Below, piece by piece: positions 1-64,000 of a DNA stretch of 64,000 nt (positions within the stretch are counted from its first letter, which is position 1; each line of letters begins with the position of its first letter). The stretch lies in NCBI GenBank assembly GCA_037442635.1, contig JBBIPV010000011.1:11636-75635 (forward strand). The letters are read 5' to 3'. The position numbers were made by a program, and so were the translations under genes. The notes under the pieces are model-generated. The model was not told the origin of the DNA, made no database searches, and saw nothing but the letters and a program-made list of their open reading frames with translations. This stretch comes from Terriglobales bacterium (GTDB lineage Bacteria > Acidobacteriota > Terriglobia > Terriglobales > Acidobacteriaceae).

Positions 1-27
1 TCGTGGCGCGAATGGCGCTTTGGTCCG

Positions 28-840
28 GTGCGGATCATCAGCCATGGCGCTTACGCGGGGGTCGGGATTTTTGTGGGATTCGTCATTCTCGGCACGCTGC
101 TCGGACCGGGGAAGAGCGCGATTCCATTCGCCATGTTTGCCGGTGGAACGATTGGCGCCGCACTCTGGGCGCAGTGGATCGAAGGCTCCCCGGCGCTCTT
201 GCGACCCCTGGGTTTTTACGGGGGAATGATCGGCGCAGCGCTGGGCGGAATCGTTTCGGCGCGTATGACCAATACCAATATTTGGGTTGTCCTGAGCGCG
301 CTTGTGGTGGCGGCCCCGTGGATTCAGGGCATGGGGCGGCTGCGGTGTCTGGTGCAGGGATGCTGTCATGGACGTCCCACGGACGAGCGAGTGGGGATTC
401 GTTATGAGCGTCCTCAGTCGCGAGTCTGCCGGATCGCCGCGCTCCGGGGCGTTTCGATTCATCCCACACCTCTCTACTCGCTGCTGTGGAATGTGGTGGT
501 CGCGGTGGTGGTCACGCGACTCTACCTGCTCCATACGACCGCCGCGCTGGTCGGCGGGGTGTACCTCATCCTCTCCGGGTTGGGGAGATTCGTGGAAGAA
601 GCGTACCGGGGCGAGCCGCAAACCCCGGTTTTTTGGGGCCTCAGACTGTATCAGTGGATCGCAATCATCAGCGTGATCGTCGGCGCGAGCATCACGACCG
701 TCACGAACACTCCCCGGACACCGCCGCCGGTGCCGCATGCATCGGCCATGGTGGTCGCCTTGGTGTGCGGAGTGCTCGCGTGGCTGGTGACGGGCGTGGA
801 TTTCCCCGAGTCGAATCGGCGATTCGCGCGCTTATCCTGA
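28..840 (+). CDS. lgt: prolipoprotein diacylglyceryl transferase (Lgt) family membrane protein; 5' end uncertain because the frame is open to the window edge
   Basis: 270-aa multi-TM ORF with a GTG start at 28 and no stop between nt 1 and 27. The motifs GRLRCLVQGCCHGRPT and HPTPLYS resemble Lgt signature regions. Confidence 0.6.
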   Translation: MRIISHGAYAGVGIFVGFVILGTLLGPGKSAIPFAMFAGGTIGAALWAQWIEGSPALLRPLGFYGGMIGAALGGIVSARMTNTNIWVVLSALVVAAPWIQGMGRLRCLVQGCCHGRPTDERVGIRYERPQSRVCRIAALRGVSIHPTPLYSLLWNVVVAVVVTRLYLLHTTAALVGGVYLILSGLGRFVEEAYRGEPQTPVFWGLRLYQWIAIISVIVGASITTVTNTPRTPPPVPHASAMVVALVCGVLAWLVTGVDFPESNRRFARLS

Positions 841-1350
841 TATGAACGCGAGCGGCGAACCGTCGCCCTCTCGCCTCATCAGGACGCCCAACTCGCGGGC
901 CAGAGCGCCGATGGCGCGAATCTTGTCCGCCGCTGGAATGGGAACATCCGGCACAGCCATGGCCAGTTCGCAGGAAAGTAGCATGGCGGTCAGAGTTTCC
1001 GAGACCTGGCAGTGCATCTGTTCGGCGACGGCGCGGCGACTAATCAATTCTTCCCGTTTGCGGCGGTGCAATGCGGCCCGCACTTCGCGGACCAGGCGCT
1101 CCATGCCGGTCACGCCGAAGTTGATGTAGACGGGGAAGGCCGTGTCCAGATGCTCCATAATCTGTTCGCCGAACTCGGGTTCGGCTTCGAGAAGAAACTG
1201 ATCAATGACCGCGGCCGAATAAATTTCCTCGCGCAAGCGCGTGGCGGCAGTCTGGAGGTCTTGCGCCCAATCGGTTTCTTCGCCGGTATCGGCGCGCAGG
1301 CGGTCGGCGCACTCCCGGCCGCGTGCCGAAGGTGTAAGAAGTAGAATCAT
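832..1350 (-). CDS. hypothetical protein with a receiver-like N-terminus (degenerate acidic pocket)
   Basis: 172-aa ORF downstream of, and co-directional with, the HK/NtrC pair. The N-terminus (MILLLTPS ... AAVIDQFLL) looks like REC strands beta1 and beta3 but lacks the DD pair. Confidence 0.45.
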   Translation of the reverse strand: MILLLTPSARGRECADRLRADTGEETDWAQDLQTAATRLREEIYSAAVIDQFLLEAEPEFGEQIMEHLDTAFPVYINFGVTGMERLVREVRAALHRRKREELISRRAVAEQMHCQVSETLTAMLLSCELAMAVPDVPIPAADKIRAIGALARELGVLMRREGDGSPLAFISG

Positions 1351-1477
1351 GCCTGGTCAAATAGCACGCCCCGCGCCATCATCGCTGCGTTGAAAGTACG
1401 ACACTTATCAGGGACCGAAGGACGGCTCTTTCCCCTTGCGGAACCAATGCCGCCGCCCGCAGTCCAGAATCGGACGC

Positions 1478-2905
1478 TCATACCTGGCAGCCCTCCGCGG
1501 CGTAATCCTTCAATTTGCGGTACAGCGTGGTCTTGCCGATGCCGAGCAGCCGCGCGGCCTGCAGTTTGTCGCCGTTGAGTTCTGCGATGGCGTTCAGGAT
1601 GGTCTGCTTTTCCAGTTCGGCGATGGGAACGATCCTCCCGCGTCCGCCGGCCAATGTGTCGGAAAGCTGCGGAGCCGGCAGGTTGGCGATCTCGCGGGGC
1701 AGATCGGTCGTGTGAATCAGCGGTCCGCTGGTAAAGGCGTAGGTGCGTTCCAGGCAATTCTCCAGCTCGCGCACGTTGCCCGGCCAATCGTAGGCCAGCA
1801 GGGCTTTGAGGGCCTCATCGGTCAGCAACTTTTCCTGCGCGGACGCCCGCGCCATGCGCTCGAGGAAGTGGGCGATCAGCAGCGGGATGTCCTGCCGCCG
1901 CTCCCGCAGTGAAGGAATGCGCAGGCTCAGCACGTTCAGCCGGAAATAGAGGTCGCGCCGGAAATTGCCCTGCATGACCGCCTGTTCGAGATCGCGGTTG
2001 GTGGCGGCCAGGATACGGACGTTGATGGGTATGCGGCGCGTGCCGCCGACCGGGCGAATTTCCTTTTCCTGGATCGCGCGCAGCATCTTGGCCTGCAGAT
2101 CCACGGGGAGCTCGCCAACCTCATCGAGAAAGATCGTTCCTCCCTCCGCCATCGCCATCAAGCCGTCTTTGGCCTGGTTGGCGCCGGTAAACGCGCCCTT
2201 GACGTGCCCGAAGAGTTCGCTCTCGATGAGCGTCGGCACCAGCGATCCGCAATCCACCGGAATGAACGGCTTGTCGCGAAACGGTCCGGAGTAATGGATG
2301 GACCGGGCCACCATTTCCTTGCCAGTGCCGCTTTCGCCCAGGATCAGCACCGGGTGGATGCTGGAGGCGGCCTTGGCGATGATGCGGTAGAGCTTCTCCA
2401 TCTCCGGAGCGCGACCCACAATGCCGCCGAATCCCTGCTTGGATTTCACTTTCTCGCGCAGCAGGCGGTTCTCCGATTTCAGTTTCAGGTGGCTGGCCAC
2501 ACGGTCGAGCAGCAGCTTGAGTTCGTCCACGCTGAAGGGCTTAGTCACGTAGTCGTAGGCGCCATGCTTCATGGCTTGCACCGCCGACTGAACGGTGCCG
2601 TAGCCGGTTACGACAATGACGACCGATTCCGGACGCCGCTCTTTGATGCGGCGCAGCGCCTCCAGACCGCCGGCGCCGGGCAGGCGCAGATCCAGCAGAA
2701 CTGTGTCGAAGTTCTGCACATCGAGCAGGCGGTAGGCATGTTCGGCGGAATCGGCCACCGAGACGTTGTAGCCGAGCGACTGCGCGACCTCGCGGCAGGC
2801 CTCGCGGATGGAGCGCTCATCGTCCACGATGAGCAGGTTAAGAAAATTGGCTGGTTCCATTTGGGGCATGGTAACGATCGGGCTTAGGGCTGCGGCTGAC
2901 GTCAT
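1478..2905 (-). CDS. sigma-54-dependent response regulator (NtrC family: REC + AAA+ + Fis-type HTH)
   Basis: Receiver motifs LLIVDDE and LLDLRLPG, Walker A GESGTGKE, sigma-54 contact motif GAFTGA, and a C-terminal HTH (AARLLGIGKTTLYRKL). Confidence 0.9.
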   Translation of the reverse strand: MTSAAALSPIVTMPQMEPANFLNLLIVDDERSIREACREVAQSLGYNVSVADSAEHAYRLLDVQNFDTVLLDLRLPGAGGLEALRRIKERRPESVVIVVTGYGTVQSAVQAMKHGAYDYVTKPFSVDELKLLLDRVASHLKLKSENRLLREKVKSKQGFGGIVGRAPEMEKLYRIIAKAASSIHPVLILGESGTGKEMVARSIHYSGPFRDKPFIPVDCGSLVPTLIESELFGHVKGAFTGANQAKDGLMAMAEGGTIFLDEVGELPVDLQAKMLRAIQEKEIRPVGGTRRIPINVRILAATNRDLEQAVMQGNFRRDLYFRLNVLSLRIPSLRERRQDIPLLIAHFLERMARASAQEKLLTDEALKALLAYDWPGNVRELENCLERTYAFTSGPLIHTTDLPREIANLPAPQLSDTLAGGRGRIVPIAELEKQTILNAIAELNGDKLQAARLLGIGKTTLYRKLKDYAAEGCQV

Positions 2906-2910
2906 GGCGT

Positions 2911-3768
2911 TTATTCCTCTTTTTCTTTTTCCTTTCGAAATTCCTCGATCTTGGCGGGCTGGGCGAGGTTCGCACCGAAATCCTGAGCGTCCAGAGAAAC
3001 CGACGGCAAAACGATGGTGACTCGCGTGCCGCGGTCGGGTTGACTCTCGATGTGGACCAATCCGCCGATGCGGGCGACAATGTCGTGGACGGTGGCCAGG
3101 CCCAGGCCCGTGCCCTTTCCGGCTTCTTTGGTGGTGAACAGAGCCTCAAACAAGTGGGCGCGGGTTACGGCGTCCATGCCGCAGCCGTCATCCCCGACAG
3201 CAAAAAGCACGCAGGGAAACGAGGCGGCCGGGCTGGTTCGATCGCGCGGATCGGTGAGCACCTGCAAGCGGCAATTCCTGGTTTCGACACTGATCCGGCC
3301 GCTGCCGGGCAGGGCATCGCGGGCGTTGAGCATGAGATTGAGCAGGATCTGCTGCGCCTGGGCAGGAATCATCTCGACCAAACCCAGGTCCGGATCGAGT
3401 TGAAATCTGAGCTCGATGTTTTCCCCAATCAGACAGCGGAGCAGGTTTTGCATGCCTTCGATAATCGCGTTGAGACAGAGTGGAACGGCTTCACCCTGGG
3501 CAGGGCGGGCGACCGCCAACAACTGGCGAACCAGGGCTGCGCCCTGCAGGCCGGCGCTGCGAATCTCCTCGGCATACTTGCGGGCGCGGTGAGCCGGTTC
3601 CAGATTGGCCAGCAGCAGGTCGCAGTAGAGCAGAATTCCGGTGAGGAGATTGTTGAAGTCATGAGCGACACCCCCGGCCAGACGGCCCACCGACTCCAGG
3701 TTCTCGGCGCGGCGCAGGCGTTGCTCTTCGTCCGGCAAGGCAAACGGAAACTTCGCGGCGGCACTCAT
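2911..3768 (-). CDS. histidine kinase core (HisKA + HATPase_c) without a recognisable sensor or TM region
   Basis: H-box GGVAHDFNNLLTGI, N-box LLNLMLNARDA and G-boxes DDGCGM / GKGTGLGL. The longest ORF reaches 3921, but the ATG at 3768 (MSAAAKF) lies just before the H-box. The stop is 5 nt upstream of the regulator start. Confidence 0.8.
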   Translation of the reverse strand: MSAAAKFPFALPDEEQRLRRAENLESVGRLAGGVAHDFNNLLTGILLYCDLLLANLEPAHRARKYAEEIRSAGLQGAALVRQLLAVARPAQGEAVPLCLNAIIEGMQNLLRCLIGENIELRFQLDPDLGLVEMIPAQAQQILLNLMLNARDALPGSGRISVETRNCRLQVLTDPRDRTSPAASFPCVLFAVGDDGCGMDAVTRAHLFEALFTTKEAGKGTGLGLATVHDIVARIGGLVHIESQPDRGTRVTIVLPSVSLDAQDFGANLAQPAKIEEFRKEKEKEE

Positions 3769-3977
3769 GCCAATACTCTGAACGGGATAGTTCCTGAATG
3801 GAACCCGCGGAACGATCACCCGTGACCTTAGTTTTCCCGAACTGGGAGATGCTTTGCCCAAGCCGGGGAAATCACGTCCGCTTGCAATATAGGGAAACAC
3901 CCCTGTGACTGCTAAGGGCACTCGTCACCAAAACAGGACATCCTCCTGTGGAAAACTCGGAAAAGAGTGGCGGGGGG

Positions 3978-4616
3978 TTAACGGCTGGGAAGTGGGGGCT
4001 GGGAGGCGAGGGCGACCGACTCGGTCAGACGGAAGGTGAGGCGGCGGCCTCCCTCCAGCCGGACGACCTGCAGCTGGGTGGGGCGGCCTGCGGACTGGGA
4101 GGTTTCGTCCTTGCTGCGAACGAAAAGACTGGCCGTTTGAATCGGGAACTGCCGACCGGCAAGATCAATGGAATCAAGGGTTAATCGTACATAGCCGCGG
4201 TCGCGTTTCAGCTCTGAGGTCGAGGCGGATTCCACCCGGCCCTCGACTTCGGCACCGCGGGAAAGCATCGTGCTGCCCTCGACGAGAACCGGTTCGTCAA
4301 CAACTGCAGCGAAAGACTCGCTGGTTCCGGCATTATCGGCCGATACGGGTTTCTTCAGCCGCACCGTGAGCAAGGTGCCGGCCGGCAGATTCTGAGTGTC
4401 GCGAAAAGGAAGACCGGCCTCGGCCAGTGCGGTTTCGTTTCGGGCAGCTGGTTGCGCATCGGCACGTGCGTTGTCTACGGCACTCTCGTTCTCTTGGAAT
4501 GGGACCTGATGCCGATCGGGCTGATTGGCTTTGGTTCGCAATTCGGGACGGGAACATGCCATGGCCAGCAGCACCGGCCACACTGCGTGGCCCAAACGCC
4601 TGGGGAACCGCCTCAT
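3978..4616 (-). CDS. putative lipoprotein, function unknown
   Basis: 212-aa ORF. The N-terminus MRRFPRRLGHAVWPVLLAMAC has a signal peptide plus a lipobox-like LAMAC. Confidence 0.55.
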   Translation of the reverse strand: MRRFPRRLGHAVWPVLLAMACSRPELRTKANQPDRHQVPFQENESAVDNARADAQPAARNETALAEAGLPFRDTQNLPAGTLLTVRLKKPVSADNAGTSESFAAVVDEPVLVEGSTMLSRGAEVEGRVESASTSELKRDRGYVRLTLDSIDLAGRQFPIQTASLFVRSKDETSQSAGRPTQLQVVRLEGGRRLTFRLTESVALASQPPLPSR

Positions 4617-4816
4617 TCAAATATCCTCGCCCACCGTGATTCGGACTCGGAAGTGGCAAGCTGGATACCAGACACCATCGCATCGAATCAACCACTTGGC
4701 GATGGCACTTTCGGGGAGTTCGGGTAGATTTTTCCACTGCTGGGGAGTTAAGTGCGGGGGTGGCGGGGCGGGCTGGCCCAACTTTGCTTTGTCGTTTGCG
4801 CGTTACTACTACTATG

Positions 4817-4857
4817 GGCTGCCCCACGCTTCGCGATGTTCGAAGCGTGGGGCAGCC
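4817..4857. other. 17-bp perfect hairpin (loop CGATGTT) in the ompA-like 3' region
   Basis: ggctgccccacgcttcg (4817-4833) pairs with cgaagcgtggggcagcc (4841-4857). Confidence 0.5.
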
Positions 4858-4908
4858 GGTTTCGCGATAGTACATGCCGGAGCAAACCTGGGCTTGCCCC
4901 CAAAGAAG

Positions 4909-4939
4909 ACTCGCGGAGGGCGATGTGCCTTCCGCGAGT
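4909..4939 (-). terminator. candidate intrinsic terminator of the ompA-family gene
   Basis: 12-bp stem actcgcggaggg / ccttccgcgagt with loop CGATGTG, about 50 nt after the stop at 4991. On the minus strand it is followed by cttcttt. Confidence 0.45.
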
Positions 4940-4990
4940 TGATTCATTCTAAGTTAACTTCCTCTGACTCTGCCTACTAACTTCAGCCGG

Positions 4991-6763
4991 TTACTTCTTC
5001 TTCGGCGCCGCTTTCTTCGCCGGAGCTGCGCTCTTGACCGGCGTTCTGCCGCCGATCAGGGTCAGCGCGTCTTCGGCGTTGAATGGGAATTGGCGAACTG
5101 ACGATTCGCCCGTTGTGCTCAGGGTGACGTCCACCCGGCGATTGCTTGCCATCCTGATCACCGTGATGTTCTTCAGTACCCTCTGCTGCTCTTCCCGGCT
5201 GAGCTGGGGGTTGCTCTGGACCGCATCCTTCACCTCGGCATCGGTCAGGTTGTGCTCTTTGCCAAACGCCTTGACTTCGATGCTGCTCTCCGGAACACCC
5301 TGTTCCACCAGGAAGCTCTTGGTGCGGTTGACCCGACGCTCAGAGAGCGCCTGATTGTATTCCACGGAACCACGATGATCCGCGTGGCCTCCGAGAATCA
5401 AGTGCGCATCCGGCTTGGCTTCACGATACTTCTTGAAATCAGCAGCCAGCGCGATCAATGTCCTCTGTTGACTGGCCAGCAGACCGCCTTTCGGATCGTT
5501 CGGCCTGGGCTGGTCTACCACAAAGTAGATGCTATGCAGGGCGAGACGTGCTTCCAGCGCCTTGTCCACCGGCGGAGGCGGCGGGTTTTCGACCATCACC
5601 TGCGTTGTCGCTTGTGAGCTCAGTCCGCGAGAGTCGGTGCAGGTCGCCGTTACGGAGACAGAGCCAGCCGGAACTCCGGCCGTGTTCAGAGTAGCTGAGC
5701 TACCACTGCCGGAAACCGTGCCGGCGGTCGAGGTCCAGTTCGAAACCGATACCGGAACACCGTCGGGGCTGGTACAGGATGCGGAGATGTTCGAGGTCCC
5801 ACCGGTGACCAGGTCTGCCGGACTGGCCGACAGCGAAACCGTCGGCGGATTCTTCGGCGGCAACGGCTTCACCGTATAGCTGGCCGAGCAGCTTGCCTCG
5901 TTATTCTTCTTGCTCTTGGGGTCGGTGACGTGCGCCGTGACCGTGTAGGTGCCCGGAGCTGCGTTGGTGGTATCAATGCTGGCCGTGGTTTCTTTGCCAG
6001 TGACTGTGCCGCCGGTGCCGGCCCAACTGTAAGTGACGGTGTGCTTTGGATTGAAATTGCTGGCCGCAACGGTGGCCGTGAGCGGTTCGCCGACCATGAC
6101 TTCGGTGGGCTGCACGGAGCAGGAGGCTGCCGGGGCCAGGGGTTCCTCGCCGCCCCAGCTCAAGACGATACCGGTGCGGAGCCTTGCGCCGTCCAGGGTG
6201 TGATGGCTGAGGTTGGGAAAATTGGCGGACACCAGGTCGGAATAATTGTGCCGGGCCCAGACATAGTCCGCTTGAAAAACCCGCCAGGCAATGGACTTGG
6301 TGAGGGGCAGGTCCATGCCGCCGCCGAGAATCGCGCCAATGCCGTTGGTGCCACCGTTCAAACCGCTTACCGAGAGAAAGTTGCCGCCGACCAGGCCATG
6401 CAGGAAGTAATGTCCAGCGTCAGTCCGCCACATAAAGCGGGGACCGACCGAAGCCGTCGTTTCGGAATTGCCTTTTCCCGAGCTGTAGCCAAAGTCAGTC
6501 TCCAATCCCCAGTACCGGTTAAGGTTGTAAGTCAAGGCTGTGCCGATGCCCTTGGACATGTCGTCAACCTTGTATGCGATGGGATTGTTGGGGTCACCCA
6601 GCGGAACGGTAGCCCCTGGATGTTGCCATTGATAACCGGCAAACAGGTCCCATTTCGGGTACGAATCGCTCTGCGCCAGGGCAAGAGCGGGCATCAACAT
6701 TACCGTCAGAGCCACAAACAGCCATACCGGGAGATTTGTGCGTGCGCTATGACCAATTGACAT
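4991..6763 (-). CDS. OmpA-family outer membrane protein (N-terminal beta-barrel, two Ig/PKD-like repeats, C-terminal OmpA peptidoglycan-binding domain)
   Basis: Signal peptide ending ALALAQS and an aromatic-rich barrel segment. The C-terminus GGHADHRGSVEYNQALSERRVNRTKSFLVEQGV matches the OmpA_C signature. Confidence 0.85.
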   Translation of the reverse strand: MSIGHSARTNLPVWLFVALTVMLMPALALAQSDSYPKWDLFAGYQWQHPGATVPLGDPNNPIAYKVDDMSKGIGTALTYNLNRYWGLETDFGYSSGKGNSETTASVGPRFMWRTDAGHYFLHGLVGGNFLSVSGLNGGTNGIGAILGGGMDLPLTKSIAWRVFQADYVWARHNYSDLVSANFPNLSHHTLDGARLRTGIVLSWGGEEPLAPAASCSVQPTEVMVGEPLTATVAASNFNPKHTVTYSWAGTGGTVTGKETTASIDTTNAAPGTYTVTAHVTDPKSKKNNEASCSASYTVKPLPPKNPPTVSLSASPADLVTGGTSNISASCTSPDGVPVSVSNWTSTAGTVSGSGSSATLNTAGVPAGSVSVTATCTDSRGLSSQATTQVMVENPPPPPVDKALEARLALHSIYFVVDQPRPNDPKGGLLASQQRTLIALAADFKKYREAKPDAHLILGGHADHRGSVEYNQALSERRVNRTKSFLVEQGVPESSIEVKAFGKEHNLTDAEVKDAVQSNPQLSREEQQRVLKNITVIRMASNRRVDVTLSTTGESSVRQFPFNAEDALTLIGGRTPVKSAAPAKKAAPKKK

Positions 6764-7109
6764 GGAATCCTCCAGAATTATGCGTGTTCGCCTTGTGCCA
6801 GATCCGACTGGGTTGCCCTCGGTTTCCGCACCGGCGAGAAAAGAGACTTATTTCCAGGAACGAAAAATTCTATCGCACCGACGCTTAAAGCGAAAGGACG
6901 GGCGGACGACATTACCCGGGTTGACAACGGAGCCTGTCTCAACTTGAAAATTCGCCCGGCCTCGCCTTCCGCCAACCCGCACGGCCTGCCGGACCTTGCC
7001 GTATGGCGAGTCGTCCGCGTATCGTTGGAACACCGAGGGAGCTAGACCCGGGCCGGGCCAGCGGTTTCAAGGCTTTAGCCGGGACAGACAGCGAGCCAAG
7101 TAAAATCGA

Positions 7110-8519
7110 ATGAACCACGAAAGAGTACTGATCGTTGAAGATGAAGAGAATGAACGCTCAGGTCTGGCTGAGCTGGTCTCTTCCTGGGGATATCGTGCTG
7201 AGACCGCGCGGGATGGAGCGGAGGGGCTGGAGAAGGCGAAAGACTGGTCTCCGTCGATCGTGATTACCGATCTCAAGATGCCCCGCATGGGGGGCATTGA
7301 ACTGCTTGGACATCTTGCCGAGCAGGCGCAGACCGTGGCCGTGATTCTGGTAACCGCGCAGGGCACGATCGAGAGCGCGGTGCAGGCCATGCGCATGGGC
7401 GCGTATGACTACATCACCAAACCGATAGACACGAACCGTTTGCGGACCATTCTGGGGAACGCATCGGCCCTGTTGGGCACCCGGGCCGAACTGGAGGCGA
7501 CCCGCCGCCGCCTGCGGGACACCGGTTCGCTGGGACGGCTCAGCGGCGCCTCGCGCAAAATGCAGGAAATCTTCCGGCTGATCGAAATGGTGGCGCCCAG
7601 CACCGCCTCGGTGCTGATCACCGGGGCCAGCGGCACCGGAAAAGAACTGGTGGCACGCACGATTCATGAATTGAGCCCGCGCAAGGACCGTACCTTTGTG
7701 GCTATCAACTGCGCCGCGATTCCCGAGACACTGATGGAGAGCGAAATCTTCGGCCACGAAAAAGGAGCGTTCACGGGCGCACTGGAACGGCGCACCGGCT
7801 GCTTCGAACTGGCCGAGGGCGGAACGCTGCTGCTCGACGAAATCGGCGAAATGCCGGTGGGCACGCAGGCGAAACTGCTGCGCGTGCTCGAAGACCGCAA
7901 GTTGCGGCGGCTGGGCAGCAAGGTGGAAACGCCGGTGGATGTGCGCGTCCTTGCGGCCACCAACAAGATTCCCGACGAAGCGGTGGCCCGCGGCGAGTTG
8001 CGCAGCGATCTGTACTACCGGCTCAACGTATTCAACATCCACATGCCTCCGCTGCGGGAGCACAAAGAAGATATCGGCGGGCTGGTGGAGTTACTGCTGG
8101 CGGAGATGAGCGCCAAACATTCCCGCAAGGTAAGCGCGGTCAGTGAAGCGGTGCTGAACGTGTTCAACAATTATTCCTGGCCGGGGAATGTGCGCGAATT
8201 GCGGAACACGGTCGAACGGGCGGTCATCGTCTGCGATGGCGGCGTGATCGAAACCAAACACCTGCCGCCGGGATTCGGGCAAGCTCCCTTGCGGACTGCG
8301 GCGAATGATCCCGACGCGGTGCGGCTGGGTGTGGGCACGACCGTGGAAGAGGCCGAGAAGCTGCTCATCCTCAAGACGCTGGAAGCCACCAGCAACAATA
8401 AGACGCGGGCAGCGGAAATTCTTGGCATCAGCCTGAAGACGCTCCACAACAAGCTGAAAGAGTACGGCAGCGCCGGCGCGGAAGCAGCCAGCGGGAAGGA
8501 GGAAGTTCCCGGTGGCTAG
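7110..8519 (+). CDS. sigma-54-dependent response regulator (NtrC/AtoC family)
   Basis: Receiver motifs VLIVEDEE and VITDLKMPRMGG, Walker A GASGTGKE, GAFTGA motif, and C-terminal HTH AAEILGISLKTLHNKLK. Confidence 0.9.
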   Translation: MNHERVLIVEDEENERSGLAELVSSWGYRAETARDGAEGLEKAKDWSPSIVITDLKMPRMGGIELLGHLAEQAQTVAVILVTAQGTIESAVQAMRMGAYDYITKPIDTNRLRTILGNASALLGTRAELEATRRRLRDTGSLGRLSGASRKMQEIFRLIEMVAPSTASVLITGASGTGKELVARTIHELSPRKDRTFVAINCAAIPETLMESEIFGHEKGAFTGALERRTGCFELAEGGTLLLDEIGEMPVGTQAKLLRVLEDRKLRRLGSKVETPVDVRVLAATNKIPDEAVARGELRSDLYYRLNVFNIHMPPLREHKEDIGGLVELLLAEMSAKHSRKVSAVSEAVLNVFNNYSWPGNVRELRNTVERAVIVCDGGVIETKHLPPGFGQAPLRTAANDPDAVRLGVGTTVEEAEKLLILKTLEATSNNKTRAAEILGISLKTLHNKLKEYGSAGAEAASGKEEVPGG

Positions 8520-8573
8520 GCCCCAGACCGGCTGAGCCGGCCGCGCCCTTCTCACATACTCCGGGCTCCCGTC

Positions 8574-10463
8574 ATGCTGCGACGCAAGACCATCATCGTG
8601 CTGGTCATCACTCTGATGGTGACCGTGCTGGTCTCGGCGTTTTCTTACCTGTACATTTCGCAAATCCTGCGGCTGCGGGTGGGCAACACCTATGAAACGG
8701 CGAAGAACCTGACGCTCCAGCTGGAGTACGCCGTCATCAATGCCATCCCTGACTTCAGCAGCACGCCGCTTGATACCAATAATCCCGCCGCCGTGCGCCG
8801 AGCCATCGCCGACTACCTGCAAACCGACGTGGACCTGAACAACCTGATGCAAACCTACACGGGCGACTGGCGATTTATTTACGACGTCGCCATTGTGGAC
8901 ATCAATGGCAAAGCCATCCTGCACACCAATGCGCAGATGGTGCGCAAGGTGGTTCCGCAGCGTCCGGATTTTGAGCAGGTAGTCGGCGCCCGCTTCCCGC
9001 AGGGCTTGGGGATGGTCCTAAGCCCTCCGACGGTGTACGACGTGAGCCGTCCGCTTCGCTTGAACGGTCAGCCTTTCGGCACGATTCGCATTGGCGTCGA
9101 GATCACGTTCCTCAAGAAGGAGATCGAGCCGAAGCTGATCACGGCGCTTTACTCTTCCGCCGTATCCGTGTTTCTCTCGCTGCTATTGGCGGCGGGAATC
9201 TCCAACCTGGCTCTGGGCCCGCTGAAGGAAATCAGCCGGAACCTGGACAGCGTGAGTGCCGGCGATACCGACACTTTCTCGGCCGACGATTCCAAGCATG
9301 ATGAGTACGGGTTAGTGAGTCTGAAGATCGCCAACCTGGGGCGGCAAATCCGCGACAGCAAGGAAATTTTCAGCGCGTTGAAAGACAACGTGGATCAACT
9401 CATGTCGAAGCTGCAGGATGGCCTGATGCTGTTCACGCGCGACTCCCGTGTGGTCCTGACCAGCGCCCCGGTCGAGGCCTTCCTGGGCAAGCCTCGGGCC
9501 CAACTACTCGGACACACGGCGGATGAGATCTTCGACCGGCATTCCTACCTGGGAGCTGCGCTGCTGGACAGCTTTGAGCGGCGGCGGCCGTTGTCCGAAC
9601 GCGAGTTCGAAGCGGCCGAAGGCAAGCGCGTGCAGGTTTCGCTCGACTTCGTGCAGGAGAAGAACTCTCAGATCGGCGCGCTGCTGATCATGCGCGACGC
9701 CGAATCGGTGCGACGCATCGGAGATGAGATCGAAATGTCGCGCCGCCTTTCGGCCAGCGGACGCCTGACCCGTGGCGTGGCGCATGAAGTGAAGAACCCG
9801 ATCAACGCCATCGTGCTGCATCTGCAACTTCTCCGCAACAAGCTGGCCAACCAGGAACCGGACACGCAGCGTCACATGGACATCATTGACAGCGAAATCC
9901 GGCGCCTGGACCGAGTAGTGCAGACGCTGGTGGATTTCACCCGGCCCCGCGACCTCCGGCTGGAAGAGACCGACCTGCGGCGACTGCTGGAAGATGTGGC
10001 GCAACTGGCCGCTCCCGATGCCGAGCAGCACGGCGTCAGCATTCGGCGCCAGATGCCGGAGCGGCGCCTGCCCATCAAAGTGGACATTGACCTGATGAAG
10101 CAGGCTATTCTCAATGTCGTCATCAACGGCGTCCAGGCCATGCCCGGTGGAGGACAGCTGACGATTTCTGCCCGGCGCGAAGATAACGCCATGATCGCCG
10201 AGGTTTGCGATCAAGGGGGCGGGATTCCTCAGGACGCGCACGACAAGATCTTCGAGCTATATTTCACGACCAAGAAAGAAGGCAGCGGGATCGGCCTGGC
10301 ACAGACTTATCAGATTCTGCAATGGCACTATGGGTCCGTGGATTTTGAATCGTCGGAAGGCAAGGGAACGACCTTTCGCTTTCACATTCCGGCGGCTGCA
10401 TCGCCGGCAGACTCAGGGCGGGGACAGCCGGCTGGTTCCGAATCGGCACAACGCCCGAATTGA
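8574..10463 (+). CDS. membrane sensor histidine kinase (TM, HAMP-like, PAS-like, HisKA, HATPase_c)
   Basis: N-terminal TM segment, H-box GVAHEVKNPINAI, and G-boxes DQGGGI / GSGIGL. It starts 55 nt after its regulator. Confidence 0.85.
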   Translation: MLRRKTIIVLVITLMVTVLVSAFSYLYISQILRLRVGNTYETAKNLTLQLEYAVINAIPDFSSTPLDTNNPAAVRRAIADYLQTDVDLNNLMQTYTGDWRFIYDVAIVDINGKAILHTNAQMVRKVVPQRPDFEQVVGARFPQGLGMVLSPPTVYDVSRPLRLNGQPFGTIRIGVEITFLKKEIEPKLITALYSSAVSVFLSLLLAAGISNLALGPLKEISRNLDSVSAGDTDTFSADDSKHDEYGLVSLKIANLGRQIRDSKEIFSALKDNVDQLMSKLQDGLMLFTRDSRVVLTSAPVEAFLGKPRAQLLGHTADEIFDRHSYLGAALLDSFERRRPLSEREFEAAEGKRVQVSLDFVQEKNSQIGALLIMRDAESVRRIGDEIEMSRRLSASGRLTRGVAHEVKNPINAIVLHLQLLRNKLANQEPDTQRHMDIIDSEIRRLDRVVQTLVDFTRPRDLRLEETDLRRLLEDVAQLAAPDAEQHGVSIRRQMPERRLPIKVDIDLMKQAILNVVINGVQAMPGGGQLTISARREDNAMIAEVCDQGGGIPQDAHDKIFELYFTTKKEGSGIGLAQTYQILQWHYGSVDFESSEGKGTTFRFHIPAAASPADSGRGQPAGSESAQRPN

Positions 10464-10575
10464 AACCGCGCGGCCATCCGCCCACGGAAAATCGGATTCG
10501 TGGCTCGCGGCATCCAGCGCAGGAAAGGCGTAAAATCAGGTTATCTTGGCCCGTTACCGTTCGGGCATCATACCT

Positions 10576-11247
10576 ATGCTTCTGGCCCTGATCCTGTTTT
10601 CCAGTATGTTCCCGGCAGCACCGGCAATGACGCTGGCCGGTGGAGGGCGCGCCTTTGTGCCGCAGGCTACCGCGGCGAGTCAACCGCAGGATGCGTCATC
10701 GGCCCCATCGCAATCATCGTCGCCCAAAAAGACTGTCCCGCCGTCCAATCCACCGGCGACCGGCACAGCGCAAGCGCCCGCCGGGCAGACTAAGCCGCCG
10801 GTTAAGCACGTCCGCAAGAAAAAACTCGTGAAATCCGACTGCCCTCCCGGCGGAGTACCCGCTGCGTCCGGTTCGACGCCGGCAGATGCACCGGCCAGCG
10901 GAACTACCCACACGGCGAGCGCCGAGACCAACTGCCCGCCGCCGAAGAAGATCGTGCGTCAGGGAGGAACTTCCGACCCGAACATTCAGCTTGCGGGCGG
11001 CTCTGGCGGAACGCAAGCGTCTCAGCAGCGGGCCACCGCCAACCAGATGCTGGACGCGACAGAAGAGAACCTCAAGAAGATTGCCGGACGGCAGTTGACC
11101 CCGAGTCAGCAGGATGTGCTCGCCCAGATTCACCAGTTCGTGGATCAGTCCAAGGCCGCCTCGGCCAGCGGCGACATGGAACGCGCCCGCACCCTGGCGT
11201 GGAAGGCTCAGACGCTTTCCGAGGAGTTGGCGAAGCCGGGTAAGTAG
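10576..11247 (+). CDS. secreted Pro/Ala-rich hypothetical protein
   Basis: The ORF track starts at TTG 10546; the ATG at 10576 gives the signal-like N-terminus MLLALILFSSMFPAAPA. The middle is low-complexity and the C-terminus is helical. Confidence 0.5.
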   Translation: MLLALILFSSMFPAAPAMTLAGGGRAFVPQATAASQPQDASSAPSQSSSPKKTVPPSNPPATGTAQAPAGQTKPPVKHVRKKKLVKSDCPPGGVPAASGSTPADAPASGTTHTASAETNCPPPKKIVRQGGTSDPNIQLAGGSGGTQASQQRATANQMLDATEENLKKIAGRQLTPSQQDVLAQIHQFVDQSKAASASGDMERARTLAWKAQTLSEELAKPGK

Positions 11248-11315
11248 GGGAGCAAGGTCTCAGGGCTTCGAAGTTCTACAGATTCGGGTTGGAACTTTGA
11301 AACTTTGCTCCGTCT

Positions 11316-12464
11316 TCACTTTCCTTTGGCCCGGGCGCTGTTGACTTTGGTGAGCAGGTCTTGTGACATGGCCTGCAGCGGACCGGGAATTTTCACCGCC
11401 TCGGTCAGCACCTCACGCGCCTCAGTCAGTTTGTTGGCTTTGCCGTAAGCGAAGCCCAGGCCATACAATGCGCGCGCGTATTGCTGATCGTCCTCACCTT
11501 TGAGGAGCGTGGCGGCAGCCTTGAGATCGGGAATCGCCGCGGCAGTTTTCTCCTGCTTCAGATAAGCCCAACCCATGGCGTTATGGGCCACCCCGCCCGC
11601 GACTTTGCGCGACTTGTCGGCGTCGGGCGCGTCCGGCTTGGCCACCTCAATGGCCTTCTGCGAGTAGCTCATCGCCTTGGCGGCGCTGCCCGGCTTGGAG
11701 TCGTCGCTGTAGAAATTAGCCAGCAGCAGCAGCGCCGGCAGGGAGTTGGGATTCGCGGCCAGCGCCTTCTCGCCGAACGCCACCAGCCGCGTGGGATCGT
11801 TCAACTGGCCGGGGCCGAGCGTATAGAGCGCGTAGGAAGAAACCTGGTCCTGAAATTTCGAGTCGGGAAACGTCGCACTGAATTTCTCGATTTCGGACAT
11901 GCGGCTCTTCGGATCGTTTTCCGTGGCGATCACGTTGAAGGCGGTGCTTTCGAGAAAATCGCAGCTGCTCTGGACTGCCGCTTTTTCGTCCGCCACTCGG
12001 CGCGTGAAGTCTTCAGCGCTCATCCCTTCAGGCTTGGGCTGTTTGGCGATTGAGTTGCACACTTCGCCGCCTTTGACCGCATAGTCTATGAGCTTGGCGT
12101 TGTTCTTGGCCTGCTGCGCAATGTTGGCCTGCGACACCAGAATGTCCAGATTGTGGGGAGATCCCGCCAGCGCCTTGTCGCCATAGTCGAGCGCTTTTTG
12201 CAGGTCGCCGTTGGTCTGATAGGACTGCGAGATTTGCCAGTTCCCGTAGGCCACCGCCGCCGGATTCGAGGAGAACTTCTGCACAAACGCCTCGTAGAGG
12301 GAGAGCTTCTTCTGCGGGTCCTGCTCGTTGGAGATGGTCTGCAGTTCGTGATCTTCATCTGTGCCGGCGGCAATTGTGATGTGATCCACCTGGGCGCTTA
12401 CGCGATACGCCGAAAAGGCGAGACTGAACAGAACCAACATCAGCCAACCGATGATGCGTTTCAC
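11316..12464 (-). CDS. TPR-repeat secreted protein
   Basis: Signal peptide MKRIIGWLMLVLFSLAFSAYRVSAQ, with repeated A..Y..LG..Y TPR-like periodicity. Confidence 0.7.
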   Translation of the reverse strand: MKRIIGWLMLVLFSLAFSAYRVSAQVDHITIAAGTDEDHELQTISNEQDPQKKLSLYEAFVQKFSSNPAAVAYGNWQISQSYQTNGDLQKALDYGDKALAGSPHNLDILVSQANIAQQAKNNAKLIDYAVKGGEVCNSIAKQPKPEGMSAEDFTRRVADEKAAVQSSCDFLESTAFNVIATENDPKSRMSEIEKFSATFPDSKFQDQVSSYALYTLGPGQLNDPTRLVAFGEKALAANPNSLPALLLLANFYSDDSKPGSAAKAMSYSQKAIEVAKPDAPDADKSRKVAGGVAHNAMGWAYLKQEKTAAAIPDLKAAATLLKGEDDQQYARALYGLGFAYGKANKLTEAREVLTEAVKIPGPLQAMSQDLLTKVNSARAKGK

Positions 12465-12584
12465 GGTCCACCTCCGTGGCAGTCGAGATCATGTAAGCAA
12501 AAAAAGCTGTTCCACTTCGAGCAGCAGGCGAATCCTAGCGCCGAATGCAGCTTCACGCAAGGGCGGTGATCACAGCGGACAAAA

Positions 12585-12673
12585 GCAATGAGCAGTGAGC
12601 AATGAGCACCCCCGCTTGGCTCTCAACAAACTCATGACTCATTGCTCATCGCTCGTTGCTCATTGCTCCCTGC
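12585..12673. repeat. heptanucleotide tandem-repeat palindrome (unit GCARTGA / TCAYYGC)
   Basis: Left arm: gcaatga gcagtga gcaatga (12585-12605). Right arm: tcatgac tcattgc tcatcgc tcgttgc tcattgc tccctgc (12632-12673). Confidence 0.85.
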
Positions 12674-12696
12674 TCGGAATCAGCTAAAGTAGAAAG

Positions 12697-13947
12697 ATGC
12701 GCGCCATTCTCGGCCGGCGTCCGCTTCGCTTTGTGTTTGCCGCCAACGTGATCTCCATGTTGGGCAGCGGGATGAACTCGGCCGCCGTGGCCTGGTACAT
12801 CCTGGAAGCCACGCACTCGGAAATGGCGCTGGGCACCTTTGCCGTCCTGCAGACGATCCCGGCCATGCTCATGCTTCCCTTCACCGGCGTGATTATTGAC
12901 CGCGAGGATCGCCGGCGGCTGGTGATGTGGCTCGACGCCCTGCGCGCCGTCATTATCGTTGCCGTGGCCATCCTGGCATTCCAGCACCGGGTACGCATCT
13001 GGCAGCTCTATCTAATGAACACGCTGGTGGCGGCCGGCTTCTGGATGTTCTGGCCGACCATTACTGCGCTCATTCAGGAACTCACGCCCGAGGGCGAATT
13101 CGTCCACTCGAACACTTTCCTGATGGCCGGGGTGCAGGGCGGATGGCTCATGGCCGGAGCCGTGGTGGGCTTCGTCTACAGCCGCATCGGTCTGGGCGGC
13201 GTGCTCATGCTGGATGTCTCCACCTACGTGGTCTCGTTTCTGTGCTACTTCGCGGTGCGCAAGGGGCGGCACGTGGTGCTGCAGCCGGAAGAAATCCGCG
13301 CTGACATTCTCGCGGCGGAGACCCAGTTCGCAAGGTTCTGGCGCGAGATGGGCGATGGCCTGCGCTTTCTGCGCGATCACCGGGCAGTGGTCTTGCTCGG
13401 CATCAGTTGGGCGCTATTTCTGGGCGCCATGGTCACCGGAGTGGTCGTGACGCCGTCGCTCAGCGATCGCGTGTTTCACGCGGGCGCGGTGGGCTACGGC
13501 TGGCTCAATGCGGGTTGGGGTACTGGAGCCTTCCTCAGCGCTTTATATGCGCCGCAGGCGATTGCGCGCCTCGGCGGGCGACGCGCGGTCGCGTTCTCGA
13601 TGGCCGGGCTGGCGGTGTGCATGGCGTTCGCCCCGATTTCGCGCTTCCTCTTCTTGGCGATTTTGACCTATTTTCTGATGGGCTCGGCGCGCGGCCTGGG
13701 CGGCGTGGCCATGAATACCAGCCTCATGGAGGTGGTCCCCAAGCACCTGATGGGACGGGTGCAGAACACGTTTTATTTCTTCGGAACGTTTCTGCAACTG
13801 ACACTGGCGATTGTGGTGGGTTTAGTCGCGCACAAGGTCAGCCTGATGGCTGCCTTCGCCATACTGGCGTGCGTGTATGGAATGTCGTTCGTGGCGGCCA
13901 GCTGGCCAGTCCAAACCACGATTCGCGTCGCCTCGCCAGCCGAATGA
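12697..13947 (+). CDS. MFS transporter (EntS/MFS_3-like)
   Basis: 416 aa with about 12 hydrophobic segments. The N-terminus (FRFVFAANVISMLGSGMN ... GVIIDREDRRRL) is typical of this MFS subfamily. Confidence 0.8.
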   Translation: MRAILGRRPLRFVFAANVISMLGSGMNSAAVAWYILEATHSEMALGTFAVLQTIPAMLMLPFTGVIIDREDRRRLVMWLDALRAVIIVAVAILAFQHRVRIWQLYLMNTLVAAGFWMFWPTITALIQELTPEGEFVHSNTFLMAGVQGGWLMAGAVVGFVYSRIGLGGVLMLDVSTYVVSFLCYFAVRKGRHVVLQPEEIRADILAAETQFARFWREMGDGLRFLRDHRAVVLLGISWALFLGAMVTGVVVTPSLSDRVFHAGAVGYGWLNAGWGTGAFLSALYAPQAIARLGGRRAVAFSMAGLAVCMAFAPISRFLFLAILTYFLMGSARGLGGVAMNTSLMEVVPKHLMGRVQNTFYFFGTFLQLTLAIVVGLVAHKVSLMAAFAILACVYGMSFVAASWPVQTTIRVASPAE

Positions 13948-14023
13948 CCGCCGAATGATCGAAGATTATTGGAACCGGTCAAGAGTCTCTCGCGTACCCA
14001 TGTTCAAGTCGGGTGGGGGTACC

Positions 14024-14851
14024 ATGACGCGACGCGCGAAATTCGCCGGCGGAGTCCTGTGTCTGCTGGCGTGCCTGCCGGCATGTCGGCCTGTCATCCT
14101 GCACTTTGCGTCGAAAAAGTTCCTGAATACCGGCCCCAACGGCCCCCAGACTCCAGCCACGGTCGGCCTCGCGTTTGAACGGCTGAAGATTCCCAGCGGA
14201 CGCCGCACTCTGGACGCCTACCTGGTGCGTGCCTCCTCCTCTTGCCAGACCCAGGTTGCCGTGCTCATCTTTCATGGCATCATGGAGACGATTTCCGAAT
14301 GGGTCCCGGCGCAGAAGTTCCTCTACGACCACTGCGTCTCGTCGCTCGTGTTCGATTATTCCGGCCACGGCGACAGCTCGCACCCGGGGACGGTCGGGAA
14401 TCTCAATGCGGACGCCCTGCACGCCTATGCCAGCTTCGCCTCGCAATTCCCCGGGCAGCGCCTGTGCGTTCTCGGTCATTCCATGGGCAACGGCCCGTTG
14501 CTGGAGTCCCTGCCGGGCTTTCAACCGCGTCCTTCCTGCGTAGTGGTCGCGAACGCCTTCTCCTCGCTCCGCGACGCAGGCCGCAAACACGGAAGCTCCG
14601 GCTTCTTGCTCTATGCCATTCCGGACGAATGGAACAACGTCAAGAACGTGAAACGCGCGTCCGTGCCTGTGCTGGTGGTCTACAGCGACGCCGACAAAGT
14701 CAACCCTTCCGACATGGGCCGGCGCATCTTCGAAGCCGCGCCGGAACCCAAGCAGGTCGCAGCCCTGCATGGTTTTCCCCACAACGCGCTCTACCAGAAA
14801 CCGTCCGAAGAATGGTGGGATCCGGTGCTTCGCTTCCTCCAACCGCAATGA
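14024..14851 (+). CDS. alpha/beta hydrolase, probable lipoprotein
   Basis: GHSMGNG nucleophile elbow. The ATG at 14024 gives MTRRAKFAGGVLCLLACLPAC (signal plus lipobox). The longer ORF from 13877 overlaps the MFS gene. Confidence 0.7.
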   Translation: MTRRAKFAGGVLCLLACLPACRPVILHFASKKFLNTGPNGPQTPATVGLAFERLKIPSGRRTLDAYLVRASSSCQTQVAVLIFHGIMETISEWVPAQKFLYDHCVSSLVFDYSGHGDSSHPGTVGNLNADALHAYASFASQFPGQRLCVLGHSMGNGPLLESLPGFQPRPSCVVVANAFSSLRDAGRKHGSSGFLLYAIPDEWNNVKNVKRASVPVLVVYSDADKVNPSDMGRRIFEAAPEPKQVAALHGFPHNALYQKPSEEWWDPVLRFLQPQ

Positions 14852-14900
14852 GCAATGCATCCAACAAATTCAGCGTGAGAACCAATTCGGAGAAAAAAAC

Positions 14901-15890
14901 ATGGGTCGCGGTTTAGCCGCCATTCGCTGCTCGCTTGTACTCTTCCTGATGACTCTTCTTCCCACCCTGCAGGCTCAGACGGGCCCCCTCGATCAGGCCC
15001 GCGCTCTGGTTGCCGCACGAACGTCTGCCGACCAGGCGAAGGCGCTACTGCAACAGGCCATGGTCGCAGATCCCAGGAATGCCGAGGCTCATTTTCTGCT
15101 GGGCCAGGTTTTCTACGCGTTCAACGATTTTGCGAAGGCCTCCGACGAAGCCCAGAAAGCCGTAACCCTCGATGAAAGCAAGTCGGACTATCATCTGCTG
15201 CTGGGAAATGCACTGAGTGGGCAGCTCGATTCCGCTGGGATGTTTAAAAAGATGTCGCTAGCCCGCCAGATGAAAGCGGAGTTCGAGCGAGCTGTCGCCG
15301 AGAGTCCGAAAGACATTCCAGCGCGCGCCGCGCTGGCTGAGTTTTATGCGCAGGCCCCGGGCATTGTCGGCGGCAGTAACGACAAAGCCCTCGACCAGGC
15401 CAGGCAGATCGGCGCCCTCAACGCGATAGAGGGCCACTATGCCATGGCCGTAGTCTACTTTGACCAGAAAAAGCTGGCCGAAGCCGAGAAGGAATACAGG
15501 GCAGCGATTGCCGCCGATCCGAAGCGGGCCAAATCCTACGTGCAGCTCGCGTTTGTTCTCATTCAGGAAAAGAAAGATTCCGAGGCGCCAGCGCTTTTCA
15601 AGCATGCGGTGGAAGTGGATGCCAATTACTTGCCTGGATATTTCGGCGTCGCGCGGTCCGATCTGCTCAGCGGGCAGAATCTCGATGAAGCCGAGCGCTT
15701 CTTCAAGAAATATCTAAGCCGCTGGCCCGAGGAGGGCGATCCCACCTGGGCCAATGCCCATTGGCGGCTGGGGCAGGTTTATGAGAAGCAGGGAAAGAAA
15801 GACATGGCCATTGCTGAGTGGCAGGAAGCCCTGAAGCTGGCTCCAAACTTCAAGCCCGCGCAAGAGTCGCTGAAAGCCGCTGGGAAATAG
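14901..15890 (+). CDS. TPR-repeat secreted protein
   Basis: The ATG at 14901 follows ggag and gives the signal peptide MGRGLAAIRCSLVLFLMTLLPTLQAQ. TPR-like repeats run throughout. Confidence 0.7.
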   Translation: MGRGLAAIRCSLVLFLMTLLPTLQAQTGPLDQARALVAARTSADQAKALLQQAMVADPRNAEAHFLLGQVFYAFNDFAKASDEAQKAVTLDESKSDYHLLLGNALSGQLDSAGMFKKMSLARQMKAEFERAVAESPKDIPARAALAEFYAQAPGIVGGSNDKALDQARQIGALNAIEGHYAMAVVYFDQKKLAEAEKEYRAAIAADPKRAKSYVQLAFVLIQEKKDSEAPALFKHAVEVDANYLPGYFGVARSDLLSGQNLDEAERFFKKYLSRWPEEGDPTWANAHWRLGQVYEKQGKKDMAIAEWQEALKLAPNFKPAQESLKAAGK

Positions 15891-15967
15891 ATCGGGACCG
15901 TTGCTGCACCCGACATAGCGGGTCGCGGCCCTCGACTGATATCCTTTCTCCTTCCCAAGGAGCCGCC

Positions 15968-16738
15968 ATGTCCTCAGACCTGCAGGGCCGTAACGCTGTC
16001 GTCTTCGGAGTCGCCAACAAGCGCTCGATCGCGTGGTCCATCGCCCAGGGACTGCACGCCGCCGGCATGAAGCTCGCCATCACGTACCAGAACGAGCGCA
16101 TGGAACTGGAAGCGAAGGACCTGATTCTGTCGCTGCCCGGCGCCGAGGCCTACATGTGCGACGTCTCGAAAGACGAAGACATTGACCGCCTCTTCGCGAC
16201 GTTGAAGGAGCGTTACGGGAAGCTGCACGCGCTGGTGCATTCTGTCGCCTACGCGCCCGCGGAAGAGCTGAAGGGAGATTTCGTCAACACCACGCGCGAA
16301 GGCTTTCGCGTCGCTCACGATGTGAGCGTGTATTCGCTGATCGCGGTCTCGCGCGCCGCGGCTCCGCTCATGGAAGACGGCGGCTCGATCATCACCATGA
16401 CGTATTACGGTGCCGAGAAGGTCGTACCCCACTATAACGTCATGGCGGTGGCGAAGGCGGCGCTGGAGTGCACCGTGCGCTATCTCGCTCACGATCTGGG
16501 CAAGAAGAAGATTCGCGTCAACGCGATTTCCGCCGGTCCGATCAAAACCCTTGCCGCACGCGGCATCTCGGGCCTGGGAGACATGCTGAAATCCCACGCC
16601 GAGCGCGCCCCGCTGGGACGAAATGTGGAGGTCGCGGAGGTTGGCTCCACTGGAGTATTTCTCGCTTCCGAAGCAAGCAGCGGAATTACTGGCGAAGTGA
16701 TCTACGTGGACTGCGGGTACAACATCATGGGGTTTTAG
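15968..16738 (+). CDS. fabI: enoyl-[acyl-carrier-protein] reductase (NADH) FabI
   Basis: GVANKRSIAWSIAQGL dinucleotide-binding motif, and SDR-like Y/K catalytic region (YNVMAVAKAALE). An AAGGAG SD lies 7 nt upstream of the ATG at 15968. Confidence 0.9.
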   Translation: MSSDLQGRNAVVFGVANKRSIAWSIAQGLHAAGMKLAITYQNERMELEAKDLILSLPGAEAYMCDVSKDEDIDRLFATLKERYGKLHALVHSVAYAPAEELKGDFVNTTREGFRVAHDVSVYSLIAVSRAAAPLMEDGGSIITMTYYGAEKVVPHYNVMAVAKAALECTVRYLAHDLGKKKIRVNAISAGPIKTLAARGISGLGDMLKSHAERAPLGRNVEVAEVGSTGVFLASEASSGITGEVIYVDCGYNIMGF

Positions 16739-16742
16739 GAAC

Positions 16743-16777
16743 AGTTCTCAGTTCTCAGTTGTGAGTTTTCAGTTTGC
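16743..16777. repeat. heptanucleotide tandem repeat (5 units, AGTTNTC)
   Basis: agttctc agttctc agttgtg agttttc agtttgc, starting 5 nt after the fabI stop. Confidence 0.85.
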
Positions 16778-16782
16778 GGGTG

Positions 16783-16820
16783 CCCCACTTCTCCCCGGTT
16801 TTGGGAGAAGTGGGGGTTTT
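16783..16820 (+). terminator. intrinsic terminator of fabI
   Basis: 13-bp stem ccccacttctccc / gggagaagtgggg with a 7-nt loop, followed by gTTTT. Confidence 0.7.
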
Positions 16821-16838
16821 GACTTACCGCTTTAATAT

Positions 16839-16869
16839 GAGCGGCATCCGCCCCTCCCGCCGCTCTTTT
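16839..16869 (+). terminator. second terminator-like hairpin
   Basis: gagcggc ... gccgctc forms a 7-bp stem with a 13-nt loop, followed by TTTT. Confidence 0.3.
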
Positions 16870-16974
16870 CCACAGCTTTTTTTCTTCCCTGTGACGGATG
16901 AACTTTACTGAGAATTTCACTCTGCCTAATCTGGCAGCGTAGGGCCCGGATGTGGCGCGGCGCCAGTCCTAGGA

Positions 16975-17320
16975 AACTCGCCGCCCCCGCAACCTCCCCA
17001 TGCGAGCGAGGGACAGAGGGACATCCGATGCAGGGCGCAGCAGACAGTCAACTCGAATGGCTCGAGATCTGGCGCCCGTTGTGGGAGTGATCACTCCTAA
17101 CGTTTGAAGCGGCAAGTGAAGTAAGAAGCCAACCGGGAGTAAGAGGAGAGACGAACCAGAAGCTGGGAGCAAGGATAAGTGGTCAAGGACAGAAAGAGGG
17201 AGACAACGATAAGCTAGCCGCGAAGCGGCGAAAGAATAAAGCCCACGGCGCAAGCCGTGGGTAAGCGGACGAGCAGATGGGAACAGCCCCGAAGGGGCGA
17301 AAGAAGCCTGCTTATCAGAC
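16975..17320 (+). ncRNA. candidate structured, purine-rich non-coding RNA of unknown class
   Basis: No ORF on the + strand, with stops in all frames. Nested hairpin at 17033-17077 and hairpin at 17084-17097. The closing stem gataagc (17208-14) / gcttatc (17310-16) encloses three hairpins: 17217-29, 17242-61 (8 bp, GCAA GNRA loop) and 17286-98. The hairpins are separated by A-rich linkers. Confidence 0.3.
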
Positions 17321-17499
17321 CGCAACTACCGCGAGAACCTCATCGCCTGCCCAAACGCCGGCGTTGCAATCGTGCGTCTGCCATGGAATGATGAATCCCA
17401 TGCGGAACCAGCGCCTCGTCTTCGCCTTCTTCGCTGCCGCCATCCTGTTCTCGATGGTGCGCGAATGGACCGCGCCCGCCCGCTGCGCCCGAATCGCAA

Positions 17500-17552
17500 T
17501 AGACCGCACAGCCCCCTTCAGACACGGTCAATGAGCGTAATCGCGATGTTAC
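17500..17552 (+). repeat. copy 1 of a 43-nt exact (53-nt near-exact) repeated element
   Basis: tagaccgcacagcccccttcagacacggtcaatgagcgtaatc is identical at 17500-17542 and 19813-19855. After 3 mismatches, the next 7 nt (atgttac) are also shared. Confidence 0.9.
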
Positions 17553-17591
17553 GCCAGTTAGCAGCCCGGCCATCGAGCAGAAGCACCGGCA

Positions 17592-17827
17592 TCCGTTACT
17601 ACTGGAAATCACATTGTGCCGCACCAGGTTGCTATTGCTGTAAATGTCAGTCCCGTCATTAACGGGCGTGCTGAAAATCTTGTTTTCGATCGAGATGCTA
17701 TTGTTCGAGTTGGCGTACACGCAAGTTCCTACCTCCGACGCGCGGACGTGCTCCCACTGGGTAGGAACTTGCTTGACAATGGCGCTGGGGCCCGAGAAAA
17801 TCGGGCAGTACCGTTCCCCCGCCCCGT
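17592..17827 (-). pseudogene. possible relic of a parallel beta-helix repeat protein gene
   Basis: Minus-strand frame without start context: ...IFSGPSAIVKQ...VYANSNNSISIENKIFSTPVNDGTDIYSNSNLVRHNVISSSNG. This resembles PbH1-type repeats and then degenerates into Arg/Gly-rich nonsense. Confidence 0.2.
17773..17801 (+). promoter_or_regulatory. sigma-70-like promoter candidate for the beta-propeller gene
   Basis: TTGACA (17773-78), 17-nt spacer, GAAAAT (17796-801), about 50 nt upstream of the ATG at 17851. Confidence 0.25.
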
Positions 17828-17850
17828 AAGCTCACCGGAAATGAGGAAGC

Positions 17851-19602
17851 ATGAGAAGACATTACGCCGCTCCCGCGATCTCTCTGCTGCTGGTCCTTTC
17901 CCTAACGGGATTGGCTGCCCAGTCGAGCAATATGCTCACCTGGCATAATGACAACTGGCGTTCCGGGGCCAACACGGCGGAGAAGATTCTGACCACCACG
18001 AATGTCACCAGTTCGTTGTTCGGAAAGATCTGCTCGGCGCCAACGGACGGGGCGGTCAATGCCCAGCCTCTGATCGTTACGGGTGTTCCGTTTACCGTTA
18101 GCGGCGTTTCCACGACGCATGACGTGGCCTACGTCGCCACGGAGAATGACACTCTCTATGCCTTTGACGCCAATAACTGTGCGCTGTTGAATTCGGTGAG
18201 CATGGTGCCCATGGTAAGTGGGTGCAGCGCTGGCGTGACGTGCGAGCAGCCGGTAGATTGCCACTACATAGGTGGAGGCGGATGCAAAACCGTTGCCCCC
18301 ACGGTGGGAATCCTCAGCACGCCGGTAATTGACGCGGTTGCTGGCGCCGGTGGGACAACCGGCACGCTCTACCTGGTCGCAGAAACTCAAGTTGGCGCGG
18401 GTAAGAAGATTTCCACCTGGAAGCACAGAATTCACGCGCTGGACATCACAACCCTGGCCGAGAAAACCGGCTCGCCCGCCGTCATTCAGGGAAGTGCTGG
18501 GACGGTCACCTTTATCTCGCAGAGGCAGATCCAGCGTCCCGGTCTTCTGTTGCTGAAAAATGCTGGCCCCAATGGCGACAGCATGGTGTACGCTGCCTTC
18601 TCCCTGATGGATGGGACGCCGGCAAAGCTTGGACTGAAGCCGCCCGGCTGGATTGTTGGTTATGATGCAACCAATCTCAGCGCGCAGCCTGCTGGTTTGC
18701 CTTACGTCTTCAGCAGCACGCCCAACGGCACTGGGCCTGGTGGTCCAGGAGGAGGCATTTGGCAGGCAGGCGCCGGACTGGCTGCGGGTCTTGGTTCTGC
18801 AACCGACCCGACCACCTACATTTATGTGGGGACGGGCGACGGCACCTGGGATGCTGGCAGCGGCGGCAGTGATTATGCTGACAGTTTCATCAAGCTGACC
18901 CCGGCCCTGCAAGTGGCGGGGTTCTTCACCCGATACAACGAACCGATGTATGCCGCAGCCGACATTGACTTCGGTTCCGGGGGCGTGATGTTGGTGCCCG
19001 ACAAAACCATTCCCAGCCGCCCCTACATTTCCATCAACGCCGGCAAAGACGGAAACGTCTATGTGATCGACCGTGGGGCGCCCGGTGGTTACAACGGGAT
19101 CAGCAATACAAGCGTTGAGACCGTCGCCGGAGCGTATCCCTTTATCAGTACGCCGGCCTTCTGCAACGGATACCTGTATGACGCCGTGCTCGGCGGCGCT
19201 TTAAAGTCGTGGCGCGTAAGTGCGTCCTGCAACCCTGGCCCGGTATGCGCGTCCGGCGTACGCTCTACCAGGGAGAAGTTCGCCTTCGGCACAACCCCAT
19301 CGGTCTCGTCGAACGGAACCGCGGCTGGAACCGGGATCGTGTGGGCGGTTGCGTCGCCGAATCAGGCCACCGGAGGCTCGGCAGCCGTTCTGTATGCCTT
19401 CGACGCCCTCAATCTCACCGAACTCTATGACACGACTCAGTGCGCCACGCAGGACATGCCCGGCCTGGGAGTGAAGTTCACCGTGCCCGCCGTAGTTAAC
19501 GGCAAAGTGTACATCGGCACGCAAGGCGAGATGGATGTGTACGGAGAATTGCCGGCTTCGCGATCGTGTTTGTTCGGTCGCGAACTGGCGAACAGGAACT
19601 AG
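17851..19602 (+). CDS. secreted PQQ-like / beta-propeller repeat protein
   Basis: Signal peptide MRRHYAAPAISLLLVLSLTGLAAQ. Repeated motifs such as VYVATENDTLYAFD, TLYLVAE, YIYVGTGDG and KVYIGTQ are typical of propeller blades. Confidence 0.65.
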   Translation: MRRHYAAPAISLLLVLSLTGLAAQSSNMLTWHNDNWRSGANTAEKILTTTNVTSSLFGKICSAPTDGAVNAQPLIVTGVPFTVSGVSTTHDVAYVATENDTLYAFDANNCALLNSVSMVPMVSGCSAGVTCEQPVDCHYIGGGGCKTVAPTVGILSTPVIDAVAGAGGTTGTLYLVAETQVGAGKKISTWKHRIHALDITTLAEKTGSPAVIQGSAGTVTFISQRQIQRPGLLLLKNAGPNGDSMVYAAFSLMDGTPAKLGLKPPGWIVGYDATNLSAQPAGLPYVFSSTPNGTGPGGPGGGIWQAGAGLAAGLGSATDPTTYIYVGTGDGTWDAGSGGSDYADSFIKLTPALQVAGFFTRYNEPMYAAADIDFGSGGVMLVPDKTIPSRPYISINAGKDGNVYVIDRGAPGGYNGISNTSVETVAGAYPFISTPAFCNGYLYDAVLGGALKSWRVSASCNPGPVCASGVRSTREKFAFGTTPSVSSNGTAAGTGIVWAVASPNQATGGSAAVLYAFDALNLTELYDTTQCATQDMPGLGVKFTVPAVVNGKVYIGTQGEMDVYGELPASRSCLFGRELANRN

Positions 19603-19714
19603 CAACCAGACGGTACTCTCAGAACAATGGCGCGGGCTCGTTCAAAAAGTTCCCGCACCGCCAAGACTACTGCCTCGTCGCTTTACTGCTTGCCGACAAC
19701 TGTCGTTAACAGGC

Positions 19715-19731
19715 GATTACGCTCATTAACC
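19715..19731 (-). repeat. inverted partial copy of the 43-nt element
   Basis: gattacgctcattaacc is the reverse complement (16/17) of ggtcaatgagcgtaatc at 19839-19855. Confidence 0.75.
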
Positions 19732-19758
19732 CTACCAAGAAACACCCCAAAAGCCTAA

Positions 19759-19793
19759 CCCTGTTACCCTGACCCTGTTACCCTGACCCTCCT
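19759..19793. repeat. heptamer-phased tandem repeat (14-nt unit ccctgttaccctga x2, plus a degenerate unit)
   Basis: ccctgtt accctga ccctgtt accctga ccctcct. Confidence 0.85.
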
Positions 19794-19812
19794 GTCGTTC
19801 TCACCTTCGCGC

Positions 19813-19865
19813 TAGACCGCACAGCCCCCTTCAGACACGGTCAATGAGCGTAATCAGTATGTTAC
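19813..19865 (+). repeat. copy 2 of the 43/53-nt repeated element
   Basis: See copy 1. This copy ends 107 nt upstream of the ATG at 19972. Confidence 0.9.
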
Positions 19866-19928
19866 AAGAATGGTCGCGACTTCATCTTCATAACTACGTT
19901 GCGGCAATCGTAAAAGCCATTGGCGAGC

Positions 19929-19934
19929 TATAAT
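19929..19934 (+). promoter_or_regulatory. perfect TATAAT box upstream of the carboxypeptidase-regulatory-like gene
   Basis: gagcTATAATttgc lies 38 nt upstream of the ATG at 19972. No good -35 was found. Confidence 0.3.
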
Positions 19935-19971
19935 TTGCAACAAAGTCTCACCCGAGCATCAAGAGGTCCCG

Positions 19972-21654
19972 ATGCGGCGTTTTTTGTTCGTGCCTGCGGT
20001 TCTCGGTATCACGGCAGCGTTACTCGCCCAGAGTTCTGTTCCTTCCGACAGCAAGCTGACCGAAGATCCGACATCTGCACCCTGCGCAGTAACAGGTCGA
20101 GTGGTCACGGCGACGGAAGGTAATCCCTTGAAATCAGCTCGCGTTTCGCTTATTCCCGAGCATACCCGCTCGCATAATCAGGTCTACGCCACTTCGTCGG
20201 ATGCTGATGGCCATTTCATCCTAAAAGACGTTCCGCCCGGTCGTTACCGATTTCTCGCAGCCCACGCCGGCTTCGTAGAACAGCACTACAAGGCGGGAAT
20301 TAACGATACTGGCCCGCTCTTCTCACTCAGATCCGGCGAGAAGGTCAGCAACGTTCTATTTCGTCTGGTCACGGCCGCCGTTATCACGGGCCGCGTGAGC
20401 AACGAAGACGGCGACCCCATGCAGCGCGTCGAGGTCGTTGCCCTGCGTCGGCCAACTGAAGAGGAGATCGAAGATATCGACGCGCCTCGAATGCATAAGA
20501 TTCAAATGGAACCCATCGCGTCAGCCGAATCTGACGATCGCGGGCAATATCGCATTTTCGGCCTCAAGCCGGGCGAGTATTTTGTCAAAGCTGAAGATTC
20601 GTTTCGACCACCCGGCGGGTCTGTCCCGGTGGACGAAAATTACTGGCTAACGGAATCGCTCGGCAGCGAGTACGGCTCTGTGTATTACCCCGGTGCCACC
20701 CAAGTTTCTCAGGCGCAAGTCGTACCGATCAAAGCTGGTGAAGAAGCGCAAGCTGATATCACGATGCGCCGAGTTAAGACTATCGAAATTGTTGGACGAG
20801 TGATCGGCCCAACGGGCCCGGCTGCAAACACCTTCATCCGTTTAGAGCCAGCCGATGGTGGCGGATCCGATTTTAGTCGCCAAGACACAACCGACGAAAA
20901 AGGTAACTTTCGTCTTCGCAACATACCCGAGGGCACTTACTACATTCTTGTTTATCAAAGGCAGGAGGGAACCCGAGTTTACGAGTCGCGGGCGCGGCAT
21001 AAGGTTGAAGTCACGGGCGACAATATCGATGCCCTGACCATCTCTCTCAGTACGGGCGTCACAATTCAAGGCAGACTCAAAATCGAAGGCTCAGGTTCAG
21101 TTGCACTCGACAGACTTCGGTTGGCACTGATGCCTGTCGAAGAAGACGGGCAATTGGGCGGACATAGCGAAGTGAAAAAGGATGGAAGCTTCGAGTTCAA
21201 TTCGGTCTACGATGGTAGTTATGCAATCACTGTTTGGGGGCTGGAGCGTGATGCGTATGTCAAATCAGCGAGGCGGGGCCCCGATGATTTATTTGAAAAA
21301 GGCGTGCAAGTGGACGGAAGCTCCTCTGGAAAGATCGAGGTAGCGCTCAGCTCCGATGGCGCACAATTGGAGGGTTCCGTCAGCGATGATGATGGTCCGG
21401 TGATCGGCGCACGTGTGCGGCTAGTGCCTGATCCGTTGACTCCCTACAATCACCTCCGCATCCAACGTAGTACGACAGATCAATTGGGTCATTTCTCCCT
21501 GACTGATATCGCACCCGGAAAATACAAGCTAAGTGCGAGACCCATGGCGTCGTCCGAAACCGCCGCGTACAAGTCAGAGCCGCAAGCCATTGCGCTTTCT
21601 GAAAACGATCACAAGACGACGCAGATCAAACTTGAGAAACCACCACAGGAATAA
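19972..21654 (+). CDS. carboxypeptidase regulatory-like domain (CarboxypepD_reg) repeat protein, secreted
   Basis: Signal peptide, with repeated modules such as GRVVTATEGNPLKSARVSL...DGHFILKDVPPGRYRF and GRVIGP...GNFRLRNIPEGTYYI. Confidence 0.8.
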   Translation: MRRFLFVPAVLGITAALLAQSSVPSDSKLTEDPTSAPCAVTGRVVTATEGNPLKSARVSLIPEHTRSHNQVYATSSDADGHFILKDVPPGRYRFLAAHAGFVEQHYKAGINDTGPLFSLRSGEKVSNVLFRLVTAAVITGRVSNEDGDPMQRVEVVALRRPTEEEIEDIDAPRMHKIQMEPIASAESDDRGQYRIFGLKPGEYFVKAEDSFRPPGGSVPVDENYWLTESLGSEYGSVYYPGATQVSQAQVVPIKAGEEAQADITMRRVKTIEIVGRVIGPTGPAANTFIRLEPADGGGSDFSRQDTTDEKGNFRLRNIPEGTYYILVYQRQEGTRVYESRARHKVEVTGDNIDALTISLSTGVTIQGRLKIEGSGSVALDRLRLALMPVEEDGQLGGHSEVKKDGSFEFNSVYDGSYAITVWGLERDAYVKSARRGPDDLFEKGVQVDGSSSGKIEVALSSDGAQLEGSVSDDDGPVIGARVRLVPDPLTPYNHLRIQRSTTDQLGHFSLTDIAPGKYKLSARPMASSETAAYKSEPQAIALSENDHKTTQIKLEKPPQE

Positions 21655-21703
21655 GCCGTCCTTAACCATTACACTCAAAACTGACCCCGAAAGGACCTCA
21701 AGG

Positions 21704-22156
21704 CTACCCGCTGATCCTTATCCTCCGCCCGTTCTCGCCCACCCGCTCCAGCACAATTTCCACATCCCGCTCCTGCAACAGCCGCGGGAACTTCTCTCCC
21801 CACTCGATCAGCAGAACGCTGTTCTCGTCGCGCAGGTCGTCCAGGCCGAGCGTTTCCAGTTCGCGCGGCGTGTCCACGCGGTAAAGGTCAATGTGGAACA
21901 AGTTGACGCGCGGCCCGCGGTACTCATGCACCAGCGTGAAGGTGGGGCTGGTGACGTCTTCTTCCGCGGCGGCTTCAAACGCGGCCGCGATGCCCTTGAC
22001 CAGCGTGGTTTTGCCCGCGCCCAGATCGCCGCGCAACAGCACCAGCTTGGGCGGTGCGAGCAGGTCGGTCAGCGTACGACCGAAGGCGATCGTCTCCTCG
22101 GCGGAGTGGGTCGTGATCTCGAGGAGGATTGGGCTGGTTTTGGTCAGTCCAGGCAC
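21704..22156 (-). CDS. tsaE: tRNA threonylcarbamoyladenosine biosynthesis protein TsaE
   Basis: 150 aa. P-loop GDLGAGKTTLVKGIA and HIDLYR motif. GTG start. Confidence 0.85.
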   Translation of the reverse strand: MPGLTKTSPILLEITTHSAEETIAFGRTLTDLLAPPKLVLLRGDLGAGKTTLVKGIAAAFEAAAEEDVTSPTFTLVHEYRGPRVNLFHIDLYRVDTPRELETLGLDDLRDENSVLLIEWGEKFPRLLQERDVEIVLERVGENGRRIRISG

Positions 22157-22242
22157 GCCATTAGTATAAGACCCGGCGAAATCGGGAAGGGCTCGGAAGA
22201 AGGCTGTTGCAGGGTTCGAAATGCTTGGGCCGCCGTGGAAGA

Positions 22243-22433
22243 GCGGCGCTTCAGGGCCGCCTTAAGGCGTGAGAATTTGCAGCCCTTCAGGGCTGGTGGT
22301 CGTCTTTCGCGGCCAGAGGAACGGTTTACCAGGGCTAAAGCCCTGGCGCCAGGAAATCGCCGGACGCGGCGCTGAAGCGCCGCTCTTCCACCGGGAAGCT
22401 CGCTTGGCTCGCTGGACAGCCGAGGCGGCTGTC
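22243..22433. repeat. cluster of REP-like GC-rich tetraloop hairpins
   Basis: Hairpins at 22243-60, 22280-95 (cagccc TTCA gggctg), 22329-46 (ccagggc TAAA gccctgg), 22366-83 (gcggcgc TGAA gcgccgc) and 22415-33. Confidence 0.7.
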
Positions 22434-22447
22434 TCCACATGCTTCGG

Positions 22448-22834
22448 CTAATGCATGTCGAAGGCGCTCGACTTCAGTCCCATCAGATGCCGCTCGGCGA
22501 CGTGGTCGAGCGAGGTGCGCAGGCGGCGGTTGTCTTCGTCCTCAATGGCCACGAAGCGGAACGGCTGCAGCACGCCGTCGGTCGTCTTCCGCATCGGGCT
22601 GAGGACTTCCGCCATCCCGTGCACCGGTCCGGCCTGGGTTTGAAACGCGACTTCGACAAAGTCGCCCGCCCCCAGCGATTGCGCCAGGCGCAGCAGGCCG
22701 CCCGTCACGGAGATGGTTTGCAGTTTAGCTTTTGTGCGCCGGCCGTCTTCTAGCCGGATCGCAGCCAGGACGGAATCTCCCAGCTGGATCCGGGCCGCGC
22801 GCCGCGAAGGGTGCGGTTGGGGGAAGTAGGTCAT
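22448..22834 (-). CDS. PilZ-domain protein
   Basis: The ATG at 22834 gives MTYFPQPHPSRRAARIQL... (RxxxR-like) followed by VTGGLLRL (D/NxSxxG-like). The longer ORF to 23020 has no support. Confidence 0.6.
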   Translation of the reverse strand: MTYFPQPHPSRRAARIQLGDSVLAAIRLEDGRRTKAKLQTISVTGGLLRLAQSLGAGDFVEVAFQTQAGPVHGMAEVLSPMRKTTDGVLQPFRFVAIEDEDNRRLRTSLDHVAERHLMGLKSSAFDMH

Positions 22835-23074
22835 AAAGGCAACTGCACTATGGCACCGTCCAGTGTTGCGTAATAGATTACTGAAGCCCCTCGTCCGGAT
22901 TCCTCTCTGGGAGCCTGGACTGAAGGTGCTGATGTCTTGCGACGTGAGGCAGTTAGCGGGTGTTAACTGATTGGATAATGTCCGGCAGGACAGTCGGGTG
23001 ACACGATCTCTCTCTGCCACGCCGTTGCGATTTACTATGTCTGACTACTGGCTCTGACTGCCCGGAGGACTCTC

Positions 23075-24196
23075 ATGTATCGGATCGCGCCTCTCGCTTT
23101 GCTCTCGATATTCTTCACCACGACACTCTCGTTCGGGCAGGCTTCACCTTCCCAGATGCACCCGCCGCTGCGCGTGGGCATTGTCGGCCTGGTTCACGGA
23201 CATGTGCACGGATTTCTTGACCAGTCGCGGCACAGTTCTGAGATTGAGATCGTCGGGGTGACCGAGCCGGATCAGCGCCTGCTCTCGCAGGCGGCGTCGC
23301 GCTATGGCTTCGACCGCTCGCAGTTGTTCACGGATTTGGAGGACATGCTGGCCAAGCTGCATCCGCAGGCCGTTCTGGTTTACACCAGCACGTTCGATCA
23401 TCGCCGCGTGGTGGAAATCTGCGCGCGGCGCGGCGTTCACGTCATGATGGAAAAGCCGCTGGCAGTCAGCCTGGGCGACGCTCTCGCCATCGAGAAGGCC
23501 GCGCACGAAGGCAAGATTCAAGTGCTGGTGAACTACGAGACATCCTGGTATCGCAGCAACCACGCCGCATACGATCTGGTGCATGACGGAGCGCTGGGCG
23601 AGATTCGCAAAGTCGTGGTGCACGACGGCCACTACGGGCCGAAGGAAATCGGCGTTGAACCGGAGTTCCTGGCCTGGCTGACCGATCCCAAACTCAATGG
23701 CGGCGGCGCGCTGTTCGACTTCGGCTGCTACGGCGCCGACCTGATGACCTGGCTGATGGACGGACAGCGGCCACTCGCAGTCACCGCCGTGACCCAGCAG
23801 ATCAAGCCGCAGATTTATTCGCGAGTGGACGACGAAGCCACGATCATCCTGACCTATCCAAGGGCGCAAGCCATCCTGCAGGCCTCATGGAACTGGCCGT
23901 TTGACCGCAAAGATATGGAAGTGTACGGGCAGAGCGGCTACGTCATCACGGCGAAGCGCGACGACATTCGCGTGCGCCACGGCGGAAGTGAGAGTCATGA
24001 AGAGCAACTCGCGGCGAAACCTGTTCCGGCTCCCTATGACAATTCGCTGTCGTACATTCGCGCGGTGGTGATGGACGGCGCCAAGCCGGATGCACTGTCG
24101 TCGCTCGAAACGAACGTCGCGGTGACCGAGATCCTCGAAGCCGCGCGGCGTTCGGCAGCGGAAGGGAAGACGATTCTGCTGCCAGCAAACAGATAG
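23075..24196 (+). CDS. Gfo/Idh/MocA family oxidoreductase with signal peptide
   Basis: LRVGIVGLVHGHVHGF Rossmann start and an EKPLA motif (MMEKPLAVS). Confidence 0.85.
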   Translation: MYRIAPLALLSIFFTTTLSFGQASPSQMHPPLRVGIVGLVHGHVHGFLDQSRHSSEIEIVGVTEPDQRLLSQAASRYGFDRSQLFTDLEDMLAKLHPQAVLVYTSTFDHRRVVEICARRGVHVMMEKPLAVSLGDALAIEKAAHEGKIQVLVNYETSWYRSNHAAYDLVHDGALGEIRKVVVHDGHYGPKEIGVEPEFLAWLTDPKLNGGGALFDFGCYGADLMTWLMDGQRPLAVTAVTQQIKPQIYSRVDDEATIILTYPRAQAILQASWNWPFDRKDMEVYGQSGYVITAKRDDIRVRHGGSESHEEQLAAKPVPAPYDNSLSYIRAVVMDGAKPDALSSLETNVAVTEILEAARRSAAEGKTILLPANR

Positions 24197-24216
24197 AGAA
24201 TTGTAGGGGCGAGCAC

Positions 24217-25812
24217 TCACCCATCCCAGCGCGCGAACTTCTCACGCGCGGTTCTCTGCACTCGCCAGAAAGCCTCGGGCAGGCCATGCAGCAGGTCGGT
24301 CGCCACCATCGCCTGCTCGCCCATGGTCTCGCGCATCACGTCGCCGGCCAGGCCATGCAGATGCACGGCGGCGCAGACCGCCAGCATCGCATCGTTTGGA
24401 TTCTGCGCGATCTTTTCTTGTGCGATCATGGCGGCCACCATTCCGGTCAGGATATCGCCCGTGCCTCCCGTAGCCATGCCGGGATTGCCCGTTGTATTCA
24501 CCCACGCTTCGCCATCCGGCGGCACCACCAGCGTGCGATGTCCCTTGAGCACGACCACGACCTCGTGCTCCTGCGCGAACTTGCGCGCCACGCCCAGGCG
24601 ATCTTTCTGCACGTCGGCGGTCGAACTGGCCGCCAGTCGCGCCATTTCACCCGGATGGGGAGTGATGACGAGCAGCCTTCCCTTGCCGCTCAACTCGCCG
24701 GTGCGCCCTTCAAACGCATTCAAGCCGTCGGCGTCCAGCACGAGCGGAATCTCCGTCTTTGCCACCAGTCTGCGGACCAGGCTCGCCGTGTCCGCATCGC
24801 GTGAAATGCCGGGGCCAATCGCCAGCACGCTCTTCCCTTTCGCCAGCTGAGCAAGCCGTTCATTCGCTTCGGAGGAGATGGTTCCTGCTGTGGTTTCAGT
24901 CAACGGCTCGGTCATCACCTCGGGATGAAAACCTGCGACGGTCGAGAGGACCGACTTTGGCGTTGCCACCGTGGCCAGCCCGGCTCCTGCCCGCAACGCC
25001 GACATGCCGGCCATGGCCGCGGCGCCGGCCTTGCCCACCGACCCGCCGACCACCAGCACGTGCCCGTAGTTGCCTTTATTCGATTCCGCCGGCCGCGGAT
25101 CGAGCAGCGGTGCGAAGTCGCGCGCGGTGATCACATTCAAATGCAGGGCGGAAACGATCGCCTCTTCCGGCGACCCGATGCCCGCGACATAAGTCGAACC
25201 GTCGGTGAGCAAACTGAAAACATGCGCCGGGCGAGCCGCCGTGAAGGTCACGATGGAATCGGCTCGCGCGATGATTCCCTTCTGCGGGTCATTTTGAGGA
25301 AACATCGCATCGGCATCGGCTCCCGAAGGGATGTCCACCGCGAGCACGGGCGCCTGCGCTGCATTCAGCATCGCGATCGCATCGGCGTAAAGCCCGGTCA
25401 CCGGCGGCTTGAATCCGGTGCCGAGAATGGCGTCGAGATACAAATCCGCGGGAAACGAGAGCCGCACGCGATCGCTCTTTAACTCATCGCTCGAGTGCAC
25501 CACGATGGCCGCCACCGGCAGCTTGCTGTACATCACGGCGGCGTCGCCCTTCAGTTCCGCCGGATCGGCCAACAGGATAACCTGGATCGTTTTCCCTTTC
25601 TGATGCAGCCGGCGAGCGGCGACAAAGCCATCGCCGCCGTTGTTGCCCTTGCCGCAAACCACGACCACCTTCCGGACGGCGCTGTGATGCAGAAGCACAT
25701 GCTCGGCCACCGCGGCGCCGGCGTTTTCCATGAGCGTGAGCGAGGGGACGCCGAAGCGCTCGCTGGTGGCGCGGTCAATTTCGCGCATTTCCGCTGCGGT
25801 CACGATTTTCAT
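24217..25812 (-). CDS. nnr: bifunctional NAD(P)H-hydrate epimerase / ADP-dependent dehydratase (Nnr)
   Basis: The ATG at 25812 gives MKIVTAAEMREIDR (YjeF_N). GKGNNGGDGFV motif. The C-terminal kinase-like half has GGSVGKAGAAAMAG and GTGDILTG. Confidence 0.85.
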   Translation of the reverse strand: MKIVTAAEMREIDRATSERFGVPSLTLMENAGAAVAEHVLLHHSAVRKVVVVCGKGNNGGDGFVAARRLHQKGKTIQVILLADPAELKGDAAVMYSKLPVAAIVVHSSDELKSDRVRLSFPADLYLDAILGTGFKPPVTGLYADAIAMLNAAQAPVLAVDIPSGADADAMFPQNDPQKGIIARADSIVTFTAARPAHVFSLLTDGSTYVAGIGSPEEAIVSALHLNVITARDFAPLLDPRPAESNKGNYGHVLVVGGSVGKAGAAAMAGMSALRAGAGLATVATPKSVLSTVAGFHPEVMTEPLTETTAGTISSEANERLAQLAKGKSVLAIGPGISRDADTASLVRRLVAKTEIPLVLDADGLNAFEGRTGELSGKGRLLVITPHPGEMARLAASSTADVQKDRLGVARKFAQEHEVVVVLKGHRTLVVPPDGEAWVNTTGNPGMATGGTGDILTGMVAAMIAQEKIAQNPNDAMLAVCAAVHLHGLAGDVMRETMGEQAMVATDLLHGLPEAFWRVQRTAREKFARWDG

Positions 25813-25837
25813 GCAACGCCGGCTTTCGAGAAGGCTT

Positions 25838-26836
25838 TCATGAAGAGGCTGCGGTCCGTTCGAGCTGGCGCAACTGCGTCGGCTCGCCCATGGCGATGAG
25901 GCAATCGTCGGGCTCAATGCGCTCGTCGGGCGCGGGATTAAAGCGCATGCTCTCGCGCCGCTTGATGGCCAGCACGATCACGCCGCGCTCCTGCCGGATG
26001 CGCGAACTCTCGATCGTTTTGCCGGCAAACACCGACTTGCCGGTGATCTGAATTTCGCCGATTTCGAGGTCTATGCCGAGATGGGTGGTTGCCGTGTCGA
26101 GAAAACTGACCACGTGCGGACGGAGCAGTGACTGCGCGATGCGCTGCCCGGCGAACGAATAAGGCGAGACCACAGAATCCGCTCCCGCTGTGAGCAGATG
26201 CTTTTCCGCCCCGTCTTCGCTGGCCCGGGCGATGATCTTCAGATGCGGATTCAGCCCGCGCGCGGTCAACACGATGTAGAGATTGGTCGCGTCGGTGGTA
26301 GTGGCGGCGATCAACCCGCGCGCCCGCTCGATCTGCGCCTGGCGCAGGGTCTGCTCCTGGGTCGCGTCGCCGGTAATGACCAGCCAGTTTTCGCTGGCGT
26401 AGCGTTGCAGCTTGGCCTCGGCGCTTTCGATGATCACGAAGGGCACCGGCTTGCGCGCGAGTTCGCGCGCTACGCTGCGTCCGACCCGTCCCATGCCGCA
26501 GATGATGTAGTGGCCGTCGAGACGTCCGATTTCGCGCTCCATGCGCCGCCTTCCGAAGAAGCTCTGCAGCTCGAATTCTAACAAAGCCTGGCTGAGCGCC
26601 CCGACTCCCAACAGCAGCAGCGACACGCCTGACAGAATCACAAACACATTGAAGACGCGGCCGGCGTGCGAGAGCGGATGCACTTCCTGATAGCCGATGG
26701 TGGTCAGCGTCGTGATCACCATGTAGAAGCCGTCGAACCAGGGCCAGCCTTCGATGTAGTGATAGCCCGCCGTGCCCGCGGCCATAATCGCCAGCAGGAA
26801 AGCTCCGATGACGCGCAGATTGCGGAAGGCCTTCAT
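25838..26836 (-). CDS. two-TM ion channel with RCK (TrkA-N / TrkA-C) domains, potassium-channel-like
   Basis: Pore region TTLTTIGYQE, with Q in place of the second G of TxGYG. Rossmann motif ICGMGRVGRSV. The ATG at 26836 avoids the heptamer array that the longer TTG ORF would translate. Confidence 0.75.
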   Translation of the reverse strand: MKAFRNLRVIGAFLLAIMAAGTAGYHYIEGWPWFDGFYMVITTLTTIGYQEVHPLSHAGRVFNVFVILSGVSLLLLGVGALSQALLEFELQSFFGRRRMEREIGRLDGHYIICGMGRVGRSVARELARKPVPFVIIESAEAKLQRYASENWLVITGDATQEQTLRQAQIERARGLIAATTTDATNLYIVLTARGLNPHLKIIARASEDGAEKHLLTAGADSVVSPYSFAGQRIAQSLLRPHVVSFLDTATTHLGIDLEIGEIQITGKSVFAGKTIESSRIRQERGVIVLAIKRRESMRFNPAPDERIEPDDCLIAMGEPTQLRQLERTAASS

Positions 26837-26841
26837 ACAGT

Positions 26842-26910
26842 CGTTGGCCGTTGGTCGCTTGTCGTTGGCTAACAACCGGCAGAGTCACAGCCAACGACCA
26901 ACGACCGACT
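26842..26910. repeat. heptanucleotide tandem-repeat palindrome (unit CGTTGGY / RCCAACG)
   Basis: cgttggc cgttggt cgcttgt cgttggc, then a 20-nt spacer, then gccaacg accaacg accgact. Confidence 0.85.
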
Positions 26911-26967
26911 ATAAAACAAAATGGCCCTCCGCGCTGTGCGGAGGGCCACAGAGCCATCAGCCGATCA

Positions 26968-28572
26968 TCATCTTTTCGGCGAATTTGCCGCGGCCAGCGC
27001 CTGCACACGGCTGTGCTTCTGGCCGTAGCTGAAGTATACAAAGAGTCCGATCACCAGCCAGATGATCAGCCGGGCCCAGTTCACCCAGCCCAGCTTGTAC
27101 ATCATGTAACCGTTCGAGATCACGCCAAGAATCGGCACCAGCGGCACCCAGGGCGTGCGGAACGGGCGGGGCTGGGTGGGGTTCGTCCGCCGCAGCACCA
27201 ACACGGAAATCGACACGATCACAAACGCCAGCAGCGTGCCAATGTTGACCATCTTGCCGATATCGTCAATCGGGGTCAGGCTGCCCACAATCGCCGCCAG
27301 CAGGCCGACCAGAATCGTGTTCTTCCAGGGCGTGCGGAACTTCGGATGAACATCGGCAAAAAAGGTCTTCGGCAGCAGGCCGTCATTGGCCATCGAGTAG
27401 AGAACGCGCGTCTGCCCGAGCAGCATGACCAGCATCACGCTCGTGAGTCCAGCCAGAGCGCCAAGAGTGATGATGTGTGAGGCCGTGGAAAGTCCCCGGT
27501 CCAGGAAAGCGCGGGCCACCGGCGCTTCAATGTTGATCTGCTGCCAGTGCACCATCCCGGTTAGCACCCCGGCCACCGCAATGTAGAGGACCGTACAAAT
27601 CGCCAGCGAGGCGATCATGCCAATCGGCAAGTCTCGCTGCGGATTCTTAGCCTCCTGCGCCGTGGTTGAGACGGCGTCGAAGCCAATGTAGGCGAAAAAT
27701 ATGTAGGCGGCGCCAGCTCCGATCCCGGCGAAGCCGTTGGGCGCATACGAGTGCCAGTCCGTGCCCCAGTTGCCGGCATTGATATAGCGCGCGCCCAGGG
27801 CGATCACGAAGAGCACCACGGCCACTTTGATGGTGACGATCGCCGCGTTGAAGCGCGCGCTCTCTTTGATGCCGATCACCAGAATCGCGGTGATCACCAG
27901 CGCGATAATGAACGCTGGAAGGTTCAAGCCGATTTCCATTCCGAACAGGTGCGGCGCGCCCAGCAAATCGTGCGCCCGCTGCAGCAACTCAGGAGACTGG
28001 GCACTGATTATCGCGCTCACTTTGTCCAGAAAAGCCTGCGAGCCAGCGACCAGGGAAGGATCCGATGCCTGCGCGATCTCCCGGGCCACAATGTTTTCCG
28101 CGGTTTTCAGCGCGGTCCAGTGGTCGTAGGCCAGCCACAGCGGCATCTTGATATGGAAGATATTCAGCAGTTCGATGAAGTGGTTCGACCAACCGGAAGA
28201 GACCGTGCTCGCGCCCATGGCGTATTCGAGGGTCAGGTCCCAGCCGATGATCCAGGCCAGCAGTTCGCCCAGCGTGGCATAGGCGTAGGTATAGGCGCTG
28301 CCGGCCAGCGGAATCATGGCGGCGAACTCCGCGTAGCACAGGCCGGCAAACGCGCATCCCAGTCCGGACAACACGAACGACAACGTCAGACCCGGACCGG
28401 CATACTGCGCGCCCAGTCCGACCATGACAAAAATGCCGGCGCCGATGATGGCACCCACGCCGAGTGCGGTGAGTTGAAAGACGCCTAACGTTCGCTTCAG
28501 GCTGTGCTCGCCCGTCTCACGGGCCTCTTCCATGAGCAGATTCAGCGGCTTGGTTGCCAGCAGATTTGCCAT
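26968..28572 (-). CDS. APC-family amino acid permease (cationic amino acid transporter-like)
   Basis: The ATG at 28572 follows AAGGAG and gives MANLLATKPLNLLMEE.... About 12-14 TM segments and a GAGIFV motif. Confidence 0.85.
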   Translation of the reverse strand: MANLLATKPLNLLMEEARETGEHSLKRTLGVFQLTALGVGAIIGAGIFVMVGLGAQYAGPGLTLSFVLSGLGCAFAGLCYAEFAAMIPLAGSAYTYAYATLGELLAWIIGWDLTLEYAMGASTVSSGWSNHFIELLNIFHIKMPLWLAYDHWTALKTAENIVAREIAQASDPSLVAGSQAFLDKVSAIISAQSPELLQRAHDLLGAPHLFGMEIGLNLPAFIIALVITAILVIGIKESARFNAAIVTIKVAVVLFVIALGARYINAGNWGTDWHSYAPNGFAGIGAGAAYIFFAYIGFDAVSTTAQEAKNPQRDLPIGMIASLAICTVLYIAVAGVLTGMVHWQQINIEAPVARAFLDRGLSTASHIITLGALAGLTSVMLVMLLGQTRVLYSMANDGLLPKTFFADVHPKFRTPWKNTILVGLLAAIVGSLTPIDDIGKMVNIGTLLAFVIVSISVLVLRRTNPTQPRPFRTPWVPLVPILGVISNGYMMYKLGWVNWARLIIWLVIGLFVYFSYGQKHSRVQALAAANSPKR

Positions 28573-28594
28573 CCGTTTGGATTCTCCTTGATCG

Positions 28595-30061
28595 CTACGC
28601 GGCAGCGCGCCGCCGCGCACTGCGCGACCACGCGTAATAGACTGGAATCCCCAGCAGCACCACAATCAGTCCCGGCCACGTGTACTTCGGCTTGTAGCGC
28701 AATAGTACGACATCAATGAATAAAGCCATCACAATATAAATCGCCGGCAGTACCGGATAGCCAACCGCCCGGTAGGGCCGCTCGGCGCCGGGATGCGTCC
28801 GCCGCAGCACGAACAGCCCCACAATCGTCAAAATGTAGAACAGCAGCACCGCGAAAATGATGTAGTCGAGCAACTGGCCGTAGCTGCCGGAAATGCACAG
28901 CACGCAGGTCCACACCATCTGCACCATCAGCGAAACCGCCGGGGTCTTGTACTTAGGATGCAGTTTGGCGACCTTGCGGAAGAACAGGCCGTCTTTGGCC
29001 ATGGCGTAATAGACGCGGGCGCCCGAGAGAATCAGCCCGTTATTGCAGCCGAAGCCGGAAATCATGATGGCCGCCGCCATCAGGAGTCCGCCGGCGGAGC
29101 CGAACATCTGGGTCATCACCGCCGTCCCGACGCGATCTTCGGCGGCATGCTTGATGCCTCGGGCAAGAACGGTGGTACCGCCCTCGACGCCGTCCAGCGG
29201 CAGCGCGCTCAGGTAAATAAAGTTGCAGGCGATGTAGAGCGCGATCACCACGCCCGTGCCCATGGCCAGCGACAGAGGCAGATTGCGGCTGGGATTCTTC
29301 ACTTCCCCGGCAGTAAACGTCACGTTGTTCCACGCGTCGGCGGAAAAGAGCGATCCAACCTGAGCCACGGCAAGAATGGTCAGCGTTCCAACCATCACGA
29401 TGGGACCGCCCACGCCGACCTGCACCGCATGCTGGGCGCTCAGCCCGGCGTTATGCCAGAAGTTGCCGCCGAAATTGGCGGCCAGCGCTTGCGCGTTGCG
29501 GCCGAGCGCCGCACCGAAGAGCGCGAGTCCCAGAAGAGCGCAGACTTTGGCCGCTGTAAACACGTTCTGAATCGCCGCGCCGGTTTTCACGCCAAAGATG
29601 TTGACGATGGAAAGGAAAATCACCAGCAGAATCGCCATCAGATTCTGGGTATTGATGCCCACATCCATGTTGCCCAGCACCATGGGCCCGATGGGAATCG
29701 GCGGCACCTTCCACAGATGCAGAATCCAGTGGGAGGAAGAAATCGAGGGAAAGAAAACGCCGAGGAACTTGCCAAACGCCACACCCACCGCGGCAATCGT
29801 GCCGGTCTGGATTACCAGAAACAGCGTCCAGCCGTAAAGAAAACCCCAGAGCGGCCCCAGCGACTCGCGCAGATACACATACTGGCCGCCTGCGCGCGGC
29901 ATCATGGCCGCCAGTTCGCCGTAGCTGAGCGCGGCCACAATGGTCATGAACCCAGCGACGGCCCAGGCGCCAATCAGCAGCGCGGGCGAATCCACTTCGC
30001 GGCCGATCTCCGCCGAAACAATAAAGATGCCGGAACCGATCATCGAGCCGATGACCAGCAT
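28595..30061 (-). CDS. APC-family amino acid permease; annotated start probably truncates TM1
   Basis: The ORF starts MLVIGSMIGSGIF, in the middle of the conserved TM1 motif. The frame is open a further 51 codons upstream but contains no ATG, GTG or TTG. Confidence 0.75.
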   Translation of the reverse strand: MLVIGSMIGSGIFIVSAEIGREVDSPALLIGAWAVAGFMTIVAALSYGELAAMMPRAGGQYVYLRESLGPLWGFLYGWTLFLVIQTGTIAAVGVAFGKFLGVFFPSISSSHWILHLWKVPPIPIGPMVLGNMDVGINTQNLMAILLVIFLSIVNIFGVKTGAAIQNVFTAAKVCALLGLALFGAALGRNAQALAANFGGNFWHNAGLSAQHAVQVGVGGPIVMVGTLTILAVAQVGSLFSADAWNNVTFTAGEVKNPSRNLPLSLAMGTGVVIALYIACNFIYLSALPLDGVEGGTTVLARGIKHAAEDRVGTAVMTQMFGSAGGLLMAAAIMISGFGCNNGLILSGARVYYAMAKDGLFFRKVAKLHPKYKTPAVSLMVQMVWTCVLCISGSYGQLLDYIIFAVLLFYILTIVGLFVLRRTHPGAERPYRAVGYPVLPAIYIVMALFIDVVLLRYKPKYTWPGLIVVLLGIPVYYAWSRSARRRAAA

Positions 30062-30172
30062 GGTGGCGCTGGTCAGGCCCAGGCCTTTGACCAGTTCCTG
30101 ATCCTGGTGGCTGTGAATCTCCCAGTCGCTGGCTGCCGGCGGCTGCGGTTTCGGTGTGCTCAGGAGTGGCTC

Positions 30173-30214
30173 CTTGTCGTTGGTCTTCGGTCTTTGGTCG
30201 TCGGTCTTTGGTCG
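30173..30214. repeat. heptanucleotide tandem repeat (unit TYGGTCK), including a perfect 14-nt duplication
   Basis: cttgtcg ttggtct tcggtct ttggtcg tcggtct ttggtcg. Confidence 0.85.
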
Positions 30215-30228
30215 TCAGCTAACTCACT

Positions 30229-30340
30229 TTGTCATCCTGAGGAGGGCGCCTTTTGCCCGACGAAGGACCTATGCAGTTAGCCGGCACCATCCCCACCGCC
30301 GGCAAACTTCACAGGTCCTTCGCTTCGCTCAGGATGACAA
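30229..30340. repeat. 112-bp palindromic (MITE/REP-like) element
   Basis: Outer 13-bp stem ttgtcatcctgag / ctcaggatgacaa. Inner 10-bp stem cgaaggacct / aggtccttcg. Confidence 0.8.
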
Positions 30341-30372
30341 TCGAAAAACGAATATTCGAATGCCTGAGAACT

Positions 30373-30987
30373 TTACCCTAATATCCGGAAAAATTCCTCT
30401 GCTGATTTGCGCGGATCCCGTAACAAATCAGATATCACCGCGACCGAATCGGCCCCGGCCTCGATCACCGAGGCTGCGTTGGCCCGGGTGATCCCTCCGA
30501 TGGCGACCAGAGGTTTCCGCGTCAAAGCCCGCGCCCGGCGCACGCCTTCGAGGCCCACCACGGGGTCCGGCCTCTCTTTGCTCGAGGTGGCAAACACCGG
30601 CCCGATGGCGAGATAGTCGGCCGAAGTCAAATCAGCCTCGCGCAGTTGCTCGGGATTGTGGGTTGAGACCCCCAGCCAGCGGTCAGGACCGATAATCGCA
30701 CGCACCGATTCCGGCGACAAATCCTCCTGTCCCACGTGCACGCCGTCGAACTCAGCAGCCAAGCACAAGTCGGCCCGGTCATTCATGATCAGCCGCACAG
30801 ACGTGCTGACACATTTCTTAAGTTCCCGCGCCTGCTCCAGCATGAGGCGGGCGTCGCCTGACTTATTGCGGTATTGCAGCAGGGTGCAACCGCCGGCTAC
30901 CAGATTTTCGGCAAATGCAAGCAGTTCCGATGTCGTCGGCAAAAACGCAGTATCCGCGATGCAATAAAGGCGAGGAAGCTGAGTCAT
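30373..30987 (-). CDS. thiE: thiamine-phosphate synthase ThiE
   Basis: The ATG at 30987 gives MTQLPRLYCIAD.... Motifs LLQYRNK, GVHVGQEDL and AIGGI. Confidence 0.85.
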   Translation of the reverse strand: MTQLPRLYCIADTAFLPTTSELLAFAENLVAGGCTLLQYRNKSGDARLMLEQARELKKCVSTSVRLIMNDRADLCLAAEFDGVHVGQEDLSPESVRAIIGPDRWLGVSTHNPEQLREADLTSADYLAIGPVFATSSKERPDPVVGLEGVRRARALTRKPLVAIGGITRANAASVIEAGADSVAVISDLLRDPRKSAEEFFRILG

Positions 30988-31008
30988 TCGGCTACAGCCT
31001 GTTCCTAT

Positions 31009-31052
31009 TTCGTATCGCTGACGGCATCGCTGAAGCGATGCCCTGATACGAA
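31009..31052. repeat. REP-like composite hairpin with TGAA loop
   Basis: ttcgtatc ... ggcatcgc TGAA gcgatgcc ... gatacgaa. Confidence 0.7.
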
Positions 31053-31101
31053 TCCTGCTTGACGCCTCCAATGGGCGACGCTCAATAAACCCAACAGGGT
31101 A

Positions 31102-32454
31102 CTAGCCAGCATTTTTCTTCAGGAAGCGCTCAATAAATCCCGTATCGAAGTTCCCCGCCCGGAAGTCCGGGTCTGCCAGAATCTTGCGGTGCAGCGGGAT
31201 GGTCGTGTACACGCCCTCGACGATGAACATCTCCAGCGCGCGCGACATGCGCGAAACGGCTTCGTTGCGGTCTTTGCCGCGCACCACCAGTTTGGCGATC
31301 AGCGAGTCGTAATAGGGCGGGATCACGCCCTCGGCGTAGGCCGCCGTGTCCACGCGCACGCCGGTCCCGCCCGGCGGGTGAAAGGCTGTAATCTTCCCTG
31401 CCGACGGCGTGAACTTCTCCGGATGCTCGGCGTTGATGCGGCATTCGATCGAATGCCCGCGATGCACGATCGGCCCCAGCAGCACGTCGCGCATGTTCGC
31501 CCCGGCGGCAATCATAATCTGGCTTTTCACCAGGTCCACGTCGGTAACCATTTCGGTCACGGGATGCTCCACCTGAATGCGCGTGTTCATCTCGATGAAG
31601 TGCAAGCGGCGATCCCGGTCCATCAGGAACTCAATCGTCCCCGCGTTGGTGTAACCGATCGCCGCCAGCGACTGGCACAGGACCGCACCAATTTGATCGC
31701 GCAGTTCCGGACTGACCTGGGTCGAAGGAGATTCCTCCAGAAGCTTCTGATGGCGGCGCTGGATCGAGCATTCGCGCTCGCCCAGGCTGACCACGTTGCC
31801 GTGCTCATCGGCCAGCACCTGAAACTCGATGTGGCGGGGATGCTCCACGTACTTCTCCATGTAGAGATCGCCGTTGCCGAAGGCGCCGGCGGCCTCCGAT
31901 TGCGCAGCTTTGAACAATCCAGGCAATTCTTCCGCGCTGCGGACGATGCGCATGCCGCGTCCGCCGCCGCCTGCCGATGCCTTGACGATCACCGGGAAGC
32001 CGACCTGCCGCGCCCACTCGATCGCTTCGCCGTCCGTCGCGACAATGCCGTCCGATCCCGGAAGAATCGGCACGCCGGCCTGCTTCATGGCGGCACGGGC
32101 CTTTTCCTTCTCGCCCATCAGCCGCGTCACTTCCGGCCGCGGGCCGATGAATTTGATGCCGCTGGTCTCGCAGACTTCGGCGAAGTTGGCGTTTTCCGCC
32201 AGCAGCCCGTAGCCGGGATGGATGGCTTCGACGTTGGCGATCTCGGCGGCGCTGATCACCGCGGGAATGTTGAGATAGCTTTGCGCCAGTTGCGGCGGCC
32301 CGATGCAGATGGCCTCGTCGGAAAAGCGCACGTGCAGGGAATTGCGGTCGGCCTCGCTGTAGATGGCCACGGTGCGAATGCCCAGCTCCTTGCAGGCGCA
32401 AATCACGCGCAGGGCGATCTCTCCGCGGTTGGCGATCAGAATTTTCTTGAACAT
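31102..32454 (-). CDS. accC: acetyl-CoA carboxylase biotin carboxylase subunit AccC
   Basis: [18 protein letters not shown]-terminus from the ATG at 32454. ATP-grasp motifs run throughout. Confidence 0.95.
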
Positions 32455-32466
32455 GAGCAAGTTACA

Positions 32467-32577
32467 GCGATGAGCTATGAGCCGTGGGCGATGAGCAGTG
32501 AGCCGGCGGTTACGATTGCATCAGTCCTGGTTTGTCCGCTCATCGCTCAGTGCTCATTGCTCATCGCTCACTGCTTC
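32467..32577. repeat. heptanucleotide tandem-repeat palindrome between accB and accC (unit GCNRTGA / TCAYNGC)
   Basis: Left arm: gcgatga gctatga gccgtgg gcgatga gcagtga gccggcg. After a 27-nt spacer, right arm: ccgctca tcgctca gtgctca ttgctca tcgctca ctgcttc. Confidence 0.9.
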
Positions 32578-32584
32578 CAAACGC

Positions 32585-32607
32585 AAAAAAGGCGCGGCTA
32601 TGCGCGC
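32585..32607 (-). terminator. terminator-like GC hairpin plus U6 directly after accB
   Basis: Minus strand reads ...gcgcgcatagccgcgccTTTTTTgcg, about 20 nt after the accB stop. Confidence 0.35.
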
Positions 32608-32627
32608 TCTAAAGAAAGTCCGGAGTT

Positions 32628-33134
32628 TCACTTCTTCGGCCTTATCACAAACAGTTCCTGGCCGTACTCAATGGGCTGGCCGTTGGTGGCCAGTTTCTTG
32701 ACGATTTCCCCGGCCACATCCGACTCAATCTCGTTGAGCAGCTTCATGGCCTCGACGATGCAGAGCACCTGCCCGACTTCGACCGAGTCGCCAGCCTTGA
32801 CGAACGGCGGAGCTCCGGGCGAGGGCGCTTCGTAGAACGTACCCACAATCGGGGACTTCACCGTATGCAGGCCTTCTTCCGGGGCAGGCCCGGCGCCGGC
32901 TGGCGGGGACGCGCCCGAAGGCTGCAATCCGGCGCCGACGGCAACTCCGTTCTCGACGGTTGCGCCGGGAGCCGGGGGCACGGCGAAGAAGCGCGGCTCG
33001 CCATGAGCCTGGACAACCGTGTGCTCCCCAGCCCGCTTGATGCGCACCTTGACGTCACCGCGTTCCAATTCGAACTCGGCAATATCCTTTTCGATCAGGA
33101 ACTCGATCAGTTCTTTCAGCTCTTTTTGATTCAT
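32628..33134 (-). CDS. accB: acetyl-CoA carboxylase biotin carboxyl carrier protein AccB
   Basis: The ATG at 33134 gives MNQKELKELIEFL. Pro/Ala linker. Biotinylation motif CIVEAMKLLNEI. Confidence 0.9.
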   Translation of the reverse strand: MNQKELKELIEFLIEKDIAEFELERGDVKVRIKRAGEHTVVQAHGEPRFFAVPPAPGATVENGVAVGAGLQPSGASPPAGAGPAPEEGLHTVKSPIVGTFYEAPSPGAPPFVKAGDSVEVGQVLCIVEAMKLLNEIESDVAGEIVKKLATNGQPIEYGQELFVIRPKK

Positions 33135-33234
33135 TCGCTTTACGGTGGGACTGCTCGCCAACCTGCCGCGCCCCGCACCGGGACGCGTGAAGAAGCCGGG
33201 GCATTCTCGCAACCGGCTGAAGTTATTAAGAAGA

Positions 33235-34323
33235 CTAGACCGCCAGAAAATCCTTGCTGCCCGGAGTCAGCACCTCGCAGCCGCCGGACGTGACCGCCAC
33301 CATGTCCTCAATTCTCACGCCCCATTTGCCGGGGAAGTATACTCCGGGCTCGATGGTGATGACCATCCCCGGCTGCAGTACCTCTTGGTGTCCGCGGGCC
33401 ACTCGTGGAGCTTCGTGGATCTCAAGGCCGACCCCATGTCCGGTGGAGTGCGTGAAATAGCGGCCTAACCCATGTTTACGCAATACTTTGCGGGCGGCCG
33501 CGTCTACCTCGCCTACCCTGACGCCGGGCCGTACGGCCTGGACCGCCACCTGTTGGGCCTCGCGTACCGCTTCGTAGGCCCGCCGGGCCTCGTGGGGGGC
33601 TTTGCCAAACCACACAGTGCGGGTCTGGTCCGAACAATAAGCAGCGAGTATAACACCGAAGTCGCAGACCACAAACGCGCCCGGCTTGATTAGCTGGTCC
33701 GATGCCCGGGCATGCGGAAGGGCCGAACGCGCGCCCGAGGCGACGATGGTCGGAAACGACATGGCTTCTGCCCCCGCCCGCCGGGCGGCCAGCTCCATTT
33801 CCGCGGCCACCTCAACCTCCTTCACCCCCGGCCGCAGCACTTCGAGCGCCCGATCGAACAGGCGCGCTCCCAGAGCCACAGCCGCGCGGATGCGTTCCAA
33901 CTCGTCGGTGTCTTTGATGAGGCGGAGCCTCTCGACCCGCGATGCGGCCTCTTTCAGCCGCATGCCCGAGGGCAGCAAGTCATTGAGCCGCGTGCGATCG
34001 GCGAGCGTGAAATGCTCGGCTTCCAGGCCGATCACACATCCTCGCGACCGCTTTCTCCTCCGGCCCAGAAATTCCCCGACAGCCTGCAGGATTGACTTGC
34101 GCGCCACCACCACCTTGGCGCCCTTGACCTCCTCGTGCGCCTGCGTGTCGTAGCGGACGTCAGTGAAGAAGACGCTCCCGGCTTCCTCCAGCAGCAGCAA
34201 CCCGGCGCTGCCGGTAAAGCCGCAAAGATATCGGACGTTGGGAAGATGGCTGATCAGGAAATCGTCGGAGCGGGTGGTCGCAAGGTGCTCTCGGAGCTTC
34301 TGCTGGCGCGCCAGGAAATCCAT
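33235..34323 (-). CDS. M24-family Xaa-Pro aminopeptidase
   Basis: The ATG at 34323 gives MDFLARQQKLREHL. Metal-ligand region HSTGHGVGLEIHE. The longer ORF N-terminus (LLIAHCS) is a translated heptamer array. Confidence 0.85.
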   Translation of the reverse strand: MDFLARQQKLREHLATTRSDDFLISHLPNVRYLCGFTGSAGLLLLEEAGSVFFTDVRYDTQAHEEVKGAKVVVARKSILQAVGEFLGRRRKRSRGCVIGLEAEHFTLADRTRLNDLLPSGMRLKEAASRVERLRLIKDTDELERIRAAVALGARLFDRALEVLRPGVKEVEVAAEMELAARRAGAEAMSFPTIVASGARSALPHARASDQLIKPGAFVVCDFGVILAAYCSDQTRTVWFGKAPHEARRAYEAVREAQQVAVQAVRPGVRVGEVDAAARKVLRKHGLGRYFTHSTGHGVGLEIHEAPRVARGHQEVLQPGMVITIEPGVYFPGKWGVRIEDMVAVTSGGCEVLTPGSKDFLAV

Positions 34324-34347
34324 TGCTGGAAGTGTAGCAAGAAAGGA

Positions 34348-34423
34348 GCAATGCGCGATGAGCAGTGAGCCATGAGCGCGCAACCAGCACATGGCTCACC
34401 GCTCATGGCTCGCTGCTCACCGC
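34348..34423. repeat. heptanucleotide tandem-repeat palindrome (unit GCNRTGA / TCANNGC)
   Basis: Left arm: gcaatgc gcgatga gcagtga gccatga gcgcgca. Right arm: tggctca ccgctca tggctcg ctgctca. Confidence 0.9.
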
Positions 34424-34466
34424 AAAAACACCACCGCCGGCCTGACAGGTTCTTCAGGGCCGGCGG
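34424..34466 (-). terminator. intrinsic terminator of the pil operon
   Basis: 12/13-bp stem ccgccggcctga / tcagggccggcgg (one bulge) with an 8-nt loop. On the minus strand it is followed by tggtgTTTTTgcg. It lies 35 nt after the pilQ stop. Confidence 0.65.
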
Positions 34467-34500
34467 TTCGAATCTTCGACGCGCTGCTAAGTTCCGACGA

Positions 34501-36585
34501 CTATGTCTGAATGATTCGCGGCGTGATGAAGAAGATCAACTCCTGGTTCGAGGTCTGCACTTGCGTGTGCTTGAACAGGTTGCCGAGGATCGGCAGGTTG
34601 CCGAGCAGGGGCACCTGCGTGATGTTGATCGAGTTCTGCGTCTGGATGACGCCGCCGATCACCACCGTGCCGCCGTCGGTCACCAGCACCTGCGTGGTGG
34701 CCTGCTGCGTGATCAGTTCGGGGTTGCCCTGCACCTCCTGGCCGAAGTTCGGGGTGGTGTTTTCCACGTCCACGTTGAGGAAGATGGTGTTTTCCGACGT
34801 GATCTGCGGGGTCACCGTCAGCCTCAGGAAAGCGTCCACGTAAGTAACGGTCGGCGGTCCGCCCAACTGGGCCTGGGTGACGATGGGCACGCGCACGCCC
34901 TGCTTGACGAGGGCCTGAATGTTGTTCTGAGTGACGACCCGCGGACGCGAGAGCACTTTCAGCAGGCCGCGCGACTCCGCCATGGAGAGCAGGAAGTCAA
35001 TGCGCACGTTGTTGCTGGCATTGAGGAACTGCAGACCGCTCGTGGGCTGGGTAAGTCCGAGGTTCGAGAACAGCGGAATCGTATTCCCGTTGCTACTGGA
35101 ACCCGGCGTAACGATGTATCCCGGAGTCAGTCCGCTGACCGTGGTGGGGGTGGCGCCAGTGCCCTGGACACCGCCGATCGCGCTGTGGCCATTACCCCAG
35201 CCGAAGCCGAGTTGCGTGCCGATATCGCGAGCAAACTGCCGCGTGGCGGCAACCACGCGGGCTTCGATTTCGACTTCCTGCGTCTTGCGGTCAAGCTGCG
35301 TGAGCAGGCGGTCAATGATTGGAAGAACTTTCGGGATATCGTTAACGATGACGGCGTTGGTGCGGTCATCGGCAACCACGTCGCCGCGCTGCGAGAGGAA
35401 CTTCTTGACCGTGACGATCACATCCTTCGCCTTGGCATAGCTCAGGAAGCGCGTGACCGAGGTCTTCTCGACCGCCAGCGCTTCGGACTCGATCTGCGCC
35501 CGGCGGGCGTCGGCTTCATGCTTCAGGGTTTCCACCGTGGCGATGCGCAGGACGTTGCCTTCCAGTTCGCGCGCCAGGTCGTTGTTCTTGAGCACGATGT
35601 CGAGCGCCTGATCCCACGGCACGTCGTCGAGTACGACCGTCAGCGTGCCATGCACGTTGGGATCGAGCACCACGTTCAATCCGCTGATTTCGTGGATGAG
35701 GCGGAAGAAGTCCTTGAGGTCCACATCCTTGAGGTTGACCGAGATCGGCTCGCCAGTGTACTTGGGACCGGCGGCGGCCGGCTGCTGGCCAGTCTGAGCT
35801 TTCTGTTCCGCGGCCAGGTTCACGGCCGGCTGGATGCCGGGACTGGGCGGATTCGAAGCCTGGGCTGCATTGGCGCTGACGGGAATCAGTTCTGCCGCCG
35901 TCTTGTCGGCAAAGCGGGCTGCTGCTTCCTGCGCGCGCGCCGTTGGCTCCTGCTGAGGCGCCGCATCTTTGTTGTCGGCATTGTCGGCCGGCTTGACCGG
36001 ATTGGCAGCCTGATACTTGGGCTCGAGGAAAACATAGTCGCTGGGTGCGGCTTCGGCTTTGGCCACGGGCGCGGATTCGGCGACGCGCGCCGCGAAAGGC
36101 GACGCGGGCACAGCCGGGAGATTCTGCGCGACCGGTTTGGCCTCAGTCTCGGCCGTTGCCGCCGGAGCGGCCTTCGCCACCGCATTGCCATGCAGGGTGA
36201 GCACCAGCTTGCCGCCCGTGGCAGGTGTCAGCTCATAGGCGCAGGCCTTCTCGAGGTCCACCACGATGCGCGTGGTCGGAGGCGTCTGCCCGTCCATGCC
36301 CAGGCGTACGTCCTTCACGCCGGCGGCGTCCACCGCGATGTGGCGCCGCGCCGCGGCCAGAACGGTCGCAGGCAAGTCCACCACCACGCGGGCGGGCGAG
36401 TCCATCGTGCTGAGCTTCGGCGCACCCGCACCATGGGAACTGATCTCGACCCGGATGTCGTCGGTGCCCCGGACCACGTTGACGCGATCGAGTTGGCCCG
36501 GGGTCTGGGCCATAGCGGCCCCGGCCACAAGCAGCAGCGATCCCAAGCTTGTCAACACCAGAATTGTCAGCAGTTGCTTTCGCAT
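34501..36585 (-). CDS. pilQ: type IV pilus secretin PilQ with N-terminal AMIN domain
   Basis: The ATG at 36585 gives the signal peptide MRKQLLTILVLTSLGSLLLVAGAAMAQ. AMIN-like segment, secretin N-domains, and C-terminal secretin motif VPLLGNLPILGNLF. Confidence 0.9.
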   Translation of the reverse strand: MRKQLLTILVLTSLGSLLLVAGAAMAQTPGQLDRVNVVRGTDDIRVEISSHGAGAPKLSTMDSPARVVVDLPATVLAAARRHIAVDAAGVKDVRLGMDGQTPPTTRIVVDLEKACAYELTPATGGKLVLTLHGNAVAKAAPAATAETEAKPVAQNLPAVPASPFAARVAESAPVAKAEAAPSDYVFLEPKYQAANPVKPADNADNKDAAPQQEPTARAQEAAARFADKTAAELIPVSANAAQASNPPSPGIQPAVNLAAEQKAQTGQQPAAAGPKYTGEPISVNLKDVDLKDFFRLIHEISGLNVVLDPNVHGTLTVVLDDVPWDQALDIVLKNNDLARELEGNVLRIATVETLKHEADARRAQIESEALAVEKTSVTRFLSYAKAKDVIVTVKKFLSQRGDVVADDRTNAVIVNDIPKVLPIIDRLLTQLDRKTQEVEIEARVVAATRQFARDIGTQLGFGWGNGHSAIGGVQGTGATPTTVSGLTPGYIVTPGSSSNGNTIPLFSNLGLTQPTSGLQFLNASNNVRIDFLLSMAESRGLLKVLSRPRVVTQNNIQALVKQGVRVPIVTQAQLGGPPTVTYVDAFLRLTVTPQITSENTIFLNVDVENTTPNFGQEVQGNPELITQQATTQVLVTDGGTVVIGGVIQTQNSINITQVPLLGNLPILGNLFKHTQVQTSNQELIFFITPRIIQT

Positions 36586-36676
36586 TTCGCCTCTCCCCAA
36601 CCCGCGGGCCTGGCCCGCGAGTCCTACGTGCAAAAACTTGATTCCGGCGCTCCGTTTTCGGTTTCGCCGTCCGGCC

Positions 36677-38101
36677 TTACACGGCCGGAGTAAAGATCTT
36701 CTTTACCACTTCGCGAGTGAACGACTTGCCCAGCTTGTCCTGCACCGTCTCGGAGAACACGACCGAGTCGCCGGTGATCTTCATGACGTAGCCGTTAAAC
36801 ACAGGATCGTTCTCGCGCAGGAAATACGCCTTGTTGAGGCTGTTGGTGACGACGGCGATGAATCCGTTGTCCGACTTCACCACGCCCCGCAGGTTGATGT
36901 TGCCAATCTCCAGGCACTTCTTTCCGGTAGTGCAACCGGACCCGCCCTGTTGCTGTACGACCGGACTGAAGAATGGATCGCGCTTGCCGCTCATCGCCCA
37001 TTTCTTGTCTTCCGGCTTCGGCTCGGCCTTCTTGTCCTCGAGCTTGGGCTTGAAGGCATCGGCGGTCTTGCTGGCGTCCGGAGCCGCCTCAGTTTTCGCT
37101 TCTGTCTTGGCCTCTTTCTTGGCTTCTTTCTTGGCTTCTGCCTTAGCTTCTGTCTTGGCTTGGGCCGGCTTAGCGACCGCCTTCGAGTCCTTGGAATCCT
37201 TCGAAGGTTTCGGGGCGGGTTGCGCTGTAGCCTTGGCTACGACTACCGGCATCGAAGAAGAGACAGGCTTCGCCGACGGAGGTTGCGCCGCTGCCGGAGC
37301 GGGACTCTTTGCCGACGCGACCGGATGCGACGCAGTTTGCAGTTTCGCCGTTGGCGCCGGGCTCTTCGCGATCAGCTGCGGCTGAGGCGCCGGTTGTGCT
37401 TTCGGCGCGGGCGCTGCGTTCTTGGCCGTCGCCTGCGGCTGGGCCGCGGGTTTCGAAACGTTTGCAGGGGCGCTCTTTGCCACCGCCTGGGTGTGCAGGT
37501 TCAACACCAGCTTGCCGTTGGCTCCCGGCGCCAGCTCATAGGTGCAGGCCTTGTCGAGATCCACAACGACGCTGGTCGTTGGCGGAGTTTTGCCGTCGGT
37601 GCCGATGCGAACGCCTTTCACGCCGGCGTTGCCAAATGCAATCTTGTTCTGCGGGCTGGCGCTGATCGTTTCCGGCAACTCAACCAGAACCCGTGCCGGT
37701 GAAGCCAGCTTGCTGACTCTCGGCGTCACGCTCTGGCTGGCAATCATTTCAACGCGCACGCCGTCCGCGCTCTGCACCACGTTCACGCGCTGGAGCTGAT
37801 TGGAAGCCGCGGTTGACTTGGGCGTGGAGGCGGGCTTGGCCGCAGGCGCGGGAGTGGCAGCCCTGGCCGCCGGTGACGCCTGAGACGGCGCGCCCGGAGC
37901 CGGCTTGGACGGATTGCCCACTCCGGCTGCGTTCAGGGCCGCGTTGGTGTCGTTGGCCTGCTTCTGCTGCAGCGATTTGGCGATGCTGCGCGCGTTGTCA
38001 ATGGCGTCGGTGTCTTGGGCTGCAGCCTGCGAAACGAGGTTCCCACCCGCCATGATGGCCACTGCCAGAATGCCTGTTGTCAGCTTGATCGCTGTCTTCA
38101 T
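36677..38101 (-). CDS. pilP: PilP-like pilus assembly protein fused to an AMIN domain and a long Ala/Pro/Lys-rich linker
   Basis: Signal peptide. AMIN-like residues at about 101-205. 12-nt-periodic KEAK repeats. C-terminal KRDPFFSPV plus a beta-domain typical of PilP. Positioned between pilO and pilQ. Confidence 0.7.
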   Translation of the reverse strand: MKTAIKLTTGILAVAIMAGGNLVSQAAAQDTDAIDNARSIAKSLQQKQANDTNAALNAAGVGNPSKPAPGAPSQASPAARAATPAPAAKPASTPKSTAASNQLQRVNVVQSADGVRVEMIASQSVTPRVSKLASPARVLVELPETISASPQNKIAFGNAGVKGVRIGTDGKTPPTTSVVVDLDKACTYELAPGANGKLVLNLHTQAVAKSAPANVSKPAAQPQATAKNAAPAPKAQPAPQPQLIAKSPAPTAKLQTASHPVASAKSPAPAAAQPPSAKPVSSSMPVVVAKATAQPAPKPSKDSKDSKAVAKPAQAKTEAKAEAKKEAKKEAKTEAKTEAAPDASKTADAFKPKLEDKKAEPKPEDKKWAMSGKRDPFFSPVVQQQGGSGCTTGKKCLEIGNINLRGVVKSDNGFIAVVTNSLNKAYFLRENDPVFNGYVMKITGDSVVFSETVQDKLGKSFTREVVKKIFTPAV

Positions 38102-38110
38102 AGTGAATTC

Positions 38111-38749
38111 CTACTTCCCTGCCGCGGCGGCGGACTTCGTTCCGGAACCGGCCGACGGCGCATCGTGACTGAAGTACGTGATCGCGGTGAACGTCGCTAC
38201 CACACTCTCATTGGGCGCGTACTGGTAGGTGTGCTTGGCTTTCGCCCCGCCCGGATTCTTGGTCGTCGAAACCATCAGGTTGCCGACGTTGACAATCCGC
38301 TCCAGCTTGCTCACCCGGTCGAAGAAATTCAGCATGGAGTAGTACGGGCCGTCCAGGTCCATGTCGAACGGCACTTCGGTGTAGTACTGCTGCGGCTTAA
38401 CATCGCCGGCCTTGTAGCGGCGCAGTTCCACACCCGCCTTCACGGCCTCGGCGCCCATCATGGTCATGAACCCGTCAATCTGCTTTTCGTCGGGGACAAT
38501 GCGCTGCTCGATTTCCAGCTGCTGCTTCAGTTCGGCCAGTTGCTGCTCCATCTGCTTGAGTTTCGGCCGGTAGGATTCGAGTTCGTTGTTCTCCCGCACC
38601 TTGTCCTCGAGAGCGTGCTGCGCGGTGGTGTTCTTGTCGCGCTGGCTCTTGAACAGGGTGAAGTACAGGGCCGCCGTTACCACGGCTCCGCCGACGACCA
38701 CCGCCGTCCACTGCTTGATTCCCGACAGGTCGCTGAAATTGATGGCCAT
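38111..38749 (-). CDS. pilO: type IV pilus assembly protein PilO
   Basis: 212 aa with a single N-terminal TM, a coiled-coil (QMEQQLAELKQQLE) and a C-terminal alpha/beta domain. Operon position supports the call. Confidence 0.8.
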   Translation of the reverse strand: MAINFSDLSGIKQWTAVVVGGAVVTAALYFTLFKSQRDKNTTAQHALEDKVRENNELESYRPKLKQMEQQLAELKQQLEIEQRIVPDEKQIDGFMTMMGAEAVKAGVELRRYKAGDVKPQQYYTEVPFDMDLDGPYYSMLNFFDRVSKLERIVNVGNLMVSTTKNPGGAKAKHTYQYAPNESVVATFTAITYFSHDAPSAGSGTKSAAAAGK

Positions 38750-38757
38750 AGAGTCCT

Positions 38758-39378
38758 CTACGACTTTCCTTTCGCGCTTTGTGTGTCGCTGGCGCCCTTA
38801 TCGCAGTTCAGCGTGAACTGGAACGCCTGCATGTCTTTGATCTGATCGTCCTGATAGGTTTCGTCGATCTCGACGCTTTTGAAGAAACCGGTTTTCTGCA
38901 GGTTGGCGATCAGGGTGGCCACGGCATCGGTGGAGAGCGCGGTGCCTTCCAGCTTCACGCTCGGCCCGGTGTCGTCCATCTTGTTCAGCCACACCGCTTC
39001 GGTGTTATTCACGGTTTCGCCCAGCATGGCCAGCAGGTTGACCGGCCCGCCGGTCTGGGTTTTGCGCAGCCCGTCAATCACGTCCACGCGGCGCTTGTAG
39101 TTGTTGGCCTGGGTCTGCCGCTCGAGGAACTTCGCCTTCACTTCCGCCAGTTCGCGGTTCTTTTCTTCGGCAACCTTCATCTGCGCCGCGATGGCTTTGC
39201 CCTGATGATCCAACCGGTACCAGTAGCCGAGATTGAACAAACCGACCACCACCAGCACCACCAGGAGCTTCAGCTTGGGCGATCCCATATCGCCCATATC
39301 CATCGTGGGCATGGACGGACCGCCGCCGCCCCGCTTGTTTTTCCCCTTGGCTGTTTCGAGCAGATTGATTTTGATCAT
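38758..39378 (-). CDS. pilN: type IV pilus assembly protein PilN
   Basis: MIKINLL N-terminus (PilM-binding INLLP-like motif), a single TM and a coiled-coil. 4-nt overlap with pilM. Confidence 0.8.
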   Translation of the reverse strand: MIKINLLETAKGKNKRGGGGPSMPTMDMGDMGSPKLKLLVVLVVVGLFNLGYWYRLDHQGKAIAAQMKVAEEKNRELAEVKAKFLERQTQANNYKRRVDVIDGLRKTQTGGPVNLLAMLGETVNNTEAVWLNKMDDTGPSVKLEGTALSTDAVATLIANLQKTGFFKSVEIDETYQDDQIKDMQAFQFTLNCDKGASDTQSAKGKS

Positions 39379-40430
39379 AGGGATTCAAAGCTCCTCAGGG
39401 CCAAGCCCACCGCCACCGCCAACTGGCCGGCGTTCTGTTCCACCAGTTCCGCCCCGTGTCCTTCCACCGGCGGTGTGACCCGCTGGAACGGATTCAACAA
39501 CTCCACCGGCATGGAGAATTCCTGCCGCAGCGCTTCCACCAGGCCCGGCACTTTCGACGAACCGCCCGCCAGATAAATCTTCTCGATGTGCTCGCCGGCG
39601 GCGCTGGCGCGGAAGAAGTCGAAGGTCTTCTGAATTTCCAGCACAATGATTTCCGTCACCTGCTGCAGGATCGGCTGCTTGGCGTCTTCGCTCACCGTGC
39701 CCACCTTCTTGCCCAGTTTCAGCGATTCGGCGTCATCGAAGCTCAGGTCGAGTTCCTTCTGCAGCGAGTCGGTGTACTGATGGCCGCCTACGCTGACATC
39801 GCGAGGAAACAGGGGGGTGGTGCCCTTCACGATGTTGATGTTCATGACGCTGGCGCCCAGGTTCAGCAACGCCACCACCTGGCCTGGCGACGGCTGGTAG
39901 TTGTACTCGTAACAGTTCTGCAGGGCCAGAGCGTCAATGTCCACGATAGCCGGGGTGCGACCCGCCATCGAGAGTACGTTGGTGTAGTTCAGAATCTTGT
40001 CCTTCTTGACCGCCACCAGCAGAACATCCATCTGGGAGCTGCCCACTTCGTCGGACAGGATCTGATAGTCCAGATTCACGTCGGCCAGATCGAAGGGAAT
40101 GTGCTGGGCGGCTTCCTTCTCGATGGTCTCGGCCAGTTCCTGATCGCTCATCGAGGGCAGCGAGATCTTCTTGACGATCACGGAGTGACCGCTCACGGCC
40201 GTAGCCACGGCCTTGGTCTTGATCTGGTTGTCCACGAACAGCTTGGAAATCGCGCTCGAAACCGTGCCCGAGTCCACGATCATCGAATCGACCACGATGT
40301 CGGAGGCCAGAGGTTCCAGCCCCAGGTGCGCCACTTCAATCTGCCCGCCCTTTTTCTTCAGCTCCACCGCCTTGATGCTGGAGGAGCCTACATCCAGGCC
40401 AACAATCGACTTCGATCCCATTCCAAACAT
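39375..40430 (-). CDS. pilM: type IV pilus assembly ATPase-fold protein PilM
   Basis: Actin-like fold motifs GLDVGSSSIKAV and LNLGASVMNI. Start taken at the ATG at 40430 (MFGMGSK). Confidence 0.9.
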   Translation of the reverse strand: MFGMGSKSIVGLDVGSSSIKAVELKKKGGQIEVAHLGLEPLASDIVVDSMIVDSGTVSSAISKLFVDNQIKTKAVATAVSGHSVIVKKISLPSMSDQELAETIEKEAAQHIPFDLADVNLDYQILSDEVGSSQMDVLLVAVKKDKILNYTNVLSMAGRTPAIVDIDALALQNCYEYNYQPSPGQVVALLNLGASVMNINIVKGTTPLFPRDVSVGGHQYTDSLQKELDLSFDDAESLKLGKKVGTVSEDAKQPILQQVTEIIVLEIQKTFDFFRASAAGEHIEKIYLAGGSSKVPGLVEALRQEFSMPVELLNPFQRVTPPVEGHGAELVEQNAGQLAVAVGLALRSFESL

Positions 40431-40482
40431 GTGTCCCACCTTTGTCTGTGGCGCGGGCACTGTTGCCCGCGACGTTGAGTAG

Positions 40483-40713
40483 CTACTGTGACCCGGCGGC
40501 TTTGCCCGCCGCTTTCCGTCTCGACTGCGACTCGGTCTGGCTCGACTTCTCTTCCATCCACTGATCCAGCCGCGATTTCTTGAAGCGCCAGCGGTTGCCC
40601 AGCTTGAACGCGGGAATCCTCTGCTCGCCGACGTACTTGTACAGGGTGTCCGGACTTACGCCCAGATACTGCGACGCCTGGCGGATATTCATCACTTCTC
40701 GCGAGTCGGCCAT
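40483..40713 (-). CDS. small helix-turn-helix DNA-binding protein (excisionase/MerR-like HTH_17 type)
   Basis: MNIRQASQYLGVSPDTLYKYVGEQRIPAFKLGNRWRF. Ends 52 nt upstream of the pilM ATG at 40430 (22 nt upstream of the longest pilM ORF start at 40460). Confidence 0.7.
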   Translation of the reverse strand: MADSREVMNIRQASQYLGVSPDTLYKYVGEQRIPAFKLGNRWRFKKSRLDQWMEEKSSQTESQSRRKAAGKAAGSQ

Positions 40714-41188
40714 GGTTGCGTTGCCTCTTTGCAGCTCCAGTCGCGCTCACACGACTCCAGAATTCGGGACGTGCTTCGCAGGCTGTAGTCCCTCAGTTCG
40801 CGAACCGAGGGCTCTTGGTGTCCTGAGGATATATCAGCCCGGAAAAGCCCCGGCGCCAAGCGAATCTCAGGTTTTTCCCGCGTTTTTTGCGGGTTTTCTG
40901 GATGCGAAGGAATGGCGGGTCTAGACGTTTATCTATATGTTGTGGTTGTCAGGATGATGGATACAGCGGAGCGTATGCCATATGTAGCTCGCCTTCAGTT
41001 ACAGCGGGAACGGTAACTGAAGTACTAGAGACGGTACGGAGGTACTATGTCGCTGGCTGAACCTGTTGCAGTTACAGCTTTTAGACGGGGCAGGGAGAAC
41101 CAGAGGCCCACCCCGGGAAAGCACCTGCACGCTGTCCCCCGATTCAACCGCGTCTGCAGGAACGAACCCCGCAGCGGCGCAGAACGTC

Positions 41189-42175
41189 TTATTGGCTCTT
41201 GGCCGCGTCTCCCACCTTCGGCGGGGCACTCCCGGTATAGTTCGCAGTCGCCGAGTCGGTCTCCACTTCGGTGATCGTGGCCATCCCCATTTTGTTGGTG
41301 ATGGTCTTGATCACCTTGCCGGTCGCCGGGTCCTTGACAGTGCGCACCGGCCGGCTGATCTCGACCGTGTCACCCACTTGCACGCCCGCGCTTCGTCCGA
41401 TATTGAGAATAATGGTGTTTCCGCTGACATCGGCCACCAACCCGGAAAACTCCGCCTTGCGCGTGGGCAGGGAGTCGGACTTCTGCTCCAGTTGCGTGGC
41501 CATCTGGGTGACGGCCTGATGAACCGCTTCGCCCAGGATGGTCTCGCCGAAATTCTTGCTGGTCATGTCGTATCCGCCGCCGGCGGCGTTGCCTCCGCCG
41601 CCGCCGGCGCCGACCAGCGAGGTTCCTTTGCGGGTGGACTGCCCCGTGCCCGTAACCGCGGCCAGAATCTCTCCTGTGGTCGTATCCACCATACGGGCCG
41701 TCACGCCCACGACGGCTTTGGCCTCACGCTTCTGGACGCCACCGATGCCAAACTTGCCGGTCAACCCTCCAACGGCTCCTCCGCCGTAGGTCTTACTCTG
41801 ATCGTCGCGACCAAACTGCGTGATGCTGCCCATGATGACCGCGTCCACGCCGAGAATCTTGCCGATTTTGGCCGCGGTCGAGGCATCAACGCGGTCGCTG
41901 TTCGAGAAGTTCTGTTCGTTGAGGATCTTGTCAATGGCATTGCGCTCGATCACCGAGTACTTGCCGTCGGTCACCAGTTGCTGCACCAGGAGATCAGAGA
42001 TGCCCTTGCCGACGTCAACGTTGGTGCCGAATATCCCTGCCACCCAGGACTGCACCGTGCCGTAGTCGAAGTTCAGCACCGCCACCCGTTTCTTCTGCTG
42101 CGCCAGTCCACTCGAAACCAGCACGACCAAAGCGGCTGCCAACAGGGTCGTCTGACGCCAGAATAAGCTTCGCAT
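41189..42175 (-). CDS. CsgG/HfaB-family periplasmic/outer-membrane protein with Gly-rich insert and C-terminal beta domain
   Basis: The ATG at 42175 gives a signal peptide. VAVLNFDYG...ERNAIDKILNEQ...LGVDAVIMGSITQFG matches the CsgG-family core as I recall it. Confidence 0.65.
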   Translation of the reverse strand: MRSLFWRQTTLLAAALVVLVSSGLAQQKKRVAVLNFDYGTVQSWVAGIFGTNVDVGKGISDLLVQQLVTDGKYSVIERNAIDKILNEQNFSNSDRVDASTAAKIGKILGVDAVIMGSITQFGRDDQSKTYGGGAVGGLTGKFGIGGVQKREAKAVVGVTARMVDTTTGEILAAVTGTGQSTRKGTSLVGAGGGGGNAAGGGYDMTSKNFGETILGEAVHQAVTQMATQLEQKSDSLPTRKAEFSGLVADVSGNTIILNIGRSAGVQVGDTVEISRPVRTVKDPATGKVIKTITNKMGMATITEVETDSATANYTGSAPPKVGDAAKSQ

Positions 42176-42349
42176 AACTGACTCCCGTCTCAGGAATAAT
42201 GCCGACTCGCCGCCCAGAAACCAGGCGGCGGGGAAAGAGTATCTTTCGTTTGCGGGCGGGTCAAGGATTTCCGCCGGGACTGCGGGAGACAGGGTTAACA
42301 CTTCTGGGTTCGTCTGCCTTGCGGTAGTCTGAGGGGCGGGGAGGAATGC

Positions 42350-42775
42350 TTGCGCTACCTCGATCGTCTGCAACCGTTGGCCTTGCTGATCATGCGCCTG
42401 GCGCTGGGCGTGATCATGGTGGCTGCCGGGTACCACAAGGTCTTTGGCGGCCTGCATCACCATGCTCAGCTCGTGGCTGGCCAGGGGCTGCCCGCCTGGC
42501 TGGGATATGTATCGGCCTTTACGGAGTTCCTTGGAGGCCTGCTCATTCTCGCTGGATTTTTCACCCGCCCGGCCGCGTTCGCGGTCTGCATCAATCTGTG
42601 TGTCGCCATCTGGAAAGTGCATTGGCACAATGGGCTTCTCGGATCGCCCGATCATCCCGGCTATAACTTCCCACTGGCCGTGGCGGCGCTGGCTTTTGGC
42701 ATGATCTTCTTCGGCGGCGGACCGATCTCGTTGGATCACGTGCTGCGTGGCGGAGGTGGGTTATCCAAACGGTAG
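42350..42775 (+). CDS. DoxX family membrane protein
   Basis: TTG start 5 nt after GGAGG. LALLIMRLALGVIMVAAGYHKVFGG matches the DoxX N-terminal signature. 4 TM segments. Confidence 0.75.
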   Translation: MRYLDRLQPLALLIMRLALGVIMVAAGYHKVFGGLHHHAQLVAGQGLPAWLGYVSAFTEFLGGLLILAGFFTRPAAFAVCINLCVAIWKVHWHNGLLGSPDHPGYNFPLAVAALAFGMIFFGGGPISLDHVLRGGGGLSKR

Positions 42776-43045
42776 CTAACAACATGTGAGCCGCACGCCC
42801 GCGTCCGAAGGCGGACTTTCGGTGGACGGGAGGCGTTCGCCCCTCCAATCCGCGCAACTTATCCTCCGCTCGGGGGTTTAGGGGGAGTTGCGGAGTCGGT
42901 AAAGCTGCCGCTGCAAACCAGATTTGGCATCCGTTTGAACCCGGGGCAGGTTGACATTAAGATCATCCGTTGATTGCACAATGACATCCAAATGCTTTGG
43001 CGGCCGCATCTTACCGTCCATCACAACGATTCCAGGAGGTTTCTC

Positions 43046-43663
43046 TTGAGAAAGCTTGCGCTTCTCGCATCGGTCTTATCTTTGCTTCTTCTGGCCAATG
43101 TTGCCTCCGCCCAGCAGGCCGACGCCATGCTGGGGTTCGGCACGATCATGGCCACCAGTTCGAGTTCGTCGGCGTGCCCGATCTTCTCGATTACCTGCGT
43201 TGGGCCTGAAAAGGGAGGCCTGTATCCGACGATCAGCGCCGACGTAATTTTCCACAAGCGGATCGGCTTCAATTTCGAAGCCAGTTGGAGAGGAAAACAG
43301 GGGCTGGACACCTTCAACGGCGGCCAGTATTACCGCCCGATCCTGTTTGACTTCAACGGCATGTACCAGCCCCGCCTGGGTAAGAAGGCAGGCCTTGATC
43401 TGATGGGCGGCATCGGCTGGCAGAGCACGCGTTTTTACGCCTACAACAACACCTCCAACTGCGTGGTGTTCGGCTCCTGCTATACGAGTAACAACCACTT
43501 TCTGGTGCACGTGGGCGGCGGCATTCGCTACTACGTCTGGGGACATGTCTTTGTCCGCCCGGAAGCGCACCTCTACCACATCCTGAACAATAGCGACGTC
43601 TTCACCAATAACAACGTCGTCCGGGTAGGGGCCTCCATCGGATACACTATCGGTCCGGAATAG
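43046..43663 (+). CDS. outer-membrane beta-barrel protein (paralog 1)
   Basis: TTG at 43046, 6 nt after AGGAGG, gives the signal peptide (M)RKLALLASVLSLLLLANVASAQQ. Alternating aromatic beta-strands, C-terminal ...GASIGYTIGPE. Confidence 0.65.
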   Translation: MRKLALLASVLSLLLLANVASAQQADAMLGFGTIMATSSSSSACPIFSITCVGPEKGGLYPTISADVIFHKRIGFNFEASWRGKQGLDTFNGGQYYRPILFDFNGMYQPRLGKKAGLDLMGGIGWQSTRFYAYNNTSNCVVFGSCYTSNNHFLVHVGGGIRYYVWGHVFVRPEAHLYHILNNSDVFTNNNVVRVGASIGYTIGPE

Positions 43664-43800
43664 AATTGGTCTCACAAAGATGGTTCTCCGGGCAGATAGC
43701 CCAGGCCTCAGGGGCTAAAGCCCGCTTTCTTGCGGCTCGAAACGGCACGGCTGAAGCCGTGCCCTACCCAAGACCATTTATGAGACCGGTTCTAGAATTC
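43662..43800. repeat. IR-bounded (MITE-like) element containing REP-like TGAA and TAAA hairpins
   Basis: Ends gaattggtctcacaaagatgg and ccatttatgagacc..ggttctagaattc are imperfect inverted repeats. Internal hairpin ggcacggc TGAA gccgtgcc at 43744-63. Confidence 0.55.
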
Positions 43801-43888
43801 GGCCGAACACGGGCAGACCATTTCTGGCTGACGGTCTGTCCGGCTGCGTTCTTCCATGTAAAACGAAACAGGCTCACAGGGGGCTGGA

Positions 43889-44476
43889 TTGAGTAGGTTC
43901 GCTTGGCTCAGGGTCGTATGCGCGCTGTTCGTACTTGCGGGCCTGGCCCGCGGGCAGGAAGTTAACGTTGCTGTCGGCGGCAGCACGCTTTTCTCTACCA
44001 AGTCTTTGAGCGCCTCACAGGCTTATGTTCCCCCGCCGGAGAAAGGTGGAACCTATCCGAGCCTGAGCGCGGAGGTCATCGGAGATCGTTTCGGCCTGAG
44101 CGCCGAGATGGCGTTCCGCTACCACAAGGGACTGTACGATGGCTATCAGTACTATCGCCCTGTTTTGTATGACGTCAACGTGGTGTTCGCGCCGCAACTT
44201 GCCCACAAAGCGGTCGGCGATTTCATGGCGGGCGTGGGCGCGCAAACCACCCTCTTCTACGACCAGTTTGGCGTCTGTCAGACGGCGGTCTGTGCCAACA
44301 AAGTGAATAGCACGCATTTACTGATTCACGGTGGGGCAGGCGTCCGTTACTACTTCTTCCGGAAGTTCTTTGTTCGCCCGGAGGCGAACTACTACCGGGT
44401 GATCCACAACGACTTCCACTCGGGGAATGTGTTGCGGCTGGGAGCCTCGGTCGGCTACACGTTCGGATCCAAATAG
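43889..44476 (+). CDS. outer-membrane beta-barrel protein (paralog 2)
   Basis: Signal peptide MSRFAWLRVVCALFVLAGLARGQE. Shares GG(T/L)YP(S/T)(L/I)SA(E/D)VI, YYRP(V/I)L(Y/F)D and FVRPEA motifs with paralog 1. Confidence 0.65.
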   Translation: MSRFAWLRVVCALFVLAGLARGQEVNVAVGGSTLFSTKSLSASQAYVPPPEKGGTYPSLSAEVIGDRFGLSAEMAFRYHKGLYDGYQYYRPVLYDVNVVFAPQLAHKAVGDFMAGVGAQTTLFYDQFGVCQTAVCANKVNSTHLLIHGGAGVRYYFFRKFFVRPEANYYRVIHNDFHSGNVLRLGASVGYTFGSK

Positions 44477-44489
44477 TCTGCGGTGTTGG

Positions 44490-44526
44490 AAAAGGGCAGC
44501 GTCCAAAACGGACGCTGCCTTTTTTC
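44490..44526. terminator. bidirectional intrinsic terminator between convergent genes
   Basis: aaaa gggcagcgtcc aaaac ggacgctgcc tttttt. Confidence 0.7.
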
Positions 44527-44538
44527 CTAGGGCAAAGC

Positions 44539-44847
44539 TTATTTCATCCCCATGCAGATTTCAGCTTCGTGAATGGCCTGGTCCAGGTGTTCGATGGACT
44601 TCACACGGTGACCGTCGAAGTCGTGTTCGGCGATTTCCAGTTGATGTTTGGCGGCCCGCATGTGCTCGATGGCCTCGTCAATGTGCGGGTGTTTTTCCGG
44701 CATCGCGGCGGCTGCAGGGGCAGCGGGAGCGGCGGCTGCAGGAGCGGGAGTGGCAGGCGCCTTGGGCCCGGCGGCGGCCGCCGGGAAGGCGAGCGTGAGC
44801 AACAGGCTGGCCGTGATCAGCAAACTCAGAAACCCAATCTTCTTCAT
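44539..44847 (-). CDS. small secreted His-rich protein (possible metal-binding, SmbP-like)
   Basis: AGGAGG SD and signal peptide MKKIGFLSLLITASLLL. Ala/Pro linker, then H-x3-H-type helices (HPHIDEAIEHMRAAKHQLEIAEHDFDGH...IEHLDQAIHEAE). Confidence 0.5.
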   Translation of the reverse strand: MKKIGFLSLLITASLLLTLAFPAAAAGPKAPATPAPAAAAPAAPAAAAMPEKHPHIDEAIEHMRAAKHQLEIAEHDFDGHRVKSIEHLDQAIHEAEICMGMK

Positions 44848-45006
44848 GTATCCTCCTAGTCCGACTTCCGGCTCGGACACAACCGGTGATTCCTGCGGCC
44901 ACGGGCTGGCTCACCCCAGAGCGAGATCCTCCGCGACCCGCGCACAGTATAGCCGCCTGCCTGCCTTCCTGCGCTTGTGCAAAAGTTGCTTTCGCGGATA
45001 CCCCCT

Positions 45007-45609
45007 TCAAGTCTGGTGCCGGTTTCTCGACCACAGGAAAAACATGATCAGCAGAACGAGAATGACCACGGCGGTGTCGAACCTTCGGACGTCTCGCACC
45101 AGCCGTCCCCAGTGCCGTCCGAAAAGGTATCCGGCGCTGGAAATCGCCGACACCCACAGCACCGCGCCCAGAAGGTTGAAGAGGAGGAACTTCCTCCAGG
45201 GCATTCGTAAGACTCCGGCTAAGGGTCCGGTGATGATGCGCATACCGAAGACGAAGCGGGCAAAGAAAACCGTCAATGCGCCGTAGCGCGCGAAGAGAGC
45301 CTCGCCGCGCGCGAGGCTCTGGGTTCGGATGCGGAAGACGGACTGGTACCGGTTCAACAGCGGACGCCCACCGTAGTAGCCGATGATAAAGCCCAGATTG
45401 TCACCGAGCGTGGCCGCGACGGTTGCCACCACGATGATCCATGAGAGTTGCAGTTCGTGCTGGGAATAGGCGAGGAAGCTGGCCAGCAGCAGGATGGTTT
45501 CACCCGGTACGGGGATCCCGGCATTTTCCAGCAACAGGGCCGCCGCTACGGCCCAGTACCCGTAATGCACCACCGCATTCCGCAGCAGTTCGAGAATGGA
45601 GTGGGTCAT
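45007..45609 (-). CDS. DedA family membrane protein
   Basis: ENAGIPVPGETILL and LARFVFGMR motifs are typical of DedA/SNARE-associated proteins. Confidence 0.8.
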   Translation of the reverse strand: MTHSILELLRNAVVHYGYWAVAAALLLENAGIPVPGETILLLASFLAYSQHELQLSWIIVVATVAATLGDNLGFIIGYYGGRPLLNRYQSVFRIRTQSLARGEALFARYGALTVFFARFVFGMRIITGPLAGVLRMPWRKFLLFNLLGAVLWVSAISSAGYLFGRHWGRLVRDVRRFDTAVVILVLLIMFFLWSRNRHQT

Positions 45610-45676
45610 GGTTGAAGGAATCAGGGACCGGGGATCGGTTTACCTGGTACCGGCGGTTTCTGACGGCCCCTGACCC

Positions 45677-46630
45677 TTAGGCCCCATCTGATACCAAAAA
45701 CTCAATCAGCGCCCGATTAAATTCGTCGGGGCACTCCTCATACGGCAAATGTCCAATGCCGGGAAACACAACCGTCTGCACGTTCCGGAAATGCCGGGCC
45801 AGCGGTTCCATGGACGATGCATAGACGGCTGGATCCATGCTGCCCCACATCAGCAGCGTCGGAATCGGCGCCAGACGGGGCAACAGCGCTTCCAGTTCCC
45901 GGAGATCGGCGGTCCAGGTCTGAACAATGCTCAGTGCGTGTTCGAACAATCCGGGCTTGGCCAGGGGCGCCTTGTAACCTTCCAGGCTGCCGGGAGGAAT
46001 CTTGCCGCGGTCGGCGTACAGGCGAGCGTGAAAGTACATATGAAGAAACGGCATGCGGTTCATCGCGAAGCGAAACATAGCTGCCCCCGGAGGTGTACCG
46101 AAAAACGGGGCTAGCCGCTTGCCGTGAGCCGAGTACGGATTCACCGGACAAACCAGCACCAGACGCCGGAGTTTTCTCTGCTGGGCGCTGACGCACTCTG
46201 CGGCAGCACACATCGCCACCGCCCCCCCGCGGGACGTGCCCAGCAGGTCGAATGAGGAGAGTCCGAGATTGGCCACAAACCGGAGCACACGCCGCGCGGT
46301 GGCGCGCATGGAGTGATCAACTCTGGGCCGGTCGGAAAATCCGGCACCGAGCAGATCGGGGGCGTAGACGGTGAAGTGCGGGGCCAGCGCAGGCATCACA
46401 TAGCGCCAGGAAAACGAATAGCCGAGCAGGCCATGCAGAAGAATCACCGCGGGTCCCGACCCGGCGCGGAGATAACGCATGCGCGCGCCATCGAAGTCCA
46501 TCCAGCATTCTTCGACGCCGGCGCCCACGCCGATCCGGACGCCGGCCGGAGTCGGTTGCGGTGCGCGGCCGGGAGGCGCGTCCATCCGGACGGCGTTGTC
46601 TTTGATGTCGCTCGTTTGAAGTTCCGTCAT
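45677..46630 (-). CDS. alpha/beta hydrolase
   Basis: VILLHGLLGYSFSW oxyanion region, GTSRGG nucleophile elbow and a C-terminal GH motif (GIGHLPYEE). An alternative GTG start at 46762 overlaps the argD stop. Confidence 0.7.
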   Translation of the reverse strand: MTELQTSDIKDNAVRMDAPPGRAPQPTPAGVRIGVGAGVEECWMDFDGARMRYLRAGSGPAVILLHGLLGYSFSWRYVMPALAPHFTVYAPDLLGAGFSDRPRVDHSMRATARRVLRFVANLGLSSFDLLGTSRGGAVAMCAAAECVSAQQRKLRRLVLVCPVNPYSAHGKRLAPFFGTPPGAAMFRFAMNRMPFLHMYFHARLYADRGKIPPGSLEGYKAPLAKPGLFEHALSIVQTWTADLRELEALLPRLAPIPTLLMWGSMDPAVYASSMEPLARHFRNVQTVVFPGIGHLPYEECPDEFNRALIEFLVSDGA

Positions 46631-46758
46631 GGGAAGACGTGCTGAGAATCTTTCCGCCACCAGGACAACTTTTTCAGGCTGCGCGGATTCTATGTAATTG
46701 AAATAAAGTCTCTGTCGCTTCGCTTGGGGAGCCTTGTGCTCCCCGCTTTTTTTTCGAC

Positions 46759-47967
46759 TCACGCTGCCGCTTTCTGGCGCTTCCCCAGCAGCTTCTTCAG
46801 CACGCGAATGCCCTTGTCCACATGCTTCTCTTCCAGCAAGAACGGGGGTAGGAAGCGCACCACCGTGTCTTGCGTGGCGTTAAAGAGCACGCCCTCGGCC
46901 AGCCCCGCATCCACAATGGGGCGAGCCGGAATCTCCAGCTGAATTCCCTGGATGAAACCGCGCCCGCGCACGCCGATGGCGGCCGCACGCTTCTCCACGA
47001 TGGCGTGCAGTTCGTGCTGCAGATACGCACCGACCTTGTTGACGTTGTCCAGAAGTCTTTCTTCTTCCACGATCGCCAGGAACTCCAGCGCGATGCGACA
47101 GGCGAGCGGGCCGCCGCCGAAGGTCGTGCCATGCTGACCGGGCGAGATCGCGGAGGCGAACTCCTCTTTCGCGATGAATGCGCCCAGCGGAAGGCCTGCC
47201 GCGATCGGCTTGGCGATGGCCACGATGTCGGGCGTCACGCCGAAACTCTGGAAGGCAAAAATGGTTCCCGTACGCCCCAGGCCGCACTGGATTTCGTCGA
47301 AGATGAGCGCGGCGCGATGGCGGTCGGCGAGGGCGCGGCATTCGCCGAGAAACTCCGGCGAGCACTCGTAGATTCCGCCTTCGCCGAAAATCGGCTCGAG
47401 GACGATGGCGCAGGTGTTGTCGCTGACCGCCGAACGCAGTCCCTCGACATCGTTTTGCTTGACGAAGGTGACGCCTTCCAGCATGGGCTCGAAACCTTTG
47501 CGATGCTTGTCCTGCCCGGTCAGGGAGAGCGCGCCGAATGTGCGCCCGTGATAAGAGCCTTCGAGCGCCACCAACCGGCATTTCGCGTCGCCGCCGGCGC
47601 GATGTCCCGCCAGGCGGGCAAGCTTGATCGAGCCTTCGATGGCTTCGGTCCCGCTGTTGGAGAAGAACGCGCGGTTGAGTCCTGAAAGCGAGCAAAGCTT
47701 TTCCGCCAGCGGGCCCTGATATTCGTGGTAGTAAAGATTCGAAACATGGATCAGCTTCGCCGCCTGGTCGCGAATCGCCTTGACGATGCGCGGATGCGCG
47801 TGCCCCAGCGCATTCACGCCCAGCCCGGAGACGAAATCGAGATAGCGCTTGCCTTCGATGTCATACAGAAAGACGCCCTTGCCGCGGGCCAGCACGATGG
47901 GGTAACGGTTATAAGTGTGCAGTAAATACTTCTTTTCCAGTTCCGCTGTCTGCTCAAGGGTATTCAT
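46759..47967 (-). CDS. argD: acetylornithine / class-III aminotransferase ArgD
   Basis: SGTEAIEGSIKLAR and DEIQCGLGRTG motifs, and a PLP lysine context (AIAKPIAAG). Confidence 0.85.
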   Translation of the reverse strand: MNTLEQTAELEKKYLLHTYNRYPIVLARGKGVFLYDIEGKRYLDFVSGLGVNALGHAHPRIVKAIRDQAAKLIHVSNLYYHEYQGPLAEKLCSLSGLNRAFFSNSGTEAIEGSIKLARLAGHRAGGDAKCRLVALEGSYHGRTFGALSLTGQDKHRKGFEPMLEGVTFVKQNDVEGLRSAVSDNTCAIVLEPIFGEGGIYECSPEFLGECRALADRHRAALIFDEIQCGLGRTGTIFAFQSFGVTPDIVAIAKPIAAGLPLGAFIAKEEFASAISPGQHGTTFGGGPLACRIALEFLAIVEEERLLDNVNKVGAYLQHELHAIVEKRAAAIGVRGRGFIQGIQLEIPARPIVDAGLAEGVLFNATQDTVVRFLPPFLLEEKHVDKGIRVLKKLLGKRQKAAA

Positions 47968-48118
47968 ATCCTCTCGATTCTACCGGAAGGCACTGTGGAA
48001 ACGGGCCAACCGTGGCTCGCCCGCGAGAAGCGGTCGCGAGGGAACCCGGTCGTGCACTTCCCTATCGTGGGCATTTACTCCCATCATTTCAATAGCTCGG
48101 CCATAGAAAGCTCCCCCA

Positions 48119-49084
48119 ATGCTCCCAGAACGACGCAGCCATGTGCGGCACAAAGTACAGGGACCGCTGTTCGCCAGCTTTGACGGCGTGACCGGCGGCA
48201 TGATCCTCGACCTCAGCGAACAGGGCATGTCCATGAAGACCGTGGTGCCCGTGGAGACCGATCAGCAGGTTCGGTTGCGCGTTGGCCTGCCTGATTATGA
48301 CGTTCTGGAAACGACCGGCTACGTTGCCTGGGCCGACGCCCTGGGCCGCGCCGGGGTACGATTTTCCGAGTTGCCGCCGGAAGCGCGGCAGCGACTCGAT
48401 CAGTGGCTCGCGGCGAACGATCAAGCGCCCAACCGCCGGGCGCCGAAGATCACTTTGGACCGCGTAGTTGGACCGGGACGAGCCGTTACGTCAGGCGGAA
48501 ATGGCGCAGCCAACACACCATCCATCAGCCTGGAAGCGGGCAGTCTGGAAGCCGGCGGCGACGGTCGTGGCGCCTGGCCAGAGGTGTCGAACACGGTGCA
48601 GTATGAGTTTCACTCGCTGGGTTCGGACCTGAACAATGCGTTGCGCATCATCAGCGAACGCGCACTGACCCTGTTGCGCGGCGCCGGCGCCGCCATTGCG
48701 CTCAGCGATCTGGGCTCGAGGATGCCGAGAGGCATGCTGTGCCGGGCCAGCGTGGGAACGGGTGGCCCTCCGCTTGGAACTCACGTGGATGTGAATGCAG
48801 GATTCACCGGCGAGTGTGTCCGCACCGGCAAGGCTCTGCGCTGTGACAATGCGGAAACCGACTCCCGGGTCGCGCCCGAAGTCTGCCGCCGGCTCGGCAT
48901 TCGCTCGATGGTGGCCGCGCCCATCCGCTATGAGCGTCAGGTCATCGGATTGGTAGAGGTGTTTTCGCCTCACAGCTTTGCCTTTGATGAGGGAGACCTG
49001 GCCATTCTGGAGCGCCTGGCCCAGACCGCGCTGTTCACGGCGAATCAACATTTCTACTCCAACGATCTTGGCCATCTCCCCTAG
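48119..49084 (+). CDS. PilZ-GAF two-domain protein
   Basis: N-terminus RRSHVRHKV...DLSEQGMSM (PilZ RxxxR and DxSxxG). C-terminal GAF-like segment (GFTGECVRTGKALRCDN...VAAPIRYERQVIGLVEVF). Confidence 0.7.
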   Translation: MLPERRSHVRHKVQGPLFASFDGVTGGMILDLSEQGMSMKTVVPVETDQQVRLRVGLPDYDVLETTGYVAWADALGRAGVRFSELPPEARQRLDQWLAANDQAPNRRAPKITLDRVVGPGRAVTSGGNGAANTPSISLEAGSLEAGGDGRGAWPEVSNTVQYEFHSLGSDLNNALRIISERALTLLRGAGAAIALSDLGSRMPRGMLCRASVGTGGPPLGTHVDVNAGFTGECVRTGKALRCDNAETDSRVAPEVCRRLGIRSMVAAPIRYERQVIGLVEVFSPHSFAFDEGDLAILERLAQTALFTANQHFYSNDLGHLP

Positions 49085-49231
49085 GTGTGATCCAAGGACG
49101 TGTGCAGCTAGAGCAGATAAGTTTCGGTTCTTTGACCTGCTCCACTCGATCCCGGTAAGATTGCCCCCACCTCGGACGCCCACAGCACACTGGGGACCCA
49201 GACTTCAGCCTGCACGGAGAGAGAACTCACG

Positions 49232-50857
49232 ATGAGAAGAGCCTTCGTTGCCGTCATCACGCTTACGATCATCACTTTCACGATCGCCCCGGGGGCGATG
49301 TCGTCGCATGCCCAAGCCAAAGACGACGGGCCTGCAACCAAGACCGATTCCGCCAAGACCGGCGCTTTCAAGCCGGAACAACAGGCGAGCAAGGGATCGG
49401 TCACGATCGCCGGCAAGGCGATTGCGTATGACGCGTTTGCCGGCACCATCGTCGTGCATGCGAAAGGTTGGGACGACGTTCCGGAGAACCAGGAGAAGGA
49501 CGATAAGAATCTTCCGGCCGAAGCCAGCATGTTTTATGCCGCCTATTTCAAGTCCGGCGAGCAGGCCGCGTCGCGCCCGCTCGTCTTCTTTTACAACGGC
49601 GGTCCCGGTTCCTCGACGGTCTGGCTGCACATGGGAGCGTTTGGACCAAAGCGAGTGGTCACTGCCGACGATTCCCACACTCCGGCGGCGCCTTATCCGA
49701 TCGTGAATAACGACTACAGCCTGCTCGACGCGGCCGACCTCGTGTTTATTGATGCGCCCGGAGCGGGCTTCAGCCGCATCGCCGGAAAGGATCGGGAAAA
49801 GGCCTTCTACGGCCTGGATGCGGATGCCGACGCCTTCGCCGATTTCATTTCGCAATTCCTGGCGAAATACGGCCGCTGGAATTCACCAAAGTACCTGTTC
49901 GGGGAAAGCTACGGCACCACGCGCTCGGCGGCGTTGATCAATGTGCTCGAAACGGCCCGCGACATTGACGTCAACGGAGTGATCCTGCTCTCGCAGTGCC
50001 TGAACTACGATGTTTACTCGGACTGGCCGCAGCTCAATCCCGGGGTTGATCTGTCGTATCAACTGGCGCTGCCGACCTACGCGGCGACTGCCTGGTATCA
50101 CCACAAGCTGCCCGCCGACGCTCCCAAAGACCTGGCGCCGCTGCTGGAAGAGGTCGAGCACTTCGCCATGACCGAGTACGCGGTGGCGCTGGGCGCCGGA
50201 TCGTCGCTGCCGCCCGACCAGCGCCAGGCGGTGGTGGCGAAACTTCACCGGTATACGGGCTTGCCGGCTGACTACATCGAGAAGTCGGACCTGCGCGTGA
50301 ATGGGGGACAATTCGAGAAAACGCTCCAGCTAGACAGCGATATCACGATGGGCCGGCTCGACACACGCTTCTCCGGGCCGACGTTGGACCCACTCAGCCG
50401 GGAAGCGGAATACGATCCGCAGGCCGCGGCCATCGGCTCGGCCTACGTCACCGCGCTGAACGACTATGTGCGCAAGGATCTGAAATTCGGCGAAAATCGG
50501 GAGTACAAACCGTTGATTGATGTGGAGAAGAACTGGAATTTTCTGCATCAGCCGCCGGGAGCTCCCATCCCGCTGCCGCAGGCTCCTAACGTTATGGTGG
50601 ATCTTGCCGGCGCCATGAAATATAACCCCAACCTGAAAATCCTGGTCAACGGCGGCTATTTCGATCTGGCAACGCCGTTTTTTGAGGGCGTTTACGAAAT
50701 GGAGCACTTACCGATTCCGGCGAAGTTGCAGAAGAACATCGCGTTCAAGTTTTATGAGTCCGGGCACATGGTTTACGCCCACGAGGCCTCGCTGAAAGAA
50801 TTGCATAACAACGTGGCGGCGTTCATTTTGGGGACGGGGAATTCGAAAACCAAGTAA
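49232..50857 (+). CDS. S10-family serine carboxypeptidase, secreted
   Basis: Signal peptide and a GESYG(T) active-site serine motif (FGESYGTTRSA). Confidence 0.8.
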   Translation: MRRAFVAVITLTIITFTIAPGAMSSHAQAKDDGPATKTDSAKTGAFKPEQQASKGSVTIAGKAIAYDAFAGTIVVHAKGWDDVPENQEKDDKNLPAEASMFYAAYFKSGEQAASRPLVFFYNGGPGSSTVWLHMGAFGPKRVVTADDSHTPAAPYPIVNNDYSLLDAADLVFIDAPGAGFSRIAGKDREKAFYGLDADADAFADFISQFLAKYGRWNSPKYLFGESYGTTRSAALINVLETARDIDVNGVILLSQCLNYDVYSDWPQLNPGVDLSYQLALPTYAATAWYHHKLPADAPKDLAPLLEEVEHFAMTEYAVALGAGSSLPPDQRQAVVAKLHRYTGLPADYIEKSDLRVNGGQFEKTLQLDSDITMGRLDTRFSGPTLDPLSREAEYDPQAAAIGSAYVTALNDYVRKDLKFGENREYKPLIDVEKNWNFLHQPPGAPIPLPQAPNVMVDLAGAMKYNPNLKILVNGGYFDLATPFFEGVYEMEHLPIPAKLQKNIAFKFYESGHMVYAHEASLKELHNNVAAFILGTGNSKTK

Positions 50858-50862
50858 GGACG

Positions 50863-50925
50863 CTAGTACAGCGGCGGCTGTCCCTCGGGCCGGGTCTTCC
50901 AGCGGCGGTGCACAGGAGCCCATTT
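50863..50925 (-). pseudogene. relic copy of the 3' end of the LpxL-like acyltransferase gene
   Basis: Translates ...KWAPVHRRWKTRPEGQPPLY*, compared with ...EQWLWVHRRWKTRPEGERGLY* at the intact gene end (51720-51785). Core DNA matches 25/27 nt. Confidence 0.55.
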
Positions 50926-50937
50926 CGGGAAAGAAAG

Positions 50938-51575
50938 GCGTCCCAAGGACGCTCGATAGTAGCCCGGCGTTTCAACGCCGGGTAGGCTGGTGTATGCATG
51001 ATACCGTCCCGTAGGGACGGCTGAAATCGTTCTGGAGCCGCCATGCCGCACACGTACGTTTCGGAACTGATCCATTGTGTCTTTTCCACGAAGGAACGCC
51101 GCAATCTGATTCCGGCAGCTGTGCAATCTGATCTTTGGGCGTTCATTGGAGGCGTAGCTCGCAAGAACGGATTTAGAGCGCTCATCGTAGGTGGCACCGA
51201 GAATCACGTGCATATCCTCTTGTCACTGCCCGCAACTTTGCCGCTCGCCAAAGCGATGCAACTGGTGAAAGGAGCGTCTTCTCACTGGATGAACGAGACG
51301 TTCAAGGGCGAGTTCGCCTGGCAGGAGGGATATGGCGCCTTCAGCTTGGGAGTCTCACAGAAAGCTGACACAATCGCGTATATCCAGAAACAAGGTGAAC
51401 ATCATCGCCAGCGCAATTTTGAGGAAGAGTTCTTGGTGTTCTTGAAGAAAAACGGCGTGGAATATGATCCAACACACGTCTGGGGATAGGTTCAGGCATC
51501 CCTACGGGATGCTCAGAATTGCCGGGCCTGCCCGGCGTTGAAACGCCGGGCTATTTTCGGGCGCCCCGCGCGGGG
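50938..51575 (+). mobile_element. REP-RAYT unit: Y1 transposase gene flanked by inverted REP hairpin pairs
   Basis: Left: GTAG + cccggcgTTTCAAcgccggg (50959-82) and ccgtcccGTAgggacgg (51004-20). Right, in inverted orientation: gcatcccTACgggatgc (51496-512) and cccggcgTTGAAAcgccggg (51531-50). Confidence 0.65.
51043..51489 (+). CDS. IS200/IS605-family Y1 (HUH) transposase, REP-associated (RAYT-like)
   Basis: 148 aa. HUH motif HVHILL and the typical N-terminus HCVFSTKERR. Has a conserved Tyr region. No tnpB partner. Confidence 0.8.
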   Translation: MPHTYVSELIHCVFSTKERRNLIPAAVQSDLWAFIGGVARKNGFRALIVGGTENHVHILLSLPATLPLAKAMQLVKGASSHWMNETFKGEFAWQEGYGAFSLGVSQKADTIAYIQKQGEHHRQRNFEEEFLVFLKKNGVEYDPTHVWG

Positions 51576-51615
51576 ATGCAGAATCCTGAGACCGTCACAA
51601 GAGGACAGCAGAAGT

Positions 51616-51685
51616 CAGAGGTCTGAGGTCTGCGGTCTGAGGTCTGCGCTCTGAGGTCTGCGGTCTGAGGTCTGCGCTCTGAATC
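51616..51685. repeat. heptanucleotide tandem repeat, 10 units (CTGMGST), with a 28-nt higher-order duplication
   Basis: cagaggt ctgaggt ctgcggt ctgaggt ctgcgct ctgaggt ctgcggt ctgaggt ctgcgct ctgaatc. Confidence 0.9.
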
Positions 51686-51719
51686 TGGAAGCCGGAGTAA
51701 AGAAGCCCGCAGCCCTTCT

Positions 51720-52619
51720 TCAATACAGTCCCCTCTCCCCTTCGGGCCGGGTCTTCCAGCGCCGGTGGACCCAGAGCCATTGCTCGGGATACTTGCGCAC
51801 GTATTCTTCGATCACGCTGGTGAATTTCTGGGTGTTGGCCACGATGTCGGCCTCCAGGTCGCCGGTGCGAACTAATTCCACCGCCGGATCAAAGCGCAGG
51901 CGGTACTTCCCCAGCTTCTCGTCCCAGATCGTGAACCCGGGCACTACGGCCGCGTCGGTCCGCAGCGCGATGCGCGCCAGGCCGCTGGCCGTGCAGGCCG
52001 GGATGCCGAAGAAGTTGACGAAGACACCTTGCGGCGGCGTCATGTTTGTGTCCATCAGGATGCCGACCGTTTCCCCCGCTTTCATTGCCGCCAGCAGGCC
52101 ACGCACGAAATCATCCTTGGCTACAGTCTTGTTGCCGTGCATAGTGCGGTAATGCTCGATCAGCCGGTCGAGATAGGGATTGTCCATGGGCCGCATGACC
52201 ACGTGCAGCCAGTGTCCGTGCAGCGAGTGCGCAAAGGCGGAAATCTCCCAGCCACCGAAATGCGCCGTGAGAAACAGTACGCCCTTGCGCCGGGCGTAAG
52301 CTTGCTCGAAGTTCTCCAGGCCGTCGTAGACGACGACCTCCTCAACGTTTTCCCTCGTGTAGCGCGGAAACTGGCACACTTCGGCAAGCTGGCGGCCCAG
52401 TGAAGAAAATTCTCCGCGCAGAATCCGCGTGTGCTCCGCTTTCGTTTTTTCCGGAAATGCCAGGGCCAGATTGCGCATGCCCACACGGCGCAAACGGCCA
52501 TGCAGCAGATAAACCAGCTGCGCCAGGGCGATGGCGAAGGTTCGCGACAGGCTGCGCGGCAACAGACCCAGGATTTTGATGAACGGCCAGGCAGCCGCGT
52601 ATTCCAGTTTTCGCCGCAT
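51720..52619 (-). CDS. LpxL/HtrB-family lipid A (lysophospholipid) acyltransferase
   Basis: LTAHFGGWE (HX4-type acyltransferase motif) and a conserved C-terminus PEQWLWVHRRWK. Confidence 0.8.
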   Translation of the reverse strand: MRRKLEYAAAWPFIKILGLLPRSLSRTFAIALAQLVYLLHGRLRRVGMRNLALAFPEKTKAEHTRILRGEFSSLGRQLAEVCQFPRYTRENVEEVVVYDGLENFEQAYARRKGVLFLTAHFGGWEISAFAHSLHGHWLHVVMRPMDNPYLDRLIEHYRTMHGNKTVAKDDFVRGLLAAMKAGETVGILMDTNMTPPQGVFVNFFGIPACTASGLARIALRTDAAVVPGFTIWDEKLGKYRLRFDPAVELVRTGDLEADIVANTQKFTSVIEEYVRKYPEQWLWVHRRWKTRPEGERGLY

Positions 52620-52626
52620 TAGGGTC

Positions 52627-52700
52627 GTGCTCAGTGGTAGCGGCCAGTAGTCAGTAAGGACTCAATCTTGACTGACCACTGCTCACTGACCACTGACCAC
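52627..52700. repeat. heptanucleotide tandem-repeat palindrome (unit GTGGTCA / TGACCAC) filling the intergenic gap
   Basis: Left arm: gtgctca gtggtag cggccag tagtcag. Right arm: tgaccac tgctcac tgaccac tgaccac. Confidence 0.85.
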
Positions 52701-52703
52701 ATT

Positions 52704-53396
52704 TTATTTCGCCGCTTCCTGGGCCCACTTCGCCAACGTAGCCAGGAATGCATTCGCGCCAGCCGGCGGTTCTACCTCGCCGGTTAAGGATGCTTTTGTG
52801 GTCACCATGTGGCCGTAGAACTCTCTGGTCGCGTTCTTGTCCTGTTTCACCACCGCTCCGTTCAGGGTAACGCCGGCGAAAACTCCGCGAGCGCGCGAAT
52901 AGGTCAGCACCTCGGCGCGCATTTTCCAGTCCGTGTCGCCTTCGGCGTGCCGGCCAACCGGACCGGCGGCGACCGAAGCATCGGCTCCGAGAGAAAACTG
53001 GCTGGCCAGCAGATGCTGAACGCCATTCTTGTTCATGATCAACATGACCAAGTCTACCGCCTGGCCGCCGATCTGAAATCCGACGCTGCCGCCCTCGACG
53101 GTGAAAAAGGCCGGGGCGCTCCAGCCCTTCGGCGTGCGGCAACTGGCCAGGCCGCGCCCGTACTTGGCGCCCACAATAAAGCCTCCCTTCAGCAGCGACG
53201 GCACCACGGCTACGCACTCGGATGAGCCGAGAATCTCCTGCGGGATTCCCTTGTCGGGCGCTCCCTGGATCTCATTCAAAACATCCGCCGCCGCCTGGAC
53301 GCGGTCTTCGGCCTTGGAATCCTTGGACTGATCATCAGCCGCAAAAGAATAAGCACACAGCGACACCAGCAGGGTCAGCAATACAAGCTTTTTCAT
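52704..53396 (-). CDS. SYLF (Ysc84-like) lipid-binding domain protein, secreted
   Basis: Signal peptide MKKLVLLTLLVSLCAYSFA. The core (GGSVGFQIGGQ...FSLGADASVAAGPVGR) is typical of the SYLF/DUF500 family. Confidence 0.75.
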   Translation of the reverse strand: MKKLVLLTLLVSLCAYSFAADDQSKDSKAEDRVQAAADVLNEIQGAPDKGIPQEILGSSECVAVVPSLLKGGFIVGAKYGRGLASCRTPKGWSAPAFFTVEGGSVGFQIGGQAVDLVMLIMNKNGVQHLLASQFSLGADASVAAGPVGRHAEGDTDWKMRAEVLTYSRARGVFAGVTLNGAVVKQDKNATREFYGHMVTTKASLTGEVEPPAGANAFLATLAKWAQEAAK

Positions 53397-53686
53397 GGGT
53401 CCTCACCACACAACCAGACTGTTGGGATCTGATGCTTAGATTGTAAATGAAAGTGCAGGGCTTGGTTGTACATCGGGCGGCGGATTGGGCAGGAAACACG
53501 GGGGCAAAAAAATGCGGGGCTGAAAGCAGTGACCCTAATCGCCACTCTCAACCCCGTCTCCCAGGTTCTGTGGTAGGTGAGTCGAGTATGGGGCAGGGGT
53601 TGGCCGGCTACAAGATTACCGAGGTCACTGTACCTAAGAAACTCCTAGAAGATTCTCAGGAACAGCCAACATTGATGCTCGCTCGA

Positions 53687-54892
53687 CTACGGTTTGGCTA
53701 ACGTCTGTGCTCGCCAGGTGTTACGCATTCCTCCCGCCCATTTCGGCCACGGCCCCCAGAGGCCGCCGTTGGGCTCGAGGTCCTGGATGGCATACAGCTT
53801 TCCGTCTGCACTGAGGGCGTAAACGGTCCCATCAGGTCCGATGGTTGGGGAATACACGGGGCCTTCGGTCTTGAATTCCCATTTGGCGTGGCCATCGGAC
53901 GAGACGGCGTAGAGGTAGTGGTCGTCACTGCCAAAGAAAATCGTGCCGTTTTTTGCGATGGCCGGAGTGGAGTGCACTTTATCGCCGGTCGAGAATTTCC
54001 ACTTCAACTGGCCGTCCGGGTTCAGGGCGTACAAATGGCCATCCTCGGAACCAAAGAAAATGGTTCCATCCTCAGCCACCGCTGGCTGCCCGGCCCAGTG
54101 TCCAGGCGTAGGATACGACCATATCGCCGCAGAGCCGGTCGGCTTCATCGCCATGAATCGGTCCTTGCATCCAACGTACCTCAGCCCGTCGGCTCCAAAC
54201 GCGGGCGGATGACAGTCTCTCGGGACACTGAACTCCGCATCCCACCACTCCTGCCGGATGGCCGGGTCTATGGCCTTGCCGACAAGCGCCGGCTCGTATC
54301 CCTCAGGCGAAAGGAAGGCTGACGCGCCCTGATCCCAGAGGACGAAAATTGAACCGTCTTTGAGCAGTCCGGTTTGTATCACCGTGGTGACGTTCGAGAC
54401 GGAGGCCTTACCCTCGCCATTGGCGTCCACGCGGGACACGCCGGCGGTGTTGGTTTCGTATTTGGCCTTGACGTCGAACCAGATGTGGCCGTCGTCGGCA
54501 ATAAACGTGTACAAAACCGGCTGGTAGGGCGACTGGAAGTTGAATCCGTTGCTCACGTTCTCATGGAACCACTTCTGGGTTCCGTCTGGATTCAGCGCGT
54601 AGAGTCCCTTGGCCCCGCCGACGTAGATTGTGCCCTCGGCGTCAATGGCAGGAGAATGCTCAGGCAGGTGGTCCGGCATCCCAGGATCACATTTTTGACC
54701 GACAATGCCCCATAGAGGACTGCCCATTTTCACGCAATCCTGCACGATGGAGTTCGTGGCGACGAATTCCCACTTTATGGCAGGCGTGGGCGGAGCAAAC
54801 GGAGGTAGATGGCTGAAACCGGAGCGGCCGGCAAACAGCACTGCCACGGTGATTGCAGTCAGCGCGATGATGATGGCTTTGGATCTATTCAT
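53687..54892 (-). CDS. PQQ-like beta-propeller repeat protein
   Basis: The ATG at 54892 gives MNRSKAIIIALTAITVAVLFA. Repeated blades: GTIYVGGAKGLYALNPDG, GTIFFGSEDGHLYALNPDG, GTIFFGSDDHYLYAVSSDG, GTVYALSADGKLYAI. Confidence 0.75.
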   Translation of the reverse strand: MNRSKAIIIALTAITVAVLFAGRSGFSHLPPFAPPTPAIKWEFVATNSIVQDCVKMGSPLWGIVGQKCDPGMPDHLPEHSPAIDAEGTIYVGGAKGLYALNPDGTQKWFHENVSNGFNFQSPYQPVLYTFIADDGHIWFDVKAKYETNTAGVSRVDANGEGKASVSNVTTVIQTGLLKDGSIFVLWDQGASAFLSPEGYEPALVGKAIDPAIRQEWWDAEFSVPRDCHPPAFGADGLRYVGCKDRFMAMKPTGSAAIWSYPTPGHWAGQPAVAEDGTIFFGSEDGHLYALNPDGQLKWKFSTGDKVHSTPAIAKNGTIFFGSDDHYLYAVSSDGHAKWEFKTEGPVYSPTIGPDGTVYALSADGKLYAIQDLEPNGGLWGPWPKWAGGMRNTWRAQTLAKP

Positions 54893-54929
54893 CACAACTC
54901 GGTCGTCATCCGATATGGTTGTTAAGAGC

Positions 54930-55478
54930 TCACCAGCACTGGACTCTATGGCAGCTAGCGCGCGCCGTGAATGTTCCGCGCTCGAGGGAACCGTCAGCAA
55001 ACTTCAACTCGTAGCTCGGCGGAATCTCGGGAGGTCCTGGCTTACCGAAATCAATGGTTCCGCTGACCGCCTGATCGCACTTCAATTCCGCGCTAAGACA
55101 GCGGACAACCGTTGCCGACTGTGCCGAGTTCCTCCACCACAAGACTTTCACTGGCCCCGCATGGGTATCTTCGGCGGCAAAGAACTGAACGTTGAGGAAC
55201 GGAGGCGGGGGCATCTCGATCCGCTTGGTACATTTCACCCGAACGGTCGTAAGTGTAATTCCTGATTCCGGCTGGTCCACCGGGCCACACCCGTTCCAGT
55301 AACGCCCGAACGAAAACTTCAACGTCCCGGTGTGGTTGCTCGGCGGATTGGCTTGCGGCGTTTGCGCCGTGGCGGGAACCACAAACGTTGTCAGAACTGC
55401 CAACAACAGCCCGAGTGCCGCGCGCGCAACTATGTGTGCTGCTCCCGCTGGTGCTTCTTGGCTGGAAGCCGGAGCCAT
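54930..55478 (-). CDS. secreted Cys-containing hypothetical protein
   Basis: 182-aa ORF with a signal-like segment ALGLLLAVLTTFVVPATAQ and 6 Cys. No family recognised. Confidence 0.45.
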   Translation of the reverse strand: MAPASSQEAPAGAAHIVARAALGLLLAVLTTFVVPATAQTPQANPPSNHTGTLKFSFGRYWNGCGPVDQPESGITLTTVRVKCTKRIEMPPPPFLNVQFFAAEDTHAGPVKVLWWRNSAQSATVVRCLSAELKCDQAVSGTIDFGKPGPPEIPPSYELKFADGSLERGTFTARASCHRVQCW

Positions 55479-55493
55479 GAGCTAGAAAGTGTC

Positions 55494-56150
55494 TTACTTC
55501 GTGGCCACCAGCGAGTGCGTGATGGCATGCACCGACAGCGCGATGCGATTCTGCACGCCGACTTTGCGCATTAGTTTCGCCACGTGGGCCTTGACCGTGC
55601 GTTCTTCGATCCCTAACTGTCCGCCGATCTCTTTGTTGGAGCGGCCCGCGACCAGCATTTCGAGCACTTCTTTTTCGCGGTCGGTGAAGGTCACGCGGCC
55701 AGCCGGGAAAATGCGTCCCGGCGACGACGACACCCGCTCGATGAACATGGAGAGCACCCGCCGCGGCGCCCAGACCGATCCCTGATTGACCACGCGGATG
55801 GCCTGCGCGAACTCGGCTGGCGTAGCGGCTTCGTCCACATAGCCCTTGGCCCCGGAAGCAATCGCCTTGAGGATGGTTTCTTCGTCAATGCCCGAGCCGG
55901 TCACGATGATCCGCAGGTCGGGACGGGTGGCCTTCAAGCTGGCCATCAGATCGAAGAGGTTTTGCCCGGAACGGTTGCCGAGCAGGATGAGGTCCACGTT
56001 CGGCAGCGTGCTGATCTCAGGCAGCGCCGCGGAAATCAGCTCAAATTCCGGCTCCGAATCGAACAGAGCGCGGAACCCGACAAAGCGCAAAGGATCGCTT
56101 TCCACCACCGCAATTCGTATGACCGGTTTTCTAGCGACTGCTGCTTTCAT
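55494..56150 (-). CDS. LuxR/NarL-type regulator with an atypical (Asp-less) receiver domain
   Basis: The C-terminus LTDREKEVLEMLVAGRSNKEIGGQLGIEERTVKAHV is a LuxR HTH. The receiver beta3 reads DLILLGN, with G at the usual phospho-Asp position. T (IIVTGS) and K (GAKGYV) are retained. Confidence 0.8.
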   Translation of the reverse strand: MKAAVARKPVIRIAVVESDPLRFVGFRALFDSEPEFELISAALPEISTLPNVDLILLGNRSGQNLFDLMASLKATRPDLRIIVTGSGIDEETILKAIASGAKGYVDEAATPAEFAQAIRVVNQGSVWAPRRVLSMFIERVSSSPGRIFPAGRVTFTDREKEVLEMLVAGRSNKEIGGQLGIEERTVKAHVAKLMRKVGVQNRIALSVHAITHSLVATK

Positions 56151-56334
56151 GGTTATCCCTATGGGGTCTAAGATTTCTTTCCATCCAGCATAGTGATAAT
56201 TCATTGAGAATCAAAGAGAAGGTGACCGAAGGGAAATTACGGGAGTAACATGGGAAAGCGCGCCGCCGGCCTTGTATTTTCGGGGTGTTTCGTGGCCATT
56301 TGGCAGGCTGCGGGAAAGGCAACACCCGGAAATC

Positions 56335-56895
56335 ATGGACGCCATTGTACGCCAAGCCGTTCCCGAAGATGCTGACGCGATTGCGGCGGTGCACATTCAG
56401 AGTTGGCAGGCGGCGTATCGTGGGCTGCTGCCGGACCAGTTTCTTGACAACCTTAGCCAGGAACTGCAGCGCCGGTCCCAGTTTTGGCGAACTGAAATTG
56501 CGACTCCGCGAACGGACAAGCACGAGGTCTGGGTCGTCCAAACTGGGAAACAACTGGACGGATTTGCCGGGATCGGGCCAGGAAGGGACTCTGACTCCGA
56601 CACCGGAGAACTCTATGCGATTTACGTCCACCCGAACCGCTGGCAGACGGGTTTAGGCCGCGCGCTCTTGAGGCAAGCTACCCACCGCCTCGAAGGACAT
56701 GGATATTCGACGGCATTTCTCTGGGTGCTTGCATCCAATGCGCGTGCCCGGCGATTCTATGAGATTGCCGGATGGACTTTCGACGGGGTGACCAAGTTAG
56801 AAACGCATCCGGAGGGATTTGAACTGCACGAGGTTCTCTATCGGATCCGGTTCGGCCGAGAACGCGAGGGGCAATATATCAGGAGTCATGCATGA
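56335..56895 (+). CDS. GNAT family N-acetyltransferase
   Basis: The ATG at 56335 gives MDAIVRQAVPEDADAI. Acetyl-CoA motif region YVHPNRWQTGLGRALL. Confidence 0.8.
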   Translation: MDAIVRQAVPEDADAIAAVHIQSWQAAYRGLLPDQFLDNLSQELQRRSQFWRTEIATPRTDKHEVWVVQTGKQLDGFAGIGPGRDSDSDTGELYAIYVHPNRWQTGLGRALLRQATHRLEGHGYSTAFLWVLASNARARRFYEIAGWTFDGVTKLETHPEGFELHEVLYRIRFGREREGQYIRSHA

Positions 56896-57368
56896 AACAA
56901 TCATTCGCACCAATGTTGATTTTTGTCGTGATCATCACCGTTGCTGCGCCGGTGCTTGCGCAGCAAAGCGAACCAGCCCCGGCCACGAATCCGGCGCAAA
57001 GCCCAGCGCCGGTTCCAACCTACACGCCGAAATTTCCCGGCGATCCGGCGCGTTCGGATTCCGAAGCCGCAGCGCTGGCCTATATGCGCGTCGTCATCCG
57101 CGCGCAGAAGTTGTTCGACAAGCAGTACGGACACTTTGCGCACACGCTGACCGACCTGGTCCACTCCGGATCGTTCACCAAGCGCATGGTCAATCCCGAG
57201 CGCGGCGACTACACCGCCAGTTTCAAGGGCAAGGACGACAGCTACGTTCTGACGATGACTCCGAAGAATCTGGACGCTCAGCACCGGTCTTTCTATGCGG
57301 AAGATGACGGCAAGATCCACGCGGATGAAACCAAAGCGGCCGACGGCGATTCGCAGGTGGTGAAATAG
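56892..57368 (+). CDS. secreted hypothetical protein
   Basis: ATGA overlap with the GNAT gene. Signal peptide MKQSFAPMLIFVVIITVAAPVLAQ. Confidence 0.5.
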   Translation: MKQSFAPMLIFVVIITVAAPVLAQQSEPAPATNPAQSPAPVPTYTPKFPGDPARSDSEAAALAYMRVVIRAQKLFDKQYGHFAHTLTDLVHSGSFTKRMVNPERGDYTASFKGKDDSYVLTMTPKNLDAQHRSFYAEDDGKIHADETKAADGDSQVVK

Positions 57369-57451
57369 GATTTGCGGCGCCGGACATAAATGTCCGGGCG
57401 AAGGCGCATGATCAAGCATCTGGACATGAAGCGTGTATATGCGCGGGGACG

Positions 57452-57661
57452 TCAGCTGTTCTTGCGGTAGAGCAGGTTGCGCATGGCTTCGCGGCGGGCG
57501 GCGTTAGCTTGCTTGTCTGTCTTCCATCCGTCCGCGTTCGGTTTCGACTCGGGCGTTTCCTGTTCACTGCACGAGGGGCAGCGGTTGGCAAAGCCCGGCT
57601 TGCCGGGTTTCAGTTCGAATTCTTCGCCGCACGCGACGCAGGTTTTGATCGGGTAGGCCAT
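57452..57661 (-). CDS. small zinc-ribbon protein
   Basis: Two CxxC pairs, CVAC and CPSC, 16 residues apart. 69 aa, located directly downstream of the mqn gene. Confidence 0.5.
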   Translation of the reverse strand: MAYPIKTCVACGEEFELKPGKPGFANRCPSCSEQETPESKPNADGWKTDKQANAARREAMRNLLYRKNS

Positions 57662-57679
57662 CCGTTCGTTGAAGCCGCC

Positions 57680-58756
57680 TCAGTTCAGGAAGTACTGCCG
57701 ATACAGCGTATCGCGCTGCGCGGGCCGGAAGCCGGCATCGCGGATGATTCGGCGCAGCTCTTCTTCCGTGGTGCAGTTGGTCACGCCCGCCGCGCGCACA
57801 ACATTCTCTTCCAGCATCACCGAGCCGACGTCGTTTCCGCCGAAGCGCAGGCCCATCTGGCAGACTTTTAATCCCTGCGTGACCCAGCTGGACTGCACGT
57901 TGAGGAAGTTCGACAGATAAATCCGCGAGATGGCCAGGACTTTCAGGTATTCGACAGCAGTGGCTTCATCCCAATGCCGGCCGCCGAGCGCGGTATTCTG
58001 CGGCTGAAAGCTCCACGGGATGAAGGCCGTGAAACCGCCCGTCTCTTCCTGCAGTTCGTAGAGCCGCTGGAAGTGGTTGATGCGGTGCTCGCAGGTTTCA
58101 CCGACGCCGAACATCATGGTCGCGGTGGTGCGCATGCCGATCTGATGCGCGGTGCGATGCACGTTGAGCCAATCGTCGGTCAGGCATTTGAGGCGGGCGA
58201 TTTTGTAGCGGACTTCGTCGTCGAGAATTTCGGCTCCGCCGCCGGGGATCGAGTCGAGTCCCGCGTCACGCAACCGCAGGATCGTATCGCGGATCGAAAG
58301 CCCGCTGTACTCGGCGATGGCGATGATCTCCGAGGCCGAGTAGCAGTGCAGGTGCACCTTGGGAAAGCGCTGCTTGATGCCGCTCAGCATCTTCTCGTGC
58401 CAGTCAATCTTCAAGTCCGGATGCAGGCCGCCCTGCATGAGCACGCCGGTGCCGCCGAGTTCCACGGTCTCGCGAATCTTTTCGTAGATCGTGTCGAAGT
58501 CGAGAATGTAGCCTTCTTCTACCCGGGCCGCCGGTCCCTTCAGCGGCCGATAAAACGCGCAGAAGGTGCAGTATTCGGTGCAAAAGTTGGTGTAGTTGAT
58601 GTTGCGGTCAATGATGTAGGTGACCACGCCTTCGGGATGCAGCCGGCGGCGCACCGCGTCGGCCTCCATCCCGATGCCGATCAGGTCATCGGAGGCAAAC
58701 ATCTCCAGGGCTTGGGGCTTGGTCAGGGACATGAGGGTCACAGAACCTGCCTTCAT
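57680..58756 (-). CDS. mqnC: menaquinone (futalosine pathway) radical SAM enzyme, MqnC/MqnE family, most like cyclic dehypoxanthinyl futalosine synthase
   Basis: DRNINYTNFCTEYCTFCAFYR (CxxxCxxC radical SAM cluster in a CofH/Mqn context). Confidence 0.7.
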   Translation of the reverse strand: MKAGSVTLMSLTKPQALEMFASDDLIGIGMEADAVRRRLHPEGVVTYIIDRNINYTNFCTEYCTFCAFYRPLKGPAARVEEGYILDFDTIYEKIRETVELGGTGVLMQGGLHPDLKIDWHEKMLSGIKQRFPKVHLHCYSASEIIAIAEYSGLSIRDTILRLRDAGLDSIPGGGAEILDDEVRYKIARLKCLTDDWLNVHRTAHQIGMRTTATMMFGVGETCEHRINHFQRLYELQEETGGFTAFIPWSFQPQNTALGGRHWDEATAVEYLKVLAISRIYLSNFLNVQSSWVTQGLKVCQMGLRFGGNDVGSVMLEENVVRAAGVTNCTTEEELRRIIRDAGFRPAQRDTLYRQYFLN

Positions 58757-58854
58757 TTTAGCGGAGTGGAAGCAAACCTTCCAGGCACAGCCTCACTCCG
58801 TTTGAGCTTGTGAATCAGGTCGGATCTCGACGGCGCTGCAGGAGTCGGTTCAGT

Positions 58855-59550
58855 TTATGCCGACGTGTCGAGTGCCGGCGGTTTGGCGCCCTTGATCAGG
58901 AGCCAAAACATGAACACAATCTCGCCGAACACGGCGGGCTGAGAGTAGGAGTCCACCCTGTCCTGAAACTGCGGCAACGCTACGCTCGTAAAGCTCAGCA
59001 TCATCCAGGCGACGCCGGCGAGGGCGAGCCAAACGCCCAGGAACCGCGGCAGGAAGCGCGACCTGTACACCAGCAGGGCGAGGGGAAAGAGCCACAGGCC
59101 CCAAAATAATTCAGCGACGACGAGTCCCTGGCCATGCAACTTGAGGAACAGCATCGCCAGAGCGTCCCGCTGGGGCTTTTCGAATACGGACAGGAAATCG
59201 GCCCCGCGTACGAGGACGAGGGTGGCGATGGAGTTGACCTCATTCAGAAACGCGATGGGGACTGAGACCACAATCAACGTCACCATGAGAGAGGCATAAC
59301 GCCGGTTGACTCCCTTAAGCAGGTCATACAAGGCCAAGGCCACGAAGATGAAACCTGACATGCCGACGAGTTGGGCCGCGATGCCGAGACGAAACAGCAT
59401 CTCGTTGGCCGAGATGTTGCTGGCGGTCGCCGCTGCATTTCCGTGGACGATCAGCTTGCCGGGAACATACCCCATGGCGAAGAAGCCCACGATAGAAGTG
59501 AGTACATACAGCAAGCCTGCGAATCTGCCTGGGTTCCTGGTGAGAGTCAT
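58855..59550 (-). CDS. DUF4386-like integral membrane protein (paralog A)
   Basis: 231 aa with about 6 TM segments. N-terminus RFAGLLYVLTSIVGFF...GNAAATASNISANEMLFRLGIA. The family name is recalled from memory. Confidence 0.6.
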   Translation of the reverse strand: MTLTRNPGRFAGLLYVLTSIVGFFAMGYVPGKLIVHGNAAATASNISANEMLFRLGIAAQLVGMSGFIFVALALYDLLKGVNRRYASLMVTLIVVSVPIAFLNEVNSIATLVLVRGADFLSVFEKPQRDALAMLFLKLHGQGLVVAELFWGLWLFPLALLVYRSRFLPRFLGVWLALAGVAWMMLSFTSVALPQFQDRVDSYSQPAVFGEIVFMFWLLIKGAKPPALDTSA

Positions 59551-59610
59551 GGTGTCCTCCTTGCTGCCTCCCTACGGCTACGGGAGAGGTTGCGGTCAGG
59601 CGCGAGCGAA

Positions 59611-60518
59611 TCAGAGCGGGCCGCGATAGCGGCGCAGGCGGACGGCTGCGGCCAGGAAGGCCGTGGCCACCAGCAAGCCCATCCACAGACCCGGGCTGGC
59701 CAGGAAGTGACCGGGAGTGAGGTGGGTCATCGGGCTGAGCGGGGTTTTGCCCGGCATAGCGATGGCCTCCGGGCCGCCCGCGACGCGGTACTCGAGAAAC
59801 GCGGCGAAATGCATGGTGTTGAAGGCGATCTTCTCGACGACGCAGATCGCGACCGCCGGCAGGGCCGCCCATAAGACAGCCGCGCGCCGCGCCCAGCCGG
59901 AAACCAGCAGCAGCCAGGCGTAAATGGGCGCATGCCAGAGCACATGCACGGTTACCATGTGGTAGAGCAGCATAAGCGACATCTGGAGAAATGACGGCGG
60001 CCTCCAAAGCGTCGCGACATCCATACCGCTCCCCAGCAGGACCAGGCTGCTCAGCAGCAGCATGATCCACTGCGTGGCCACGGAGAGCGCAACGGTGATC
60101 GCGGGCAGAACCACGAGGGGGATGCAGGCCTTGGAGAGCACGGTGGTGAGGTCGGAGACCGGCAGCGACTTCCAGAACAGGATGCTGCGATCGCGGCGCT
60201 CGCCGTGCATAGCGTCGAGGCTGTAGAAAACTCCGACGATCAGAGTGGTCACCATGATCACACCCATGGCGAAGCCAGAAGGCTCTTCGAGGATGGCGCG
60301 CCGTCGAGCCAGGTCTTCCACCGACAGGGCGCGGCCAATCGAAGCGATCAGGAATCCGAACAGAGTAACGGCGGCGACAGCCAGCGGCGCTATGTAGATG
60401 GAACGGTTCTCCCACAATTCGCGGCGCACCGACCAATAAAAGGGCTGCGTCGCCGACAAAGCTGCGGGCGCGATTTCCTGCGAGCCAAAGGATTCGGGCG
60501 AGGGGTTCGACTGAGTAT

Positions 60519-60522
<4 letters not shown>
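59611..60522 (-). CDS. ABC-2-type transporter permease-like membrane protein
   Basis: 303 aa, multi-TM, with an ATGA overlap with the upstream ATPase gene. Confidence 0.6.
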
Positions 60523-61402
<880 letters not shown>

Positions 61403-61406
<4 letters not shown>

Positions 61407-61834
61407 GATTTCTTCGTCTCCTCCGCAGCATTCGACGCTGCAGTGCTCGAAGATGTAGTGTTCGAGGAGGACTGGCGGGTTGCGGCCGAATCCAGCAACT
61501 CTTCCGCTTTCAACCCCAGCCGGTGAATAGTGGCGGAGACCCGGGGCCATTCTTCCGCAAGGAACTTCTGCCGCTCACCCTGCAGCAACAGGTTGCGTGC
61601 GCCGGCGTTGATGAACGTGCCGCGGCCTCTCCTGCTCTCGACCAGTTGCTCATCCACCAGTTGTTGATAGCCCTTCAGAACCGTGAGCGGATTGACCCGA
61701 TACTCGGCCGCGACATTGCGCACCGAAGGCAGCGGATCGCCTTCCTTGAGCACGCCCTCGAGGATCATCGCGACCACCCGGTCGCGAAGCTGGCGGTAAA
61801 TCGGCTGACTGTCGTTCCACTCACGGTCCATCAT
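61403..61834 (-). CDS. GntR-family transcriptional regulator, YtrA-like (short effector domain)
   Basis: PIYRQLRDRVVAMILEGVLKEGDPLPSVRNVAAEYRVNPLTVLKGYQQL forms a winged HTH. 143 aa. ATGA overlap with the ATPase gene. Confidence 0.85.
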
Positions 61835-61858
61835 GGGTTCCAGTTCACAGCGCCCTGC

Positions 61859-62584
61859 TCAGCGGCTTGCTTTTTCGACCTCAGTTGTCCCAGACGGCGG
61901 TAATCCCTTAAACAGAAGCCAAAAGCCCATCGTTAGTTCGAAAATAGCGATGGGAATGTAGGAGGCAGGAAAAGACATGTCCTGGAAGTCGGGGAAAATG
62001 ACGGATGCGAACGTAGATGTCGCCACCAGCAAGGACGAAAATATTCCCCAGGCCGCCAATGCTCTGGGAATATATCTCGACTTGAACCACAAAAAGCTGA
62101 AAACTGTGGACCCCAGTCCCAGAAACATCTCGGCAACGTTGTACCCGGCGCCATGCGCGCCGATGTATATTCTCGCCAAGGCCTGCAGTCGATCCGCTTC
62201 AAACACCCGCAGATAATCAGCACCGCTCAAGACCCGCAGAACGTCAAAGCTGCCGAGCGTCATAACCACACAAATTGCCGCCTCCATCAGCCGCCACAAC
62301 GCCGCGAGCAAGGCAAGGTTTTGGTTTACCGCCTTGAGAATCACGTAAAGAGCCGTGAGTAGTCCTACCATGGAGGCCATTTCAAGTAGATCGATGGCAA
62401 TGCCGAGGCGAAATAGTCTTTCGTGCAGCATGATATTCCGTGCTGTTTCCGCAGCATTGTTGTAGATAATGAGCCGGCCGCGGACATATAGCTCATCAAA
62501 GACTGCTACGAAGCCGAAGAGGTACAGAGCTCCGACGACTCTTGCGGCTTTGCGTTGAGGCTCGTCGATTGCGCTGACTGTCAT
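61859..62584 (-). CDS. DUF4386-like integral membrane protein (paralog B)
   Basis: 241 aa. AARVVGALYLFGFVAV...NNAAETARNIMLHERLFRLGIA parallels paralog A. Confidence 0.6.
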   Translation of the reverse strand: MTVSAIDEPQRKAARVVGALYLFGFVAVFDELYVRGRLIIYNNAAETARNIMLHERLFRLGIAIDLLEMASMVGLLTALYVILKAVNQNLALLAALWRLMEAAICVVMTLGSFDVLRVLSGADYLRVFEADRLQALARIYIGAHGAGYNVAEMFLGLGSTVFSFLWFKSRYIPRALAAWGIFSSLLVATSTFASVIFPDFQDMSFPASYIPIAIFELTMGFWLLFKGLPPSGTTEVEKASR

Positions 62585-62693
62585 TTAATGTCCTCCCACT
62601 CCACTCGCCCTGCCGAGGGAGGTGCAAGTGATCGCTCCCATCGGACCACTGCACCCCTCGGATTCCTCGCCATACGTGGCTGGAGCAGCGCCG

Positions 62694-63266
62694 TCACTTG
62701 GTCCGTTGCAAGTCGAAGTGGGCGTGGATCGGCTTGTCCTTCATCATGAACGTCCAATCTTCAGTGTGATGGTTGGCGTCGATGATGGTGAACACCGAAT
62801 GGTGCATGTGGTACTCCGTACTGCCGCTGATGTCCTTGAGCTCGAACTCGACTATCTTGCCGTCGGGCGACATCTTGCCAGTCATGCGCGGCCGGTTCCC
62901 GGCGTCGCAGTAGTGAACCAGCGTGAGCTGATCTCCGTCGAGGTAAAGCATCGTGACCGGATGGTCATACTTGGTCGCATCCAACGGTGTTCCTGCTTCC
63001 TGAAGCTCGTGCACCAGCGCATTCCCTCTGGAGGTCACGCGCATCGAGACGTGGAGCGGCTTCCCACCTGACATCTCCGGCATCTCGGGGACGGTGACGG
63101 GGCCTTCCCACTCTCCCGCCAGGGTTTTCATGGTTGCAAAGGACTTTTGCGCGTCCGACTTCTGCACGTCAGTCTGGGCAGGAGCCATGTGCGCTTCGGA
63201 TTGCGCAAAAGCTATGGTGGTGAACGACATCAGAACAACGGGCAGCCAAAAACGAAGGGATTTCAT
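62694..63266 (-). CDS. secreted hypothetical protein (possibly DUF1579-like beta-barrel)
   Basis: Signal peptide MKSLRFWLPVVLMSFTTIAFAQ. LAGEWEG...LTLVHYCDAGNRPRM pattern. Confidence 0.5.
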   Translation of the reverse strand: MKSLRFWLPVVLMSFTTIAFAQSEAHMAPAQTDVQKSDAQKSFATMKTLAGEWEGPVTVPEMPEMSGGKPLHVSMRVTSRGNALVHELQEAGTPLDATKYDHPVTMLYLDGDQLTLVHYCDAGNRPRMTGKMSPDGKIVEFELKDISGSTEYHMHHSVFTIIDANHHTEDWTFMMKDKPIHAHFDLQRTK

Positions 63267-63321
63267 GTTTCATTCTCCTTGAGGATCACATTGGGCCGCC
63301 TCAGTTCCGAGGCGCCTTCCA

Positions 63322-63345
63322 AGTGTTATACTTAACTATAACACT
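63322..63345. promoter_or_regulatory. perfect AT-rich 9-6-9 palindrome, candidate operator
   Basis: AGTGTTATA cttaac TATAACACT, 56-79 nt upstream of the start at 63266. On the minus strand it overlaps an extended -10-like TGTTATAGT. Confidence 0.35.
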
Positions 63346-63728
63346 AGATCTGATGCAAGCACTATTTTTCCCTAGCCGCGCAGAGGGTGGCCCTGACTAT
63401 AAGCTAACCCGTTGTTTTACAATATCTTGGCTGTACTTTCCTTAGAGGGAGAATTTGTCAGTATTTCCCCTCCTGCAGCACCCGGAGAGAACTCCTGTGT
63501 TCTGCACCCCTCAACGGGCCGGTTGAGAGCGATGCGGCGGGAGCAACGCTCCCTGGGCTGGACGACGCCGCGCCGAACAAGACGCGCAGGCTAGCCGCGA
63601 AGAATCAGTTTTGCTCTTTGGGCGTTTCTCGCCTGCCATGCAACTCTTTCTCCCGCCGCAGGTTCCAACCCGCTAAACACAGTCTCGAATTACATTGGTT
63701 GTTGGAATTTGATGAGGAGGAAGCATCC

Positions 63729-64000
63729 ATGAAGTTTCCGGCAGCCGGGGCTCTGACGACCCTCATCCTTGTTTCCTCAGCGCTGGCCCAAGCCCCCAGG
63801 GCCGAAATTTTTGCGGGCTATTCGTTGGAGCGAATCGCCCCTTGCGGAACCACAACCACGGCCCAGCAGGGCTCATCCTGCGGACTTGAGCTGGGAGAGC
63901 TGCAAACCAGCACAACTAACTACAACGGCTGGAACGCGTCCGCCACCGGTTATGTGAACCGGTTTTTCGGAGTTACGGCAGATTTCAGCGGCCACTACGG
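63729..64000 (+). CDS. outer-membrane beta-barrel protein, 5' part (runs off the window)
   Basis: The ATG at 63729 lies 9 nt after AGGAGG. MKFPAAGALTTLILVSSALAQA signal peptide, then AEIFAGYSLER...GWNASATGYVNRFFGVTADFSGHY. No stop before nt 64000, and this ORF is absent from the ORF track. Confidence 0.6.
   Translation, partial: MKFPAAGALTTLILVSSALAQAPRAEIFAGYSLERIAPCGTTTTAQQGSSCGLELGELQTSTTNYNGWNASATGYVNRFFGVTADFSGHY

Follow-up and report, generated by a model that had tools for sequence, protein, structure and literature searches.

Candidate structured RNA, purine-rich tail and hairpin repeat downstream of fabI in a Terriglobales genome

The region downstream of fabI in this genome most probably consists of three separate parts: a structured RNA, here termed R1, a purine-rich tail and a mobile hairpin repeat. 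The probability of this reading is estimated at about three in four. On comparative grounds, and with good confidence, R1 is predicted to be a multi-helix small RNA of ∼165 nt that is specified by the + strand and belongs to a family absent from Rfam 15. Positions are given in the numbering of the window, which is the whole stretch of DNA analysed (64,000 nt), and the features are collected in Table 1.

The gene upstream of the gap is fabI (PF13561, 303 bits). When the gap sequence was searched against the genome, it proved to be a mosaic of unrelated repeats, among them the ∼95-nt unit of 17213-17312 with its many copies. The terminator hairpin of fabI belongs to a dispersed family that spans 16776-16826 and has more than 20 similar copies in the genome. 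The search also located a 59-nt repeat in the distal part of the gap. Between these two lies the R1-bearing element of ∼240 nt (16866-17105), which is sharply bounded at both ends and has two further copies in the genome.

At the translated amino acid level, the initial annotation found no credible open reading frame on the + strand, and stop codons indeed close all three + frames of 16975-17320. Short open reading frames in the gap gave no Pfam match. A minus-strand open reading frame of 118 amino acids (16969-17325) was considered and set aside: it has no Pfam match, and its low-complexity translation runs across three unrelated elements. The annotation had also raised the possibility of an unrelated new RNA in 16975-17320. 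This stands for the 5′ third together with about 40 nt upstream of 16975, which form the R1 core, and falls for the 3′ third. There, a significant match to a known Rfam family was found (RF01687, 51.4 bits), a result that the annotation itself had taken to count against a new RNA.

Table 1. Positions in the window of the features downstream of fabI and of the transposase locus
Feature	Position	Strand	Basis or detail
fabI terminator hairpin, 13-bp stem followed by GTTTTGACTT	16783-16815	+	member of dispersed hairpin repeat
Conserved module upstream of R1, TTTTCCACA-N16-TGTGAC-N5-ACCTTTAC	16866-16916	+	conservation
R1 core, helices P1-P5	16938-17104	+	covariance model built here
P1, long-range helix enclosing P2 and P3	16947-16953 with 17021-17027	+	covariation
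Self-complementary octamer TCCTAGGA, apical loop of P2	16967-16974	+	palindrome kept across copies
P4, nested hairpin	17033-17077	+	covariation
P5 hairpin, GAUC loop	17083-17097	+	covariation of outer pairs
Hexamer palindrome AACGTT, at fixed position directly 3′ of P5, followed by TTT	17099-17104	+	offset counts
Purine-rich, A-rich, unstructured tail	17105-17212	+	composition
7-bp inverted repeat GATAAGC/GCTTATC around the three-hairpin unit	17208-17316	+	local
Three-hairpin Acido-Lenti-1/REP-type unit	17213-17312		hairpins 17217-17229, 17242-17261, 17286-17298
59-nt repeat in gap	17494-17552		genome search
Inverted Acido-Lenti-1 units flanking the Y1 gene in the window	50939-50982; 51531-51570	-; +	Rfam model, 35.3 and 29.3 bits
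IS200-like Y1 (HUH) transposase gene	51043-51489	+	PF01797 83 bits, NF033573 57 bits

Fold, upstream module and palindromes of R1

A covariance model built from the R1 core scores 173.4 bits at 16938-17101. In the order of its helices, P1 encloses P2 and P3, and these are followed by P4 and then P5. The last two correspond to hairpins recognized by the initial annotation at 17033-17077 and 17084-17097. Alignment of 22 genus copies of R1 reveals obvious compensatory changes, and RNAalifold yields 41 pairs, 19 of which show compensatory (double) changes. With 41 distinct copies, compensatory changes are found in 22 of 40 base pairs, the proportion of paired cells is 97.0% compared with 31-48% in slid-partner controls, and the covariation score is 0.263 against 0.03-0.09. 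None of 500 shuffles matched any of the observed measures. G-U pairs outnumber A-C pairs (97 versus 22), and this excess assigns the fold to the + strand. In terms of single-sequence stability the core is unremarkable, as its folding energy is like that of shuffled sequence (z -0.05), and support for the fold therefore rests on the comparative evidence of covariation. No Rfam family matched R1 or its paralogs at permissive thresholds (E≤10 for 16700-17900).

Individual helices display the variation. The P1 pairs change from CG to UA, GC to GU and UA to CG, and the inner stem of P4 is found as CUCGA/UCGAG, CCCGA/UCGGG and CCUGG/CCAGG. In P5, the sequence GTGATCAC is unchanged across the 22 aligned copies and the outer pairs covary, many of them as G-U. 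A divergent R1 subfamily has a U-G wobble in P5 and keeps the GAUC loop. An extension of P5, in which the hexamer that follows it pairs with sequence 5′ of P5, was discarded. It fits the AACGTT and ATCGAT copies only and fails for the AAGCTT and TCTAGA copies, and RNAalifold adds a single pair.

Upstream of R1 is a conserved module, in which TTTTCCACA and TGTGAC are conserved to at least 95% in 124 unique copies. In the source genome, this module also stands ahead of four other non-coding units of different sequence, and it is found as well in congeners that do not have R1. The module may be a shared promoter or regulator site. A simple scan detected no sigma-70 consensus in it, and sigma-70, sigma-54 and ECF readings were set aside, as none gave a convincing fit by eye.

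Two palindromes are a further conserved property of R1. The octamer in the apical loop of P2 is TCCTAGGA in most copies. The alternatives found at the same place, ATCCTAGGAT, TCCCGGGA/GTCCCGGGAC, TCCGGA and TCTAGA, are palindromic despite the change in sequence. The hexamer after P5 is a perfect 6-nt palindrome in 45 of 65 genome copies, and 61 of the 65 have a 4-nt palindromic core. In the independent set of 62 metagenome copies, the palindrome is perfect in 31, and 43 count as self-complementary once G-U pairs are admitted; at control offsets in the metagenome copies the corresponding figures are at most one and at most seven. Variants of the hexamer include AACGTT, AAGCTT, TCTAGA, ATCGAT, ACGCGT and CAACGTTG.

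Neither palindrome is able to self-fold, and no covariation links either of them to the rest of R1. Pairing of the hexamer with the P2 loop in a pseudoknot was accordingly rejected, since the two show no joint covariation. Self-complementarity that is kept over sequence, with G-U variants included, is what intermolecular RNA pairing would produce. R1 exposes the two palindromes as single strands, and its molecules may use them to associate through kissing or dimer contacts. More tentatively, and with some doubt, it can be speculated that R1 self-assembles via the covarying palindromes, and perhaps the invariant GAUC loop of P5, into homodimers or higher-order chains, whose many unstructured A/G-rich tails would offer Hfq or ribosomes a multivalent platform. 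If true, a self-assembling R1 would represent a compact, genus-specific RNA quaternary structure with a regulatory output. The conservation of these sites as palindromes, and not as sequences, offers a concrete and cheaply testable prediction of self-association.

Distribution of R1 and its relation to mobile elements

R1 is present in three copies in the source genome, at 173-176 bits. It is found in 46 of 151 Candidatus Sulfotelmatobacter genomes with 1-6 copies each, in counts that include related genomes and so are not made up of independent samples; about two thirds of the congeners do not have it. No R1 was detected in 149 sampled genomes from 141 other genera of the family, where stricter filters were used, or by BLAST in 24 genomes of the sister family. 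A collection of 185,579 species genomes contains 55 R1 stretches, nearly all labelled Acidobacteriaceae or Candidatus Sulfotelmatobacter. Metagenomes of soil or peat contain R1 on at least 120 contigs. No viral contig has it, and a viral origin was rejected on this ground. Candidatus Sulfotelmatobacter is uncultured and is represented only by metagenome-assembled genomes, and a literature search found no small-RNA papers on it. R1 is abundant in peat and soil metagenomes and confined to one uncultured acidobacterial genus.

Each R1 copy follows the end of a gene, in most cases opposite a convergent neighbour, and the neighbouring genes are unrelated. This location between unrelated, mostly convergent genes indicates stand-alone RNAs and not leaders. 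Three of the loci, those of fabI, a TonB-like gene and a glyoxalase-like gene, are each occupied in 3-4 species. Within most genomes the paralogs are divergent (57-82% identical to each other), and copies have closer relatives in other genomes (81-98% identical), with the exception of two divergent copies. In the source genome and one other, paralogs are 95-100% identical. These patterns would be better explained by RNA genes that are old paralogs and now and then undergo gene conversion than by an active transposon. The 95-100% identity could also reflect mobility rather than gene conversion.

The possibility that R1 is a non-autonomous mobile DNA element has to be weighed here. Such an element would fold as single-stranded DNA and be terminated by the palindrome, with a subterminal hairpin as at the ends of IS200, IS91 or Helitron elements. 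This is regarded as unlikely, although the multiple copies, the two sharp boundaries and the near-identical paralogs of two genomes would be accommodated by it, as would the location of P5, a few bases from the right boundary and next to the palindromic hexamer. The G-U excess also has a counterpart at the DNA level, as strand-specific G-T wobbles are possible in, and tolerated by, a folded single DNA strand. On the other hand, the occupation of the same three loci in several species and the age and divergence of the paralogs in most genomes, with closer relatives mostly elsewhere, are not what would be expected. Terminal inverted repeats, target duplications and an associated transposase were not seen at the copies examined, and the absence from viral contigs also argues against mobility. 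A transcribed gene better fits a five-helix junction with conserved loops and with an upstream module that is shared with another non-coding unit.

Purine-rich tail, hairpin repeat and Y1 transposases

The tract at 17105-17207 is 77.7% purine (A 0.41, G 0.37), close to the approximately 80% given by the initial annotation, and the motifs singled out there are present: GGGAG three times, AAGGA twice and TAAG three times. The tract is without structure (folding z-score 0.08). Tails of this type are found family-wide. Positions +21 to +80 after P5 are 69-74% purine in 60 genome copies, with A at 0.39-0.44, C at 0.15-0.18 and T at 0.11-0.13, and background composition is reached by about +160. Tails of 62 metagenome copies have the same profile (68-75% purine), as do those of divergent copies. 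The tails are not alignable with each other, and the feature is therefore compositional and not sequence-conserved. A family-wide tail set by composition and not by sequence is unusual.

Beyond composition, no motifs were found in the tails, which show no k-mer enrichment and no 3-nt period. An (ARN)n periodicity was rejected, as there is no 3-nt autocorrelation, and so was a pyrimidine-rich upstream mirror tract that would pair with the tail, the upstream composition being flat. Some R1 tails are visibly heptamer arrays, and the tail may represent decayed heptamer arrays.

A run of four or more T residues follows the hexamer in 57 of 133 R1 copies, so that a short form that ends there and a read-through form that includes the tail are both possible. 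The 80-100-nt A/G-rich tail may arise by read-through as a 3′ extension to which proteins bind, or it may be a spacer. Hfq is encoded in the genome (C5:204350-204529). CsrA (PF02599) was not found in the 99.5%-complete genome, and GGA in the tail is not enriched over dinucleotide shuffles; on these two grounds a CsrA sponge of the CsrB/RsmZ type was rejected for R1 and its tail.

The tail is followed by the three-hairpin unit. On the minus strand, 17216-17261 is matched by RF01687, the Acido-Lenti-1 RNA motif (Weinberg et al., 2010, PMC2864571), over model positions 1-46 of 46 and well above the gathering threshold of 37 bits. The source genome has 42 RF01687 matches, of which 29 exceed the threshold; they occur on either strand and frequently in clusters. 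When the units are aligned together with their flanks, a third hairpin becomes apparent at about 22 nt from the core that Rfam models. It brings the unit to about 95 nt, and a profile of such extended units matches 17216-17312. On the + strand the stretch with the three hairpins and the 7-bp repeat folds at -48.1 kcal/mol (z -5.5), and none of 200 shuffles was as stable. In the initial annotation the three hairpins formed a multi-stem junction closed by a 7-bp helix. The hairpins and the 7-bp repeat exist. However, nine other copies of the subfamily have neither a closing inverted repeat nor a target duplication, and their flanks show only chance matches of 3-6 nt. The GATAAGC/GCTTATC pair has thus arisen locally by coincidence, and the fold of the junction is not conserved.

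Stems of the unit are almost pure Watson-Crick without wobble bias (the long stem has 3 G-T versus 2 A-C). The loops are strand-specific. In 24 of 33 genomic copies the loop of the long hairpin is GNRA when read on the strand opposite the Rfam strand, and on the Rfam strand it is GNRA in none; the GCAA loop, which the initial annotation described as GNRA on the + strand only, thus exemplifies a family-wide property. The two short hairpins have GNA triloops opposite the Rfam strand in 20 and 23 of 32 copies, compared with 0-1 on the Rfam strand. For the window unit, it is the + strand that carries the GNRA and GNA loops. A reading of the Rfam-strand loops as UNCG tetraloops was considered and dropped, as these loops are actually 3 nt in length.

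The strand of the loops is also that of the upstream gene at 30 of 36 genomic repeats, and at 22 versus 2 if the gene is within 200 nt, with gene calls that are rough (open reading frame plus GC3 filter). This bias places the units in 3′ regions in the sense orientation. The biologically relevant strand of Acido-Lenti-1 is perhaps opposite to the one annotated, which would matter for curation of the family.

Nine genome regions match PF01797 (Y1_Tnp), and each of the best four lies between Acido-Lenti-1 units. Inverted three-hairpin units flank the Y1 genes at C19, C11 (the locus in the window) and C6; the locus at C13 is irregular owing to an extra unit. The four Y1 proteins are ∼149 amino acids in length, score 81-95 bits to PF01797, match NF033573 (IS200/IS605 transposase in NCBIfam), and carry HVH and the Y---Q--HH motif. 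The latter is the signature of TnpAY1 subclass 1.2, whose members are generally low-copy and without terminal structures (Quentin et al., 2018, PMC6006769). The units form four stem subfamilies, each of which includes the units that flank one Y1 gene and is also dispersed between genes. The subfamily of the 17213-17312 unit is that found around the Y1 gene at C13:116576-117022. The 5′ tetranucleotide foot of the unit is GCAG or AAAG in this subfamily and GTAG or ATAG in that of the transposase in the window. As judged from these arrangements, Acido-Lenti-1 in this genome appears to behave as a REP-type element of IS200-like Y1 transposases.

A repeat is found downstream of 11 of 66 unique R1 copies, at distances of 44-143 nt, and in all 11 the GNRA/GNA strand is the R1 strand, in line with the orientation bias seen across the genome. 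At the fabI locus, the order of R1, tail and repeat is common to two other species, which indicates that the repeat unit of the window is old. The shared order and the loop chemistry, which puts all parts on one strand, raise the question of whether one new RNA of ∼350-400 nt could have R1, the tail and the three-hairpin junction as its domains. The prospects of this explanation are poor. The repeat is found behind only the 11 R1 copies and at about 40 genomic sites without R1, and it flanks transposase genes; it is thus not an RNA domain of R1. In addition, there is no conserved closing helix and no conserved tail sequence. With three separate parts, the repeat would have landed behind the R1 transcription unit, or have been kept there, in the same way as behind protein genes. 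Most plausibly its hairpins would form a 3′ block that either stabilises or terminates the transcript.

As R1 is structured and a Shine-Dalgarno-like purine-rich sequence comes after it, it might also be read as a riboswitch or cis-regulatory leader that controls a gene downstream or a small open reading frame within the tail. This is very improbable. The genes downstream of R1 copies are unrelated and mostly on the opposite strand, with no conserved same-strand gene, the + frames of the tail all contain stop codons, and the next + gene in the window begins only after 750 nt, with a promoter-like site of its own.

The initial annotation had offered, from a by-eye order of motifs resembling CR-II to CR-V, an RNase P RNA that is divergent or decayed as one of two options. 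This option is refuted. The motif order is without covariance-model support, and RF00010 and RF00011 have no match in 16700-17900 at E≤10 and, over the window as a whole, none that reaches the gathering level. An intact rnpB, which the annotation had proposed to look for elsewhere, is located on another contig, at C10:8-444 (179 bits), and R1 is multi-copy, confined to one genus, and has a covarying fold without a P4-type pseudoknot.

Comparison with known systems

With bacterial RNase P RNA the region shares short purine-rich motifs and nothing more. It differs in having no model match and no P4, and the universally conserved CR-I/CR-V sequence that forms P4 (GAGGAAAGUCC ...) is absent from it.

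Protein-sequestering small RNAs with repeated single-stranded motifs include the A-rich Hfq sponges of the CrcZ type and the GGA sponges CsrB and RsmZ. By analogy only, R1 resembles these in that it is a stand-alone, multi-copy unit with a conserved regulatory module ahead of it and an extended A-rich part that lacks structure. In contrast to the sponges, the R1 tail has no repeated motif, and the structured core of R1 has no counterpart in them.

Self-associating RNA elements are known from the dimerisation-initiation kissing loops of retroviruses. Among bacterial RNAs, OLE, ROOL and GOLLD are homo-oligomeric (Nature 2025, PMC12286853). R1 is similar to these in its exposed self-complementary loops. 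It is far smaller (∼165 nt) and has no sequence or model similarity to them, and oligomerisation is a predicted property of R1.

The window unit resembles Acido-Lenti-1 in having a hairpin of 8 bp with a 4-nt loop, a 12-nt linker and a hairpin of 5 bp with a 3-nt loop, and in its acidobacterial host. Related contigs are titled Acidobacteriaceae or Candidatus Sulfotelmatobacter, which is within the Acidobacteria/Lentisphaerae range of the motif. The units described here differ in that they add a third hairpin, are ∼95 nt in length and show no wobble bias. Their stable loops and the sense of their upstream genes point opposite to the Rfam-annotated strand. Furthermore, the units flank transposase genes and behave as a DNA repeat rather than as a small-RNA gene.

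With REP elements and RAYTs (REPtrons), the system has in common Y1 genes located between hairpin units, which are inverted at three of four loci, and one dispersed unit subfamily for each gene. The units differ from REPs in having three hairpins instead of one REP palindrome, and a GTAG foot is found in some subfamilies only. By motif and by their ∼149-amino-acid length, the proteins fit TnpAY1 subclass 1.2 and not the classical RAYTs (TnpAREP, class 2). Relative to subclass 1.2 as described by Quentin et al., the ends found here are structured and amplified. Acidobacterial tyrosine transposases with repeated inverted ends have been grouped as 'TIRYT' (Di Nocera et al., 2013, PMC3733652). The present genome adds independent evidence that Acido-Lenti-1, an 'orphan sRNA' of Rfam, is the repeat of an IS200-like Y1 transposase.

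Non-coding units sharing the R1 upstream module

The conserved boxes upstream of R1, the structured small RNA core in the gap after fabI, also open four further non-coding units of the same genome (Table). Following this module, these units have a sequence of ∼300 nt that differs from R1, in which CAATATTTTGCC/CAAGATTTTGCC motifs recur and whose 3′ end is a run of 8–9 A residues. None of the four units was matched in Rfam. In congeners that lack R1, similar units are situated before a 249 aa protein without a recognised family.

Positions of the R1-module units and of the Y1 transposase locus in the genome that contains the window
Feature	Locus	Position	Strand	Remark
Non-coding unit, R1-type upstream module	one of L123–L126	C1:248757	+	outside window
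Non-coding unit, R1-type upstream module	one of L123–L126	C5:200889	+	outside window
Non-coding unit, R1-type upstream module	one of L123–L126	C6:93194	-	outside window
Non-coding unit, R1-type upstream module	one of L123–L126	C9:76672	+	outside window
Y1 transposase locus of the window's repeat subfamily	L054	C13:116130-117108		irregular layout

Repeats around R1 and fabI

The terminator hairpin of fabI (16776–16826; 13 bp stem and T-run) also belongs to the dispersed repeats: the genome contains over 20 copies similar to it. A 59 nt repeat is found upstream of two successive secreted-protein genes (17494–17552 and 19807–19865; copies 92% identical). The 583 aa secreted-looking protein 3′ of the gap (17851–19602) gave no Pfam match at E ≤ 0.01.

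Among the R1 loci of other genomes (e.g. L065, L080 and L121 of G029), four identical R1 copies in one genome have facing heptamer arrays on both sides, of the GCTCATC type upstream and the GATGAGC type downstream. At several further R1 copies, the tail closes with a hairpin of the form GACAGCCGCC-N-GGCTGTC, apparently a different dispersed repeat family.

Acido-Lenti-1 units at the transposase locus

At L054, the unit directly 3′ of the Y1 transposase gene is in the 'wrong' orientation and is followed by one more unit; this layout therefore suggests a nested or extra insertion. Elsewhere in the genome, a repeat unit at C12:52151-52220 displays a 24 nt insertion in the loop of its long hairpin.

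Follow-up and report, generated by a model that had tools for sequence, protein, structure and literature searches.

A 111-nt palindrome made of tandem 7-nt units separates accB from accC in a Terriglobales soil acidobacterium near 'Ca. Sulfotelmatobacter'. This locus raises the question of whether the palindrome serves the two genes that it separates, or whether it is one copy of a more general kind of repeat. It was brought to attention by a reading made from sequence alone of the 64,000-nt stretch of DNA in which it lies (hereafter, the window). This sequence-only reading counted nine arrays of 7-nt units, described them as strictly 7-periodic and all intergenic, and proposed that the accB-accC element sets the AccB:AccC ratio.

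A comparative set of 80 loci of ~21 kb each was drawn from an accC search, extending from close relatives through other phyla (loci are designated by L and a number). AccC of the window is 94–95% identical to that of metagenome-assembled genomes labelled 'Candidatus Sulfotelmatobacter', Terriglobia or Acidobacteriota, and one 'Ca. Sulfotelmatobacter' match stands at 95% identity. Because the gene order pilQ-pepP-accB-accC-thiE-permease-permease-Kch is kept in relatives, orthologous spacers can be compared side by side.

Heptamer arrays were confirmed in all nine intervals by 7-mer slicing and by Tandem Repeats Finder (TRF), with a period of 7 or 14 nt. The arrays, and the neighbouring features needed to interpret them, are as follows; inverted pairs carry no strand.

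11316–12464, minus strand, and 12697–13947, plus strand: divergent genes for a TPR protein and an MFS transporter (Pfam), which flank the array at 12585–12673.
12585–12673: inverted pair (GCAATGA)3, 26-nt loop, (TCATYGC)6; fold z = −6.0; the array ends 24 nt from the MFS transporter ATG.
16743–16777, plus strand: direct array (AGTTCTC)5, with no structure (z = +0.5), starting 4 nt past the stop codon of an enoyl-ACP reductase-like gene (15818–16738, plus strand).
19759–19793, plus strand: direct array (CCCTGTT ACCCTGA), period 14, 95% matches, between two plus-strand genes.
26842–26910: inverted pair (CGTTGGY)4 ... (CCAACGA)3; fold z = −4.7; placed between the terminator of an amino-acid permease gene and a TrkA-type K+ channel gene, 5 nt from the ATG of the latter (26836, minus strand).
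26911–26949, minus strand: intrinsic-terminator-like 12-bp hairpin and T-run after the permease gene, kept in relatives and directly followed by the array at 26842–26910.
30173–30214, plus strand: direct array (TTGGTCG TCGGTCT)3, period 14, in the thiE-permease spacer; orthologous arrays in L002 and L015.
31102–32454, minus strand: accC, biotin carboxylase (Pfam).
32467–32577: inverted pair (GCNRTGA)5, 38-nt loop, (TCAYNGC)5, in the accB-accC spacer; fold z = −5.6.
32585–32607, minus strand: intrinsic-terminator-like GC hairpin with T6, 20 nt past the accB stop codon, kept in L003, L004 and L017.
32628–33212, minus strand: accB, biotin carboxyl carrier protein (Pfam; start codon uncertain).
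34348–34423: inverted pair of the GCNRTGA family in the pilQ-pepP gap; fold z = −6.5.
34424–34468, minus strand: terminator-like hairpin and T-run after the pilQ-type secretin gene, kept across relatives.
51043–51489: IS200/RAYT-like Y1 transposase gene, 127 nt from the longest array.
51616–51685, plus strand: longest direct array (GGTCTGA GGTCTGC)5, period 14 (TRF), between the REP-flanked transposase gene and a lipid A acyltransferase gene, whose 3' end faces it.
52627–52700: inverted pair (GTGGTCA)n ... (TGACCAC)n; fold z = −5.6; it fills the whole 84-nt spacer from the stop codon of a Ysc84-like gene (52704) to the acyltransferase ATG (52619).

The claim that all of these arrays are intergenic holds, as none of the nine overlaps a gene and the flanking genes were confirmed with Pfam. 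With a non-coding share of ~18% for the window (codon-usage-based gene calls), the chance that nine of nine arrays fall outside genes is 0.18^9, or ~2e-7. However, 'strictly 7-periodic' is overstated, because unit identity within the arrays is 70–93% (TRF) and the true period at 19759, 30173 and 51616 is 14 nt, or two units. Units do differ between loci, as had been noted, but they are less diverse than was supposed: three loci have the GCNRTGA unit, recognized before and seen again in 7-mer slices, and four (26842, 30173, 51616 and 52627) have a GGTC core.

The sequence-only reading had stated in advance that it would be undermined if period 7 were no more common than periods 6 or 8, or if the arrays were confined to the window. 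A lag-p self-match scan of the whole 64 kb detected four arrays at p = 7, two at p = 14 and one, within a gene, at p = 12. The same scan of the window yielded no arrays at p = 4–6, 8–11, 13 or 15, and 20 dinucleotide-preserving shuffles of the window yielded none at any period. In a TRF census restricted to arrays of 3.5 or more copies, period 7 accounts for eight of 11 arrays in the window, and it is likewise the modal period in Terriglobales-like loci (26/47), other Acidobacteriota (18/35) and other phyla (13/26). Since period 7 exceeds periods 6 and 8 and the arrays recur in relatives and in other phyla, the original observation stands.

Five of the nine arrays (12585, 26842, 32467, 34348 and 52627) face their own reverse complement, and the hairpins of 25–40 bp, imperfectly paired, that had been ascribed to them are borne out by folding. 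These five give z values of −4.7 to −6.5, and none of 200 shuffles folds equally well. No structure was detected by folding in the four direct arrays (z −1.4 to +0.9). Across the acidobacterial loci, 49 of 53 heptamer elements are non-coding and 22 of 53 (about 40%) have an inverted partner. Thus, the arrays of the window have at least three head-to-tail copies of a 7-nt unit at many dispersed non-coding loci, as do short-tandemly-repeated-repetitive (STRR)-type simple sequence repeats (SSRs), and a large fraction are also paired on opposite strands, convergent, intergenic and separated by variable distances.

Several other classes of repeat do not describe these arrays, in agreement with the earlier judgement that they are neither coding, CRISPR nor REP sequences. 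CRISPR arrays were ruled out, since the units are contiguous 7-mers rather than 24–48-nt repeats with unique spacers of similar length, and coding periodicity was ruled out on array anatomy. An assembly artefact was ruled out because the arrays recur in the independent assemblies of relatives. No Rfam 15 family matches any of the nine arrays; the sole Rfam 15 match in the window at the gathering score is Acido-Lenti-1 at 17216–17261, which is not an array.

At the accB-accC locus, the order on the minus strand is accB stop codon, terminator-like hairpin with T6, 111-nt palindrome, 12 nt, and accC ATG. The hairpin and T-run had been noted near accB, and were detected here at 32592–32607 on the minus (coding) strand. 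This element and those at 26911–26949 and 34424–34468 are classed as putative intrinsic terminators because each has a predicted GC stem-loop and a coding-strand T-run past a stop codon. The palindrome itself is predicted to form a hairpin of −54.7 kcal/mol on the mRNA strand. Its arms match in 29/42, 29/44 or 24/38 positions depending on the register. As several registers pair alike, mirror-symmetric arms, such as would result from recent inverted duplication or from selection for one helix, were ruled out, and the element is best described as two opposed arrays of one consensus rather than as a helix maintained base by base.

Among close relatives, accB and accC do not behave as the tightly coupled pair that had been assumed. 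Their spacer ranges from 27 to 380 nt, and its content is just as variable: GCNRTGA units in the window, AGCTNTC units in L012, REP hairpins in L002, L004 and L007, no repeat in L003, and only 27 nt in L011. The terminator-like hairpin is kept in the window and in L003, L004 and L017, of which the latter three are devoid of the heptamer palindrome. This turnover within a single spacer argues that the palindrome is probably a lineage-specific addition and not a conserved, dedicated accBC regulator. For accBC, the conserved element is the putative terminator after accB. The proposal that the palindrome sets the AccB:AccC ratio is therefore not upheld, as relatives with AccC 94–95% identical have a REP hairpin, another array or no repeat in its place, and the arms pair independently of register.

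Despite this variability, repeats of this general kind are not spread evenly among spacers. Of 31 acidobacterial accB-accC spacers with a length of 60 nt or more, 11 contain a short-period array (7, 8, 9 or 14 nt), vs 47 of 412 other spacers of 60–600 nt (OR 4.3, p = 8e-4), with inverted pairs making up at least six of the 11. The same comparison gives no enrichment for period 7 taken by itself (4/31 vs 31/412, p = 0.29). A distant locus found by a metagenome scan for GCNRTGA arrays, L096 (AccB 45% identical), carries a GCAGTGA palindrome that starts inside the accB stop codon and ends 3 nt short of the accC ATG.

Other orthologous spacers exhibit the same turnover. In general, arrays occupy the gap from the upstream gene's terminator to the next gene, starting 0–20 nt past the T-run and ending 0–24 nt before the start codon. 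In the pilQ-pepP gap, arrays of differing units start just past the secretin terminator: GCNRTGA in the window, GGTCTTG/AAGACCY in L004, CAGTACC/GGTACTG in L015 and GTCAGGT/GAGAGCT in L012. No array was found in this gap in L005, L006, L009 or L011. In the permease-Kch gap, the window has CGTTGGY units, of which L003 keeps a decayed remnant, whereas L002 has CAGTGGT/CCACTGA and L009 has GATAGCK. The GGTCTTR, GAGTACC and CCACTGA families recur at differing sites in differing relatives. In these spacers, the gain, loss and replacement of arrays outpace species divergence.

Copy number also differs where the same array is retained. GAGTACC is present in 3.6–4.7 copies after accC in L002, L004 and L017 and in about one unit in the window, and the thiE-permease array has six units in the window, five in L015 and a decayed remnant in L002. 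These differences, together with the two-unit super-periods, indicate probable expansion and contraction in situ. The copy-number differences are seen between species; exact-protein look-ups with five window proteins led only to three short Logan contigs, all from run SRR11582168 and all 100% identical to the window, and so from the same source.

The pilQ-pepP array at 34348–34423 is flanked by the secretin terminator and by an extended −10-like motif, TGCTACACT (TGNTAMACT), which is conserved and located 7 nt upstream of the pepP ATG (34323). The motif was spotted by eye only, and sigma-70 promoter scans around three of the palindromes found nothing. Because the palindrome is directly upstream of this motif, it is probably untranscribed promoter-upstream DNA rather than part of a 5' UTR.

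Arrays with the GCNRTGA unit permit an examination of arm polarity. When paired, they almost always have the arrangement 5'-(GCNRTGA)n-loop-(TCAYNGC)n-3'. On GCNRTGA-containing metagenomic contigs whose flanks are complete, 14 arrays have their partner downstream and one has it upstream, and 49 of 64 arrays have no partner. Among TRF-defined GCNRTGA pairs, the G-/purine-rich arm comes first in 19–20 of 20, including all three pairs in the window. Since a palindrome reads identically from both strands, this polarity cannot stem from the direction of transcription or replication. A universal rule that the G-rich arm comes first was dropped, as the other families divide 19 vs 10, which is not significant. 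In a corrected test, single GCNRTGA arrays are not significantly biased in their orientation towards the ends of flanking genes (15/52 vs 10/57); a first version had been skewed, as the TGA present in every frame cuts ORFs short at a GCNRTGA array.

GCNRTGA arrays occur in contigs spanning 33–71% GC, and the loops of inverted pairs are between 12 and 95 nt long. Neither target-site duplications nor a conserved loop were found among the inverted elements (three in the window and ~18 metagenomic), and in L158 and L161 the inverted symmetry reaches 12–28 nt past the arrays. Across families, unit content departs from chance: 23 of the 66 acidobacterial arrays contain CTGA/TCAG vs 4.4 expected, and enrichment extends to GTCA, GGTC and CAGT. 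The acidobacterial units are joined by 25 one-mismatch links vs 9.6 when shuffled, and none of 300 shuffles reaches 25. Such relatedness above shuffles is absent in the loci from other phyla. An explanation of the TGA content by stop codons in all frames was dropped, given that TGA is not clearly enriched after unit clustering, whereas CTGA is, in Acidobacteriota only.

How do these arrays compare with repeats known from other bacteria? The STRR1–3 units of heterocystous cyanobacteria are CCCCAGT, TTGGTCA and CAACAGT. The likeness to these repeats drawn by the sequence-only reading is apt: STRRs are likewise tandem 7-nt units in 3–10 copies at dispersed intergenic loci, with several unit families per genome, and the cores CAGT, GGTCA and CTGA found here overlap STRR units. 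In contrast, the host here belongs to the Acidobacteriota, the units share only cores with STRR1–3 and are not identical to them, and ~40% of elements are convergent inverted pairs, so the arrays are not STRRs in the narrow sense.

Heptamers are over-represented among bacterial SSRs in general, for which a polymerase-slippage bias has been proposed (Mrazek et al. 2007, as cited in PMC4692102). The modal period of 7 nt in the present census agrees with this excess and with the slippage hypothesis. The class 7n3 is the sole SSR class over-represented in several phyla, and its median is 0 in four acidobacterial genera (Huang & Mrazek 2014, PMC4060949). In the literature searched, no description of heptamer arrays in Acidobacteria was found, and thus the suggestion that they are undescribed for this kind of organism may hold.

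The palindromic arrangement, in contrast, is not as distinctive as had been thought, as there are precedents in Xanthomonas and in Geobacter metallireducens. GGGAATC arrays of Xanthomonas are intergenic and include some convergent inverted pairs, one array per strand, and they occur between the same genes of related species, where length and sequence vary extensively (Rehm et al. 2015, PMC4692102). Those units are rich in G-tracts and are proposed to form G-quadruplexes (PMC4692102), which the GCNRTGA and GGTCNNN units described here cannot form. Classes 1–3 of G. metallireducens comprise 3–5 tandem units of 7–9 nt, mostly in opposite-strand pairs at variable distance (Aklujkar et al. 2009, PMC2700814), and are intergenic, including within the operon-like proB-proA (PMC2700814). 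MTYCTGA, the consensus of class 3, is similar to the NNNCTGA units described here, and the class 2 consensus TCTCCGTS[Y] occurs as a literal inverted pair in the accB-accC spacer of an acidobacterial locus, L018. However, the Geobacter arrays were described as unique to one species and were read, without test, as IHF/HU sites, and both the unit families and the phylum differ here.

In Beggiatoaceae, Cyanobacteria and Bacteroidetes, TAACTGA direct repeats closely precede start codons (MacGregor 2015, PMC4679880). They resemble the arrays here in having a CTGA core and in lying upstream, by a few nucleotides, of start codons without a Shine-Dalgarno sequence, and a Bacteroidia locus in the comparative set, L065, has a TAACTGA/TAACTGT inverted pair. 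Beggiatoaceae have one dominant unit, nearly always direct and forward relative to the gene, whereas in the acidobacterial loci the units are numerous, inverted pairs are common and orientation bias is absent. REP/BIME elements are also dispersed intergenic hairpins, often just past gene ends or terminators, with rapid turnover of presence and absence, and REPs occupy the very same spacers in relatives. They are nevertheless single imperfect palindromes of 20–40 nt with a conserved sequence rather than tandem 7-mers. Assignment of the arrays to REP/BIME elements with a RAYT was rejected, because the Y1 transposase gene of the window has a REP of its own, GCCCGGCGTTKMAACGCCGGG, on its flanks, with the heptamer array outside. 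Overall, this kind of repeat is already known in other phyla, to which Acidobacteriota is now added.

The most economical reading of these findings, to which we assign a probability of roughly 55%, is that the arrays are STRR-type, slippage-driven heptanucleotide SSRs in dispensable DNA whose hairpins have incidental effects. Slipped-strand mispairing would cause arrays to grow, shrink and become homogeneous, often by two-unit (14-nt) steps, with a bias for 7-nt units that is common to many bacteria. Arrays would persist only in dispensable DNA, which here would mainly be the gap from a terminator to the next start codon or −10 element. When single-stranded, either as DNA or as read-through RNA, convergent pairs of the same unit would fold to form 25–40 bp imperfect hairpins that can slip, and paired arrays would also have cruciform potential. 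Effects on neighbouring genes would be structural, incidental and REP-like: the hairpins would impede 3' exonucleases, act as weak additional terminators or occlude an upstream promoter region. In favour of this reading are the dominance of periods 7 and 14, the non-coding placement, the two-unit super-periods and copy-number differences, the turnover of orthologous spacers, the register-independent pairing of the arms, the absence of orientation bias in single arrays and the absence of Rfam matches. We infer both that slippage generates the arrays and that they have no gene-specific function.

Slippage that acts purely locally does not predict everything that was observed. It does not predict inverted partners in 22 of 53 elements or the near-invariant polarity of GCNRTGA pairs, nor does it predict that one unit family should recur at differing sites and on contigs of such different GC content. 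The non-random, inter-related units (CTGA in 23/66; 25 links vs 9.6) and the surplus of short-period arrays at accB-accC (p = 8e-4) are also not predicted.

Three other explanations address parts of this remainder. In one, which builds on the idea of the sequence-only reading and which we consider rather improbable, the arrays are RNA-level cis-regulators: a 35-bp hairpin in an accBC read-through transcript would attenuate, process (through RNase III) or stabilize the mRNA, or tune accC translation, and direct arrays upstream of start codons would bind a translation factor, as proposed for TAACTGA repeats. The strength of the mRNA-strand hairpin, the ends of arrays 0–24 nt from start codons without an obvious Shine-Dalgarno, the short-period enrichment at accB-accC with its many inverted pairs, and the heptamer palindromes in this spacer in the distant L096, in L050 (a Blastocatellia MAG) and in L012 are all consistent with such a role, and similar proposals have been made for Beggiatoaceae and Nostoc. 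However, the closest relatives have other elements or nothing in spacers of 27–380 nt, the enrichment does not extend to period 7 alone, and single arrays exhibit no sense/antisense bias relative to genes. Moreover, an efficient upstream terminator would exclude the palindrome from the accB transcript, and the array at 34348 is probably upstream of the pepP transcription start. A second explanation, also unlikely though somewhat less so, is that the heptamers are sites for a small oligomerizing DNA-binding protein, either a ribbon-helix-helix (RHH) protein like omega or one of IHF/HU type, whose filaments would meet head-to-head upstream of a promoter. Operators and centromeres built on a 7-bp register are known, exemplified by the parS/operators of pSM19035 omega (ParB), where contiguous 7-bp repeats are direct and inverted and at least four are needed for function (PMC9499535). 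The paired arrays of G. metallireducens are annotated as putative global-regulator sites (PMC2700814). Oriented binding would fit the fixed polarity of inverted pairs, the non-random CTGA and GGTC cores, the lack of orientation bias relative to transcription, and the position of 34348–34423 directly upstream of TGCTACACT, where it is probably untranscribed. The omega heptads are nonetheless plasmid-borne, contiguous without a loop, of a single consensus and with a known RHH binder, and the arrays here fit them in period and copy number; the omega consensus WATCACW is not matched, and no candidate protein was identified. With at least five unit families in 64 kb and differing units at the same orthologous spacer, many co-evolving binding proteins would be needed, and loops of such varied length also argue against this explanation.

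The remaining explanation, as doubtful as RNA-level regulation, is that the pairs are non-autonomous, foldback-type mobile elements, whose inverted arrays would be terminal inverted repeats (TIRs) of reiterated sites inserted past intrinsic terminators, with single arrays as decayed halves. TIRs predict the consistent outside-in polarity, and the presence of the same family at differing sites in differing relatives and in very different genomes is consistent with mobility. Differing families in the same terminator-proximal spacer of close relatives would suggest repeated independent gains, and the symmetry that reaches beyond the arrays in L158 and L161 points in the same direction, as do the IS elements located at a fixed distance from paired array sites in G. 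metallireducens (PMC2700814) and the IS200/RAYT-like gene next to the longest array. However, neither target-site duplications nor conserved internal sequence were found among ~21 copies, as would place them among MITE/foldback elements. The arms share a consensus only and are not mirror images, 49 of 64 GCNRTGA arrays with full flanks are partnerless, the Y1 transposase of the window is flanked by a different hairpin (a REP) and not by heptamers, and several families would imply several transposases.

A broader and still tentative idea, to which we give a minor share of the probability, is that the arrays are not passive products of slippage but the footprint of widely distributed machinery with oriented recognition of CTGA/GGTC/CAGT motifs spaced by 7 nt. 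This machinery might be an enzyme that recognizes single-stranded DNA hairpins or TIRs and plants convergent arrays just past intrinsic terminators, or an oligomerizing nucleic-acid-binding protein whose sites would be repeatedly re-created past terminators. If true, this would explain the near-invariant GCNRTGA polarity across unrelated metagenomic organisms, the self-complementary arrays of differing units at one spacer in close relatives, the cores common to STRRs, Beggiatoa TAACTGA and Geobacter MTYCTGA, and the use of the accB-accC spacer as a preferred site. Slippage-driven SSRs in dispensable DNA are the preferred reading; the GCNRTGA polarity and the shared CTGA/GGTC cores leave room for a recognition or mobilization mechanism.

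Heptanucleotide arrays have been known since the work on cyanobacterial STRRs, and a bacteria-wide excess since 2007. In practical terms, such arrays break short-read assemblies, as in the SRR11582168 contig that breaks off within the longest array (51616–51685), and they can be mistaken for regulatory elements of the genes that flank them. With these findings, Acidobacteriota, a dominant soil phylum, joins the lineages rich in heptanucleotide arrays. What is added is a comparative picture and a polarity rule: syntenic relatives make visible the placement of arrays in the gap between terminator and start codon, their gain, loss and replacement, and the fixed polarity of inverted pairs. Placement, turnover and polarity together provide testable constraints on mechanism, whether slippage bias, oriented protein binding or mobilization.

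In the acidobacterial locus L018, the accB-accC spacer (about 5080-5240) carries an inverted pair built of 8-9-nt units, CACGGAGA/CACGGAGGA ... TCTCCGTGA/TCTCCGTGC. The consensus of this pair is the same as that of the class 2 sites of Geobacter metallireducens, TCTCCGTS[Y], putative global regulator binding sites that were reported as unique to that organism (Aklujkar et al. 2009, PMC2700814). The accB-accC spacer of a distant organism (L096, AccB 45% identical) is occupied in its entirety by a (GCAGTGA)n palindrome at 1103-1188, which extends from a position inside the stop codon of accB (CAG TGA) to 3 nt upstream of the accC ATG.

Other repeats occur next to heptamer arrays or in the spacers that hold them in other genomes. 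The thiE-permease spacer of the window contains a MITE/REP-like inverted pair that adjoins the direct array at 30173-30214, and a motif of this pair, GTCATCCTGAG, was found in nine acidobacterial loci, both in the thiE-permease spacer and at other sites. Members of a second REP family sit in the same spacers where other genomes have heptamer arrays; this family is frequent in relatives (spacers of L002, L004, L007, L008 and L011), and its core, GGACAGCCG, is present in 19 acidobacterial loci.

Repeats other than heptamers in the window
30231-30338, MITE/REP-like inverted pair GTCATCCTGAGCGAAGCGAAGGACC ... GGTCCTTCG...CTCAGGATGAC, thiE-permease spacer
10422, 22414 and 50875, second REP family GGACAGCCGAGGGCGGCTGTCCCCAC
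37085-37161, 12-nt tandem repeat GCTTCTGTCTTG, 5.3 copies, within the gene at 36677-38101 (-)

The last of these is the sole array with a period other than 7/14 in a self-match scan of the window, and presumably encodes a 4-residue protein repeat.

A REPtron-like unit (50947-51566) was also observed beside the longest heptamer array (51616-51685).

Components of the REPtron-like unit
50962-50982, REP hairpin GCCCGGCGTTTCAACGCCGGG, on one flank of the transposase gene
51007-51025 / 51491-51509, inner inverted pair
51043-51489 (+), IS200-like Y1 transposase gene, 148 aa (PF01797, E=1.9e-23)
51530-51550, REP hairpin GCCCGGCGTTGAAACGCCGGGC, on the other flank and inverted relative to GCCCGGCGTTTCAACGCCGGG

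A 47-nt direct repeat (50867-50913 and 51724-51770, 79% identity) encloses the transposase together with its REPs, and also the longest heptamer array; its second copy reaches into the lipid A acyltransferase gene at the 3' end. An insertion or rearrangement may have left this direct repeat as its scar.

Elsewhere in the window, an Acido-Lenti-1 sRNA (17216-17261, -; RF01687, 51.4 bits versus a gathering score of 37) was located within an ORF-poor region (16780-17850) in which two ORFs are without a Pfam match.

Signals close to gene starts were also recognized. Upstream of the first permease gene (window 30100-30172, -), AGGAG followed by [C/G]TGAGCAC is conserved in the window and in relatives; the apparent start codon would be CTG in the window versus GTG in the relatives. 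An extended -10-like motif, TGNTAMACT, lies 7 nt 5' of the pepP ATG (window 34326-34336, -) and is conserved at the orthologous positions of L009, L011 and L012. The motif suggests that the pepP transcript would be leaderless or near-leaderless, starting just downstream of the heptamer palindrome (34348-34423).
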